In this document: positions 1-64,000 of the stretch, piece by piece | Layout of the letters: each line of letters starts with the position of its first letter | How positions within the stretch are numbered: position 1 is the first letter of the stretch | DNA from: Octopus vulgaris | Lineage: Eukaryota | Assembly (NCBI GenBank): GCA_951406725.2 | Contig: OX597828.1 | Span: 45,570,001 to 45,634,000 of the forward strand | Direction: 5' to 3' | DNA length: 64,000 nucleotides | Made by a program: the position numbers and the translations under genes | Notes under the pieces: model-generated | The model's database searches: none | What the model was told of the DNA's origin: nothing | Seen by the model: only the letters and a program-made list of their open reading frames with translations

Positions 1-50
1 GGGAATCGAAACCGCGATCCTATAACCGCGAGTCCGCTGCCCTAACCACT
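1..50 (-). mobile_element. SINE family B, tRNA-like head (cut by window edge)
   Basis: Reverse complement reads AGTGGTTAGGGCAGCGGACTCGCGG..GGTTTCGATTCCC (A/B-box-like); same head as copies at 35000-35383 and 49096-49606. Confidence 0.7.
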
Positions 51-340
51 CCATTGTTTTATTAATCATTCATCGAAATACAAAGAAAAAAAACTCGTTA
101 TTAATATCATACCTTTCGTCAGAAAACACTTGGTTGGTCTGCTGAAAACAGGAAATTTTTTCCAGTTCTTCAATTATTTTGTTTCTTCAATACAAAATGA
201 GGGATCTTTCTCGAAATATGGAATCGTTAAACAATCTATATGAAGTAATACAATGTTTTTTTCTCCTTAGTTTTATTCATTGAGGTCACCTTGATTTGCT
301 TAACTCCTCATCAGCATTGCTTAAATGTTTCAGCAGATAT

Positions 341-744
341 TTACTCTTTTACTTGTTTCAGTCATTTGACGGCGGCCATGCTGGAGCACCGCATTTAGTC
401 GAGCAACTCGACCCAGGGACTTATTCTTTGTAAGCCTAGTACTTATTCTGTCGGTCTCTTTTGCCGAACCGCTAAGTGACGGGGACATAAACACACTAGC
501 ATCGGTTGTCAAGCAATACTAGGGGGATAAACACAGACACACAAACACACACACACACACACATATATATGTACATATATACGACAGGCTTCTTTCAGTT
601 TCCGTCTACCAAATCCACTCATAAGTCTTTGGTCTGCCCGAAGCTGTAGTAGAAGACACTTGCCCAAGATGCCACGCAGTCGGACTGAACCCGGAACCAT
701 GTGGTTAGTAAGCAAGCTACTTACCACACAGCCACTCCTGCGCC
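341..744 (-). mobile_element. SINE family A, full length
   Basis: Head GGCGCAGGAGTGGCTGTGTGG..GGTTCAGTCC, CORE-like TCTTGGGCAAGT, central (TA)/(TG) tract, (GTAAAAGA)n tail; more than 15 copies in window. Confidence 0.9.
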
Positions 745-980
745 TATTTATTTGATTTATATTACAAAGCTTCGCACAAATTATAATACTCATTTATGAA
801 ATAAAAATTATTTCCGGGTTCTAAGGTAAATAATAATTTTATAATTTTGCGACACACTTAAACAAGTCTTCAGGCACGCTGTATGAATAGTTATTCTATA
901 ATCTTTAAAAATTGGTAAAATACATTAGAAAATGTAGTTCTGGTCGCAGTGTAAATTTTTTAAAAAATGATAACGATATA

Positions 981-1147
981 GGCGCAGGAGTGGCTGTGTG
1001 GTAAGTAGCTCGCTAACCAACCACATGGTTCCGGGTTCAGTCCCACTGCGTGGCATCTTGGGCAAGTATCTTCTGCCATAGCCCCGGGCCGACCAATGCC
1101 TTGTGAGTGGATTTGGCAGACGGAAACTGAAAGAAGCCTGTCGTATA

Positions 1148-1195
<48 letters not shown>

Positions 1196-1424
1196 GTGTG
1201 TGTGTGTGGGTTTGTGTGTCTGTGTTTGTCCCCCTAGCATTGCTTGACAACCGATGCTGGTGTGTTTACGTCCCCGTCACTTAGCAGTTCGGCAAAAGAG
1301 ACCAATAGAATAAGTACTGGGCTTACAAAGAATAAGTCCCGGGGTCGATTTGATCGACTAAAGGCGGTGCTCTAGCATGGCCACAGTCAAATGACTGAAA
1401 CAAGTAAAAGAGTAAAAGAGAGAG
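981..1424 (+). mobile_element. SINE family A, full length
   Basis: Same head, body and tail as 341-744, opposite orientation. Confidence 0.9.
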
Positions 1425-1863
1425 TTAAGAGTATGCTTAGGACAGGAGCATCTTTGATTATAAAACGCCTGAGTCGTGGACATTCTGGGCTTAAACAACA
1501 ACGACGACGACGACAACGATGACAGCAACAACTACAATAACACTGGCTAAGTCAATTCAGATGAATGAAATATACTGCCAATGGCAGTAGAGTTTACTTT
1601 AGGACAGAGGGTGTGGTAATTTTTTCTAAAATGAATTTCTTAGTAGGAACATAAAATAAGTATAGCCAGCTGTCAGTTGCAAGTGACTATGTGTATGATA
1701 GTACGTACCATATTTAGGGCACCCTCTGGTTATTGCCGTTAAAACGAACATAGCTATCTTTTCATAATACGAGAATGGATTAGATATTTGAATTTGAGGG
1801 TAAGGAATACGAGAAAGAAGATATGCAGATTTCACATTTCTATTACAAAGTAATTATATTTTG

Positions 1864-2560
1864 TAGTTAGTGGTAATCATGTATGGCACTATTTCATTCT
1901 GTTTTGAAATCTTCAGCATGATTTCCCTTGTAGCATATTTTAATTCTTATATAGTTAGTGGTAATCATGTATGGCACTATTTCATTCTGTTTTGAAATCT
2001 TCAGCATGATTTCCCCTGTAGCATATTTTAATTCTTATATAGTTAGTGGTAATCATGTATGGCACTATTTCATTCTGTTTTGAAATCTTCAGCATGATTT
2101 CGCCTGTAGCATATTTTAATTCTTATATAGTTAGTGGTAATCATGTATGGCACTATTTCATTCTGTTTTGAAATCTTCAGCATGATTTCGCCTGTAGCAT
2201 ATTTTAATTCTTATATAGTTAGTGGTAATCATGTATGGCACTATTTCATTCTGTTTTGAAATCTTCAGCATGATTTCCCATGTAGCATATTTTAATTCTT
2301 ATATAGTTAGTGGTAATCATGTATGGCACTATTTCATTCTGTTTTGAAATCTTCAGCATGATTTCCCATGTAGCATATTTTACTTCTTATTTAGTTAGTG
2401 GTAATCATGTATGGCACTATTTCATTCTGTTTTGAAATCTTCAGCATGATTTCCCCTGTAGCATATTTTACTTCTTATATAGTTAGTGGTAATCATGTAT
2501 GGCACTATTTCATTCTGTTTTGAAATCTTCAGCATGATTTCCCCGGCAGCATATTTTTAA
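1864..2560. repeat. 88-bp tandem repeat, 8 nearly identical copies
   Basis: Unit TAGTTAGTGGTAATCATG..TTCTTATA restarts at 1864, 1952, 2040, 2128, 2216, 2304, 2392, 2480; variation nearly confined to the tttcccttg/tttcgcctg/tttcccatg stretch. Confidence 0.97.
1875..1923 (-). ncRNA. Putative minimal type I hammerhead ribozyme (first of 8, one per 88-bp monomer)
   Basis: Minus strand: AATCATG | CTGAAGA | T-TTC-AAAACA-GAA-T | GAAA | TAGTGCCA | TA | CATGATT. Perfect 7-bp stem I, canonical CUGANGA and GAAA, UH site; stems II and III weak. Confidence 0.65.
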
Positions 2561-2656
2561 TTAAGTATATTACTATATTACGAAGAGAGACGCTTCACTG
2601 AAATTAAACATGAAAAGAATTACAGTATGGATGGAATTCAAGGAGAATTTTCTGTT

Positions 2657-2846
2657 TTTCTTCTTCTTCTTCTTCTTCTTCTTCTTCTTCTTCTTCTTCT
2701 TCGTCTACAACTACTACTACTACTTCTTTTTCTTCTTCTTCTTCTTCTTCTTCTTCTTCTTCTTCTTCTTCTTCTTCTTCTTCTTCTTCTTCTTCTTCTT
2801 CTTCTTCTTCTTCTTCTTCTTCTTCTTCTTCTTCTTCTTCTTCTTC
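2657..2846. repeat. (CTT)n microsatellite
   Basis: Direct reading. Confidence 0.97.
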
Positions 2847-3751
2847 ATAGAACGTTAGTAGTTTAGCAATCGAAAGAAAGAAGCAGCAGTCTAAGTGTGT
2901 AGCTAGAAAATAAACACCGTTTTGCTTTATTCATCTATAAAATGTTCATGCGTATATGCGTCTATTGCGAGCAGACAAACACGTCGTCTTAAACTAGAAC
3001 CTTTCAATTTTCATCCAGTGGAACATCGAGATATGATAGCTGGCAGCTGTAAAGAGAGAGAGAGAGAGAGAGAGGATTACTAGAGCTGAGCTGGAACTCA
3101 TTTATAGCTGAGTCAACGGGAGCAATGTGAAAAGATATGCTTTAATCGTAAACATAAAGTGCAGCTTGATTCAATGGAGGCAACACCTTAACCACGAGAA
3201 TACGCGCATTCTAATTAGGCAAAAGGCTTATTCACATTTTAATGAGGAGCCTTCAGCTGTTGTCATCGATTTCTTTCGAAGAAGAAGTTAGTGATCCTTA
3301 ATGAATGTTTAAATAACCATAACATCTTTCCGTTTAATCCTCAGCTAAATCTATCCCAACATATGTATGCCTCCCTATATTTCTTCATTAACGACCCACG
3401 CTGAATTGGTCATAGATTAATTATTACACAGATGCAGGCAACTTAAGAAGCAATGGTGTATATCATAAGCAAGGCATTGAATTACGAAGGAGAGTGTGCA
3501 GTAGCGTGATCGGTTGGGAGTGGAGTAGGCTTGAAGTAGTGGTTCTTATTATCTGGTATGATGGATATGTTTTGAAGAGTGGTGCTGATGGTGATGAAGT
3601 ATGTGCCATTCCACTATAACAAGGTTTAATTTATCATCAAACTTCTTAATTTGATTATTTTTATAATTTGTCAATTTCAATTTATATTTCACTGGAAATT
3701 TGATTGGTCTTTTCTTTTTTAGCTTTGACGAGTTTTTGGTATTGTACAGGC

Positions 3752-3756
3752 CTCTC

Positions 3757-3801
<45 letters not shown>

Positions 3802-4086
3802 TTCTCGCTCTCTCTCTCTCTCTTTCTCGCTCTCGCTCTCTCTCTCCCTCATTCTCTATTTGTTTACATACCTACACACATACACGTTTATGTAGGCATA
3901 TATGTGTGTGTGTGTGCGTGTACTTGTATGTATATATTGTGTATGTATGTATGTACGTGTACTTGTGCATGAATATATATCGACACATGTATATGTGTAT
4001 ATGTGCATCTACGTATTTGTATATATATATATATATATAACTTTATATCTATATGTATATATATATATTTGTGCACACACACACTC

Positions 4087-4137
<51 letters not shown>

Positions 4138-4225
4138 TAAAAATGTGTGTGTGTACACATATACATATGCAATATATACATGTATGTATGTATATATAAC
4201 ATTCATACATTTGTACATGTGCTTC

Positions 4226-4287
<62 letters not shown>

Positions 4288-4325
4288 GTGTGTGTGTGTG
4301 CGTATGTCTAATATACGTATGTGTG
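3752..4325. repeat. (CT)n followed by mixed (TA)/(TG)/(TATG) microsatellites
   Basis: Direct reading. Confidence 0.92.
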
Positions 4326-4514
4326 ATTAGTTGAAACTGTAAAAACATGATGAACTCAGTTTTAATATTAACGCCATTTTAAAACTGATTTATGATAAAG
4401 AGGTCTGCGAGGATGAAAAAAAGTACAGCCGCCACTACCAACATCCTCACCACTACAACCTTCACCTCTACAATGGCCTACCACCAGGGAACCACCATTA
4501 GCAACATCATGTCT

Positions 4515-5080
<566 letters not shown>

Positions 5081-5850
5081 ACACATAAAATGACAACGAT
5101 AGCGTTAGCATTAACTAGGCCTCTTAGAAACAACAGTCAAATCTCTCTTAAACCACACCATGAGTCCTTAAAACGGAAGAGCCATGCTGAATATTAATAG
5201 TACTGGACGTAAATGAATACGGAGTTCCATTAAAAAAACATATGGTCACAGTTGGAGCATTTTTGATTGCAGAAGTGCTCAGCCAGGCCTGACCTAGGGC
5301 TGAACAAATCACCCTGTAAACCATTGTTAACAAGACAACCATATTAACAATTAAAGCATCAACAATAATATTAACCACGACGACGACCACGACGATGACG
5401 ATGACAACAACGATGACAGCGCAGTAGTGACTTCCGCTTGCGTGTATCTTGGCGGTGGCGACAGCCAAGATACAGACAAGCGTAAGTTACTACAAGATGC
5501 TCGGAGAAGTCCGTTAAATTTTCAGAACAGAAAAAGTAGAATGGAAAAAAAACAAAAAATCGAAAAAAAAATCGCAAAACTGACGTATTAAATAATGTGA
5601 TCTTTGACGTACTGTATTGTCACGGCTGGACCGCCATTGATCACAGCACTACTCGATCGGTTCTGACCTGTGGCTAAATAGCAGTAACAACACAACACAA
5701 CACAACAAATGATCAGGTTTGCGAATCTACGCAAATAAAAACTACACAAAAATGGCAGCAAAAAGAATAATGAAAATAGAAATAAAAAAACGAAACTAAT
5801 AATATTAATCATAACAACAACAACAACAACAACAACAACAGCAACAGCAA

Positions 5851-6369
5851 TAATTGCTCTGATGCGGTACCAGGCACTGGCTCTCGTGGCTTCTTATCTT
5901 AACTGATTGGAAGTATTATCATGTGCATCGATTTGTCTTGGTATAAAAGATGGGCTACAGCAAATATTCTGCTCAATACCACAGATTTGCTTGTCAGTTG
6001 TTTGACCTTAAACCAGTTGAGCATGTCCCTTAGTGGCTGACGATATGTGCATCTCTGATCACGAGCAGAAGTAGTGGGGGAGCATCATAGCCATGTGTTG
6101 AGAGGGATTCTTTGGAGTTTGAATAATTCACATGTGAAAATATGGGTGTTTCGTTCAACATCCTTAAACAACCCTTATTCAAAAATCATTTGAGCGGGAT
6201 GAACTACTGGACGAGAAAAAAGAATTCTAATAGGAACCCACCTGCAATGTCATGCGCTGTTTATCTTGATATGAGATGACCATGTCGCGCACATATGGTT
6301 GTGATACTTGTGATGGTTATACTGGGTTTCGTATATTTTACCCCAGTGTCATGCACTGCTCTCTCACTC

Positions 6370-6438
<69 letters not shown>

Positions 6439-6491
6439 TATAATAATAATAATAATAATGATAATAATAATAATGATAATAATAATAATAA
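5851..6491 (+). mobile_element. Family D: 3' portion of a retroelement ending in (AAT)n
   Basis: Its 3' ~260 bp is the reverse complement of 42600-42875; ends CTCTCTCACTC then (AAT)n; sits in an (AAC)n run. Confidence 0.7.
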
Positions 6492-7239
6492 CGCATACAC
6501 ATCACGTATTTGGAATTTGAAGTGGTGCGTATTCACAACATATAGAAGGTACTCCTATTAGCCACTGCTTTACATATCATGTAGAGTACCATAGAGTTCA
6601 TACAATATACAGTACATAATACTACAAGGCACTTCACGCATAATAAGCGGTTAAAGCGTTTGGTGCGTCATCATAATGTTGTGCGTTCGATTTCTAGAAT
6701 GTGCGATGCGTTGCCTTGACTAAGGCCCATCGTATCACATTGCTCTCGCTTACTCAGTTGAAAACAAGAACCACCTAGTGCTGGTGGAGCTCCCTCCACT
6801 CTCTCCCCTTCTGATGTAACGCCCTTGAAGTTCCGTTGGATCAAGAAAGGGTACTCGTGTCTGCTCCCGGCTATATTGGTATCGAAAACAAGAAGCGAAA
6901 GCGTGGTACATAACCTTATCAGATCGTACTTGCTTGCGAGTGACGTCTATACAAATCTTAAGATTTTTATCTGTGTCTGTAAATTGCGAGGAACTCTAAC
7001 ATGTGTAATATCTAGAGGTGATGTTTCCTGTCCATTGTGTAAGTCCTGTAGAATTAAAGAACAACAACAACAGGAACAACAGCAACAACAGGAATAACAA
7101 TAATAACGAGAGCAACGATGACGATGACGAGGACGACGACCACCACCACTACCACCACCCTTACTTCACTGATTATTAAATAATTCAAACAACAACTACT
7201 AAATTCTAAACAAATCACACACGTTCACACGCGCGCACA

Positions 7240-7559
<320 letters not shown>

Positions 7560-7914
7560 CTATCCATTTATAGAGACTAGCTCGTGTTAAGGTGTTTTCT
7601 TATTAGACTTACCGAATATATAGTAACAAAATAACAATACAATAACTCCTAGGTCCTTCTATGACACGAACCCAGGTTTGTCAGATAATTAGTTCCGTTC
7701 CGACAGTTTAGCACCAGCACAAACGAACAATCAAGTAGCCTTGCGGTTATTTACTGCGAGTGTTTAAACAAATAACTCCACCTTATCAGGAAAAGCAATT
7801 TCAGCCATTTTGGGGAGTTTAGCTTCGTTAAAGCCGAGCAGAAGTCTATAGGAATATAAGAATATAGTAGGAAGGGAATTATAGATTAGGCAGATATAAA
7901 TTTCCTGCACATAA

Positions 7915-8060
7915 GCACCGGTTTATTGACTTGTCCTGACCCTGTGTGTCAAGGCAGAAATATATTGAGCAGATTTGAGAAAATGGAAAACTGGACGTAA
8001 CAAAAGATTTAGTGAACGCATCAATAGCTTTCGGCATTTACGCCACGAAATTAAAGTCAC
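7915..8060 (+). pseudogene. Frameshifted GIY-YIG endonuclease relic (Penelope-like)
   Basis: Successive frames give LTCPDPVC, QKYIEQ, KTGRNKRFSERINSFRH, resembling PLE xTCxxC..YIG(Q/K)TGR..RFxEH. Confidence 0.45.
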
Positions 8061-8074
8061 ATCGAAATGCACGT

Positions 8075-8671
8075 ACATACATACATACATACATTCATAC
8101 ATACGTACATACATACATACATACATACATGCATACATACATACATACATACATACAAGCATACATACATACATACATGCATGCATACATACATACATAC
8201 ATGCATGCATACATACATACATACATACATACATTCATACATACGTACATACATACATACATACATACATACATACATACATACATACATACGCACGTAC
8301 ATACATACATACATACATACATACAAGCATACATACATACATACATACATGCATGCATACATACATACATACATGCATGCATACATACATACATACATAA
8401 ATACATACATACATACATACATACACATACATACATACATACATACATACATAGATACATACATACATACATACATACATACATACATACATACATACAT
8501 ACATACATACATGCATGCATACATACATACATACATGCATGCATACATACATACATACATAAATACATACATACATACATACACACATACATACATACAT
8601 ACATACATACATACATACATACATACATGCATACATACATACATACATACATACAAACATACATACATACA

Positions 8672-8707
<36 letters not shown>

Positions 8708-8710
8708 TAT
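8075..8710. repeat. (TACA)n microsatellite with higher-order duplications
   Basis: Direct reading; interrupting motif ACATTCATACATACGT recurs 140 bp apart (8091, 8231). Confidence 0.95.
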
Positions 8711-9237
8711 AAAGTATGTATGTATGTATGTGCATAAATATATGCGTATATATGTGTATGTGTGTACGTATGTACGTATGTGTGTATATATGTATGTTAT
8801 GTGTGCGTGTATGTTAGATTAGTTAAGTGTATAAGTATGGGTCACGTGGGAAGGTTTTTGCGCGCGTGCGTGTTTGAATATGAGAAATGGGGGTTTTGCG
8901 TGAATGTTGGTAGGAGTAGGTATGCATGTGTGTATATGATTGCTTGTTTCTGTGTTCTGAAGCTTCAAATAGTATTGTTAATGTATACATGTGGACATAT
9001 ATGTACGTACACACACACACGCGCACACACATGTATGTATGCATACATTTATTTATATATGTGGGTGTTTATAAGTGCCAGTAAAGTTAATATAAGTATA
9101 TAATATAAGTGTATAATATAAGTATATAATATAAGTGTATATAATGCCAAACCAACAAAAATATAATTCCCAAGTATATCTCAAACCGTTTAAATTGGCC
9201 CCTAAGGAATAGCAAAGGATCCTACCTCTAACAATCA

Positions 9238-10052
9238 TTGCACGAGATCGAAAATGAGCTCAGACATTCCCATGAAAAGGGATGGGGGGGGAGAGAATCC
9301 AGGGCTGTTAAATATATGAAGACAAACCCTAAAGCCTTCTATAGATTTTCGATAATGTCTGCTTCAGCACGGTACAGGATAGGGCTACCGTTCGAAGAAA
9401 ATGGTTCATCGATTGCAGACCGCCAGAGGATCAGAGACATACTGAATGTGTATTACAAGAATGTTTTCACAATTCCACTGGGACACTTGTAAATAGCTAT
9501 ACTTGATGAGTTCTTCGGCAACCACTCACCACTACACAAGGTGATGCCAAATATTGATAACTAGCAGTATCGCCCGGCGTTGCTCGGTTTTGTAAGGGAA
9601 ATAACTATATAAGCATTTTTAGAGAATTATAGCAAAAAAATAGCAAAAAAATGCATTAAAAATGGAAAAAAAATGATGGTAAATTTTTTTTTAAACCTTG
9701 ACTCATCGTAGACATTTTTAGAGAGTTACTTCCCTTATATGATAGCGAAAAAATGCATCAAAAGGGAAAAATAATGGTAAATTATTTTTAAAATCGTAGA
9801 CTCATCGTAGACGCACGCTAATACCCAGAAGGGCTCGATATGAATCACGACTATAAGATACCCGCTTTTGGTTACACTGCACCGCAAAATGTGGGAGTAG
9901 TTAGGAATCTAAATCGTAGGAGACAGACACACAACCTCTCTTTTATATATAAAGATATCGAAATAGAGGAATTGGATGTAATATCAGCCATTCATGAAAT
10001 GAGTTCAAGTTCAGCTACAAGGCCTGATGGGTTCCCAGTAATCTTGCCAAAG
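9238..10052 (+). pseudogene. LINE ORF2 relic (pre-RT region), split by a Helitron
   Basis: MKTNPKAFYRF..DILNVYYKNVFT, then after removing 9561-9955 the frame reads NIDNIEIEELDVISAIHEMSSSSATRPDGFPVILPK (xxGPDG motif). Confidence 0.8.
9561..9955 (-). mobile_element. Non-autonomous Helitron, complete
   Basis: Minus strand starts 5'-TCTTTATATATAAAAG and ends CCGAGCAACGCCGGG hairpin + ..CTAG-3'; inserted between A and T with no TSD; excision restores the LINE reading frame. Confidence 0.88.
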
Positions 10053-10239
10053 ATATCGTCTAGAGCTGTATTAATCGCCGAATTTGACGTCACTGCGCTG
10101 TTCCAAAGACCTCAGGTATCCCGTGTAGATTGAGGACCATATACTGCAGTAGCTTAGAGATCAAGGCCCAACATCTACACAGACTGACAAACAGACAGAT
10201 AGACAGACAGACCAACAGATAGATAGATAGATAGATAGT

Positions 10240-10288
<49 letters not shown>

Positions 10289-10324
10289 CGATCGATCGAT
10301 AGATAGATAGATAGATATGCATGT

Positions 10325-10540
10325 GTACGTATCTCTGTTTTTGTCCCCTCGACCACTTGACAACCGGTGTCCGTGGGTTTACGTTCTCGTATGCTAGCGT
10401 TTCAGCAAACGAGACCGATAAATGAAGTACCAGACGTTAAATAAAAATAAGTCCTAGAATCAATTTCGTTCGACTAAAACCCTCTAAGGTGGTGCCCTTG
10501 CATGGCCGCAGCCCAACAACTGAAAATGAAGCAAAAAACA
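10325..10540 (+). mobile_element. SINE family A, diverged 3' half after (GATA)n
   Basis: CTTGACAACCGGTGT..GAGACCGATA..CATGGCCGCAG motifs. Confidence 0.65.
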
Positions 10541-10902
10541 AAAAGATTTCCGTTTATAGAATTTCATTAAGAAGACAATGGCTGATCCCGGGACCCACCG
10601 CAGAAGTCATTGTCCCTAGGAGCCGCAGAGGCTTACGAAACGGACTTTTTAACAATACCATAATATAACTTATTTTTCCAGCTGAAACCCCGTCTACTGA
10701 TGTTGTTGTTGTTGCTGATATCACTGTTGTTCGTGTCATATTCTCCTCCTCCGTGTCTACCTGTTAATGGACACGCTTCAGTAGCCAACCAGCCATCCAT
10801 CCATCCATCATTTTTGTTTTTCATCTTTTATGTCCTGCCTCCGGTGCAGTAGCTATGACGACAACCGGTGTGCAATTGATATCGTTGTTATTGTTGTCGC
10901 TC

Positions 10903-10942
<40 letters not shown>

Positions 10943-10952
10943 TATTATTATC

Positions 10953-11002
<50 letters not shown>

Positions 11003-11037
11003 CATCATCATCATCATCATCGTCATCATTATTATTA
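10903..11037. repeat. (ATC)/(ATT)n microsatellite
   Basis: Direct reading. Confidence 0.95.
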
Positions 11038-11464
11038 CGAACAGCATAATCATTACAACATAGCTCTGAGTGCACCACCGCCACCACCACTACCACCACC
11101 ATAATTACTACCTTTATTAATCACCTTCCTGCTGTTAATCTTCAGGGCTGGTATTGTTGCTCTTGTTGTTGTCATGGTTATTGCTATTGTTATCGTTGTT
11201 GACGTCGTTGTATTAACTATATTTTGTTGTTTGGCAGATGTTGTTATTATAACATAATTCAGTATAGCAACGAACAAAGGGCGTTCCAGCAGTGACTACC
11301 CAATCTTATATTCAGATACAGTGTATCTTGAACCATATTAACGAAGCTCTGGTCTAGTAGACCCATGATCAAAGACATTCCAGTCATGACCATCTCGACT
11401 TTGGTACATCTAGAACTACATTGTCCTGCGTAATCTTTATTTTTAAACCAGTATGATTACCATG

Positions 11465-11751
11465 GTGAAGGCGCGTAGCCTCGTGGTTAGGGTGTTGCAC
11501 TTGTGATATCAAGATCGTGGTTTCGATTCCTGGACCGGGTGATGCATTGTGCTTTTGAGCAAAATACTTCATTTCAAGTTACTCCAGTCCACTCAGCTGT
11601 AAATGGGTGACCCTGTCACGGGCTACCATTCCAGTCAGGAGTAATGTTGGCCTGCTGGCCTAACCAACGTGATGGCACCATTCGAAAATAACAAGAATGT
11701 GAGAAAGCGCAATGTGACCAGCGGTGTATAACCATATCCGATAATCTGATC
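11465..11751 (+). mobile_element. SINE with B-type tRNA-like head, diverged subfamily
   Basis: GTGAAGGCGCGTAGCCTCGTGGTTAGGG..GGTTTCGATTCC, then CTCCAGTCCACTCAGCTGTAAATGGG; related heads at ~26575 and 52821. Confidence 0.65.
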
Positions 11752-11863
11752 GAAATGTCGTGAAAGCAAGTGTAAAGTCATTTAAGAGGACGTCAGTACG
11801 ATTTAGAATAATTCAAATGTGAATAGGAAAAGTCAAAGAGAGACAGACAGAGGAAGACAGATA

Positions 11864-11908
<45 letters not shown>

Positions 11909-12843
11909 GGGAGTGAGAGAGATGTTGAGAGAAGTTCATTTCTAAACACATCATTTCCTTTTAAAGCAACTACAATTTTTACTTCACTCTATTTTGCACG
12001 CATATTATCTTCAGTATGTTGGTTTGTCCCGAAGCTTTAGGGTGAAAGTAAGATCTTTTATAACCTCTATAATTTGGTATTTTAACTTTTGTTCCTAGTA
12101 AAGAACTCTACAATTATTTTAACGCATTGTATGAATGTAATATTTATCAGAATTTGTCTTTGTACATTTGTTCTAAAAAATAAACCTGACTCGACAGACT
12201 CATGCATTGCTTAAAATAAGCGCCATTTTGAAATATAAATTACTATAATAATTTCTCTTTAGAATTGGTAAAGTATACGTTATTGTTGTAGAGTTCAAAC
12301 TAGGACTGACCGATCGCTTTTGTTTTACCGTACTTTCGACAATCGTTTATATTCGTGTTTTAGAAACTCTATCATTATGAATTTAAGAATACAGATGATA
12401 TTTGATTTATATTTGTTGGACTTTCAGAATAGCTGTCTTACATAAATCAGAATTTTCCTTTTTTTATCGGGATTTTTCTACATTTCAAAACACCCGTGGG
12501 CTGATTTTCTTTAACACTTATCCATAATCTTTTTAAACGGCTACTCATCCCCTCATCGTACCTTCGTCATTTCACAAGTATTTCACATTTTGAAATACTT
12601 GTAATTTGTATTCTTACAGAAAATATTCGGAAAAGCCATCATGCATAAATCGGCATTCTTCATTTTTTTTTTCGGATTTTAATCGTGAAAATTAAAATAA
12701 AGATGTGGAGAGAAGGGGAGAGACAGGTGAGGGGTAGGGGAAAAGAGAACCGATTTCTTTGACTTTTCCTCTTCACATTTGAATTATTCTAAAACGTACT
12801 GACGTCCTCTTAAATGACTTTACACTCGCTTTCACGACATTTC
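11752..12843. mobile_element. Non-autonomous element with ~88-bp terminal inverted repeats
   Basis: 11752-11839 is the reverse complement of 12756-12843 with few mismatches; non-coding AT-rich interior; no clear TSD. Confidence 0.7.
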
Positions 12844-13442
12844 CCATTAAACCAAATTTAACGTGGAAAGTTGGTAGTAGTAGCTGCTTAGAATCACCAA
12901 ACGGACGTTCATTTTAGGGACATGTGTTGGTCTTAGTTAATTTAATCACATTTAATATGGCGATCCAACTTGTATGACGATATCTTCGGGATCTTCTCAG
13001 GGATTTTATTGATGGCTGAATACGGTATTAAATGATTATTATACAATGTTTCTTGTAAGTGGACGAAGTGTGCAATGTGGATGCATGGTTTTACGATACC
13101 GTTTTGGAGTAGATCTCTTTTATAGATTCTTCATGCTACATCAAACAGACGACTCTCTACAGAAGACACAATTATGTTAACACTACATAAAAAAGATGTC
13201 GGTTGAGTCTGAAACAAGTTTGAGAACAGTTGAATGATGTCAATGCTACAGCTGGGCAAATCATCTTCTATAAGGTATATTGCCAAGTTAATATTTTATT
13301 TTGATTTCGACTTGTTAGTAAATTTTGATCAAATAATTTACCACCTCTCCGGTTTGAGGCAAGAAATTCGGCTTCCTCTTTCAGTAAATCGTATCGTTCA
13401 AACGCTCTTAAGGCCTGAGGCTTCACATTTTCCCCTCAGACA

Positions 13443-13577
13443 GGTGCAGGCTTGGCTGTGTGATAAGAAACTTGCTTCCCAACTATATGGTTCCGGGTTC
13501 AGTCCCACCTAACGCAATTTGTTTTCTATTATAAAGTCGGGCCGACCGAATCCTTGTGAGCGGATTTGGTAGGCAGA

Positions 13578-13627
<50 letters not shown>

Positions 13628-13840
13628 CTATGTGTGTGTGTGCGTATGTGTGTGTGTCTTTCTGTTTGTGTTTGCCTTGACAATCGGTGTTGGTGTGTTT
13701 GTATCCCCATGACTTAACGGTTTGGCAAAAGAGACCGATAGACTAAGTCCTGGGATCGAGTCAATCGACTAAGATTTCAAAGCAGCGTCCCAGCCTAGTC
13801 GCATTCTCATAACTGAACCAAATTAAAAGATAAACGATAA
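13443..13840 (+). mobile_element. SINE family A, diverged
   Basis: Head, central (TA)/(TG) and 3' body recognisable. Confidence 0.75.
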
Positions 13841-14338
13841 AAGATATGTATTCAGGGTCTGTAGAAAGTCCAGCAGATCTCCACCAACTGGACTTACGTC
13901 ATTGTCCATTTTATCACGTGTGGTAACTCGAAGCCTGTTTTGGAGAAACAGAACGTGCATTGTTTCATCATATTGAACTGGTCAAATTGGTGAATACGGG
14001 TTTGAATAAAGAAATTTGTATTTGTCTTTTGCGGAAAAATTAATTATGTTTACATTACAAAAACATTACACAAATATCAGCTAGTTTATTGATCTCTTCG
14101 TTTCCTCCATATCATGGGTATCGTCAAAGGTATTGATCATCTTTCTTTGTTCAAAAATTTCCGTTACGAAATAGAGCTACTTTCAATCTATTTTGGTTTA
14201 TGTAATGGATCAGTGAAGAGGTACCTCAAAGATACTACACGAGGAGTAGGTACACATGAACAAGCATAGCAGATTCCATAAGGTACCTACTACTTTTTAT
14301 GGTCACTTATATGGCAATGAAACTACATTTGGTACATA

Positions 14339-14500
14339 GGCGCAGTTGTGGCTATGTGATAAGAAGCTTGCTTTCCAACCACATGGTTCAAGGTTCAGTC
14401 CCCTTGCGTGACACTTTGAGCAAATGTCTTCTACTATAGCCTCGAGCAGACCAAAGCCTTGTGAGTGGATTTGGTAAACGGAAACTGAAAGAAGGCCGTC

Positions 14501-14564
<64 letters not shown>

Positions 14565-14792
14565 CTATGTGTGTGTGCATATGTATATATCTATGTGTGT
14601 GTGTTTTATGTCTGTTTTTATCCCCCATCACCGCTTGACAACCGGTGTTGGTGTGTTTACATCCCCGTAACTTAAAGGTTCGGCATAAGAATCCGGCAGA
14701 ATATGTCCTAAGCTTAAGAAATAAGTCCTGGTGTCAAGGTGGTATTCCAGTATGGCCGCAGTCAAATTACCGAAACAGGTAAAAGAATAAAA
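14339..14792 (+). mobile_element. SINE family A
   Basis: Full family A structure. Confidence 0.85.
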
Positions 14793-15240
14793 GACTATTT
14801 CCATAATATCCGTTACGGTACTTGGTCATTGCCCCTTAAGCACAGGAGGAAATCTTGACTTTTAAATGTGTGAGATACACTGAGTAAAAGACGTTGAAAA
14901 CTAGAAAATACTTTATGATTTTAACTATAATTATGAAAAACACAATTGCTCTAAACTCAAAAACTGAAAAAAAAAAAAAGCCCTTGAAAAACAAAATATA
15001 TTTGAAACGGAGTTAATACCAGATGGGTGTACCGTAGTGCGGTGTCTTGTATCATAAGCTAGAGAGGATGTGATGACAAGAGTTATAAACCAGAGAATTG
15101 CACAACAATGTGATAACTAAGATAGTAAAGCAGGGAGCAGCACAACATATACTGTAGAGAGTTATTAGCCGGAAAGGAGCACAATATTGCGTGATGTCTA
15201 AAGTGATAAACCATTAGTTTTGGTAGCGTTCCTTGACCTC

Positions 15241-15625
15241 TCATCATCATCATTGTTCGACCGTGATCGAGACAATGGAATTTACCATGCTACGCCAGAC
15301 TTCACAGTCCATCATGGCATTACGGAGGTCCTGTTGCTGGATGCCTGTATCCCTGGAGATTACATCAGGGTAGGAGAGTGTGTGCCCTCTTGTATTGCGA
15401 GTAGATGGCTTCCAGAGGAGAAGAGTAGAAATTACCTCTTTTTCAGCTCTACAACAATGTCCAGCAAACTGGACTCTCCTACCTTTCAAAAGAGATGACA
15501 CAGGTGGTAGTTTCCCATATATTTGCATTTTGGTTGGATGGCGCTTCCACGAGAGATTTTGAGCTCTCATAAGGAGGAGAGTGTAGGTTCCATCCAACCG
15601 CCTCTCAAGCTTCTTTGATATTTTA
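15241..15625 (-). mobile_element. 5'-truncated RTE-type LINE 3' end with (TGA)n tail
   Basis: ORF 15250-15597 ..RRVQFAGHCCR..LLLWKP..RG..NAMMDCEVWRSMV is a typical RTE ORF2 C-terminus; stop runs into (TGA)n; possible degenerate TSD CTTGACCTCT/CTTAACCTCT. Confidence 0.85.
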
Positions 15626-16429
15626 CTTAACCTCTAGTTACTCTGTTAGTGTCACTATTAACAGCTGAGGTAGTGCAAGTAGCTGGTATAGTCGTTGCAT
15701 TTAGTGTCGTTACAAACTAGACTTCAGCCAGATTCTCAGAGAACAGAACAACAGAACACGTACACAGGATCCAACTAGTAAAATTGATCAACATGAAACA
15801 ACAATCTAAGTTGACGTTCCTGAATCATACAGGTAACGAGATGCATCTCCATTTACTGGTTACAATCGTTGGTCGGATACGAAATCTGACCAGTGGTAAC
15901 CTATAATAGCACGAAGCGTCCTGGTAACAAAGGAGTTAAGGCAGCCCCTAAGGGTTTCGGACAGTGTCCAAGTCCCGTAAATGTAATGCAAGACAGGGAG
16001 AATCAGAGACCTGAAGACCCAAATCTTTGTCCTCCTGCTCAGATATCAGCAACACCAAACCGTTATAATGTAAGACGAATTCCTGTGCTCAGATAATACC
16101 TTTATTAACGAACGAACGAACGAACGAACATTGGAACAATTTCAGACTCAAATGCAAAATGGCGAACTGTAATTTCAATTGTCCACAATACAAAATGAAC
16201 CGTCTGTACGGCAATAAGCGTGCTAGGGCGAAAAGAGTAAATCTACAACAACGAGTCGATGTATATCTAACGTCATCTGTTAGAGTCCATAAAGGGTTCC
16301 CCCGGACGAATCAACAAATGATGTGGAAATGAAAGACGTCACGTAAAAGAATCATTTCCATTGATTGGATTGCTCTTAATAAACAATATTTTGTGTTGAG
16401 ACAACTTGAGCTGTCTCAAACCTGCTTTG

Positions 16430-16680
16430 TCCAGTGAGTGCACAACTGCACCAGCATTCTCCAGTCTTTTTACGATTTCGGATTTGTAGCTAAAGCTTTT
16501 GCGGTTCGCGTTAGTCGACCACGTGCCTCATGGTCACGGCGTATGAGGAAATATTTTGCGGAGTTGGGAGCTGTTGGGAATATTACTTGGAGAGTTGCCC
16601 GGGATAACCCGAGCAGATACCGATAAATAGTGGATGCAGCGATATGCTGCAGCGGCACATGACCCCATACCTGACTTTAC
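16430..16680 (+). pseudogene. RTE-like LINE C-terminal relic
   Basis: SRPRASWSRRMRKYFAELG..WRVARDNPSRYR*IVDAA resembles the RTE GRPRxxW..WRxAxDR..WR..V C-terminus. Confidence 0.5.
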
Positions 16681-16799
16681 AAACTACAGAGTAGCAAACA
16701 GTTCATGTAACATACTTACTCGTTATTCTGGAACTGCTGGCCTTGTGCTAAAATGTGAAACCATTACTAATACGTAGAAGACGAGCCTACAGTCATACA

Positions 16800-17230
16800 C
16801 TTTTACTATTTTACTTGTTTCAGTCATTTGACTGTGGCCATGCTGGAGCAACACCTTCAGTCGGGCAAATCGACCCCACAACTTAATCTTTGTAAGCCTA
16901 GTACTTATTCTATCAGTCTCTTTTTGCCGAACAGCTAAGTTACGGGGACGTAAACACACCAGCATCTGTTTTTAAGCGATGGTGGTGGTGGTGGTGGTGG
17001 TGGTGGGGAACAAACACAGACACACAAACATATACAGACACATACATGCATATATATCTATGCATATATACGACGGGCTTCATTCAGTTTCCGTCTACCA
17101 AATCCACTCACAAGACTTTGGTCGGCCTGAGGCTATAGTAGAAGACACTTGCCCAGGGTGCCATGCAGTGGGACTGAACCCGGAGCCATGTGGTTGGTAA
17201 GCAGGCTGTTTACCACACAGCCACTTCTGT
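16800..17230 (-). mobile_element. SINE family A
   Basis: Full family A structure with a (GGT)n insert. Confidence 0.85.
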
Positions 17231-17696
17231 GAGACGTTTCAAAAGTTAGAAAGAGTTTACTATCAAAAGTAAACGTAACATTCTCACGTTTTTACTCTAG
17301 AAATTTGATTAAGTTTTATTTGATCATTTCTCCGTGACGTCAGTATGTCCAGACAGTTTGGTTATACGTAGGAAATAGTATTTTGAATCTACTGATGGTC
17401 TACAAATGACTTGAGGAACTGTATTGAATATTATTGATGTCGTTCGAGGTTTGGCAGGTTTTTGTGAGATTGGATCCGATTTCATAATAAAAGGGCAAAG
17501 ATATACTGAGCAGAATTTATTATTAATTCATGGGGTGCATGCAAACAGCATGAATCCAAGCAATATCGTATCTATTCATTCTCAATATAATCTGTTGTAT
17601 TTGAACGCGAATATCTGAACGCTGATTTTTACATCATTGATGAACTGCTCATACTTGTAGAAGATGTTTGTTCGTAACACACGTGATTCATCAGTT

Positions 17697-17924
17697 ACAC
17701 TTTTACTTGTTTCAGTCATTTGACTGTGGCCATGATGGAGCACCACCTTTTTTAGTCGAGCAAATCGACCCCGGGACTTATTATTATGTAAGCCTAATGC
17801 TTATTCTATCGGTCTCTTTTGCCGAACCGCCACCATCGGTTGTCAAACGATGTTGGGGGGACAAATACAGACACACATCGGTTGTCAAACGATGTTGGGG
17901 GGACAAATACAGACACACAAACAT

Positions 17925-17997
<73 letters not shown>

Positions 17998-18410
17998 CTC
18001 TCTACTCTTTTACTCTTTTATTTGTTTCAGCCATTTGACTGTGGCCATGCTGGAGCACCGCCTTTAATCGAGCAACTCGACCCCGGGACTTATTCTTTTG
18101 TAAGCCCAATACTTATTCTATCGGTCTCTTTTGCCGAACTGCTAAGTAACGGGGACGTAAACACACCAGCATCGGTTGTCAAGCAATGCTAGGGTGACAA
18201 ACACAGACACACAAACGCACACATACATATATATATATATATGCATATATACGACGGGCTTCTTTCAGTTTCCGTCTACCAAATCCACTCACAAGGCTTT
18301 GGTCGGCCCGTGGCTATAGTAGAAGACACTTGCCCAAGGTGCCACGCAGTGGGACTGAACCCGGAACCATGTGGTTCGCAAGAAAGCTACTTACCACACA
18401 GCCACTCCTA
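17697..18410 (-). mobile_element. Two tandem SINE A copies (3' half with 42-bp internal duplication; full copy ~18000-18410)
   Basis: Two tail/body starts; CATCGGTTGTCAAACGATG..AGACACA repeated at 17834 and 17876. Confidence 0.85.
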
Positions 18411-18582
18411 TGCCAAGTATGGAAACAATAGGATACCGCGGTGCTTCGAGCCCCTCATGTGTCTTCTCAAACATGCTTAGTAAATATATAGTTGTTCTTA
18501 GAACATCTGCTGGATTTGTCTGTGAGAAGAAATGAAACACAGACTCAGCTTGTCTGAAACATCTCTTCATAAAAAATTTCTG

Positions 18583-19125
18583 AGTGGCTGTATGGTAAGT
18601 AGCTTGCTAACCAACCACATGGTTCCGGGTTCAGTCCCACTGCGTGGCATCTTGGGCAAGTGTCTTCTGCTATAGCCCCGGGCCTCCAATGCCTTGTGAG
18701 TGGATTTGGTAGACGGAAACTGAAAGAAGCCTGTCGTATATGTGAGTGGATTTGGTAGACGGAAACTGAAAGAAGCCTGTCGTATATGTGAGTGGATTTG
18801 GTAGACGAAAACTGAAAGAAGCCTGTCGTATATGTGAGTGGATTTGGTAGACGGAAACTGAAGGAAGACTGTCGTATATATGTATATATATATATATAAG
18901 TGTGTGTGTATATGTTTGTGTGTCTGTGTTTGTCCCCCTAGCATTGCTTGACAACCGATGCTGGTGTGTTTACGTCCCGTCACTTAGCGGTTCGGCAAAA
19001 AGAGACCGATAGAATAAGTACTGGGCTTACAAAGAATAAGTCCCGGGGTTGATTTGCTCGACTAAAGGCGGTGCTCCAGCATGGCCGCCGTCAAATGACC
19101 GAAACAAGTAAAAGAGTAAAAGAGT
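18583..19125 (+). mobile_element. SINE family A with internal 46-bp unit x4
   Basis: TGTGAGTGGATTTGG..CTGTCGTATA at 18695, 18741, 18787, 18833. Confidence 0.9.
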
Positions 19126-19468
19126 AACTGTTTCTGTCGGACAGGGTATATATTATTCTAGCTGTTGCTCTTCTTCATGTTCTTGTAGCTGTTGCTACTG
19201 CAGATATCGTTATTGTTAATCAACTAATACATTAAAAGTTATATCCGTTTAAAAAAAATTTTCACGCTGGATTATATATGCATTTAGTAGTATACGCACA
19301 TACCAAACCATCTATAACACACACACACACACACATATATATATACTAAAACATACAGACGCATGTACATAGCTACATACATATACAGACATATATAGGC
19401 AAGACATAAATACCTATACAAATGCATTTATATATGTGTATGTATATATGTATATATATATATGTATG

Positions 19469-19526
<58 letters not shown>

Positions 19527-19613
19527 TATATATATGTATATATACATGTGTATATAGATATAGATATATATATATATATATATACATGTGTATATAGATA
19601 TAGATATATATAC

Positions 19614-19648
<35 letters not shown>

Positions 19649-19770
19649 CATACATACATACATACATGCATACACGCATACACACATACACACATACATA
19701 CATAAATACATACATACATACATACATACATACATACATACATACATACATACATACATACACACATATG

Positions 19771-19950
19771 TAGTGGGAATTTACAAAAAAGAAACAAAAG
19801 ACGAAGACGAGTGTGTAGACACCAAACAGATATATTAGTTTAACGCTCCTACGTTTCGAGCCTACGATCTTCGCCAGAAAGGAGTACAGAAATAAACAGG
19901 GAGAGAAAATAGGAAAAGGTTTAGTAGTTAGCGATCCATCATGCCGAATG
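19771..19950 (-). mobile_element. PLE-like 3' module with hammerhead-like motif
   Basis: Homologous to 24001-24200; minus strand CTGGCGA-A-GATC-GTAG-GCTC-GAAA-CG-TA at 19850-19877; abuts a microsatellite. Confidence 0.6.
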
Positions 19951-20233
19951 CACGAAAATAACTTTTAGTGTATTAATTGATTAATATTTTACAAATAATT
20001 ATCTACTCTGGGTATTTAGACTCTGTCCTTCTTTATAAGCTATTTTTGATTTCAGGTTTTCTTCGATTTTATTATAAGATGATTTTACACCGAATTTTGT
20101 TCATTGCATGAAACCGGTCATTGTAAAGACCGTTAGTTGAAGAGACCAATGAAACAAAATCCTTTTCAAATATTTATCCATTAAACTAATTGTATATGTT
20201 TGCTTATAACCGTATTTTTGTTCCATTATAAAC

Positions 20234-20280
20234 AAAACTGTCCGATGAACGGGAACGTGAAACTCTGAGTAACAGATTTT
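20234..20280 (+). ncRNA. Putative minimal type I hammerhead (U4C core variant)
   Basis: AAAACTGT | CCGATGA | ACG-GGAA-CGT | GAAA | CTC-T-GAG | TA | ACAG(A)TTTT; all three stems pair. Confidence 0.7.
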
Positions 20281-20425
20281 GTGATATTTTTGCTGCTTTT
20301 TAATAAAGCATTTTACTCTACCTCTGGTATTCGAGTACTATCTTTTCCACCTTGTTTCGCATTTATGTGCTTACTCTGGTATATATATATATCTGTATAT
20401 GTAATACGAGACAATTATTCGGTAG

Positions 20426-20493
20426 CCATGATAAAACTCCGAGTTTCGGATGCCGAGGTGGAAATCGACGCTGCCATATCTTCAGTTATCCGG
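20426..20493 (-). ncRNA. Putative type I hammerhead (left arm of inverted repeat 20391-20756)
   Basis: Minus: CCGGATAA | CTGAAGA | long imperfect stem II | GAAA | CTC-G-GAG | TT | TTATCATGG. Confidence 0.6.
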
Positions 20494-20653
20494 CCATCGG
20501 AAAAATGCCCTCGGCATCCGAAACTGATTAAACGCATGAGATGCGTTTACAACACGGAAGTGGACACCACACAAAATATATTCTATGGTATAAAATTCCC
20601 TCCAAAGAACAAAGGCTTGGAAGACTACGAAGTGAAGGGCATTTTTCCGATGG

Positions 20654-20721
20654 CCGGATAACTGAAGAGATGGCGGCGTGGATTTCCACCTCGGCATCCG
20701 AAATTCGGAGTTTTAACACGG
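20654..20721 (+). ncRNA. Putative type I hammerhead (right arm of inverted repeat 20391-20756)
   Basis: CCGGATAA | CTGAAGA | GATG..GTGGA-TT-TCCAC..CATCC | GAAA | TTC-G-GAG | TT | TTAACACGG. Confidence 0.6.
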
Positions 20722-20811
20722 CTACCGAATAATTGTCTCATATTACATTTACAGATAAATCCCTCTATTTACATAATATCGAGGTCTCTTTTGTTGTCTT
20801 ATCATTTTTAT

Positions 20812-20855
<44 letters not shown>

Positions 20856-21405
20856 GAAGAGCTCCACTCGAAACGTTACATCCTCCTTCTTTCTCTCCTT
20901 TCCTGAACGTCCAATAACACTATACTTGTTCCACGTCCTCGTGTACACATATATACACATATGTACACATATATATATATGCACACACATATATATATAC
21001 ATATATACATACATATATACATATATACATAGAAACGCATACTCACTCGCACACACACACAAAGGCACACATAGACATAGATACGTGCACACATACATAC
21101 ACACATACAAACATACAGATAAGCATACTTATGTACACGCATACAGCGGCAAAAATTCATTGCGTAAATAACACAAAAACATCGTTAACTACCAAGCATT
21201 GTGGAGCTAACAGACACAACATTAAAATAATATTAAGTACTCACGTTATATCGGCTTAAGCATGCTATCTGTAACCGAGCATAGATAATCATCCATAATA
21301 TATGCTTCTATACATATGCACCAAACTTACCATCATTAACATACATTGTTCCTTCGTGACAAAGCATACGCGGGTTATGCGATTGATGTATTTTCGCATC
21401 TTATA

Positions 21406-21423
21406 TCTATTATATAAAATCCG

Positions 21424-21464
<41 letters not shown>

Positions 21465-21700
21465 TTATAGGATCTCGGGCATCCTCCATCCGATCCATCC
21501 GATTGCGCTCAAATTTGGAATGTAGATACCGACGGTATCAGGGCGTGTATAAGTCATGAATAAATTACATATATCAATTCCAGGTGAGAATGCGATCGAT
21601 GGGAACGTGCATTTGTACGCGCAAGTACATCAGCTGTTGCAATCAGTACTACGCGTACGCGAGAAAAATGCACGGTGTCTCAAATTTAGGTTAAATCAGT
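21406..21700 (+). mobile_element. Helitron-like non-autonomous element, 5' part
   Basis: A|TCTATTATATAAAATC start, (TG)n, CCGATTGCGCTCAAATTTGG typical of small invertebrate Helitrons; no CTAG 3' end found. Confidence 0.45.
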
Positions 21701-21811
21701 GTTTCTGAAAGCTGAGGCCTATGGGATGGTCGGACAAGTTGTTTGAGAAAATTTGGTTTAAATGTTTGACAACTCAGCAGCACCGTCCGTTGGACGGGAG
21801 GCGTTTTGCTC

Positions 21812-21854
<43 letters not shown>

Positions 21855-22028
21855 TACAAATTGAGATAGGGGTTGTAAATGCAACCCTCCATGGGATAAA
21901 ATATATCCAATATACTGCTAGTGAAGTACCCAACAAAGTTAATACATAAATGTTAAGGATTGCGATGCAATCAATTCATTTACTGTATTATATGGACAAA
22001 GGTAAAATGATTTACCACAAATTACTAA

Positions 22029-22434
22029 TACAAGGTAAGAAACTGGAGAAATACATCTAAATCAAATATCAATTACCAGATAATACTCAATCACATACTT
22101 TATTAAACCACCACATAAGAGAATGTAGGGTTAAACATAAAAAAGCAGAACAAATCAGTGTACATAAAGGAATGTACATAAAAAAGTGTACATAAAAGAG
22201 TAATGTTGTATAATAAGTAGAAATATTTTCTTTTTTATATATATTCTGCTTATTATACAACATTACTCTTTTATGTACACTTTTCTATGTACATTCCTTT
22301 ATGTACACTGATTTGTTCTGCTTTTTTTATGTTTAACCCTACATTCTCTTATGTGGTGGTTTAATAAAGTATGTGATTGAGTATTATCTGGTAATTGATA
22401 TTTGATTTAGATGTATTTCTCCATTTTCTTATTT

Positions 22435-22438
<4 letters not shown>
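22029..22438. repeat. Long fold-back (~194-bp arms, ~21-nt loop) ending in (TA)n
   Basis: 22029-22222 is the reverse complement of 22244-22438 with few mismatches. Confidence 0.92.
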
Positions 22439-22471
<33 letters not shown>

Positions 22472-22474
<3 letters not shown>

Positions 22475-23038
22475 ACTTATGAAGAAGGGCAAAAGAAAAA
22501 AATTCAATGCCAAATATGCTGAAATATACTTAATCGTCAATAACCATATAAGTTATCACTATAAGCACGTTCTCGAAAGCAAGCCGATAGAAATTTCTAA
22601 AAACATGTTATTATCGGATCGGTCCCAATTTCTGAGTTAATTCATTTAGAATTTTCTCGTCATCACCGATAAATACGATAAGAAAATAAATGAGATACTT
22701 ACTTATACCTATGGAAGAAGTAAACACAAAGACATGAGCACACTTAAGTACCCCAAATATATCCAAAATAGAAATTTCACAGCATACCTCGAGAGATGTG
22801 TGATCGGACTGAAAATTTTCAAAGAGTGTGAGAGTCCGGAAGTGAATAGTATTAAATTTACATCTAATATAGGATAAAATTTTCGAAAAAAATTTATCAA
22901 TGTCCAGCATATTAAAAATATACCTTTAAGGGTTAAATATATAAACAACTTGTAAACAATGGCAAAAGAAAAGATTTCAATGCCAAATATGCCGAAATAG
23001 ACTTAATTGTCAATAACCATATAATTTATCACTATAAG

Positions 23039-23041
<3 letters not shown>
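22472..23041. mobile_element. (TA)n-flanked module with ~97-bp terminal direct repeats
   Basis: 22472-22568 is similar to 22945-23041; (TA)n on both sides; pseudo-LTR-like. Confidence 0.65.
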
Positions 23042-23087
<46 letters not shown>

Positions 23088-23255
23088 TTTGCACATACTG
23101 AACTCATTAGATGAGTTCAGTATGTGGCAAAGTAATTTATTTTACTAAGCCCTTATATATAATGTAATATTTTGAATTCGCCTAAAATGAGTCCCTTTAC
23201 ATACTGAATACTTGGTGAAATTGATTAATAATTAATTAATTTTACCTAATTGTTG

Positions 23256-23286
<31 letters not shown>

Positions 23287-23290
<4 letters not shown>

Positions 23291-23959
23291 GAAATATTAA
23301 AATAACTAAGCTCTAAAAGAGAACAGCGGCAGGTTCCCGGAAAATAATAGTTATCGCCATACTAATATGGCATTCTTAAAAATAAGAAAAAAGCTGTCCG
23401 CTTATTAGCTCCATGAGGCCATCGCCTTAAGTTAGCTATTTGATACACAAACTGTATCCATATAACCTTCGAACAAGGGAGGTCAGTCGCTCCACACTAC
23501 TTGACCGGCAGCTACAGACGCGTTTCGGGGTATTGCCCCTTTTCAATGCAGCTTTTTTCTTATTTTTATAAGAATGCCATATTAGTATGGCGATAACTAT
23601 TATTTTCCGGGAACGCTGCCGCTGTTCTCTTTTAGAGAGACTTAGTTATTTTAATATTTCTATTATTGAAAACAAGTGGATGTATTCCACCGAAACTAGG
23701 TAAATAAAACCATCGAACAGAGATTGTCGGAAGCGACACCTACTGGCTGGCTACGCTGCATTGAAAAGGGGCAATACCCTGAAACGCGTCTGTAGCTGCC
23801 GGTCAAGTAGTGTGGAGCGACTGACCTCCCTTGTTCGAAGGTTATATGGATACAGTTTGTGTATCAAATAGCTAACTTAAGGCGATGGCCTCATGGAGCT
23901 AATAAGCGGACAGCTTTTTTCTTATTTTTATAAGAATGCCATATTAGTATGGCGATAAC

Positions 23960-23963
<4 letters not shown>
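23287..23963. mobile_element. PLE-like module with inverted plus direct terminal copies, (TA)n-flanked
   Basis: 23345-23552 inverted at 23755-23963; 23287-23396 inverted at 23550-23665. Confidence 0.8.
23755..23796 (+). ncRNA. Putative minimal hammerhead, U3-A8 core (inverted copy at 23511-23552)
   Basis: GCTGCA | TTGAAAA | GGGG-CAATA-CCC(T/C) | GAAA | CGCG | TC | TGTAGC. Confidence 0.72.
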
Positions 23964-24000
<37 letters not shown>

Positions 24001-24004
<4 letters not shown>

Positions 24005-24760
24005 GAATTTACAAAAAAACAAAAGACAAAGACGGGTGTATAAACAACAAACAGATGTACTAGTTTAACGCACGGGAAGTGAGAAAGTCTTTTACGTTTC
24101 GATCCTACGCTCTTCGACAGAATGGAACAGAGAAATAAACAGGGACAGAAAACGGAAAAAAGGTTTAGAGGCTAGCGATCTATCATGGCGAATGCCGGAC
24201 AGAGGGACCACACAGGAGAGCTAGAACGAAGAGGAGATAATAAAGTAGCGGTGATCCCAAAACGAAGGTGCGCGTGAGTGTGTATGTGAGAGCGTGTACG
24301 TGCGTGTGGAAGAGGGCTGGTGACTTTGACGTGTGCGTGTGTGTATGTGTAGGTGTGTGGATGATGGTGTAGGTGCCGCGAAGTGGTCAGTGCTAGTGTG
24401 TGCGGGTGAAGTGATGTGGTGAGGCGTGGTATGGTGGTGTGTGGTGTGGTAGTGTGTGGTGAGGTGATGTTGGGGTGTGGGGGAGGCGAGAGTGTGGGAA
24501 ACCAGGGTGGGGGTCTAAAGGTTGGGGTGGAGGCGAGATGGGATGTATAGGGATGGGGACATTGGAATGTGTAGGGATGGAGTAACGAGGGAGCAGGTGA
24601 CGATGAAAGGACAGGGGGAAGGGAGGAGGTTGGTAGGAGTGAAGAGAGGAAGTAGGTGTCAGAGCAAGAGAGGAGAGGTGGGTGGGGTGAAGTAGATGTG
24701 AGCGGAAGAGAGGAAAGAGGAGGACGGTTACATGAAGATGAGGTGAGCGTTGAGCCCATA
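24001..24760 (-). mobile_element. PLE-like 3' region with hammerhead-like motif and purine-rich (plus strand) body
   Basis: Starts at (TA)n; homologous to 19771-19950; minus CTGTCGA-A-GAGC-GTAG-GATC-GAAA-CG-TA at 24093-24120. Confidence 0.6.
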
Positions 24761-24982
24761 CACTCTTTTACTCTTTTCCTTGTTTCAGTCACTTGACTAC
24801 GGCCATGCTGGAGAAACCGCCTTTAGTCGAACAAATCGACCCCAGGACTTATTCTTTGTAAGCCTAGTACTTATTCTATCGGTCTCTTTTGCTGAACCGC
24901 TAAGATACCGGAGACGTAAACACACCAACATCGATTGCCAAGCGATGGTGGGGCGACAAACACAGACACACACAGACATATA

Positions 24983-24990
<8 letters not shown>
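24761..24990 (-). mobile_element. SINE family A, 3' half
   Basis: Tail and body up to the central microsatellite. Confidence 0.8.
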
Positions 24991-25024
<34 letters not shown>

Positions 25025-25032
<8 letters not shown>

Positions 25033-25285
25033 TAAATTAGAGACAAAACCACTATTAGGCAAATCAAACAATGAAAAACTTAAGCCAATACATAAGAATA
25101 TTTAATTTATATTATTTAAATATATAACAAAATTATTTAAAAAATATTGTGTGATATTAATTATATTTTTTTAATAATTTTGTTATATATTTAAATAATA
25201 TAAATTAAATATTCTTATGTATTGGCTTAAGTTTTTCATTGTTTGATTTGCCTAATAGTGGTTTTGTCTCTAATTTAATATAATA
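25025..25285. repeat. Fold-back (~120-bp arms, ~17-nt loop) inside (TA)n
   Basis: 25025-25146 is the reverse complement of 25164-25285. Confidence 0.9.
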
Positions 25286-25361
25286 TAATATTTTACTATA
25301 AAATTGGATTCAATCCTAAATCTGATTTTTCATTGTAAGTTTGGATTTATTCCCTAATATT

Positions 25362-25440
<79 letters not shown>

Positions 25441-25463
25441 TGCTTGTGTACCAACCTGTGTAT

Positions 25464-25653
25464 AGGCACAGGCTGAGCTGCGTGGCCAGAAGCTTCCTTC
25501 CAAACCACATGGTTCAGGGTTCAGTCCCACTGTTCGGTACCTTGGGGAAGTGTCTTCTACTGTAGCCTTGGGCCGACCAAAGCCTAATTAGTGGATTTGA
25601 TTGACTGAAATTAGAATAAGTCCGTTCTATATATACATATATATGTGTGTGTT

Positions 25654-25697
<44 letters not shown>

Positions 25698-26046
25698 AAC
25701 AATAATTCTAGGATGGAATTTATATATATCTAATACATCGCTACGCGCTTTCCCACGAATCACATGATTTTTACCATCAGAGGCTGTATACTTGGAATTA
25801 GTACAGTGTAGTCCGTAGTATTATCCTTGGGCATCCGGATAATCATCATCATTGATTCATTTCATCCGGGGATACCGCATTATTGGATGAATCATAGAGT
25901 GATGCTTATCCCTTCTTTCCACTCTGAAGGCCAGCCGATATGTATGTATGTATATATGTATGTACGTATGCATGTATGTATGTATGTATGTATGTATGCA
26001 TGTATGTATGTATGCATGCATATATGTATGTATGTATGTATGTATG

Positions 26047-26080
<34 letters not shown>

Positions 26081-26540
26081 TCTATGTATGTATGTATGTA
26101 TGTATGTATGTATGTATGTATCTATGTATGTATGTATGTATGTATGTATGTATGTATGTATGTATGTATGCATGCATGTATGTATGTATGTATGTATGTA
26201 TGTATGTATCTATGTATGTATGTATGTATCTATGTATGTATGTATGTATGTATGTATGTATGTATGTATCTATGTATGTATGTATGTATGTATGTATGTA
26301 TGTATCTATGTATGTATGTTTCTATGTATGTATGTTGTGTATGTGTGAGTGTGTGCTCTCTGTCTGTGTCTCTGTTTGTACCCCACCAATGCTTGATGTC
26401 TTTATATCCCCGCAACGTAGCGGTTCGTCAAAAATTACCAATAAAATAATCCCCATGCTTAAAATATATACTGAGGTCTGTTTGTTGGACTAAGTCTTTT
26501 CAAGGCCGCAGTCTAATGACTAAAACAAGTAAAAAAAACA
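25464..26540 (+). mobile_element. Diverged SINE A: 5' half (25464-25690) and 3' half (26350-26540) separated by unique DNA and (TATG)n
   Basis: Both halves recognisable in the same orientation; may be one expanded copy or two fragments. Confidence 0.55.
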
Positions 26541-26894
26541 AACAAAGAAGATACATACCATACCTTACATCTTGAAGGCGTGGGTCTAGCGGTTAGAGTA
26601 TGGCAGCATTGACGATCGCAACACTGTGGTTTCGATCCCTGAATGTGGTAGTTCGTTGTGTTATTCAACAAAACAATACACATGACAACTAGGACCAGTT
26701 ACTTACGAAAGATCCTGCTAGAATACGTACCAGAGAGTAAACATATATACTGAAGTTGATTTTTTTCGACTAAGCCCTTAAAGAACATGAGCCATCAAGG
26801 TCGCAATCCAATGACTGAAACAAACAAAAGATATATATATGTATATCTATATGTATATATGTACGTGTGTATATATATATATATATATATAAAA

Positions 26895-26963
<69 letters not shown>

Positions 26964-27576
26964 TATATACACACACACAAACACTCACACACACACGCAC
27001 ACACATATATATATATATATATATCTTATGGCAGCAATGAACAAAATGAGATAAGACAGCAGAAGATGGACAACTTTTGACAAATATAAGTATAAGTATA
27101 AGATTAACTTTAGAATAAAAAGAAAATGTAGTGAGATTTAGAGTTTGGACTGCAAGTCCTTCATCAGGAGATAATTGTAGAAGAAAAATCGAGAAGTATG
27201 AAGTATAAAAACTGGTTGGCAGGAAAAGCGACTTAGTGATAGGGGACAGTGCTTCATGTTTCAGGCTCCGATGAAGCCATAGGGCGATACAAGCTCATTC
27301 AACTGTGAGTGCATTGCATTTTATAGCAGAAACAGCTGGTAGCTAATGAAATTCATGAGATAATTGTTTACTTCTTTATCATTCTAATTCCCTCCCACAT
27401 TTATTAACAAACCCCAACTCCACCCCAGACATACCCGAATCTCTTATACAGTAGAACTTCGGTTTTCGTATAACTCTGATCACGAATGAATAGTACTTTA
27501 TCTCCTGTCTTTCTCATATTCACTTAATACAGTAGTACCTCGGTTTACGAATAAATTGTACTTTATATATATCTAC

Positions 27577-27713
<137 letters not shown>

Positions 27714-27819
27714 ATAAGGCACAAAAAGAAAATGATTCTCCTCAGACCCAACAGAATATGCTTTAACACACGAACTCACATAAGGGATCTTGCAAACCAA
27801 ATCCAAAAACGAAATATGG

Positions 27820-27861
<42 letters not shown>

Positions 27862-28526
27862 TCACGAAAGGCTCTTTTCTGTTTGGTCATCCGGTTGCTG
27901 TAACAGAAGCCATTTGTTCAAGGTATCACTCGGTGGCACCTTGATCAAGTTCATCAATGCCCATCTCTGTTATTTCATGCCCTCAAGAGCAAATTGTCAA
28001 TGATGGTCTTCTCTTCCTCTGAAACAGAAGTTTGAAACTGAAATCAAGCTTGACTGCTATTCTTAGCATTTTGAAACATCGCATTGAAGCGCTTCTGGTT
28101 ATTGAAAAATACATAGCGCAGGCAGGCGACTTGTATGTAAAACCGGAGCGAGTCGTGATTTCGTCTATGCGAGTGTGCGTGTACTGCGCATGCGTGCGTG
28201 CGTCTATGCGGTTGTGTTGCTGTGCGTGCGCGCACGCGCAAGTGGGTCTTTATATGATTGCTCTTAAAAATGAGTTTTTTTTCTCTCAATAAACTTTCAA
28301 GGGCTTTTGAACATCCATCTAATGTACGTGCACAAAGACACTGACATGCAAATACGCATGCGCATATCCTCGCCGGTAACTTGCTATGCGCGCGTGCGTA
28401 TTGTTGTGATTCAGCGTACGCGTCTGTTTATGCGCGTGTTTGGTTTGATCGAAATTTCTCTGCCTCTCACTTCCCCAGTCTTTCTCTCTCTCGTTGCAAA
28501 TATATATATATATATATATATCTACG

Positions 28527-28574
<48 letters not shown>

Positions 28575-28629
28575 AACATAAACATATAGAGAGGCAGGCA
28601 GACACATGTATATATATATATGTATATCT

Positions 28630-29297
28630 AATTAATAATAAGGTGAGAGAATTAGATACTAATTTAATAGCATATTTATTCAACACCAAGTGGCCTAGTG
28701 CTTCGAGAAACCTGATTATTATAATATTTTATAACATATTATAATATTTTTACAAAATAATAGAAGATAGTGGTCATATATTGCTCACTCTAGCACCAGT
28801 TAATCCAAAAGGTTTCAACCACGAAAATACAGCTTACCATGAAAGTCAGTACGATTGTTAGCTCACACGGACAGGGCAAATAAAAAATAACAAAAATACA
28901 GATTATTTTATTGTTTCGCTACTTACAAAAAAATCCATTTGTAGCTCGTCAGCCAAGACTATCTGGATGAAATATCAATATTTTATATAAATACGCGTGT
29001 GGTTATGATTACATCCGACGTTATAATTCAAATACTTTCACGGAAAACAAATACAGCATTTAGAAATAAATATAATTATAATTAATTAATAAGGGTGAGA
29101 GAATTATATATATATATATATATATAGCGAACAATCCCAAAATAATCTGTATTTTTGTTATTTTTTATTTGCCCTGTCCGTGTGAGCTAACAATCGTACT
29201 GACTTTCATGGTAAGCATGTATTTTCGTGTTGAAACCTTTTGGATTAACTGGTGCTAGAAGCAATATAGTGACCACTCTCTTATATTTATTTTGTAT
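28630..29297. mobile_element. PLE-like module with short terminal direct repeat, hammerhead core and inverted copy across (TA)n
   Basis: AATTAATAA..GGTGAGAGAATTA at 28630 and ~29084; 28750-28922 inverted at 29125-29297; minus CTGACGA-GCTAC..GTAGC-GAAA at 28914-28952. Confidence 0.7.
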
Positions 29298-29320
29298 ATG
29301 TATATCTATATATTTATATA

Positions 29321-29424
<104 letters not shown>

Positions 29425-29794
29425 AATGAATGTTTTTATATATAATGAACGTGAAACACAGGAAGGGACGAACACGGAACACAGACAAATCATTCGAAGC
29501 CTTCAATCTTCAGTCAGACACCGAACCATCATAGCAAATTTCGGCTGTTCAATTCTGATATTTGCTCCAACTCGGCCAGCCCCAAGAAAAAAAACTAAGC
29601 TGTAAGCATTAGATTTCTTGGTAGAAGACAGGAATGTGAACGCACAAGACGGATGTAAACACAAGAGACGAAAACGAAATTGAAAACGGTAATGAACAAA
29701 CAAAACATATATAACGGTGGTTGTCATACGACTTTAGACCAAATGAGACAGAAACAACAACAACATAGCTGGCGTAGATATGTATGTATATGTT

Positions 29795-29865
<71 letters not shown>

Positions 29866-29868
29866 AGA

Positions 29869-29937
<69 letters not shown>

Positions 29938-30374
29938 CGACCGACAGACAGATAGATAGATAGAAGGATAGACAGAGCGAGGGAGAGAAAAAGAATCACG
30001 GGCATTGACTGACATGTACGAATGCGTATGAATAATAGGAAATATGTTTATGATTTTTTATATACGCATAAAGAGATGTATGCAAGAATGTATGTATGTA
30101 TGTATGTATGTATGTATGTATGTATGCATGCATGTATGTATGTATTTGTGTAATATATGTATGTGTGAAAAGGACGTCTGTTCATTTGTATACATGTTGT
30201 AATAGTAGGAGATAAATTCGAAAACAGTATAGATTTCTAATATATACGTATGAATATCTGTGTGTGTGTGTGTCGGTGTTTGTGTGCGCTCGCGCATGCG
30301 CATGCGTATTGCTTTATGTCTATCTGCCTATCTTTCTATCCATCATTCTCTCTCCCCTCCTTCTCTCTCTATAT

Positions 30375-30405
<31 letters not shown>

Positions 30406-30412
30406 TTGAGAG

Positions 30413-30452
<40 letters not shown>

Positions 30453-30534
30453 GCATATTTGCACATATACGCATATACATATATACATATGCAGATACAT
30501 ACACTTACGCACATACAAGCATACATACTTACAT

Positions 30535-30668
<134 letters not shown>

Positions 30669-30782
30669 TATATATATGAATATATGAATATATATATATA
30701 GATATATATATATATATAGATATATATATATTCATATATATATATATATGTATATATATATGAATATATATATATACATATA

Positions 30783-30818
<36 letters not shown>

Positions 30819-31401
30819 CATACATATATATGCTTATATGCATACATATCTAAATATATACACACATACAATGATGCATACATAGACACATACAAATATA
30901 ATGGTACATACAAACATACACGCAAGCATATATAAAAAAATATACAAGCATACATACTTATACACAAACATATATACCTGCGTTTCTACATACACATATA
31001 CATACATGCGTTCATACAGTATTTTAATACCGTTCTATCGATCGAATTTAATCCATTCCCTGCATCTAAAATTAATTATTCTCCCTCCTGCCATTTTTAC
31101 TGATCGGCCATCTTTTAATATGTCTTCTCTGTTCTTACTTCATATTCATCAGCAAACAAGATATTTAATAAATATAAATACACCAGAGCGTTTCACGTTT
31201 CCTATTCTGCGTTACATTGGTGTTAATTCGGCTGTGATTCCGTAAGATTCCGTTTGTAGTGCCCCGATTTCTACAACATCACCAACAAAAGACACAGAAA
31301 ACATTTCGCTTTGATTCTTTTGCCGTAGAAAGCCTTTGATCGTGTGTCAGAAATTCATTATATAATGCTTAAATGTTCTGTTTTTCGTTATGCCTATTGT
31401 G

Positions 31402-31479
<78 letters not shown>

Positions 31480-31490
31480 CATCTGTCTGG

Positions 31491-31572
<82 letters not shown>

Positions 31573-31586
31573 GTCTGTTTATCTGT

Positions 31587-31660
<74 letters not shown>

Positions 31661-31675
31661 GTCTGTCTGTCTGTC
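31402..31675. repeat. (TCTA)n microsatellite
   Basis: Direct reading. Confidence 0.97.
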
Positions 31676-31677
31676 TT

Positions 31678-32262
31678 CAAGGGGCTAAACACAGAGAGGA
31701 CAAACAAGGACAGACAAACGGATTAAAGTCGGTTATATCGACCCCAGTGCATAACTGGTCCTTAATTTATCGACCCCCAAAGGATGATAGGCAAAGTCGA
31801 CCTCGGCGGAATTTGAACTCAGAACGTAGCGGCAGTCGAAATACCTATTTCTTTACTACCCACAAGGGGCTAAACACAGAGTGGACAAACAAGGACAGAC
31901 AAACGGTTTAAGTCGATTATATCGACCCCAGTGCCTAACTGGTACTTATTTAATCGACCGCGAAAGGATGAAAGGCAAAGTCGACCTCGGAGGAATTTGA
32001 ACTCAGAACGCAGCGGCAGAAGAAATACCTATTTCTTTATTACCCACAAGGGGCCAAACACAGAGGGGACAAACAAGGACAGACATAGGTATTAAGTCGA
32101 TTACATCGACCCTAGTGCGTAACTGGTACTTAATTTATCGACCCCGAAAGGATGAAAGGCAAAGTCGACCTCGGCGGAATTTGAACTCAGAACGTAGCGG
32201 CAGAAGAAATACCGCTAAGTATTTCGCCCGGCGCGTTAGCGATTCTGCCAGCTCGCCGCCTT
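31678..32262 (-). mobile_element. SINE family C with ~183-bp body in three tandem units
   Basis: Head AGGCGGCGAGCTGGCAGAA..GAGTTCAAATTCC, conserved GCCTTTCATCCTTTCGGGGTCGATAAAT; CAAGGGGC(T/C)AAACACAGAG recurs ~183 bp apart. Confidence 0.88.
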
Positions 32263-32572
32263 CTTTCTTTGTATATTGTTGACATCCTAGGAATAAAGTC
32301 ACTAAACAAGGAAAGAAAGTCGAAGTGTTGCTTTGGTACCAAGCTGTTGTATATAATATCCATGATTTCCTTTACTCTTTACTTTGTATTTCTGCCGAGT
32401 AATGCCGTTAAATGGGACCGGCGGTATTCGTTCATTTATCGAAGTTTTTATAAGTAATTCATGTCTATCTATCCCATGAAACGTGTGTTCATTATATCAA
32501 GCTTTATCACTGATTTCTAAATCCCTTTTCTACGCGCGAATACATACATACATACATACATACATACATACA

Positions 32573-32671
<99 letters not shown>

Positions 32672-32691
32672 TTATACATATATATATATAT

Positions 32692-33125
32692 AGGCGCAGC
32701 AATGGCTCTGTGGTAAGTAGCTTGCTTACCAACCACATGGTTCCGTGTTCAGTCCCACTGCGTGGAAACTTGGCCGAACAAACTAAAGCCTCGGGCCGAC
32801 CAAAGCCTTGTGGGTTGATTTGGTAGACGGAAACTGAAAGAAGCCCGTCGTATATATGTATATATATATGTGTGTGTGTGTCTGTGTGTGTGTGTATGTG
32901 TGTGTTTGTGTGTCTGTGTTTGTCCCCTTAGCATTGCTTAACAACCGATGCTGATGTGTTTATATCCCCGTCACTTAGCGGTTCGGCAAAAGAGACCGAT
33001 ACAACAAGTGCTAGGCTTACAAAGAATAAGTCCCGAGGTCGATTTGCTCGACTAAAGGCGGTGCCTCTCGCATGGCCCCAGTCAAATGACTGAAACAAAT
33101 TAAAGAGTATAAAGAGAGTAAAAGA
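32692..33125 (+). mobile_element. SINE family A
   Basis: Full family A structure. Confidence 0.88.
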
Positions 33126-33149
33126 GTTTATTTATTTATTTACTCTCTT

Positions 33150-33358
33150 TTTTTTACTCTTTTACTTGTTTCAGTCATTTGACTGCGGCCATGCTGGAGC
33201 ACCGCCTTTAGTCGAGCAAATCGACCCCGGGACTTATTCTTTGTAAGCCCAGTACTTATTCTATCGGTCTCTTTTTGCCGAACCGCTAAGTGACGGGGAT
33301 GTAAACACACCAGCATCGGTTGTCAAGCAATGCTAGGGGAACAAGCACAGACACACAA

Positions 33359-33391
<33 letters not shown>

Positions 33392-33567
33392 CACATATAT
33401 ATATATATATATATGTGAACTCAGAACGCAGCGGCAGAAGAAATACCTATTTCTTTATTACCCACAAGGGGCCAAACACAGAGGGGACAAACAAGGACAG
33501 ACATAGGTATTAAGTCGATTACATCGACCCTAGTGCGTAACTGGTACTTAATTTATCGACACCGAAA

Positions 33568-33638
<71 letters not shown>

Positions 33639-33802
33639 TACGACAGGCTTCTTTCAGTTTCCGTCTACCAAATCCACTCACAAGGCATTTGTCGTCCGGG
33701 GCTATAGCAGAAGACACTTGCCCAAGGTGCCACGCAGTGGGACTGAACCCGGAACCCTGTGGTTGGTTAGCAAGCTACTTACCACACAGCCACTCCTGCG
33801 CC
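33150..33802 (-). mobile_element. SINE family A carrying a 156-bp SINE C fragment in its central (TA)n
   Basis: Family A halves flank 33416-33571. Confidence 0.88.
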
Positions 33803-33823
33803 TTATTTATTTATTTATTTATA

Positions 33824-34983
33824 CAGGGTGCGTTAGTTATTTGAGGACTTACATTTTTGCGTCATTGCTGCATTTTTTGCTAAATCTGTGTAATATTTGG
33901 TTCAGAAAATTATAAAGGCTGAGCATAGTGATTTAGAAATATCTCGATTTATAAATGTTGCCAGAGCTAGAGAAGATGGAAATGTATCACCAGTATCAAA
34001 GCATAAAAAAGCATTCTAAATGCTCTGAAATCATCAGAACACCTGAATTTATCCAGCAAGTTCAACAGACCATTGATTACAATCCCAGAAAGTCCATGAG
34101 GTCAATTGCAAATGAGCTCCATGTGTCAGAAGAAACAGTTAGAAATGTTCTCTACGAAGACAACAGATACAAGTCTTATATGATGAGGAAAGGTCAATTT
34201 GTCAGAAAAAGCAAAAGAAAATCACTATATCAGATCTAAAAGGCTCTTAAACAAACTGAAAAATCCAGCAGAAGAAAATTTGATTTGGTTTTGCTCACAC
34301 GGGAAAAATTTCGACCAAGGTCAAAAAGTTAAAATAAGAAGTGACAGATGGCTATGTGCAGACCCTTCTGAAGTTCCAAGTGTTATGCATACAAAATCTC
34401 CTGCAACTGTCATGGTTTTAGGGGTTATCAGCATTGAAGGACATGTGATGCCTGTTTACTTTTTTCCTTAGAGTTAACTCTACCGCCTAAAGTGGAGTCC
34501 TGGAAATAATTAAGACCTGGATAGACAGTGTATGCAATGGAAGACCATATGTGTTTCAGTAAGACTCTGCACTATCACACATGGTTCTAGTAACACAGGA
34601 ATGGATGGCGCAAAATTTTCATGATCGCATAACCCCTAACATTTGGCCTCCTAATTCCCGGCATCTCAATCGATTATTGCATGCGAAGCGATGTTGAGAG
34701 AGAGGTCAATGAACGCGCCCATAACACCAAAGATTCTTTGAAAGCTGCCATAGTGAGAATAATGTCCAAAATGAACCAGGACCATTTGATTCGAGCATGT
34801 AGATGATTTAGATCTCATAGAGAAGCAGTTGGTGATGCTGAAGGTGGCTTTATTTAATAACTTAATAGAAAAGGTTTATTTCTATCCTCATAACATTTTT
34901 TGATAAACAAAGTTGTCTGTTATTATATATATGTTTTTTTTTTTATAAACATGAATCTGTCCTCAAATATCTTATGCACCCTG
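33824..34983 (+). mobile_element. Tc1/mariner DD37D (maT-type) transposon, decayed
   Basis: TA-flanked TIRs CAGGGTGC..ATTTGAGGAC / GTCCTCAAAT..GCACCCTG; transposase pieces RWLCADPSEVP..VMVLGVIS, VFQ*DSA, IWPPNS; spacing fits D37D; stops and frameshifts. Confidence 0.9.
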
Positions 34984-34999
34984 TATATATATATATATA

Positions 35000-35383
35000 T
35001 GGAAGCACTCCGTCGGTTACGACGACGAGGGTTCCGGTTGATCCGATCAACGGAACAGCCTGCTCGTGAAATTAACGTGTAAGTGGCTGAGCACTCCACA
35101 GACACGTGTACCCTTAACGTAGTATCTTGGGGATATTCAGCGTGACACAGAGAGTGACCTTTCAAGTACCTTTGAAATACAGGTACAACAGAAACAGGAA
35201 GTAAGAGTGAGAGAATGTTGTGGTGAAAGAGTACAGCAGGGATCACCACCATCCCCTGCCGGAGCATCGTGGAGCTTTAGGTGTTTTCGCTCAATAAACA
35301 CTCACAACGCCCGGTCTGGGAATCGAAACCGCGATCCTATGACCGCGAGTCCGCTGCCCTAACCACTGGGCCGTTGCGCCTCC
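35000..35383 (-). mobile_element. SINE family B, full length
   Basis: Minus head GGAGGCGCAACGGCCCAGTGGTTAGGG..GGTTTCGATTCCC; body shared with 58217-58600. Confidence 0.85.
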
Positions 35384-35386
35384 AAC

Positions 35387-35448
<62 letters not shown>

Positions 35449-35519
35449 AATAAAATATATGCATATATATAAACATATATGTACGTACCTACCTCTACAT
35501 GTACATATACACGCATATA

Positions 35520-36235
35520 TGTGTACAGGACACCAAAAAGACGTCGAACACATAGAGAGACGAAAAACATAGACACAAACCAAGGAACAAGACAGGCAAA
35601 AAAAGAGAGAGATACAGGACAATAAGCACAACGAAAAATCCCCTTCTTCAGTCGCTAAAGTTTCATCTACTAAACGTTTCGAAGGATAAAAGCGAGACGT
35701 ATACTTCGAATGAAAAATTCCTTCCTGCGAAAAGCAAATCAATTAAAATTCTGAGATCTTTTCGCAGAGGGGTGAAAAAAAGCAAGACGGTAACGACAGT
35801 ACAAACATATAAACAGTAAAAAATATATATATAAACAGTGGAAAAATAAATATACAACAGTGAGAGACAGGACAAGGAGAACAAAATAAGAAGGGCTGTT
35901 AACGCCAGACGAAAAAAGTATTGCAAACGCTGGATTATAGTGGACGACGAGAGAGGAAGATGTCGACCAGAGGCCTTAGAAGGCGGGCGAGAAAGGACAG
36001 GATAGCAGTTACGACGGAAGTATGGTCGCAGATGGACGACGGGAATGGGGGAGGAGGAGCAAGAGGAAGAGAGAGAAGAAGGGGAATGGTGCGAGGAGAC
36101 CATGAAGAACAGTGAGGGGGAGAGAGAGAGGAAGAGACAAGTTAAGTGAGGGAAAAAAAGACGAAAAAGGGAATGGGAGAGAAAGAAAGAAAGATGCAGA
36201 GTCGCGTGAGAGTTAATATCAAGGCGAACTTGATA
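35520..36235 (-). mobile_element. Probable PLE-like 3' region
   Basis: Microsatellite-flanked, purine-rich on plus strand like 24001-24760, TCGAAACGT and CTGAAGA fragments on minus strand; no complete ribozyme fold. Confidence 0.35.
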
Positions 36236-36601
36236 AACAGATGTATGTATGTATGTATATATGTATGTATGTATGTACGTATTTTTGCATGCATGAATTA
36301 TGTATACTTGTATATTATATATATATTTATCTATATACAACATTCATATGTATGTTTTTATATATACGTGTATGTGTGAGCGTGTGTGTGTAATATATAC
36401 ATATATATATACTACGCTGAGATTAATTAGGATATACGTGAGTACGTGATGAGTACAGGAGTACTTATCTACGTACGCTTCCATATATCTGACTGTCTTT
36501 TTTCTTGTTTTCTTCCCCACCGCCTGTGTGATTGATTACGTATATATATATATATAGATACGCATTCATTAATCTCTCTCTCTTTCTCTCTTCCTCCCCC
36601 T

Positions 36602-36645
<44 letters not shown>

Positions 36646-37681
36646 CGTGTCCATATTTGTTAACTTACCGCTTATCTCTTCCCACCACATTCACGACTCG
36701 TACATATTTTATAAACATACCTTTTTTTCTCTTGCTATTTGCTCATTTGTCCGACATCCTGTATGTTTGTATTCCTAATTTAATGGCTAGTTATCTTGCT
36801 TCAAATGCTGATGTAACATGCAAACATTCAGGTGAGATATATTGCTCCTGTATAGTCTTAGAAAAAAACAAAAAAACCCAGCAACTAAATAACTGAAGAT
36901 CCAATTTATAGCACGTCATAAAAATAAATTTTTGATTAGACAATACTCCAGTGACTACTATTAAATTTCGCTTGGTGACGAAAGCTGGTATTTGAACTGA
37001 GAATGTAACACAATGTGATTAAATACCAGATCTTTGTGTGAAGACCAACGGCGTTGAAGGACAACATAGCACTCATTCTCTAGAATATGGCTGCTGCTTT
37101 TCCAGTTCCCAGAATGACGTCAGCTTTAACATCGCCGTTGTTATTGATGATACAACCTAGATAGGTGAATATATGATATTTGTAGTCCATATATTTTGCT
37201 GATTGATCTTTACGATCGTTGATACTCAACGGTCATTGCTTTTTGTTTGGTCTTCTCCGTATTGACTCTCTTACTAATCTTTCCAGCATTCTGCTTTAGG
37301 TCTTCTGTGCATTTGGCAGTTTCTATTGTCTTAGCGAGCATGACAATGTCATCAGCAAAGTCCTGGTCCTTCAGACTAGTTTGTTGTTTCCACGGTATTT
37401 CTCGATTGGGTATGTTTGTTGTATTCTTTAAGAAGAAGTCTACTGTTTGTAAGAACAGAAAGAGCAACAGAATGCAACCATGACTCACTCCAGTAAGACT
37501 GTCGAAGAAGTCAGTTTTTCCCGGAACACAGCATCGAAAATTTGCGTAAAGATTTTTAAAGATATTGACAAATCAATAAGGGTCATTTTTAGTGCAAGGT
37601 AGCGCTTCACAAAGACTCTCTGTAGACATTATCAATTACTTTCCTGAAGTCAATAAAATGCATCTTCAGTGGTATTTTGAT

Positions 37682-37897
37682 GCGGCGAGCTGGCAGACTC
37701 GTTAGCTCACAGGGCAAAATGCTTGGCAGCATTTCTCCCGTCTTTACGTTTAGAGTTCAAATTACGCCGAGGTTGACTTAGCCTTTCATCCTTTTAAGGT
37801 GAATAAAATAAGTATCAGTTGAGAACTGGGGTCGATGTCATCGACTTACCCACTCCCCGAAAATTGCTGGCCTTGTGATAAATGTTGAAACCAATAT
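37682..37897 (+). mobile_element. SINE family C (short-tail form)
   Basis: GCGGCGAGCTGGCAGA head and GCCTTTCATCC domain. Confidence 0.8.
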
Positions 37898-38209
37898 TAT
37901 TTCTGAGGGTGAAAATTTATTCAATGCAAGATCGGTTGTTACGACGTCCGCCTCGTTTCTCTCATCGTCCGGCGTCACAACCTCTTTCAACCTGTTTAGA
38001 AGCACTGTTCAAAAAACTTCACCAGACACTAACGACAGTGTGATGCTCCGCCAATTATTGCAGCTGAATAAGCCTCTCTTGTTCGGTGGTTTCAGGGTTT
38101 CAGCAATTCATTAGACTTTTCAGCTGAGTCATTACAATGTTTCCTCCATGTTCAAGCATCTCTGTGGTGATTTCATCCCGTTCAACAGGTTTGCTGTTTT
38201 GCATTTCCA

Positions 38210-38590
38210 CGTGGCTGTGTGGTAAGTAGCTTGTTTACCAACCACATGGTTCCGGGTTCAGTCCCACTGCGGGGCACCTTGGGCAAGTGTCTTCTACTAT
38301 AGCCTCGGGCCGACCAATGCCTTGTGAGTGGATTTGGTAGACGGAAACTGAAAGAATCCCGTCGTATATATGTATATATATATGTGTGCGTGTATGTGTT
38401 CGTGTGTCTGTGTTTGTCCCCCTAGCATTGCTTAACAACCGATGCTGGTGTGTTTATGTCCCCGTTACTTAGCGGTTCGGCAAAAGAGACCGATAGAATA
38501 AGTCCCGGGGTCGAGTTGCTCGATTAAAGGCGGTGCTCCAGCATGGCCGCAGTCAAATGACTGAAATAAGTAAAAGAGAAAAAGAGAGAG
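38210..38590 (+). mobile_element. SINE family A
   Basis: Family A structure. Confidence 0.88.
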
Positions 38591-38800
38591 AGCTTGTATT
38601 GTCTCTTCGCTCGTTACTGGATCTTTACCTACACTTCGGGTTTGCTTATCCTCTTTTTTTGGTCAAAGTTCTACAGTTCTGTCGGTGTTGGTTGATTCAA
38701 TGTTTCTCGGTAGCCTTGTTCTCCTGTAATCAGAAAAGTCCTTCTCTGTTTTCTTTCAGTGTTGCATTTGGGCTGCGTTTTGCTCCAGTTAACTCGCCTG

Positions 38801-39130
38801 GTATACTGTGAGACATGGAAGAGCGGCGAAAACATCGACAGAAAGCTAGATGTGGTTCACTACTTCACCAACGATACTTGAGAAGAATTCTGAGAAGGTA
38901 ATGGCGAGACCACTTAATCAATGAAGACATTCTAGAGTGAGTCAATATGAGACTACCTAGCAAAGTCATTGCAAAATGAAGCTTGAAGCTTGCAAGATAC
39001 ATACTCCAGCTTTCAGAGCAACACCATACTAAAACAGCTTTCAAAGGGATAGCACTGGAGTTGGAAAATAAAGATGTGAATCGAAAATTACATGGTGCAG
39101 AAATACATAACTGACATGAGGGAGGCCGAC
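38801..39130 (+). pseudogene. RTE LINE ORF2 C-terminal relic
   Basis: YCETWKS..RKLDV, LRRILRR*WRDHLINEDIL. Confidence 0.7.
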
Positions 39131-39187
39131 ATCACATGCCCGAATGCAGAGAAAAACACAACCAACAGAAACCAGCGGTGTCGGTTT

Positions 39188-39425
39188 GCGGCGAGCGAGC
39201 TGGCAGAACGTTAGCACGCCGGGCGAAATGCTTAGCGGTATTTCGTCTGCCGTTACGTTGTGAGTTCAAATTCCGCCGAGGTCGACTTTGCCTTTCATCC
39301 TTTCGGGGTCGATAAATTAAGCACCAGTTACACACTGGGGTCGATGTAATCGACTTAATACCTATGTCTGTCCTTGTTTGTCCCCCTCTGTGTTTGGCCC
39401 CTTGTGGGTAGTAAAGAAATAGGTG
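39188..39425 (+). mobile_element. SINE family C, single unit
   Basis: Full head and body; flanked by a direct repeat GGTGTCGGTTTGCGGC at 39177 and 39422. Confidence 0.88.
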
Positions 39426-40350
39426 TCGGTTTGCGGCCCATTGTGCACGAGAGCGTAGGGAAAAAGTGATACTGATACTAAACCAAATGCCACAATGCTT
39501 GTTATCGTCGTATTTTTTGTTTTCGTTGCAATATGGCTCTAGGTAAGATTTGATCATGCAGACTTATCAAAGATGGTCCAACTGTGAAGATGCCATGTTT
39601 TATTTAGACATAGGGGATTTAGAACTACATTATACAATGTTCCTGTCATTATTAAAACAGTTGGGTGTGATTGCATTGAGGTTTGACAACTAATTCTCTA
39701 AATATCAAACGACCACCTTGCGGCTTTCTCGTTTGCTCATTTATTGTTTATGGAAAGAAATACGCATCATGTTGATGGGGGAAATCGTTTATTACATCGA
39801 TTCCAGTAATTGATATGTACGTATTTTATCGGTTCCAAAGAGATGAAAGCTAAAGTCACCTCTGGTGGGATTTGAACGCACAACCTACAGGCACGTAACT
39901 AAATACTGCTGAACATAAACTTCTCAGCCGTTGTTCTCTTTTGTTCATCCTTGGTAAAGGGGAATGTTGAGTGGGCTACGTACATACAGTGCAACAAGAG
40001 ACAGCATGATTACAGCCAGTGTGGCCTTGATCATAAATATAGTTGATTATGTTTGACCTGGGGCTAAACAATAGCAATAACTAATTTACTTAATCCAAGG
40101 ACAATCCCTCCATTCTTCTCTCAACCGTCCACCCGTATTAATATGATCTTGCTCCTGCTGTTATTGCCAAGTAAATTGTCTGTTCAACGTTTAAGTTTTA
40201 TTTCTCCATATAATCCGTTTGATCTTAACGACCAGCACAGCCTCACCTTCCATTTTTTTCAATTCTCAATTAACCATTGATGAAATTGTTTAACCATTGA
40301 TCTCTTCCTCTTCCACCACTACATCCTCCTTCTGCTGCTCCTACTCCTCC

Positions 40351-40428
40351 TCTTCTTCTTCTTCTTCTTCTTCTTCTTCTTCTTCTTCTTCTTCTTCTTC
40401 TTCTTCTTCTTCTTCTTCTTCTTCTTCT

Positions 40429-40475
<47 letters not shown>

Positions 40476-41270
40476 TCTTCTTACTTCTGTTTATTCTTCT
40501 TCTTTTTCTTCTTCCTCCTTTTCTTCTTCTTTTTCTCTTCTTACTTCTCTTTCTTCTTCTTCTTCTCCTTCTTCTTCTTCTTCTTCTTCTTCTTCTTCTT
40601 CTTCTTCCTTTTCTTCTTCTTTCTTCTTCTTCTTCTCCTTCTTCTTCTTCTTCTCCTTCTTCTTCCTTACTTCTTCCTTTTCTTCTTCTTTCCTTACTTC
40701 TTCCTTTTCTTCTTCTTCATCTTCTTCTTCCTTTTCTTCTTCTTCATCTTCTTCTTCCTTTTCTTCTTCTTCATCTTCTTCTTCTTCTTCTTCCTTTTCT
40801 TCTTCTTCATCTTCTTCTTCCTTTTCTTCTTCTTCATCTTCTTCTTCCTTTTCTTCTTCTTCATCTTCTTCTTCCTTTTCTTCTTCTTCTTCTTCTTCCT
40901 TTTCTTCTTCTTCATCTTCTTCTTCTTCTTCCTTTTCCTCTTCTTCTTCTTCTTCCTTTTCTTCTTCTTCCTCTTCTTCTTCTTCCTTTTCTTCTTCTTC
41001 TTCTTCTTCTTCTTCCTTTTCTTCTTCTTCATCTTCTTCATCTTCTTCCTTTTCTTCTTCTTCTTCTTCTTCTTCTTCTTCTTCTTCTTCTTCTTCTTCT
41101 TCTTCTTCTTCTTCTTCTTCTTCTTCTTCTTCTTCTTCTTCTTCTTCTTCTTCTTCTTCTTCTTCTTCTTCTTCTTCTTCTTCTTCTTCTTTCTTCTCTT
41201 CTTCTTCTTCTTTCTTCTTCTTCCTTCTTCTTCTTCTTCTTCTTCTTCTTCTTCTTCTTCTTCTTCCTTC
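40351..41270. repeat. ~0.9-kb (TCT)n polypyrimidine tract with TCCTTT/TCA interruptions
   Basis: Direct reading; explains the 396-aa poly-Ser and poly-Lys/Glu ORFs. Confidence 0.97.
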
Positions 41271-41974
41271 TTCATTTCTTTTTCTCTTTCTTTCTGTTTC
41301 TTTCTTTCATCCTCATCGTCGTCGTCATCATCATCCTCGTTGTCGTCGTCGTCGTCATCATCCTCATCATCCTTATTTCCTCCTCCTCCTTCTCCTCCTA
41401 CTTCTCCTCCTCCTCCTCCTACTTCTTCATCATCACTGCTCCTGGTATTGTCGATATTGTTGCTGCTGCTACTGCCGATGTCGATAATAATGCTGCTGCA
41501 GCGCTGCTGTTCATTATACCGAACTTGTTACCGTTGCTGTAATGGCCGCCGCCGCCGCTGCTGTAGATATTTATTAATGCATTGGTTGATATTATTATTA
41601 TTACTATTGCTATCATTAGTAATACTGTTGTTGTTGTTGAAATTGCTGTCGTTGCTATATTACCTTATGTTGTTGTTAATTCTTTGGCTTCTAATTGTTG
41701 ACATTACCGTTGTTGTCATTGCTGTTCTTCTGGTCGTCGTTGTCATTGTATCTCTGCTAATTCTCTCTATTCTCGCTGTCACATAGCTTTGTTGCTGTTG
41801 TTGTTGTTGTTGTTGTTGTTTCGTGTTATATTAGTTTCCTTCAAAGTAAGCCCAAAGCCAGAAGACGTAATTTTTATGTAATAATAATAATTGTTATTCG
41901 CTTTTCTTTTCATTGCAGCCACAAGGTCGACGGATGGACAATAGTACAATTTTAAACTGGTGGTGATGGTGATG

Positions 41975-42540
<566 letters not shown>

Positions 42541-42557
42541 TTATTATTATCATTATA

Positions 42558-42599
<42 letters not shown>

Positions 42600-42604
<5 letters not shown>

Positions 42605-42875
42605 CATCATCATCATTATTATTGAGTGAGAGAGCCGTGCATGCTATACCCAGCATGACTACCCGTCTGATAAGGGTACACCAGCCACATGCATCACAAC
42701 CATATGTGCGTGACGTGGTGATATCATATCAAGATAGACAGCACTTGGCCTTGCAGGTGGGGCCTAGTTAGCATTTTCTTCTAGTCGAGTAACCCATCCT
42801 GCTCAAAATATCCCTGAATAAGGATTGCTTAAGGGTGTTGAACGAACCACCCATGTTTCAAAGGTAAATTTTATT
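42600..42875 (-). mobile_element. Family D 3' end with (AAT)n tail
   Basis: Reverse complement of ~6120-6370. Confidence 0.7.
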
Positions 42876-42889
42876 GAATAAAATGTGCA

Positions 42890-43870
42890 TCTCTGTACAA
42901 AGCGGCTATCCAGCCACGGAAGACGGTACCAAAACCAGCCGCTCTGAGGACAGCCTCCAAGTATCGATGGTTTACCCTATCCAAATTGATCAGCGCCCCA
43001 CCCATGCCAGGTTTCTTAACTACCCTGTCTATGATGTAGCGCATCAGATGGAGGTTGTCATGGATGCTCCGGCTCGGCACAGCGCACGTTTGCGCCTTGT
43101 CGACCAGTTTCTCGATGACAAGCGCCAACCTCTTGGCTAACACCTTGGCTAACACCTTGGCCAAAATTTTCAAGTCTGCATTAAGCAGAGTGATGGACTG
43201 GTTTAGATCTTTCTTCTGCAGTGTTACGGCTCCTCGGGTCATAAAACCGGGGATGCTCCCGTTTTGCTGCCAGTTGCAGTACACCGCTGCCAAGACGTCT
43301 CCAAACAAGTCTGGCATACAACTGTAAAGCTCGTAGGATAGACCATCCAAACCCGGCGATTTAACCCTCGAGCATTCTACCATCGCGTCCCGCACTTCCG
43401 CCGCTGTGATGGCACCTTCGCAGAGCCCTGCCTCTCTTGTCGAGAGTCGTGGTAGGCTGTGTAGGTAGGCACTGAAGTCCACCCTACGTTCTTGCCCGCC
43501 ACTCGCCCCGAACAGTCGGGCAAAATGCTGTTGAAAAGCCTCACACATTTTACTTGGCTCAAGTAATTCGCATCCCTATTCATCTACCAGAGACAGAATG
43601 GTGTCTTTGCTGCCCTGTTGCGCCTCTGCCAACCGGGCCTCTCGCGCGGCTCCAACACCTTCGTTCCTTAGAGCACGCATCCTGGCTCTGACAACACAAC
43701 CCTTCGTGTTTGGCGTTGAAGTGTTGGTCGAGGGCCAACCTCGCCGCCAAAACGTCGGATGCGATGCCGCTTCTAATTGCCTCTTCTAGCTTCTTAACTA
43801 ACTCACCCTCTACTCTGTTTCTGTCTATGGCTAGTGCTTTGCTGTACCTAATTGCTTCTGCTTTTACTAC
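42890..43870 (-). pseudogene. Tx1/L1-type LINE reverse transcriptase fragment
   Basis: KSPGLDGLSYELY, ITLLNADLKILAKVLAKRL (AKVL duplicated), QTCAVPSRSIHDNL, LINLD..RVNHRYL; KAFD motif deleted. Confidence 0.88.
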
Positions 43871-43930
43871 TCACTTAATCATAATCCTAGTGTATTAAAA
43901 TACAAGCGAAAGGAACAGAGGGTTACTTAC

Positions 43931-44026
43931 TGCTCGAAAGTTTTTGCTTTCTCCTCCTTTGGTTTGTTCTCGAGGAGATCCCAGTAAAGTTTCTTCGTGA
44001 GGTATTTTTGACATTTACCAACCGCA
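43931..44026 (-). CDS. Candidate 96-nt internal exon of an unidentified gene
   Basis: Minus: cactaaaaggcattttccccag| ... GCA|gtaagt; length multiple of 3; two open frames (AVGKCQKYLTKKLYWDLLENKPKEEKAKTFE or RLVNVKNTSRRNFTGISSRTNQRRRKQKLSS). Confidence 0.5.
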
Positions 44027-44208
44027 CTGGGGAAAATGCCTTTTAGTGTGTGGTGCAGACTTCTTGAGATATGTAGTATTTTGGTGTGATCTGGTGGTGT
44101 ATGGGTGATTGTTTGTTTTTATGTCATCTTCTGTTATGTTTGTTTTTGTTTTGATGCATTGCATCAAATTTGTGTTTTTGGTGTCTATAGCTAAATAGAT
44201 AGATATAT

Positions 44209-44620
44209 GGCGGCGAGCTGGAAGAATCGTTGGCACACCGGGCGAAATGCTTAGCGGTATTTCGTCTGCCGCTACGTTCTGAGTTCTAATTCTGCCGAGG
44301 TGTTTGCCTTTCATCCTTTCGGGGTCGATTAAATAAGTACCAGTTACGCACTGGGGTTGATCTAATCGACTTAATCCGTTTGTATGTCCTTGTTTGTCTT
44401 CTCTGTGTTTAGCTCTTTGTGGGCAGTAAAGAAATAGGTATTTCGTCTGCCGTTACGTTCTGAGTTCAAATTCCGCTGAGGTCGACTTTGCCTTTCATCC
44501 ATTCGGGGTCGATTAAATAAGTACCTGTTACGCACTGGGGTCGATGCAACAGACTTAATCTCTTTGTCCGTCCTTGTTTGTCGCCTCTGTATTTAGCCCC
44601 TTGTGGACAATAAAGAAATA
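44209..44620 (+). mobile_element. SINE family C, two tandem body units
   Basis: Head then GGTATTTCGTCTGCCG repeated ~182 bp apart. Confidence 0.88.
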
Positions 44621-44634
44621 TGTATAAATATTTA

Positions 44635-44705
<71 letters not shown>

Positions 44706-45149
44706 ACATACATACATACATACGCACATATGCGTATATTTGTAGGCACATAAAAAAACATCCACGTACCTATATGCACATATATACGTATGTTTATATA
44801 GATGCACACAAGCACACGTACGATTTAAACTTATCCTGAACGCAGCCTCCAGAGACCGATGGAATCTGAATCATTATACAAAAAAAGTGATGAATAAACA
44901 GTTAACAATAAGTTAAGATATTCAGAACTGCCACGTCCGATTACTTGATAAATATGGAACAGCTGAGAGATACAGTTCAGGAAAATCTCATCAAGTGTGA
45001 AAATATCTGTTTAGCACTGGGACAGATAACAAACCGATCTCCCGATATGTTTTGTCTGCCAGATTCGGTGATTGAGATGAAAAAGTAATCGTATGGTGTC
45101 ATCTTGCAAATACAAGGCAGCAGTAAGGCAGGCCAGCACGGGTTGATAT

Positions 45150-45840
45150 TTTGTTTCTTTTCTACTCTAAGCACAAGGCCCGATATATTTGGGGAGGCGG
45201 CCAGTCGATTAGATCGATCCCAGTACGTAACTCGTACTTAATTTATCGAGCCCGAAGCAATTAAAGGCAAAGTCGACCTCGGTGGAATTTGAACTCAGAA
45301 CGTAAAGACAGACGGAATACCTATTTCTTTACTACCCACAAGGGGCTAAACACAGAGAGGACAAACAAAGACAGACAAAGGGATTAAGTCGATTATATCG
45401 CCCCCAGTGCGTAACTGGTACTTATTTAATCGACTCGCGAAAGGATGAAAGGCAAAGTCGACCTCGACAGGATTTGAACTCGGAACGTAACGGCAGACGG
45501 AATACCGCTAAGCTTTTCGCCCGGCGCGCTAACGTTTCTGCCAGCTCGCCGCCTTGATATTCTTTTCTACTCTAGATACAAGGCACAAAATTTGGGGGCG
45601 GGGCCCAGCCGATTGAATCCACCCTAGTACGCAACTGGTACTTAATTTATCGATCCACAAAACCCAAAAATTGGGTGTGGGGAGGTCGGTTGATTAGATC
45701 GAACCCAGTACGCAACTAGTACTTAATTTATCGAGTCCGAAAGGATGAAAGAAAAATTCGACCTCGGCGGAATTTGAACCCAGAACGTAAAGGCAGACGA
45801 AATACCTATACTACTAACGTTTCTGCCATTTCGCCGCCTT
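45150..45840 (-). mobile_element. Cluster of SINE family C copies
   Basis: Two heads (ending ~45554 and ~45840) with duplicated body segments. Confidence 0.82.
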
Positions 45841-46022
45841 GAGCACACGTCGACACTGTAAAAGAATACGTTGGATGCCGAGCGTTAATATTCCTGATAA
45901 TGATATGTGTATGTATGTACGTATGTAAGTATGTATGTATATGTGTGTGTATGTACATGTGTGTTTGTATGTGTGTATGCATGTATATATATGTATACAT
46001 ACATACACACACACACACATAT

Positions 46023-46306
46023 ACTCTCTTTTACTCTCTTTTACTTGTTTCAGTCATTTTACTGCGGACATGCTGGAGCATCGCCTTTAGTCGAGCAAAT
46101 CGACCCCGGGACTTATTCTTTGTAAGCCCAGTACTTATTCTATCGGTCTCTTTTGCCGAACCGCTAAGTGACGGGGACGTAAACACACCAGCATCGGTTG
46201 TCAAACAATGCTAGGGGGACAAACACAAACACACAAACACACACACACATACATATATATATATACATATATACGACAGGCTTCTTTCAGTTTCCGTCTA
46301 CCAAAC

Positions 46307-46366
<60 letters not shown>

Positions 46367-46803
46367 ATACACACGTACATATATATGTACATATATACGT
46401 ACATATATACACACACATACACACACATACATTCTTTTATTCTTGTACTTGTTTCAGTCATCTGACTGTGGCCATGCTGGAGCAACGCCTTTAGTAGAAC
46501 AAATCGACCCCGGGACTTATTCTTTGGAAGCCTAGTACTTATTCTATCGTTCTCTTTTGCTGAACCTCTAAGCATCGGTTGTCAAGCAATTTTGGAGCGA
46601 CAAACACAGACACACAAACATATATACACACATACATATATACATATATACGACAGGCTTCTTTCAGTTTCCGTCTACCAAATCCACTTACAAGGCTTTG
46701 GTCGGCCCGTGGCTATAGCAGAAGACACTTGCCCAAGTTACCATGCAGTGGGACTGAACCCGGAACCATGTGGTTCGAAAGCAAGCTACTTACCACACAG
46801 CCG
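46023..46803 (-). mobile_element. Two tandem SINE A copies (first lacks head)
   Basis: Tails at ~46023 and ~46432. Confidence 0.85.
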
Positions 46804-47219
46804 TGTATATATATATATGTACATGCACACACATAAAACTATATATACACATATATATGTGCATATGTATGTATGTCATCATTATAATCATCATATAACG
46901 TCCTCTGTCCCCACTGGCATGGGTTGGACGGTTTGACCAGGGCTCACAAGCTGGAGAGATGCACCAGGCTCCTGTCCGGTTTCGCGTGGTGTCTACGGCT
47001 GGTTGTCCTTCCTAACGCCAAACCGCTTTACAGAGTGCGTTGGGTGTCTATAATGGCACCATACGACAGCTCTTACATGGAATCGGCACGATTACTTTCT
47101 ATGTTGCACCAGCAATCCTGTTCTCCACGGTGAGTGACCTTAACATTTCTGCTGTGGAGTACGGGTCTTGAGTGCAGCAAGGTACCTAGTATGTCGCCAG
47201 TTATGTATCCATGTATATA

Positions 47220-47450
47220 TTTCTTTACTACCCACAAGGGGCTAAACACAGAGGGGACAAACAAGGACAGACAAACGGATTAAGTCTGTTACATCGATCC
47301 GAGTGCGTAACTGGAACTTAATTTATCGACCCCGAAAGGAGGAAAGGCAAAGTCGACCTCGACGGAATTTGAACTCAGAACGTAACGGCAGACGAAATAC
47401 GGCTACGCATTTCGCCCGGCGTGCTAACGTTTCTGCCAGCTCGCCGCCTT
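47220..47450 (-). mobile_element. SINE family C with TSD
   Basis: Single unit flanked by TTATGTATCCATGTATA at 47201 and ~47450. Confidence 0.9.
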
Positions 47451-47784
47451 TATGTATCCATGTATAGGTGCATACGAGGTGCATTCCAGAAGTTTTGAGA
47501 CATTTTGAGGAGAGGCAGTCTGAGATAATTGTGAATTTAATATATCATCACAATAAATCTATTAAGCTGACCTGCTGGCTATTTTTATTCCTGATTGAAG
47601 GAGACGGCTGTAACAATACTTTGAACACACTCTACTGAACACCGCTGGTCACAGCTGATTAATTTGCTGTAAAATGCAGTCGAGGCGTGAAGGCAATTTG
47701 GAAGCTCGCTAGCAATTAAGATTTGTGTTAAACTGGGGGGAAAAGAGTTCTAAGAAAATTTACGAAATGCTCCAAACTGCTTTT

Positions 47785-48013
47785 TACTCTTTTACTCTTT
47801 TACTCTTTTACTTGTTTCAGTCATTTGACTGCGGCCATGCTGGAACACCGCCTTTTAATCGAGCAACTCGACCCCGGGACTTATTCTTTTGTAAGCACAG
47901 TACTTATTCTCTCGGTCTCTTTTGTCGAACCGCTAAGTAACGGGGACATAAACACACCAGCATCGGTTGTCAATCAATGCTAGGGGACAAACACAGACAC
48001 ACAAACACACACA

Positions 48014-48074
<61 letters not shown>

Positions 48075-48233
48075 GACGGGCTTCTTTCAGTTTCCGTCCA
48101 CCAAATCCACTCACAAGGCTTTGGTCGGCCCGAGGCTATAGTAGAAGACACTTGTCCAAGGTGCCACGCAGTGGGACTGAACCCGGAACCATGTGGTTGG
48201 TAGACAAGCTACTTACTCACACAGCCACTCCTG
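47785..48233 (-). mobile_element. SINE family A nested in mariner
   Basis: Full family A structure. Confidence 0.88.
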
Positions 48234-49095
48234 CTTATGTATTAACTTGTATAAGCTGAGCACCAGTTTTTCACTGGCACAAGCGATGGTGGAGAGGAGA
48301 TGCGACAAGATGAAATGAGTAGGAAGGAAATGGGCGTCAGAGCATCAGGGCTGGTTGAGAAAGTCCGCAATTTTCTGGATGATGACTGTTGTGTCTATAA
48401 ATACCATAAGTACACAATGTGAGGTTGGTGTGGCAACTGGAAACAGAATTATTCATGAAGAACTGAACAAGCGCAAGATTTAGTCCAACGGTGCTCAGTG
48501 ATGCACAGGAAAGACGCTTTGATAACAGCAAGGAGGCAGTTAAGCTCACTACCCACCCCCAATTCAAAAGTAGTTGAGTCGCTGATGACCTGCGACGAAT
48601 GCTGGATCTACTGTTGCGAGCCAGAGACTGAGTGCCGAAGGAAAGCATCCTGGCTCCTCTCGACCCAAGAAATTCAGGCAGAGCAAGTTCCTTGGTAAGT
48701 AAGCTCAGGATGATCCACCTTTCTCAACAGCAAGGGCATCATCCACAGTCATTGGCTTCCCTCTGGCCAGACAGTCTACGAAGACTAGTTTGTGAAGGTT
48801 TTGAGGGAGTTCGGGAATATATATCGTCGCAAAAGGCCAGAACTCTTCCACTCGGGTCGGTGGCACCTGCACCAGGACGGTGCACCAGACCACAATTCAT
48901 TCTCGTGACCAGCTACTTGAGAAAGATGAGCATTAAGACCGCTCTTCACCCACTAAATCTTGATCGCTGTGACTTGGTTGGTTTTTTAACTGAAACAGCA
49001 ATCCTTTTGATGACATCGAAAAGATGAAGACTATAATAATGGTCCTGGAAACCTTCACTTTAGAGGACTTCCATGGCACCTTCACAATGTGGTGG

Positions 49096-49606
49096 CTTCT
49101 TCTTCTTCTTCTTCTTCTTCTTCTTCTTCTTCTTCTTCTTCTTCTTCTTCTTCTTCTTCTTCTTCTTCTTCTTCTTCTTCTTCTGCTTCTTCCAATCAGG
49201 ACTCACGCCATTAGCCACAAAGAATAATCTCTAATTCGAGCCTACTCTAAGCTACTAAGAATGGGTGTGGAAACTTGAAGTTCCATCCACCACATGCGAT
49301 AGACTGGCGGTTGTACGGGCGTAAAGCTACGTTGTTACCCTCATTCCGTAAACTAGGGTCTGAAAGTTTTACCACACCATAGTGGGTTGCACTATGGTTC
49401 CTCTGCTTTGTGGCAGAAGTAGGAAGAAAGAGTGAAAGAAAGTTGTGATGAAAGAGTACAGTGGGGTTCACCACCTCCCCCCGCCGGAGGCTCGTGATCT
49501 TAGGTATTTTTGGTCAATAAACATTTACAATGTCTGGTCTGGGAATCGAAACCGCGTTCTTACGACAGCGAGTCCGCTGCCCTAACCACTGGGCCAATGC
49601 GCCTCC
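49096..49606 (-). mobile_element. SINE family B variant with different 3' module and (AAG)n tail, nested in mariner
   Basis: B head at 49540-49606; TTCAC(A/G)ATGTGG direct repeat at 49081 and 49608. Confidence 0.8.
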
Positions 49607-49742
49607 ATTCACGATGTGGCTGGAGCGCTGCAAGTGCCCTGAAAATCAAAGGATTCTACTTTGAAGGAGATTAGAGTTTCGTATTTCTTTGAAACTAATA
49701 AATGTCTCTCTTGAGAAAGGCCTAAAAACTTCTGGAATGCAC

Positions 49743-49823
<81 letters not shown>

Positions 49824-50090
49824 TATGGCGTCATATCTCTTGCTGAAATATCGGCGCTCGGAGATTTTCTTTGCATTTCTTTCAAATACCAGTCAGAGCA
49901 CTTTCTGTATTGGTAAAACAACAAAGCAAACAAATACTTGCAATAAATTATTCTCGTCAGAGTCATCTTCTTTCTTATCTTTAAGTATCTGGAAAAATAA
50001 ATGTAGTTATACACATACATACATACACACATACGTACATACCTAAATACGTATATATTCATACATATATATATGTATATATATATAGAG

Positions 50091-50131
<41 letters not shown>

Positions 50132-50156
50132 TAGATATATATATTTATATATATAA

Positions 50157-50195
<39 letters not shown>

Positions 50196-50230
50196 CATAT
50201 ATATATATATACATACATATATATATACAC

Positions 50231-50262
<32 letters not shown>

Positions 50263-50842
50263 GCATATGAACACAGATGTATGCTACATATGCCTCTATA
50301 CACGAATAATTTTTTCACTGGGATATTCACTGTCTGTTTACTTGTGTGTGTCTTTTTTTTATTAATATCCAAATATACATATATAATACACATCTACACA
50401 ATAACACATCTACATAGTCACACACACCGCACACACACACACACATGTACGCACACACACACATATGTATGAATAATGTTAGAACTATTGTCAGTAAATA
50501 AGATCTACCGGGAAAGTTTCTTTTTTTTTCAATCATGATCCTTAATGGAATCAATGAAAATACAGTTGATTGTGGTGCAGTATCGTTGGCGAACATAATC
50601 AATTCACCCTCATAAAGGTAAATAAAAACGAGAAGTCGAAAGTAAAACAGACACATAAATAACCCACTCTTATATAACTATTGTGAGTCTTTGTCGATGT
50701 ACAGAGAATTGGATAAAACATAGTCTAACACGGGAGATGGAGTAAAAGTACTTTAGAAAAAGAGAAAGCTACTTTACCAGTCATTCCGTAAATCACGCCA
50801 GGATAAGAAAAATACCTTACAATTAAAAGCAAATTTGAAGAT

Positions 50843-50877
<35 letters not shown>

Positions 50878-51580
50878 GGCGTCATCGTCGTCATCGTCGT
50901 CATAAATCGCACGCCTGCAGCGCATTGGTGACAGTACAAAGAAAGTCTTTCTGATTAAGCGCCATTTCTCCAGCTATCTTGCCAAACTTATCCAAAGAGC
51001 TCGTGATATTGTCTATCAATTGCGTTCTTTGCTTGCCTCTTGATCTCCTACCCTCTAGTCTCCTTTCCATGAAAATGTTTTCCAGACCTCTGTTTCTTCG
51101 AATATAGCCATAATAGACGAGCTTTTGTTTCTTTCACAGTGTATTTCACCTACTTGTAACACCCAGGCATTTGTCGGTGGTTCTTGCAAGAAACTCGTAT
51201 TATTTTCCTATACATCCAACTTTGAACGTATTAACTGTATATTCCTCAAATTTATTCAGAGTCCATGCTTCACACCCATGGATACCTATTGGTCAGACTT
51301 GAAGAACATTATGCAAAGCCTAGGCACATCTGAAGTTGTATGTTTAAATCGTAGTTTTCTTAACCAAACAGAGTTCGAACGCTCTTCGCGACGATTTGGA
51401 CGAGTGGTGAGAAGAATGGGCCTTCTACTATGTTTTGACTGCCAAATTTTTGACAGTGCAGTCCTGTTGATGGACATTACATGAGAACGTCTCATATCTT
51501 TCATGTTCAAAACAATTAGATGGTCGTGTATGGAACACCTTTGGCCATATGTAGAGTCGGATCTATAAATAAACAGTACC
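50843..51580 (-). pseudogene. RTE LINE 3' relic with (GAC)n tail
   Basis: Minus: TALSKIWQS, GCEAWTLNK, KLVYYGYIRR..LEGRRSRGKQRTQLIDNI. Confidence 0.75.
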
Positions 51581-51684
51581 ATTCCCAACAGCAACGGCAT
51601 GGGAAAAAACGGCAACAACAACAACAACATCAAAAACCACGTCACCAAAACTAACTACACACGCGTTTCTACAACACGTCTTAC

Positions 51685-52040
51685 CGTTTATCCTTTGTTT
51701 CAGGTATTAGACTGCGGGCATTGTTGTGCGACCACTGCTTAGTTTCATTTAAAATGTGGCCCTTAATCTGTCGGTCTCTTTTACCCAACCACAAAGTTAC
51801 GGGGGTGTAAACACACCAACACCGGTTATCAAACGATAGTTAAGACCATATACAAATGTAGAGATACACGCTCATACGAGGGACTTTTACACAATTTTCG
51901 CTTACCAAATTCCCATCACAAGCAATTGGTCGGCCCGGAACTATAGTAGAAGACATTTATTCAAGATGCCGTTCAGAAGGACTGAACCCAAAACCATGCG
52001 GTTTACAATACGAGCTTCTCAACCTAGTACTCGTGCTTGT
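51685..52040 (-). mobile_element. SINE family A, strongly diverged
   Basis: TCGGTCTCTTTT, TAAACACACCAACACCGGTT, CTATAGTAGAAGACA motifs. Confidence 0.65.
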
Positions 52041-52516
52041 ATCTTTACAACAGATATACTGCAAAATTTATCGCTTGTGGTGAGTCAACAGTGATTTACA
52101 TATATATATATGTATGTGTGTGTGTGTGTGTGTGGATTGACAAGCCGTGTGTAACGCTCGTAAACCTCACTACCAACCAATAATTTGTGAAATTATTTGG
52201 AAGATGAAAAGAGTATTGATACCGATATTTAAATGCGTGTGTGTGTATGCGCGCACGCACGTGTATATACATAAGAATTTATGTGTGTGTGTGTGTCATT
52301 TTTGCTTGTGCTTTCACCATTCGGCTTTTTTCAGTCTCCGTAACTTAGTGAATCGGCAAAGAAGACCCGCAAAATAAGTATCACACGTTTGAATAAGTAC
52401 TGAGGTGGAATCTTTTGATTAAACCCTTCAAGTCTGTGTCGCAGCGTTGCAGCAGACCCACGAGGGGAAAGTAGCAAAGAAATAAACGTCTATACCAACA
52501 CACACACACAAACATA

Positions 52517-52613
52517 CACTGTAATACTTCATTTACGAGGACCCGCATTACGAGACCCCGGGTTTACGAGCGTTCTCCAGAAATTAATTTACCCGTATAT
52601 CGAAGCATTACTG
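52517..52613. mobile_element. Tigger/pogo-like MITE
   Basis: Imperfect TIRs GTAATACTTC-ATTTACG / CGTATATCGAAGCATTACTG with TA flanks; similar CAGTAGTACCTCGGTTTACG ends at ~27449 and ~27530. Confidence 0.5.
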
Positions 52614-52629
52614 TACATACACCTACGCG

Positions 52630-52682
<53 letters not shown>

Positions 52683-53402
52683 TCAGTCATGTATTTGTTT
52701 ATTTATTTTCAACTACTTTACATAAGAAATACTTTCATACCTACCAACCAACCTACCTACCTACCTACCTACATACATACATACATAATACATACATACA
52801 TACATACATAATACATACATGTGAAGGCAAGTGGCCTAGTGGTTAAGGTGCTGCACTCAAGATTTCTAAATCGTGGGTTCGATTACTCGACCGAGTGGCG
52901 CGACGCGCTGTTTCTTTGAGCAAATCACTTAATTCCATTTCCGAGTTCATCTGAGATCTTAGACCAGAGACGGCCAAGGTACTTCTTGAAAACATCTACT
53001 CCAACTCCATGTAAATCTCTTGGGGTTTTTTTTTTGCACGATAATAAATAGTTGATATACACAACTTATAACGGAAATGATGGTAAGATTTCTCAGCGAC
53101 CGCTGTAAAATATCAATATATGACACGACCACGTGACATATATACATACATACATACATACATACATACATGAATGCTACAAAATGAATATATTAATTTT
53201 TATCGATCTCTGAGGAATTAAAGATGAACTCAGGTGTGATGGGAAATGACACAGAACGTAAAAGAACATAATTGAATAATACAAGAATCTTCTGATCCTG
53301 TTAATCCTTTTGTCTTGTATTTGTACAACAAATACAGTAATAGGGAACATAGCAAATATGTTGTTGTTGTTGTTTCTTTTTGGTTTTGCTTTTGTTTAGT
53401 TA

Positions 53403-53637
53403 TCTATTTCTTCACTACCCACAAGGGGCTAAACAGAGAGAGGACAAACAAGGACAGACAAAGGGATTAAGTCGATTACATCGACCCCAGTGCATAATTG
53501 GTACTTAATTTATCGACCCCGAAAGGATGAAAGGCAAAGTCGACCTCGGCGGAATTTGAACTCAGAACGTAGCGGCAGACGAAATACGGCTACGCATTTC
53601 GCCCGGCGTGCTAACGATTCTGCCAGCTCGCCGCCTT
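53403..53637 (-). mobile_element. SINE family C with TSD
   Basis: Single unit flanked by GTTTAGTTATC on both sides. Confidence 0.9.
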
Positions 53638-53811
53638 AGTTTAGTTATCATGATGGTCATGGTAGTGGACACTACAGTTGTGCTGAGTTTGCCCTTCTTT
53701 CTATGTTGACTGACTTCCTCTCTGCTTATCTTTCTATTTCTAGCTACGAGAAGGAGCTAAAAAGTTCCTGGCTTTGGATAAAAGAAAAATTTAGGAGGAT
53801 CATTTATTTTT

Positions 53812-54003
53812 TCACTCTTTTACTTGTTTCAGTCATTTGACTGCGGCCATACTGAAGCAACGCCTTTAGTCGAGCAAATCGACCCCAGAGCTTATTCTTT
53901 GTAAGCCTAGTACTTATTCTATCGGTCTCTTATGCCGAACCGCTAAGTTACGGAGACGTAAACACACCACTATCGGTTGTCAAGTGATGTTGGGGGACAA
54001 TCA

Positions 54004-54057
<54 letters not shown>

Positions 54058-54251
54058 TATATAAATATATATATATATACATATATACGACGGGCTTCTT
54101 TCAGTTTCCGTCTACCAAATACACTCACAAGGCTTTGGTCGGCCCGAGGCTATAGTAGAAGACACTTGCCCAAGGTTCCACGCAGTGGAACTGAACACGG
54201 GACCATGTGGCTGGTAAGCAGGCTATATACCACACAGCCACTCCTACGCCT
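53812..54251 (-). mobile_element. SINE family A
   Basis: Full family A structure; preceded by a mariner-type TIR fragment (TACGAG..AAAAGTTCCTGGCTTT) at ~53745. Confidence 0.88.
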
Positions 54252-54453
54252 ATTCGTCGCATTAGTTGAAAGACATTTTGTGGATGGAATATTTCTCTCT
54301 GTCATTTATCATATATCTTTGTTCTTGCATATTGTTTTCATTCGTCTTATATATTTTCCCCTATTCCTTATAACTAACGGTTCAGTCTGGAGACCTCGAC
54401 ATTTCTTGTCTTATTTTTTTCTTTGTGTTTATTGATCTTGCCTGCACCACTTT

Positions 54454-55113
54454 ATGTTAACAAAACCAAAAAAGAAAGAACAATTAAAAACCCTTCCCTA
54501 CATCTCTACACACAACCCACTTAACAATGAGGCCTTCAGCACCATACTACAAAGCACAGCCCTACTAAAGGGAGACCCAAAGATGAACCGGATCCTCGAA
54601 ACACACACCATCATTAAAAGTAAACGGCAACCAAAATCCTTGAAAAGGATTTTAACCCAAGCTAAACTGCACCCAACATCAACCACAAAACCAGCAGTTA
54701 GAAAATGTGGAAGGCCCAACTGCGGAATCTGTGTCATCTTAGTAGAAGGTTCAGAATTTATACTAGAACAAGGCCATCAGTTCACCATTAGAACAAACTT
54801 CACCTGTGCATCAGAAAACTTAATTTACGTCTTAACATGCGCAGGCTGCAATAGGCAATATATAGGCAATACAAAAAATAGCTTACGTAACAGGATGGCG
54901 GTGCATAAATCACAAATTAGAAACCCTGAATACCGGAAAATACCGGTAAGCGGACACATAGATAGATGTGCTGCAAATGAAAATCCGAAATTTACAACTT
55001 ACCCACTTTACAAATTCAGTGACAGCGTAACCTTCACGCAACGCCAAAATAAAGAACTTTATTTCATCAAAAAATTTAGACCAAGTTTGAACACCCTGGT
55101 CCAGGAATATTAA
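54454..55113 (+). CDS. C-terminal part of Penelope-like element ORF: Zn-finger linker + GIY-YIG endonuclease
   Basis: 219 open codons: CGRPNCGIC, FTCASENLIYVLTCAGCNRQYIGNT..LRNRMAVH..GH..KELYFIKKF..SLN; Neptune-like architecture; RT missing (5' truncated). Confidence 0.9.
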   Translation: MLTKPKKKEQLKTLPYISTHNPLNNEAFSTILQSTALLKGDPKMNRILETHTIIKSKRQPKSLKRILTQAKLHPTSTTKPAVRKCGRPNCGICVILVEGSEFILEQGHQFTIRTNFTCASENLIYVLTCAGCNRQYIGNTKNSLRNRMAVHKSQIRNPEYRKIPVSGHIDRCAANENPKFTTYPLYKFSDSVTFTQRQNKELYFIKKFRPSLNTLVQEY

Positions 55114-55360
55114 AACAAAACATTGGTCTTCCGAAAAAGAAAAAAACGAAACTCTGCCACAACCACTACGACTGCTCCCACTAACACTACCACTACTACA
55201 ACCACCGTGGTCACTGTTACTACGGCCACAGTTAGAGAATTAAAATAGTGGAAGTGGGGGCAATTACAATTTCTCAGATCCTTAAACAGTCACTCCCGCT
55301 GGCAGTGGTATATCTTAGGGAAGGAAAAATTTATAAAAAGAATTTTTTTCTCTGCGAACA

Positions 55361-55642
55361 GATCTGATTTTGATTAGTCAAAAAATTGATGACGTTTTAC
55401 CTCAGTAGTCAAGCTTGTCGCCATGCTTGATTGGTTTCCCTACAAGATACAGTTATGGGTCAGGTCTAATTCTGATTCGTTAAAAAATTTATGACGTTTT
55501 TCTTCCGTGGTCAAACTAACCAGGATACAATTATGGGTCAGATCTAATTTTGATTCGCTAAAAAATTGATGACGTTTTTCTTCCGTGGTCAAACTTGTCG
55601 TTCTGCTTGGCTGGTTTCCTAAACAGGATACAGTTGGGGGTC
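55361..55642. repeat. ~100-bp tandem repeat x3 (middle copy internally deleted)
   Basis: TCT(G/A)ATT(T/C)TGATT..AAAAAATT(G/T)ATGACGTTTT..GATACA(G/A)TT..GGGTC recurs three times. Confidence 0.85.
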
Positions 55643-56000
55643 TTTTCCTTATAATCGTTGAAGCTTGGCTTTGATTGGTTTGGAATTATATGACGTCAGT
55701 GAACAGTGCCAGAGACCACAGCTACTACTGCTTTCACAGCCACAACTTAACATAGTTTACCAAAATTACGCTAATAGTCGACAACCAAGAATCACTACTG
55801 TTGCTCCCATCGGAACACAAGGTAAAATCTATAATGAATTCCTGCACTACACTTGACAAAGCAGTAAGGAATGACTTACACCTTATAATATATTTTTCGC
55901 CTTTTCAAGAACATGGATTCTATTGAATGTATATAGCATGGACTCTATTGAATGTATGAAACAATTATGAACTATTCCATTATACTCTTTATTATAAAAA

Positions 56001-56052
56001 AATTCTTTTTGATAAGGTTCGTTATTTCAAGAACCGAAACATGTAAAAATTA
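56001..56052 (+). ncRNA. Putative minimal hammerhead, U3-A8 core
   Basis: AATTCTTT | TTGATAA | GGTTC-10nt-GAACC | GAAA | CATG | TA | AAAATT. Confidence 0.68.
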
Positions 56053-56129
56053 AAATTTATCTAATATAGTGGCATTTTCAAACTTCTTTTTAACAAATAT
56101 ATACCCACTCGTATACGACCTAATCTTAT

Positions 56130-56242
<113 letters not shown>

Positions 56243-57310
56243 GAAGAAAAATATCGCCTTGACGAAAATTCATGAAAGTTATATAAATAAATCAATAACG
56301 TAATTGTTAATCTAGATAATCAAGATGTTAACCGTCATATTAGGCAAAACAAAAAAAAAAGAGGAATACAATTCTCAGCAGGTATTAAAGATATATGAGA
56401 ATAGCGACAATTTAAACATATTTAAATTGCGATTCAATTTATGGAAGAAATATATCGATGAAGAAATACGTATTAAAAATTATATTTAATATGTTGTTAA
56501 CCTGATAAAAAAATTACATTGTTATCATTATATTAATCTCAGTTAATAAAACAATATATCATATTATAATATGATTTAAGAATTTGTTCAATTCATCTAA
56601 TAAGTAATTTTATTGAATACAAACCAAGTTTTTGGGGGATTTTCTCTCCTATTAGCTATGTTGATAGAGTAGAATGAATCTATTTTTGTTTTAAAATCGA
56701 AACCCTGCTGTTGGCTGAGGAAAATAGTTGACAGATATCTGTTAATTTGAATTTAAATAAAATTTTTTCCCTTTCCTTCTGCCATTAAAAGCGTCGCACC
56801 AGAGCTTCGCCTTCTATGAAGTCTGATCGTATATATCATCATAACGTGGATAACTATTTAAATTATTGATATTTTTTCCGTAAATATCATCGTAATTTAG
56901 ATAATTAGTTGTGAAATTAATACGACTAATCAATCAAAATATAATCTAAATAAATATTAAAAATTTAAAATTGCTACACATTCATGATACGCAGAAAAGT
57001 CACAGTTCAATGAAATTACCTGTTACAAACTCTGTTGACCAGCAATTAAATTTACACATGAATACATAAATTGCTTCCTTTAAATTATTTATATTTTTAT
57101 CAAGAGGGAGCGAGTGTGCTTATAATCTCCATAAGCCCTCTCTCATTGATGGGAATGTTACAGTTAGTGTTTAGTTTGAACGCCAGAAAATTTTTGTCTG
57201 AAAGACAAATGTGCAACAGGAAGAAGGTTCCAGTGAGTTGGTGTACTGGAGAGAAGGATCTTGAGGTGGTGCCGGGCCTGAAGAAGTAAGACATAATATG
57301 AGGGAAAATA

Positions 57311-57876
57311 TTGGGTTGTCCGGAAAGTTCGTGCCGATTTTTAAAGGAAAGAAAAAGGTCAATAAATACTTGCCATCACATTTTTAATCAACCAAATATG
57401 AACCATTCTGTTGCATAATGCGTTTCCATCTTTCCTTTAACTTGAAAATACCCTCTTCCCAGAATTAAGGGAGTTTCATGGCAAAGAATTCATCAAGCTA
57501 TCTTTTTACGTCATCCAAGGAATTGAAATTTTTACGATTAAGGCTATTCGGCAGAGATCTGAATAAGTGGAAATCCGAAGGAGCAACATCTGGTGAATGT
57601 GGAGGGTGGGGTAACACATCCCAGCCGAGCTGCAGCAATGTTTGTCTAACTCCCAAAGCATCAAGTGCCGAAAATGAACTTCCTTATCTTCCATTTTAAA
57701 GGGTTTCAGAATTAACACAGGTTATAGGAACATAAACCTTCTTCCACGAAAATATAGCTCAAACTGTGCTCTAAATGGAGTTGTAGTCAAATCCTATTTT
57801 ATGGACTCAACCATGTTCTAAGATAAGACGAAATGAATGCTACTATAAATCGGCATGAACTTTCTGGACAACTTAA
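57311..57876 (-). mobile_element. Internally deleted mariner element
   Basis: TIRs TTGGGTTGTCCGGAAAGTTCGTGCCGATTT / AAATCGGCATGAACTTTCTGGACAACTTAA; minus MEDKEVHFRHLML joined to GWDVLPHPPHSPDVAPSDFHLFRSL..GIFKLKERW. Confidence 0.92.
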
Positions 57877-58089
57877 AATCTGAGGCAATGTGTCTGTTGT
57901 GCATGCTTGGATGAAGGTAGTATGCAAATAACCAGTTCCCAAAAGCAATATCAATAACTTTCGTTATAGCAATACCTTTTCCGTTTTACCTGTGTGATAT
58001 AGAGCATGTTCTTTTATCATTAAACTTTGACCTGTATATAGATGTGTGTGTGTCTGTGTCTGTGTGTATAATATAAATATATATGTATG

Positions 58090-58150
<61 letters not shown>

Positions 58151-58170
58151 TACATATGTGTGTGCATGTA

Positions 58171-58215
<45 letters not shown>

Positions 58216-58216
58216 G

Positions 58217-58599
58217 TTGAGGCACAATGGCCTAGTGGTTAGGGAAACAGACACGCGGTCGTAGGATCGTGGTTTCGATCTCTAGTCCGGGCGTTGTGAG
58301 TGTTTATCGAATAAAAGAATGTATATTCTGTATTAGGAGCGTATTGAATTGCACACACACACATGCACACACAAACAGACACACGAGGCTCCGGCATGGG
58401 GGGTAGGGGTGGCATACCCCGCTGTACTCTTTCACCACAACTTTCTCTCACTCTTTCTTCCTGTTTCCGTTGTATCTGTAATTCAATGGAACAGCCTTGT
58501 CGCGCTGAATATCCCCGAGAACTTCGTTAAGGGTACCCATGTCTGTGGAGTACTCAGCCACTTGCACGTTAATTTGATGCGCAGGCTGTTCTGTTGATC

Positions 58600-58600
<1 letters not shown>
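58217..58600 (+). mobile_element. SINE family B with a foreign insert at 58309-58383
   Basis: GAGGCACAATGGCCTAGTGGTTAGGG head; body matches 35000-35383. Confidence 0.82.
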
Positions 58601-58630
<30 letters not shown>

Positions 58631-58632
<2 letters not shown>

Positions 58633-59037
58633 CGCAGGAGTGGATGTGTGGTAAGTAGCTTGCCTACCAACCACATGGTTCTGGGTTCCGCCCCACTGCG
58701 TGGCATCTTGGGCAAGTGTCTTCTGCTATAGCCTCGGGCCGACCAATGGCTTGTCAGTGGATTTGGTAGACGGAAACTGAAAGAAGCCTGTCGTATATAT
58801 GTATATATATGTGTGTATGTATGTGTTTGTGTGTCTGTGTTTGTCCCTCTAGCATTGCTTGACAACCGATGCTGGTGTGCTTACATCCCCGTCACTTAGC
58901 GGTTCGGCAAAAGAGACCGATAGAATAAGTACTGGGCTTACAAAGAATAAGTCCCGGGGTCGATATGCTCGACTAAAGGCGGTGCTCCAGCATGGCCGCA
59001 GTCAAATCACTGAAACAAATAAAAGAGTAAAAGAGAG
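58631..59037 (+). mobile_element. SINE family A
   Basis: Full family A structure. Confidence 0.9.
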
Positions 59038-59069
<32 letters not shown>

Positions 59070-59236
59070 CATATATGTGTGTATGTATGTATGTGTGTGT
59101 GTGTGTGTGCATGTGTGTGTATGTGTGTTATGTTCTTATAAGGATATATTTTGGTCTCGACGAAATGACGTAGATTATAAATTCAGCGTCTTGAATACAA
59201 GAATGTATATTCTGTATTAGAGCGTATTGAATTGCA

Positions 59237-59319
<83 letters not shown>

Positions 59320-60501
59320 ACACATACACACACACACACATACACACACATACACATACATACATACACACACACATATACACACATACACACACACACA
59401 CACACACACATACACACACACATGCACACACAAACAGGCACATACAGACACACACGTACGCATGTATGTATGCATTCATTTATGTATGTGTGTATGTATA
59501 CCTAGGTTTGTGTGAGCACACACAAACACACCGATATCTCGCTTAGCAATCTGCATTGTTTTTAATCATAAAAATAAAAATTTAGACGTTAATTGCTCCA
59601 AATAAATGCTAAACATTGCTAATGGTTGCTTTAAAATATCAATTACCGCAATGCGCATCGATAATATGCGTGTGACTGTTCGTCTTCTCGTTCATTCAGT
59701 TATTCGGTGAGTTTGCATGTTTAGCATGCGTGCATGCTGTGCTCATTTGATCTTCGCTAGTCTTTTGTCTTTAAACTTTTGAATTCATTCACCCTTTGAA
59801 AATGCCAACACGAAAGGATGAAGATGAGGCGGTGTGAACTATTGATTATACAAAGAAACGGAAAACAATGACATTAGAAACGAAACACGTGAAAATAAAT
59901 GAACAGAAGAAAGCTGTAAAAACCGATAAGAAATTGTTATTTAACTTCAAATTTAACTCAATCAATTGCTGACATGATTTTCAATAATAAAGATTAATAT
60001 TTGGATGAAGCTAAAAGTGCGCATTCCTTACAAATATACGAGGGTATTTTATAACGATGGAGCCAGTCGTATTCTTCACATGGAGAAGCATTTATCAACA
60101 CGGATAAATGATTACACACGGCGATTATTTACGCCATTGATCATTAATTATTAATCATCCCCAAGCTGTTATCTGTACTAAAGCCTTATTTTGATAAGGT
60201 CGAAAGTTAACATGAAGAAATATTTACTGCAAACAAATGCTACAACGAAAATCTGCGATGTGGTAGGACTTACGTTGCAATGCGTATTTTTTTTAAATAA
60301 AAAAAATGGTGGGGGAGTAAAAAAAAATTGCCGTTTACATGAAACGGATTTATTTCGGAATTACATTCCAGCAAGAAACTGCATTGGAAAAACTAAAAAA
60401 CACTGATGGCAGATTTCAACAATAATTTTTAACGCTGTTAAAGTTGGTTAATGTCATCATATAGACTCGGTATGATAATTGCTTCTATATTATAGAGGTA
60501 G

Positions 60502-60806
60502 TGGAGGCACATGGCCTAGTGGTTAGAGCAGCTGACTCGCGGTTGAGGGATCGCGGGTTCGAATCTCAGACCGAGCCATGTGTATGTTTACGAGCGAAAC
60601 ATCTAAGCTCCATGCAGCTCCGGCAGAAGGTAATGGCAGAACTTCTGCTGACTCTTTCGTCACAACTTTCTCTCACTCTTTCCTCCTGCATCTTGCAGTT
60701 CACCTGCGACGCACCAGTATCCCGTCCACGTGGGGAACCTTTATGCTAAGGAAACTGGGAAACCGGCCCTTATGAGCCAGGCGTGGCTCGAGAAGGAACA
60801 AACAAT
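60502..60806 (+). mobile_element. SINE with B-type head and a third 3' module
   Basis: GGAGGCACATGGCCTAGTGGTTAGAGCAGC..GGGTTCGAATC, CACAACTTTCTCTCACTCTT shared with family B. Confidence 0.75.
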
Positions 60807-61024
60807 TATAGAGGTGATTGTCGGTGGAGATTATAAAAGCCAATTTTGTGAATCGAATTGAAAATAAGGGCTCCGTAAAAGTTATTCTATATAAAAAAGC
60901 TAATTGTTTATTTATTGTCTGCGTATTATTCTTATAAAATACACTGAACATTCTGAGTTGTTGCTCTTTGCTTCTTAGCCATAAATGTGTTCTCTCTTTG
61001 TTTGTGGATGTCTAACTATATTAA

Positions 61025-61234
61025 TTACTGGAGATAACTTAGAACAATTGTCGTGCTGAAGACGCCAGTCAAACCTGAAACAAGCGTCATCAACCATCCT
61101 CTCTCTCCAGACAACAAGCCAGTTCCTTTATTTAATGGCATGTCAACTTCGAAGGACTTTCGATTCTTGAGAATATGTCTTCTTTTTCTCATATGAAACT
61201 GGACTCTTTTGGCATTTGATAAATGCGACAAAGC
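61025..61234 (-). CDS. Candidate terminal coding exon with hydrophobic C-terminus
   Basis: Minus: ctctgcttctacag|GCT, 69 open codons ALSHLSNAKRVQFHMRKRRHILK..WLMTLVSGLTGVFSTTIVLSYLQ*, AATAAA ~110 nt downstream (60907-60916); non-repetitive DNA. Confidence 0.5.
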   Translation of the reverse strand, partial: ALSHLSNAKRVQFHMRKRRHILKNRKSFEVDMPLNKGTGLLSGERGWLMTLVSGLTGVFSTTIVLSYLQ

Positions 61235-61516
61235 CTGTAGAAGCAGAGGTACTATTAATGAATCAGGATTTATGTTGTATGGTTTGTGATGTACCTGCAT
61301 TTGTGTGTGGATATTGTGTATACACACACATATATATGCATGTATATATATATACATATACACGCATTATGCGAGTAAGAATATATACCTACATACATAT
61401 ATATATATATATGTGTATATATATATATATATATATAATTGCAACGTGGAAGGTGTTTATAAGCCATTTAAGAAACTCACAAAAGCCGTTCGATTCACTT
61501 CAACATTTAAGTTTAA

Positions 61517-61566
61517 TTTGTCAAAATATTTTCGTCGCTAAAATCCGCGACCTGTTCACTGACAAA
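61517..61566 (-). ncRNA. Putative minimal hammerhead, G3-C8 core
   Basis: Minus: TTTGTCA | GTGAACA | G | GTCGC-8nt-GCGAC | GAAA | ATAT | TT | TGACAAA; perfect stems I and II; in a ~170-bp module next to (TA)n. Confidence 0.75.
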
Positions 61567-61982
61567 GTCCGTGCTGCATCTAAGAAAGTAACAATTAGTT
61601 CGTCATATATATGTACGTATGTATGTGTGTATGTATGCATACATGTGTGTATGTATGTACGTATGCATGTACGTACATACGCCTGTGTATGCATGTATGT
61701 ATGTATGTATGTATGTATGTATATATGTATATATGTATGTGTGAGTATATGCACGCACATACACACTATAAACATAAAGCTATAAACCTGTAGCGATGGA
61801 TAGATGTAGAGTGACCACTCATCACAATAATATCAAATTTCAACTTCCCCCGGCCGAAGCCTGGAAGTGATTTACGACCCTTACTCCCAAAACTATACCC
61901 TAAAACCTATTATCAGATATTTATCTCTATATCACAGAACTTTTGTTTTACTATTGTGCGTATGTATGTATGTATGTGCGTA

Positions 61983-62067
<85 letters not shown>

Positions 62068-63291
62068 ATTTTCAGGCGAGAGAATGTACATAGAGTATTT
62101 ACCCCAACCAACTGAAGGGGCATAAGCTCACATATGTTAACCAACATTATCAATCGGTAGAAGCGCATATCGATACCCGCTTGAATTATATATCCGCATC
62201 AACCAGATATTTTGGAAAATTGTGGAAACTAGACTACACACACACACTCACACACACATACACATATCATGATTGGGAAAATTTTCCGTTGATGTCGTCT
62301 GCGAGAAGGACATATAATTAATCGTTGTAAAAAATCTTTTAAAAGAGTAACTTTTGGTTGAATACATTAATTATGCTAACATCTGCTTCTCTAATATACA
62401 CGCATAAATATATATATGCCCACATATACACCTGTATCTGTTTACGTATTCATGAGTTTATAATCTCTGTGTGGTATAATATATATTAATATAAATATTT
62501 GATTTTCTCAGTTTTCCAATTGAGACAGATTTCTGCTATTTCTGTTTAACTGCATTAAAACCGACCAAGCAAAGAACAGCATTGTGGTTATCGACAATAT
62601 TGAAATAGAAACCAAATCTCTCCCTAAATCACATCCTACCGTCTTAACAAAGGGCAGATCGGATGTGATCTTAGATATATAGTATCTGAAAACATAAACA
62701 AAACGAGAAAAAGAAAAAAATCGAGATGAATGTCAAATGTAATCGATGATTTGTGTAGTTGTTGTTATTGTTGCTTAGGCCCCCCCCCCCAGATCAGCTC
62801 TGATCAAAAAGATCTATAATAAAAAGACGGATTATCACCAGCGAGATGCCTTTTGATCTTAAGTCTGTTTGATCAGACCTAACCTGAAGCTAAACAACAA
62901 CTTTCTAAACAACAACAACAACAACAACAACAACAGCAGCAAACTCTCTTGTTGTTGGTGATTGCTATTGACAATATGCGAACTTAAATATTTTTAACGA
63001 AGAGAGGAAGGAAAATATAGAAGCATCAAATACTTCTTCTGAATACACTGGAGGTGCAAGTCGCAACACTAGAATACATGAATACAAACATGGTAGATTG
63101 TATCGGTAAACGATAAGCTGAACTGTAGTTCTTAAAATGGTTGAAAGAGGAAAAAAAAAAAAAAAAAAACAATTCTCCGTAAAAAGGGCTCAACACGAAA
63201 TCTTATAATCCGATTTTTCCAGTATCGCTTCTCGCATTTTATTTCATACAATTTACATCAAGCATCTACTGAAGCAGGAAGTTGCGTTTTA

Positions 63292-63508
63292 TGAATGGGT
63301 GTTGAAAACTTCTTGGCTTTAAAGTTTTCACAAAAGGCCTAATTGGAAACCCAACTTTCCATGTTCTTTTACAGGGTTTAGAAAAACTGAAGGACCGCTG
63401 CAATAAGTGTGTGAATTTGAGAGGGGAATATGTTGAATGAAATTATAATTAACTGATCCTCCTGTATTTTATTTTGTACAAAGCTAGGAACTTTTTGGCA
63501 CCTAATCG
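63292..63508 (+). mobile_element. Mariner-derived MITE / deletion derivative
   Basis: TA-flanked imperfect TIRs (..AAAACTTCTTGGCTTT / AAAGCTAGGAACTTTT..); interior encodes transposase C-terminus GLEKLKDRCNKCVNLRGEYVE*. Confidence 0.75.
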
Positions 63509-63801
63509 TAGATTTACAGGCAACGCTTTTCTTTTTTAATTGTTGGATTCGGAGACAGAAACCAGGCAGTCCATGCTTTATGCAAGCTGCTCGAAAGGAA
63601 ACCGACGAGGTTGACGTTTTCACTTGAGGCTGATAGCTTTTGGAGGAAGAAAAATTTACTGGAGAAATCTGCTCCGGAGGTAAGCTTGTAGGTAAGAAGG
63701 ACAGGGTATTGAGCATCTTTGGAGATAAGAAGAGGAAGATTGAGAGTAAATTAGGAGCGTCTGACTGAAGGTAGCACGAGACCGGTTTTTGTATTATATG
63801 C

Positions 63802-63838
<37 letters not shown>

Positions 63839-64000
63839 GAGAGAGAGAGAAAGGGAGAGAGAGAGAAAGGGAGAGAGAAAGAGAGAATGGTATGTGTATG
63901 GGACAGAAGTTGGAGTGTGTCGGCAAATCAGTCCCTATTAGACAGTCGGGTTGTGCATTTTCCGAACTGAATGAACTCTAGGATCTGCGTATATACAGTA

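Follow-up and report, generated by a model that had tools for sequence, protein, structure and literature searches.

A minisatellite with one hammerhead ribozyme motif in each 88-bp unit raises the question of whether it is a very small retrozyme, cut as RNA to 88-nt monomers and spreading, or the relic of a ribozyme that was multiplied where it lay. A first-pass annotation of the window, by which we mean the whole 64-kb stretch of Octopus vulgaris DNA analysed here, proposed the former and gave the latter, a locally amplified dead hammerhead of the Penelope-like element (PLE) type, as a caveat. It is the caveat that is now the best-supported reading. The array is a minisatellite of a single locus and not a dispersed mobile unit; it lies inside a larger fossil repeat, its motif is predicted to misfold, and the retrozyme proposal found no support. 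We consider it probable that the array is a locally expanded, decayed hammerhead from an old non-autonomous element of the Penelope type.

The tandem array and its hammerhead motif

In the 64-kb window TRF reports a period of 88 with 7.9 copies and 98% matches (Table 1), and the unit alignment and the Rfam matches likewise confirm the eight units of about 88 bp with an identical minus-strand motif that had been described. The minus strand of 8/8 units reads AATCATG-CTGAAGA-TTTCAAAACAGAAT-GAAA-TAGTGCCA-TA-CATGATT, in which one strand of the 7-bp stem I is followed by CUGAAGA, the stem II region (14 nt), GAAA, the stem III insert (8 nt), UA and, finally, the other strand of stem I. The canonical core boxes (CUGANGA, GAAA and UH, in type I order) and a perfect closing stem I, whose 7 bp compare with the about 6 bp expected of it, are present in all eight units, as had been claimed. 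The annotated cut position, which is predicted from the motif to follow an AUA triplet, was reproduced, and so were the weak points: instead of a stable stem II with G10.1-C11.1 there are 3 bp over a U-U at 10.1/11.1, and stem III is a near-palindrome with mismatches, whereas it is perfect in the majority of the family to which the motif belongs.

A search with the Hammerhead_1 model (RF00163), which the annotation had suggested, matched each unit, but at 23.7 bits, which is below the Rfam gathering score of 34; the E-value per unit was 0.026 in a 6-kb search and 0.0013 in a 301-nt search. It had also been pointed out that all unit-to-unit variation falls outside the motif. With respect to location this is true of every variable column in the unit alignment, but the weight of the observation is slight: the chance of variation avoiding the motif is 0.047 (4 variable sites, units 1–7), 0.022 (counted as 5 events) or 0.10 (sites in one C-run treated as a single cluster), which is weak evidence of constraint. 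Sequence variants are common to neighbouring units, the pattern that stepwise local duplication gives.

Table 1. Features of the array and of the surrounding parent element (positions in the window)
Feature	Position	Strand	Basis
Parent 3' part, downstream of last hammerhead	1723..1863	-	Profile match 1939-1728; end at 1723
Tandem array, 7.9 units of 88 bp	1864..2562	-	TRF and unit alignment
Leftmost unit's type I hammerhead motif, 47 nt	1876..1922	-	Rfam RF00163, 23.7 bits
Predicted cleavage site, after AUA, repeats every 88 nt	1881..1882	-	Computed from motif
Stem III near-palindrome	1883..1892	-	Self-pairing -2.6 kcal/mol vs -8.6 kcal/mol for commonest family form
Identical 47-nt hammerhead motifs in other units	1964, 2052, 2140, 2228, 2316, 2404, 2492	-	RF00163, 23.7 bits each, and sequence identity
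Parent element directly upstream of first hammerhead	2563..2667	-	Profile match 2667-2477
(TTC)63 microsatellite, expanded within same fossil element	2658..2846		TRF; parent matches on both sides
Most 5' detected parent piece (5'-truncated copy)	2828..2917	-	Profile match 2917-2828, E 2.4e-10

A single locus inside a dispersed, decaying repeat

The 23-nt junction between units (at most 1 mismatch) has 7 matches in the 2.8-Gb genome, and 7/7 lie within the array, so that the spread to many loci which Cervera and de la Pena ask of a retrozyme is not seen: the junction occurs in one array only. The genome-wide search with the monomer that had been recommended did bring up dispersed relatives. A single unit as query gave at least 47 matches from 40 scored of 217 candidates, 39 of them outside the window with 81–95% identity, mostly over the hammerhead, and a 24-nt stretch of the motif (at most 2 mismatches) has 256 matches genome-wide, 8 in the array and at least 248 elsewhere, as compared with 0 for the reversed control. 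The covarying stems that were also to be looked for did not appear, with 0 compensatory changes in 23 motifs aligned. The relatives are solitary, with one hammerhead copy per 3 kb in 22/22 cases; none of the 75 family loci scanned has, over the element, a tandem repeat that reaches 30 bp, and among 100 listed of the 256 motif matches only the array's own motifs have neighbours within 8 kb. At G000:C6:48596931 and 48604960 a variant is common to two family motifs, which lie 8 kb from each other and are likely a local segmental duplication.

The dispersed loci have several hundred bases of context in common with each other and define a non-coding parent repeat with a length or period of about 600–670 nt (profile and linker coordinates). 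Its 3' ends are fixed, in that of 69 detected 48 cluster in 33 columns some 160 nt beyond the cut site, and its 5' ends are variable with starts spread over the profile, which is the pattern of a fixed 3' end with 5' truncation known from PLEs. Moreover, in 11/83 loci a linker joins the 3' end to the start of the next copy, as in the pseudo-LTR tandems of PLEs, it being noted that 9 of these 11 built the linker profile or came from the linker query. Mean pairwise identity among 22 copies is 61%, and by this measure of divergence the copies are old; the lack of compensatory changes and the scarcity of intact cores (see below) mark them as decaying. In the family majority stem II has 4 bp over U-U, which is therefore the family state, and the 10-nt palindrome of stem III is perfect; variation falls on position 7, which is the free one.

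When copies were retrieved through their flank (28 upstream-retrieved loci minus 6 without an alignable motif region), identity was 0.85 in the core, 0.84 in the stems and 0.80 in the adjacent upstream sequence. Only 1/21 of them (the query's own locus also being left out of this count) keeps all 12 core bases, while the array keeps 12/12. This speaks against reading the array as a fossil, although a detection bias may explain it because the motif was flagged for being intact.

On either side of the array the parent profile has collinear matches (2917-2828, 2667-2477, 1939-1728), and the 3' part in the window ends near the common 3' end of the family, about 160 nt past the cut site. The (TTC)63 microsatellite, too, is enclosed by this element. 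From these matches, the array is an expansion within a single copy that is truncated at its 5' end. In organism B (X2) one 823-nt contig, about 96% alike, covers 1495-1941 unbroken, i.e., flank plus a whole unit, departs from the query at 1941 and then continues for 370 nt. The last unit of the array leaves the repeat at the same position, so that the contig fits a single unit; organism B thus seems, from one contig seen from one side, to hold the orthologous locus with one unit. The run of organism A (X1) has 4 differences from the window in the flank. Its flank contig, at a depth of 4.4, ends 30 nt inside the array, and the contigs of the unit reach depths of 59.5 and 41.6, i.e., 9–14 times as much.

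Two further runs, guessed to be RNA and consisting of assembled contigs, in which small or circular RNA would not show, are neutral with respect to transcription of the array. X3 does not cover the unit, and X4 has four contigs over it (records 28–31) with 4 differences each, which are other family copies; one of them, 1849 nt long at depth 29, bears another family hammerhead, so that some copies may sit in transcripts. No host gene came to light around the array: 145 of 262 frames of the window scanned with Pfam gave only transposon domains, and 40 of 101 upstream frames scanned in the same way gave one LINE-type RT and three sub-threshold matches. Short exons would escape such a frame scan, and an intronic position of the array is therefore possible.

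The genome is rich in PLEs (148/150 scored GIY-YIG candidates matched) and contains an intact 781-aa frame with RT and GIY-YIG domains. However, PLE frames from L091–L102 match none of the family loci in tblastn, but only an unrelated PLE fragment at 54.4–55.1 kb of the window; no coding frame tied to the parent was found in this way. The parent profile, at E 1e-6, has no match in 30 GIY-YIG loci (30 of the 148 matches) or in 12 wider PLE regions. An autonomous partner has thus not been found among the PLE loci compared, which counts against a PLE parent, and since no sequence is common to the parent and the 30 GIY-YIG loci, the link to PLEs is by architecture only. A possible YIG reading in the upstream part of the parent, seen by eye, was dropped because the residues that follow misfit the domain.

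Several other repeats lie in or near the window. At 54436-56130 (+) there is the 3' fragment of a young Penelope-like element with a GIY-YIG domain, 93–94% identical to the 781-aa family; near 56009-56050, just before a TA run, a hammerhead-like motif with a U3-A8 core variant and a CATG palindrome was seen by eye. Hammerhead-like motifs near GIY-YIG loci also occur in L092 at about 5730 (-), L093 at about 2098 (-) and L097 at 349 (+), 3534 (-) and 6706 (-); they are of several unrelated sequence types, some within inverted repeats. A helix-turn-helix fragment of a Tc3-type transposase, below the Pfam cut-off, lies at 33955-34236 (+), and about 16–18 kb to the left of the window an 814-aa frame with RVT_1 and zf-RVT domains (L159:1898-4339, +) belongs to a LINE-type element. 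Local tandems occur elsewhere in the window, too, among them other pieces of dispersed repeats, which agrees with a local origin of the array: 46 bp at 18695-18879 (four units, matching the dispersed repeat at 1101-1146), 184 bp at 31678-32213 and at 44256-44625, and 78 bp at 55446-55595, the last in the 3' region of the PLE fragment.

Predicted folding and competing explanations

In a single unit stem I has pair probabilities of 0.89–1.0. The probability of stem II, however, is 0.00, versus 0.92–0.98 in 3/3 Rfam-passing controls from the same genome. The folding of the 88-nt monomer does not stand out from that of shuffles (z -0.87), and although its MFE is -6.2 kcal/mol per unit, that fold is not a hammerhead. 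For two strands of the array motif the double-hammerhead fold lies 8.2 kcal/mol above the best fold; the gap is 0–0.4 kcal/mol for the best-preserved copies (L016, L025 and L026) and ranges from 0 to 19.8 across 22 motifs. Because the double hammerhead is near the two-strand minimum in these three copies, the ancestor likely worked as a dimer. Compared with the family majority, the window allele has lost the fourth pair of stem II and has a mismatch in the stem III palindrome, and the change in stem II is predicted to lengthen a rival helix that pairs the GAAA box. It should be noted that ViennaRNA leaves out core and tertiary stabilisation and that most other family copies also score poorly as monomers. 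The array motif is predicted from these folds to be a weak or silent ribozyme.

The origin of the array is accordingly best pictured in five steps. It would begin with what the comparison of copies brings out, namely hundreds of decayed, non-coding copies of about 600–670 nt with one type I hammerhead about 160 nt from the 3' end. Their parent would have been a non-autonomous element of the Penelope type, in effect an old retrozyme, acting as a dimer via its palindromic stem III. The copy in the window then, as comparison with the family majority indicates, came to depart from it in stem II and stem III. Within this copy an 88-bp piece bearing the motif would have been duplicated where it lay, slippage or unequal crossing-over then adding further units, presumably once the lineage of organism B had diverged. 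Any transcript that is made from the minus strand should mostly form stem I, bury its GAAA box in the competing helix and cut poorly. A TAATTA hexamer is present at both ends of the array (1851-1856 and 2558-2563); that these hexamers seeded the first duplication could be so but is a guess only, because it implies a unit of 91 bp and not of 88.

The same local origin could have had a different outcome, in that the tandem layout restored activity: with stem III pairing between neighbours, 88-nt pieces would be released and perhaps circularised by a host ligase, and the array would be a retrozyme at birth that has not moved. Core and perfect 7-bp stem I are indeed intact in 8/8 units, the variation between units avoids the motif (p 0.02–0.10), and hammerheads with a short stem III cleave better as dimers in the accessible texts of PMC7229834, PMC4209133 and PMC6765202. 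In the real two-unit stretch the double fold (-6.3 kcal/mol) also beats two single folds (-1.8 kcal/mol). But it lies 18 kcal/mol above the best fold of -24.4 kcal/mol, and nowhere in the array does stem III pairing between units exceed 0.001; the allele that was amplified is just the one without one stem II pair and without the perfect palindrome; no promoter or host gene was identified in the longer frames scanned; and 8/9 tested Xenopus dimers remained uncleaved according to the accessible part of Li et al. (2026). We therefore regard an active array as unlikely, bearing in mind that in axolotl a hammerhead whose helix II has a U-U at its base remains active, with 22% cleavage of the monomer in 1 h (PMC7229834, accessible text), which weighs against the fossil reading. 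Quite improbable is the bolder version in which a solo, dimer-dependent hammerhead was silent while it stood alone (as it still seems to do in organism B) and gained self-cleavage when duplication placed copies 88 nt apart. If this were true, the ribozyme RNA circles from this locus would be among the smallest that an animal genome encodes, and if the array cleaved at all, it would allow a direct test of whether duplication alone switches on a dimer-type hammerhead.

If an RNA circle had been copied into a multimer that then inserted here, the 88-mer would be a mini-retrozyme with a mobility of its own. One hammerhead per unit, head to tail, would agree with this, and young PLEs with intact 781-aa RT and GIY-YIG frames could supply the enzymes. 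This reading is largely refuted, and we give it very little credence: there is no second locus for the junction in 2.8 Gb, both flanks are the parent element rather than a foreign target site, this locus seems to have a single unit in organism B, and the variants run in neighbouring blocks. An assembly artefact, which units 98% alike might suggest, is slightly less credible still, since the units differ in a patterned way and their depth in X1 is 9–14 times that of the flank, X1 being perhaps not fully independent of the assembly. Finally, a score below the gathering threshold and the absence of covariation within the family (23 motifs) could be taken to mean that the likeness to a hammerhead has arisen by chance in AT-rich DNA. 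We consider this as good as negligible, because 0/20,000 dinucleotide shuffles of the 88-bp unit meet a descriptor of core plus stems, in the majority of the family stem II is better and the stem III palindrome is perfect, it is the free position 7 that varies, and the best-preserved copies fold as double hammerheads at minimum energy. The motif in the array is a real hammerhead homologue.

Relation to known hammerhead systems

The locally expanded, decayed hammerhead that we favour is closest to what has been described recently by Li, Clavereau and Pollet (2026; bioRxiv 10.64898/2026.07.22.740005), who propose local tandem amplification of PLE terminal repeats as the origin of non-LTR retrozymes; here and below the comparison is with the accessible portions of the reports cited. 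Their consensus lengths span 51–972 bp and average 98 bp in one lineage of fish, and cleavage was found in 1/9 tested dimers. The array resembles their retrozymes in its tandem type I hammerhead units, in a size within this range, in a probable origin by local amplification of a PLE-type end and in its likely inactivity, and its 8 units are near their common maximum of 7. It also falls under their operational rule for a retrozyme, at least 2 consecutive units with a complete motif and an MFE below -5 kcal/mol (8 units and -6.2 kcal/mol, computed with a descriptor that is not exactly theirs). Unlike the cases in their sample (31 vertebrates, 3 insects and 1 coral), as far as the accessible part describes them, the parent of the array is short and non-coding with an autonomous partner not found, and a probable single-copy orthologue exists. 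As read here, the array is ordinary, yet it is a clean before-and-after example of their route, apparently single in a related organism and eightfold here. A pipeline that looks for tandem repeats plus motif would count this single-locus, probably misfolded minisatellite as an active retrozyme.

Classical non-LTR retrozymes, according to the accessible text of PMC7229834, give RNAs of 170–400 nt, occupy many loci, are abundantly transcribed and have a ribozyme that is mostly free to fold. With such metazoan retrozymes (Cervera and de la Pena, 2020) the array has in common the type I hammerhead in each head-to-tail unit and the low GC; motifs that depend on dimers and a U-U at the base of helix II also occur in those of axolotl. 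It differs from them in being at one locus and in its predicted misfold, and its monomer of 88 nt is shorter than the 170–400 nt or so that is characteristic of them. The remark in the annotation that 88 nt is less than usual is therefore correct for the classical retrozymes but does not make the size unprecedented, in view of the lengths of Li et al. (2026). Indeed, the parent of about 600–670 nt resembles metazoan retrozymes more than the 88-mer does.

PLE hammerheads, in the available descriptions, have low activity in vitro and lie near the 3' end of 5'-truncated partial tandems (PMC8557442, PMC4209133), and their dependence on dimers has been reviewed (PMC6765202). The array family is like them in its short palindromic stem III suited to dimers and in its mostly solo motifs in scattered truncated copies. 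However, PLE hammerheads usually have a long stem II with G10.1-C11.1 and a stem I of 4–5 bp, whereas in the family stem II comprises 4 bp over U-U and stem I comprises 7 bp, and unlike PLEs the family has no RT-EN frame linked to it. The W-elements of schistosomes (PMC8490949) and the newt satellites (cited in PMC7229834) are likewise tandem DNA with type I hammerheads of short stem III and many degenerate copies, but, from what is accessible of these sources, they are multi-locus and transcribed, and some have been shown to cleave. In the literature searched on octopus plus hammerhead and on minisatellite plus hammerhead plus Penelope the parent family is undescribed; it is a family of a known kind.

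Other hammerheads of the genome pass the Rfam threshold. L146:1501-1547 (-), i.e., G000:C5:6546758-6546804, is a canonical type I hammerhead of 45.5 bits near the Rfam consensus, which is solo within 3 kb and whose stem II is predicted to fold well; by these predictions it would be a better candidate for activity than the array. Five more type I hammerheads that pass lie in L147, L148 and L151 (about 1501-1608), which form one family with a stem II of about 70 nt, and in L149 and L150; L147 has a second copy, inverted.

What the first reader, a model, noticed from the sequence alone, without database searches (positions are those of the whole stretch)
61517..61566. Hammerhead with flipped G3-C8 pair and perfect stems
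GTGAACA replaces CTGANGA with both partners swapped; 7-bp stem I, 5-bp G-C rich stem II, ATAT palindrome and UU site. A natural double swap is hard to get by decay and would be missed by canonical motif scans.
Basis: partly seen in the sequence, partly recalled or inferred. Interest (0 to 1): 0.7.

Follow-up and report, generated by a model that had tools for sequence, protein, structure and literature searches.

The report
Flipped-core hammerhead of Penelope-like retroelement
This is one of thousands of copies of a jumping gene's end-piece carrying a hammerhead RNA motif whose two paired core letters have traded places, a swap that older related families also carry; it likely still cuts itself, weakly and in pairs, but cutting is untested.

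Summary
Real, on the minus strand: a minimal type I hammerhead with G3-C8 instead of C3-G8. It is not decay. It marks the 3' end of a young Penelope-like retroelement: 17 of 17 ORF-selected loci carry it about 1 kb behind an RT + GIY-YIG frame. The genome has 6,348 pattern matches. Of 70 copies found by flank alone, 62 are G3-C8 and none is C3-G8. A homologous sister family keeps C3-G8. An older family about 73% identical keeps G3-C8 while changing N7, loop II, the length of palindromic loop III and an outer stem I pair, which suggests selection on the fold. Against activity: no pile-up of copy ends at the predicted cut (1 of 100), a predicted G3·U17 mispair and an over-paired dimer, and no usable RNA reads. 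Rfam misses the motif. I found no natural G3-C8 in the papers searched; one key survey (Lünse 2017) was unavailable. The scan already noted this family elsewhere in this genome and similar swaps in other genomes. Verdict: new variant of a known kind, cleavage untested.

The parts
61437..62010 (-). 5'-truncated copy of a Penelope-like element: part of the ~1-kb microsatellite-rich 3' UTR plus the hammerhead module; no ORF; ends before the ~60-nt optional tail; 5' limit approximate (runs into simple repeats)
   Evidence: blastn to ORF-bearing loci L077/L078, 87-90% identity over ~630 nt; tail present in 53 of 100 copies, 41 of 100 end where this one does
61560..61566 (-). stem I, 5' arm
61553..61559 (-). 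core G3 U4 G5 A6 N7 C8 A9 (G3 = 61559, C8 = 61554)
   Evidence: G3-C8 in 62 of 70 flank-anchored copies
61552..61552 (-). extra nucleotide between A9 and G10.1, usual in PLE hammerheads
   Evidence: G in 76 of 77 copies; feature described in PMC4209133
61534..61551 (-). stem II (5 bp, G10.1-C11.1) with 8-nt loop II; the loop differs between subfamilies
61530..61533 (-). G12 A13 A14 A15.1
61524..61529 (-). palindromic loop III (ATAT), U16.1 and U17; predicted scissile bond between 61524 and 61523
   Evidence: a monomeric stem III costs about 5 kcal/mol, the palindrome allows dimer pairing
61517..61523 (-). stem I, 3' arm
   Evidence: the commonest change keeps pairing as U·G (12 of 90 copies; also seen)
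61578..61598 (-). leader holding the preferred 5' boundary of short copies (61578-61585); resembles branch point / pyrimidine tract / AG (AG = 61581-61580) and, in some copies, an initiator; role unresolved
   Evidence: 37 of 100 copies start 17-26 nt upstream of G3; motif resemblance read by eye, consensus recalled
61437..61516 (-). 3' flank of the terminal repeat, homologous to that of the C3-G8 sister family
   Evidence: z 5.8-9.4 against 500 shuffles in 6 of 8 sister copies, not significant in 2 of 8
61389..61436 (.). (AT)n tract at the 3' junction, the usual neighbour of these elements
   Evidence: (AT)n within 130 nt downstream in 65 of 100 copies

Best explanation
The motif is the minimal type I hammerhead in the terminal repeat of a Penelope-like retroelement whose lineage has fixed a G3-C8 core pair, and it likely still self-cleaves, slowly and as a dimer or with protein help. 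Shown: the anatomy, the copy number, the link to an RT + GIY-YIG frame, fixation of G3-C8 in young, middle and old families, and a homologous C3-G8 sister family. From established hammerhead chemistry: position 8 acts through its ribose 2'-OH and is held by pairing with position 3, so the flipped pair can keep the active site, with G12 as general base. Inferred: one copy cannot form stem III (one pair closing a 4-nt loop). Two hammerheads, as in a transcript spanning two tandem terminal repeats, would pair their palindromic loops and cut after U17, trimming the element RNA to unit length. Inferred: RNAs with a single hammerhead stay uncut and are copied whole, which fits the many short copies that begin about 22 nt upstream of G3 and hold the entire motif. 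This genomic copy has no ORF and is a passive, recent insertion.
For: Family fixation: 94 of the first 100 pattern hits and 62 of 70 flank-anchored copies are G3-C8, none C3-G8. Element link: 17 of 17 loci chosen by ORF carry the motif about 1.0 kb after the stop (L066-L082). One has a 1,025-aa open frame with RT motifs, a C-x3-C-x2-C linker and GIY-YIG. Sister family: C3-G8 in 32 of 34 copies, homologous 3' flank, and found behind related ORF remnants in 24 of 30 loci (mostly 35-55% identical to the young protein). Old G3-C8 family: 25 of 30 copies G3-C8. Against the young family it differs at N7, loop II, loop III (AT versus ATAT, both palindromic) and stem I pair 6 (G-C in 14 of 30 versus U-A), with 0 of 11 invariant core and 1 of 20 inner-stem differences against 17 of 76 in the flank (Fisher P = 0.011; core alone P = 0.077). 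Four DNA runs under four organism labels show no variant at 5% or more in core 3-9. The engineered C3G/G8C double mutant partly rescues a PLE hammerhead (PMC11167929, passages).
Against: No cleavage data. Copy 5' ends do not pile up at the predicted cut: 1 of 100 within +34 to +38. The predicted monomer pairs G3 with U17. At 15-20 C the lowest-energy dimer over-pairs the 10-nt palindrome, consuming A13, A14 and U17, about 4-5 kcal/mol below the active dimer; the active dimer is not favoured over two monomers. Within the young and middle families the flank is as conserved as the core, so that conservation shows no selection. The old family was found with a core pattern, so the Fisher test is partly circular; in a flank-only search only 17 of 30 loci kept a recognisable hammerhead, 8 of 17 G3-C8 and 0 of 17 C3-G8. 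The stem II G-C/A-U exchange can arise by CpG decay. 38 of 100 copies sit in head-to-head pairs whose transcripts would bury the motif in double-stranded RNA. In the one PLE tested, uncut RNA was the main insertion substrate (PMC11167929).
Confidence: 0.65

Rival explanations
1. The motif descends from a hammerhead but no longer cuts at a useful rate; the fold is kept as a binding or folding signal for the element's RT-endonuclease protein.
For: No excess of copy ends at the cut; G3·U17 and over-paired dimer predicted; cleavage not needed for insertion in vitro in an anole PLE (PMC11167929); minimal PLE hammerheads are slow even as dimers (PMC4209133).
Against: A binding role does not obviously demand that both 3 and 8 change while N7 drifts and loop III stays palindromic at two lengths.
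Confidence: 0.25
2. The conservation is at DNA level: the segment is an internal promoter or splice-acceptor region starting about 22 nt upstream of G3, and the hammerhead look is inherited but incidental.
For: Sharp 5' boundary of copies at -26 to -17 (37 of 100); Drosophila Penelope has an internal promoter with an intron in the same repeat (PMC2377424, passages).
Against: Stem I pairing is kept through changed letters and loop III stays self-complementary across three families. The one contig joined at the AG boundary maps to a site without a GT donor.
Confidence: 0.08
3. Chance look-alike, or a single decayed copy of a canonical hammerhead.
For: The short fold scores equally on both strands.
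Against: Thousands of identical cores, 0 control hits; 0 such motifs in shuffles of 818 kb of loci; position typical of PLE hammerheads.
Confidence: 0.02

Closest known systems
Minimal type I hammerheads of metazoan Penelope-like elements (Cervera and de la Pena 2014, PMC4209133; read parts 1-2 of 4 of the main text, searched the held supplement text)
   Same: In the terminal repeat of an RT + GIY-YIG element; extra base between 9 and 10.1; G10.1-C11.1; one-pair stem III with palindromic loop; mostly solitary or opposite-strand copies; Rfam-negative here.
   Different: Core pair is G3-C8; the paper reports C3-G8 and U3-A8. Stem I is longer (7 bp versus 4-5 in Schistosoma).
Natural U3-A8 core variants (Perreault et al. 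2011, PMC3088659, passages; PMC4209133)
   Same: Compensatory exchange of the 3-8 pair in nature.
   Different: U3-A8 keeps pyrimidine-3/purine-8 and needs two transitions; G3-C8 reverses that order and needs two transversions.
Engineered C3G/G8C hammerheads (anole Poseidon element, PMC11167929, passages; review PMC8495972, passages; PMC3884650, passages)
   Same: Identical core pair; partial rescue relative to single mutants.
   Different: Laboratory mutants; here the pair is the wild type of thousands of copies and goes with U17 rather than C17.
Neptune/Nematis-type PLEs (Craig et al. 2021, PMC8557442, passages and supplement hits)
   Same: C-terminal GIY-YIG, cysteine linker, inverted 5'-truncated copies, optional tail, (AT)n neighbours.
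   Different: Clade placement not tested by a tree; the optional tail is about 60 nt here versus 30-40 described.

Membership tests
Hammerhead ribozyme (type I, minimal) | Three-way junction with stems I and II and A15.1-U16.1 | tested here: met
   A15.1-U16.1 is read from the sequence and is not in the predicted monomer fold
Hammerhead ribozyme (type I, minimal) | Invariant U4 G5 A6, A9, G12 A13 A14 | tested here: met
   each at least 95% in 70-85 copies; all 11 core letters intact in 55 of 69
Hammerhead ribozyme (type I, minimal) | Consensus letters C3 and G8 | tested here: not met
   G3 and C8; no Rfam hit
Hammerhead ribozyme (type I, minimal) | Watson-Crick pair between positions 3 and 8 | tested here: met
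   G-C here, C-G in the homologous sister family; pairing inferred from covariation, not probed
Hammerhead ribozyme (type I, minimal) | NUH cleavage triplet | tested here: met
   U16.1-U17; U17 in 87 of 88 young/middle and 28 of 30 old copies
Hammerhead ribozyme (type I, minimal) | Site-specific self-cleavage | not testable with these tools
   only contigs available; copy-end proxy shows no pile-up
Hammerhead ribozyme (type I, minimal) | Loop I / loop II tertiary contact | tested here: inconclusive
   only weak duplexes (-2 to -3 kcal/mol) between loop II and the flanks; loop II is not conserved
Penelope-like element, endonuclease-positive | Single ORF with RT and C-terminal GIY-YIG | tested here: met
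   1,025-aa frame in L077; GIY-YIG above the Pfam cut-off; RT motifs by inspection, Pfam RT not hit; absent from the window's truncated copy
Penelope-like element, endonuclease-positive | Hammerhead in the terminal repeat | tested here: met
   17 of 17 ORF-selected loci
Penelope-like element, endonuclease-positive | 5' truncation, inverted partial copies, optional tail | tested here: met
Neptune clade | CX2-5CxxC linker between RT and endonuclease | tested here: met
   C896-x3-C900-x2-C903 in P0001; motif as given in PMC8557442
Neptune clade | RT phylogeny groups with reference Neptune elements | not tested
   no named reference PLE proteins among the 108 hits
Non-LTR retrozyme (tandem hammerhead repeats) | Head-to-tail tandem array of 150-400-nt units (definition recalled) | tested here: not met
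   single copy in the window; copies examined are solitary or head-to-head

The most novel reading that the evidence does not exclude
G3-C8 is a third natural, catalytically active hammerhead core, with purine-3/pyrimidine-8 geometry so far known only from mutants. It has been carried for a long time by a successful Penelope lineage, works only as a dimer, and leaves single-hammerhead RNAs starting about 22 nt upstream uncut, so that they spread as SINE-like end-pieces. Thousands of such ribozymes per genome would be invisible to current searches.
Probability: 0.4. Interest if true: 0.65.

Novelty: new variant of a known kind. Interest (0 to 1): 0.45.

Why it matters
It would extend the natural hammerhead core beyond C3-G8 and U3-A8 and give an evolutionary confirmation of the 3-8 pair by a double transversion between homologous families. 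Descriptor and Rfam searches would be undercounting these ribozymes by thousands in such genomes. It also offers a matched natural pair (G3-C8/U17 versus C3-G8/C17) and a young element with an open frame for asking whether PLE hammerheads need to cut at all.

Tried and rejected
Expression: no RNA holder listed. Four runs guessed to be RNA are contigs only and cannot show ends or strand; not used as evidence. Splicing at the AG 20 nt upstream of G3: one contig (X4) joins exactly there, but its partner site in G000 is followed by TA, not GT, so it gives no splice evidence and may be a polymorphic insertion. A cap-derived extra G at copy starts: too few independent cases, and most are explained by the inverted partner. 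A recurrent G3-C8-like hit with another stem II (L238-L245, L255) lacks stems I and III and is another repeat; that loose pattern gave 129 hits against 97 for its control. About 50 of 58 hits with an A-U pair in stem II are CpG-decayed members of the main family. The L059 ORF lies upstream of one copy but is cut at the junction, so it is not taken as the parent. U17 as a special partner of G3: U17 also occurs with C3-G8 here and in the supplement of PMC4209133, so at most permissive. The 5'-flank comparison was out of register and was dropped. Eight 10-kb stretches served only as extra scan material. Lünse et al. 2017, Przybilski and Hammann 2007 and Martick and Scott 2006 were not held; one supplementary file of PMC4209133 was not searchable and figures are not held.

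Full report
Observation. On the minus strand, 61566-61517 reads as a minimal type I hammerhead: 7-bp stem I, core G3 U4 G5 A6 A7 C8 A9, one extra G, 5-bp stem II with an 8-nt loop, GAAA, a palindromic 4-nt loop III, and U16.1-U17. It folds into stems I and II with z = -3.4, though the plus strand scores alike. Rfam has no hammerhead match at gathering score or at E<=10. It is the only copy of its module in the window.

Copy number and fixation. The genome G000 is 2.8 Gb and looks like an octopus (inferred: the closest named protein relative is from Octopus vulgaris, 57% identical). The 40 best matches to the 169-nt module are 98-100% identical. A 20-nt pattern with positions 3 and 8 free has 6,348 matches and 0 control matches; 94 of the first 100 are G3-C8, six are single changes, none is C3-G8. 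A 27-nt pattern in the 3' flank, outside the hammerhead, has 9,813 matches. I aligned its first 100. Seventy reach past position 3: 62 are G3-C8-U17, 1 more is G3-C8 with a gap at 17, none is C3-G8. Subfamily differences fall in loop II and the flanks; the main stem change is U-A to U·G. Contigs from four DNA runs under four organism labels show no variant at 5% or more in core 3-9, although cover thins over that half.

What carries it. Upstream, in the same sense, lie about 1 kb of microsatellite-rich sequence and then a GIY-YIG frame. All 17 loci chosen for that ORF have the G3-C8 motif about 1.0 kb after the stop. L077 holds a 1,025-aa open frame with RT motifs (found by inspection; Pfam hit only GIY-YIG), a C-x3-C-x2-C linker and an inverted truncated copy at its 5' end. 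That is the layout of an endonuclease-positive Penelope-like element, Neptune/Nematis-type by the linker described in PMC8557442 (passages); I built no tree. The window's copy spans 61437 to about 62000, lacks the ORF and the optional ~60-nt tail, and abuts (AT)n.

Is the swap real covariation? Only 8 sites match the same context with C3-G8, and all belong to other families. One of these is a large sister family: C3-G8 in 32 of 34 copies, mostly with C17 (6 pattern-selected loci were left out of the count). Its 3' flank is homologous to that of the G3-C8 family (z 5.8-9.4 in 6 of 8 copies, not significant in 2). It sits behind related ORF remnants in 24 of 30 loci; 5 had no hammerhead and 1 had a G3-C8 one. 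The first stem I pair is also exchanged (G-C in 21 of 34 versus A-U). A third, older family, about 73% identical to the young one, is G3-C8 in 25 of 30 copies. Between old and young majorities N7, loop II, the length of loop III and stem I pair 6 differ, while 0 of 11 invariant core letters and 1 of 20 inner-stem letters differ, against 17 of 76 in the flank (P = 0.011; core alone 0.077). This test is partly circular, because the family was found by a core pattern. The features not in that pattern are the palindromic loop III, U16.1-U17 and stem I pairing. A flank-only search gave 17 of 30 loci with a recognisable, decayed hammerhead: G3 in 13, C8 in 11, both in 8, C3-G8 in none. The stem II exchange is weak evidence because CpG decay produces it.

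How it likely works. Position 8 contributes its 2'-OH, and C3G partly rescues G8C (review PMC8495972, passages), also in a PLE hammerhead, which cut only with protein present (PMC11167929, passages). So G3-C8 can plausibly keep the active site. A monomer cannot form stem III cheaply (about +5 kcal/mol). Two motifs in one tandem transcript would pair their palindromes and cut after U17, as proposed for minimal PLE hammerheads (PMC4209133, parts 1-2 read). Copy ends fit a motif that is silent as a monomer: 37 of 100 copies start 17-26 nt upstream of G3, a further 18 at -8 to -5 (many probably alignment breaks at a subfamily indel), and only 1 near the predicted cut. The boundary could be a transcription start or a 3' splice site; the one junction I could test was not a splice.

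Against activity. The predicted monomer pairs G3 with U17; a 3-17 mispair is the trap discussed in PMC3884650 (passages). At 15-20 C an over-paired dimer is 4-5 kcal/mol more stable than the active one, and the active dimer does not beat two monomers. These models ignore the tertiary core. 38 of 100 copies are in head-to-head pairs that would bury the motif in duplex RNA. No raw RNA reads were available.

Comparison with what is known. Natural U3-A8 is published (PMC3088659, passages; PMC4209133). I found no natural G3-C8 in five full-text searches or in the held supplement text of PMC4209133 and PMC8557442. Lünse et al. 2017, a large survey of PLE hammerhead variants (scope recalled, not read), was not held, and figures cannot be searched; either may bear on novelty. 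Earlier scan notes describe this family at other places in this genome and similar swaps in other genomes; they are unchecked AI notes and are not counted as support.

Verdict. Observation confirmed; a real, old, family-wide G3-C8 hammerhead variant of a Penelope-like element; catalysis likely but unshown. New variant of a known kind, interest 0.45.

Noticed in passing
window 23546 (-) and 23761 (+): Two minimal hammerheads with a U3-A8 core and palindromic CGCG loop III, head-to-head, in another repeat family. Three 3-8 pairings thus occur in this genome.
   Followed up: no
window about 24085-24125 (-): A further hammerhead-like motif at the end of another repeat, with a 6-bp stem II, a CG loop III and a core deviating at positions 3-4.
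   Followed up: no
window 54490-54972 (+): Remnant of a second Penelope-like ORF, 70% identical to the L059 frame.
   Followed up: no
L077 2968-6045 (-); L078 3922-6441 (+): Young Penelope-like copies with open frames of 1,025 and 839 aa; the family looks recently active.
   Followed up: partly
L228 about 1525: Site that is empty in G000 but joined to the element's 5' boundary in one contig of run X4; possibly an insertion polymorphism.
   Followed up: partly
L084 and L085, 1501-1560: A fourth related family with a C3-G8 core and a shorter stem-loop II.
   Followed up: no
L047 1572-2120 (+): An intronless 182-aa frame resembling dCMP deaminase (motifs recalled) directly behind a hammerhead copy; a nearly identical insertion lies about 6 kb away. 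Possibly a retrocopy fused to the element.
   Followed up: no
window 31678-32213 and 44256-44625: Tandem 184-nt units, probably SINE-derived arrays.
   Followed up: no
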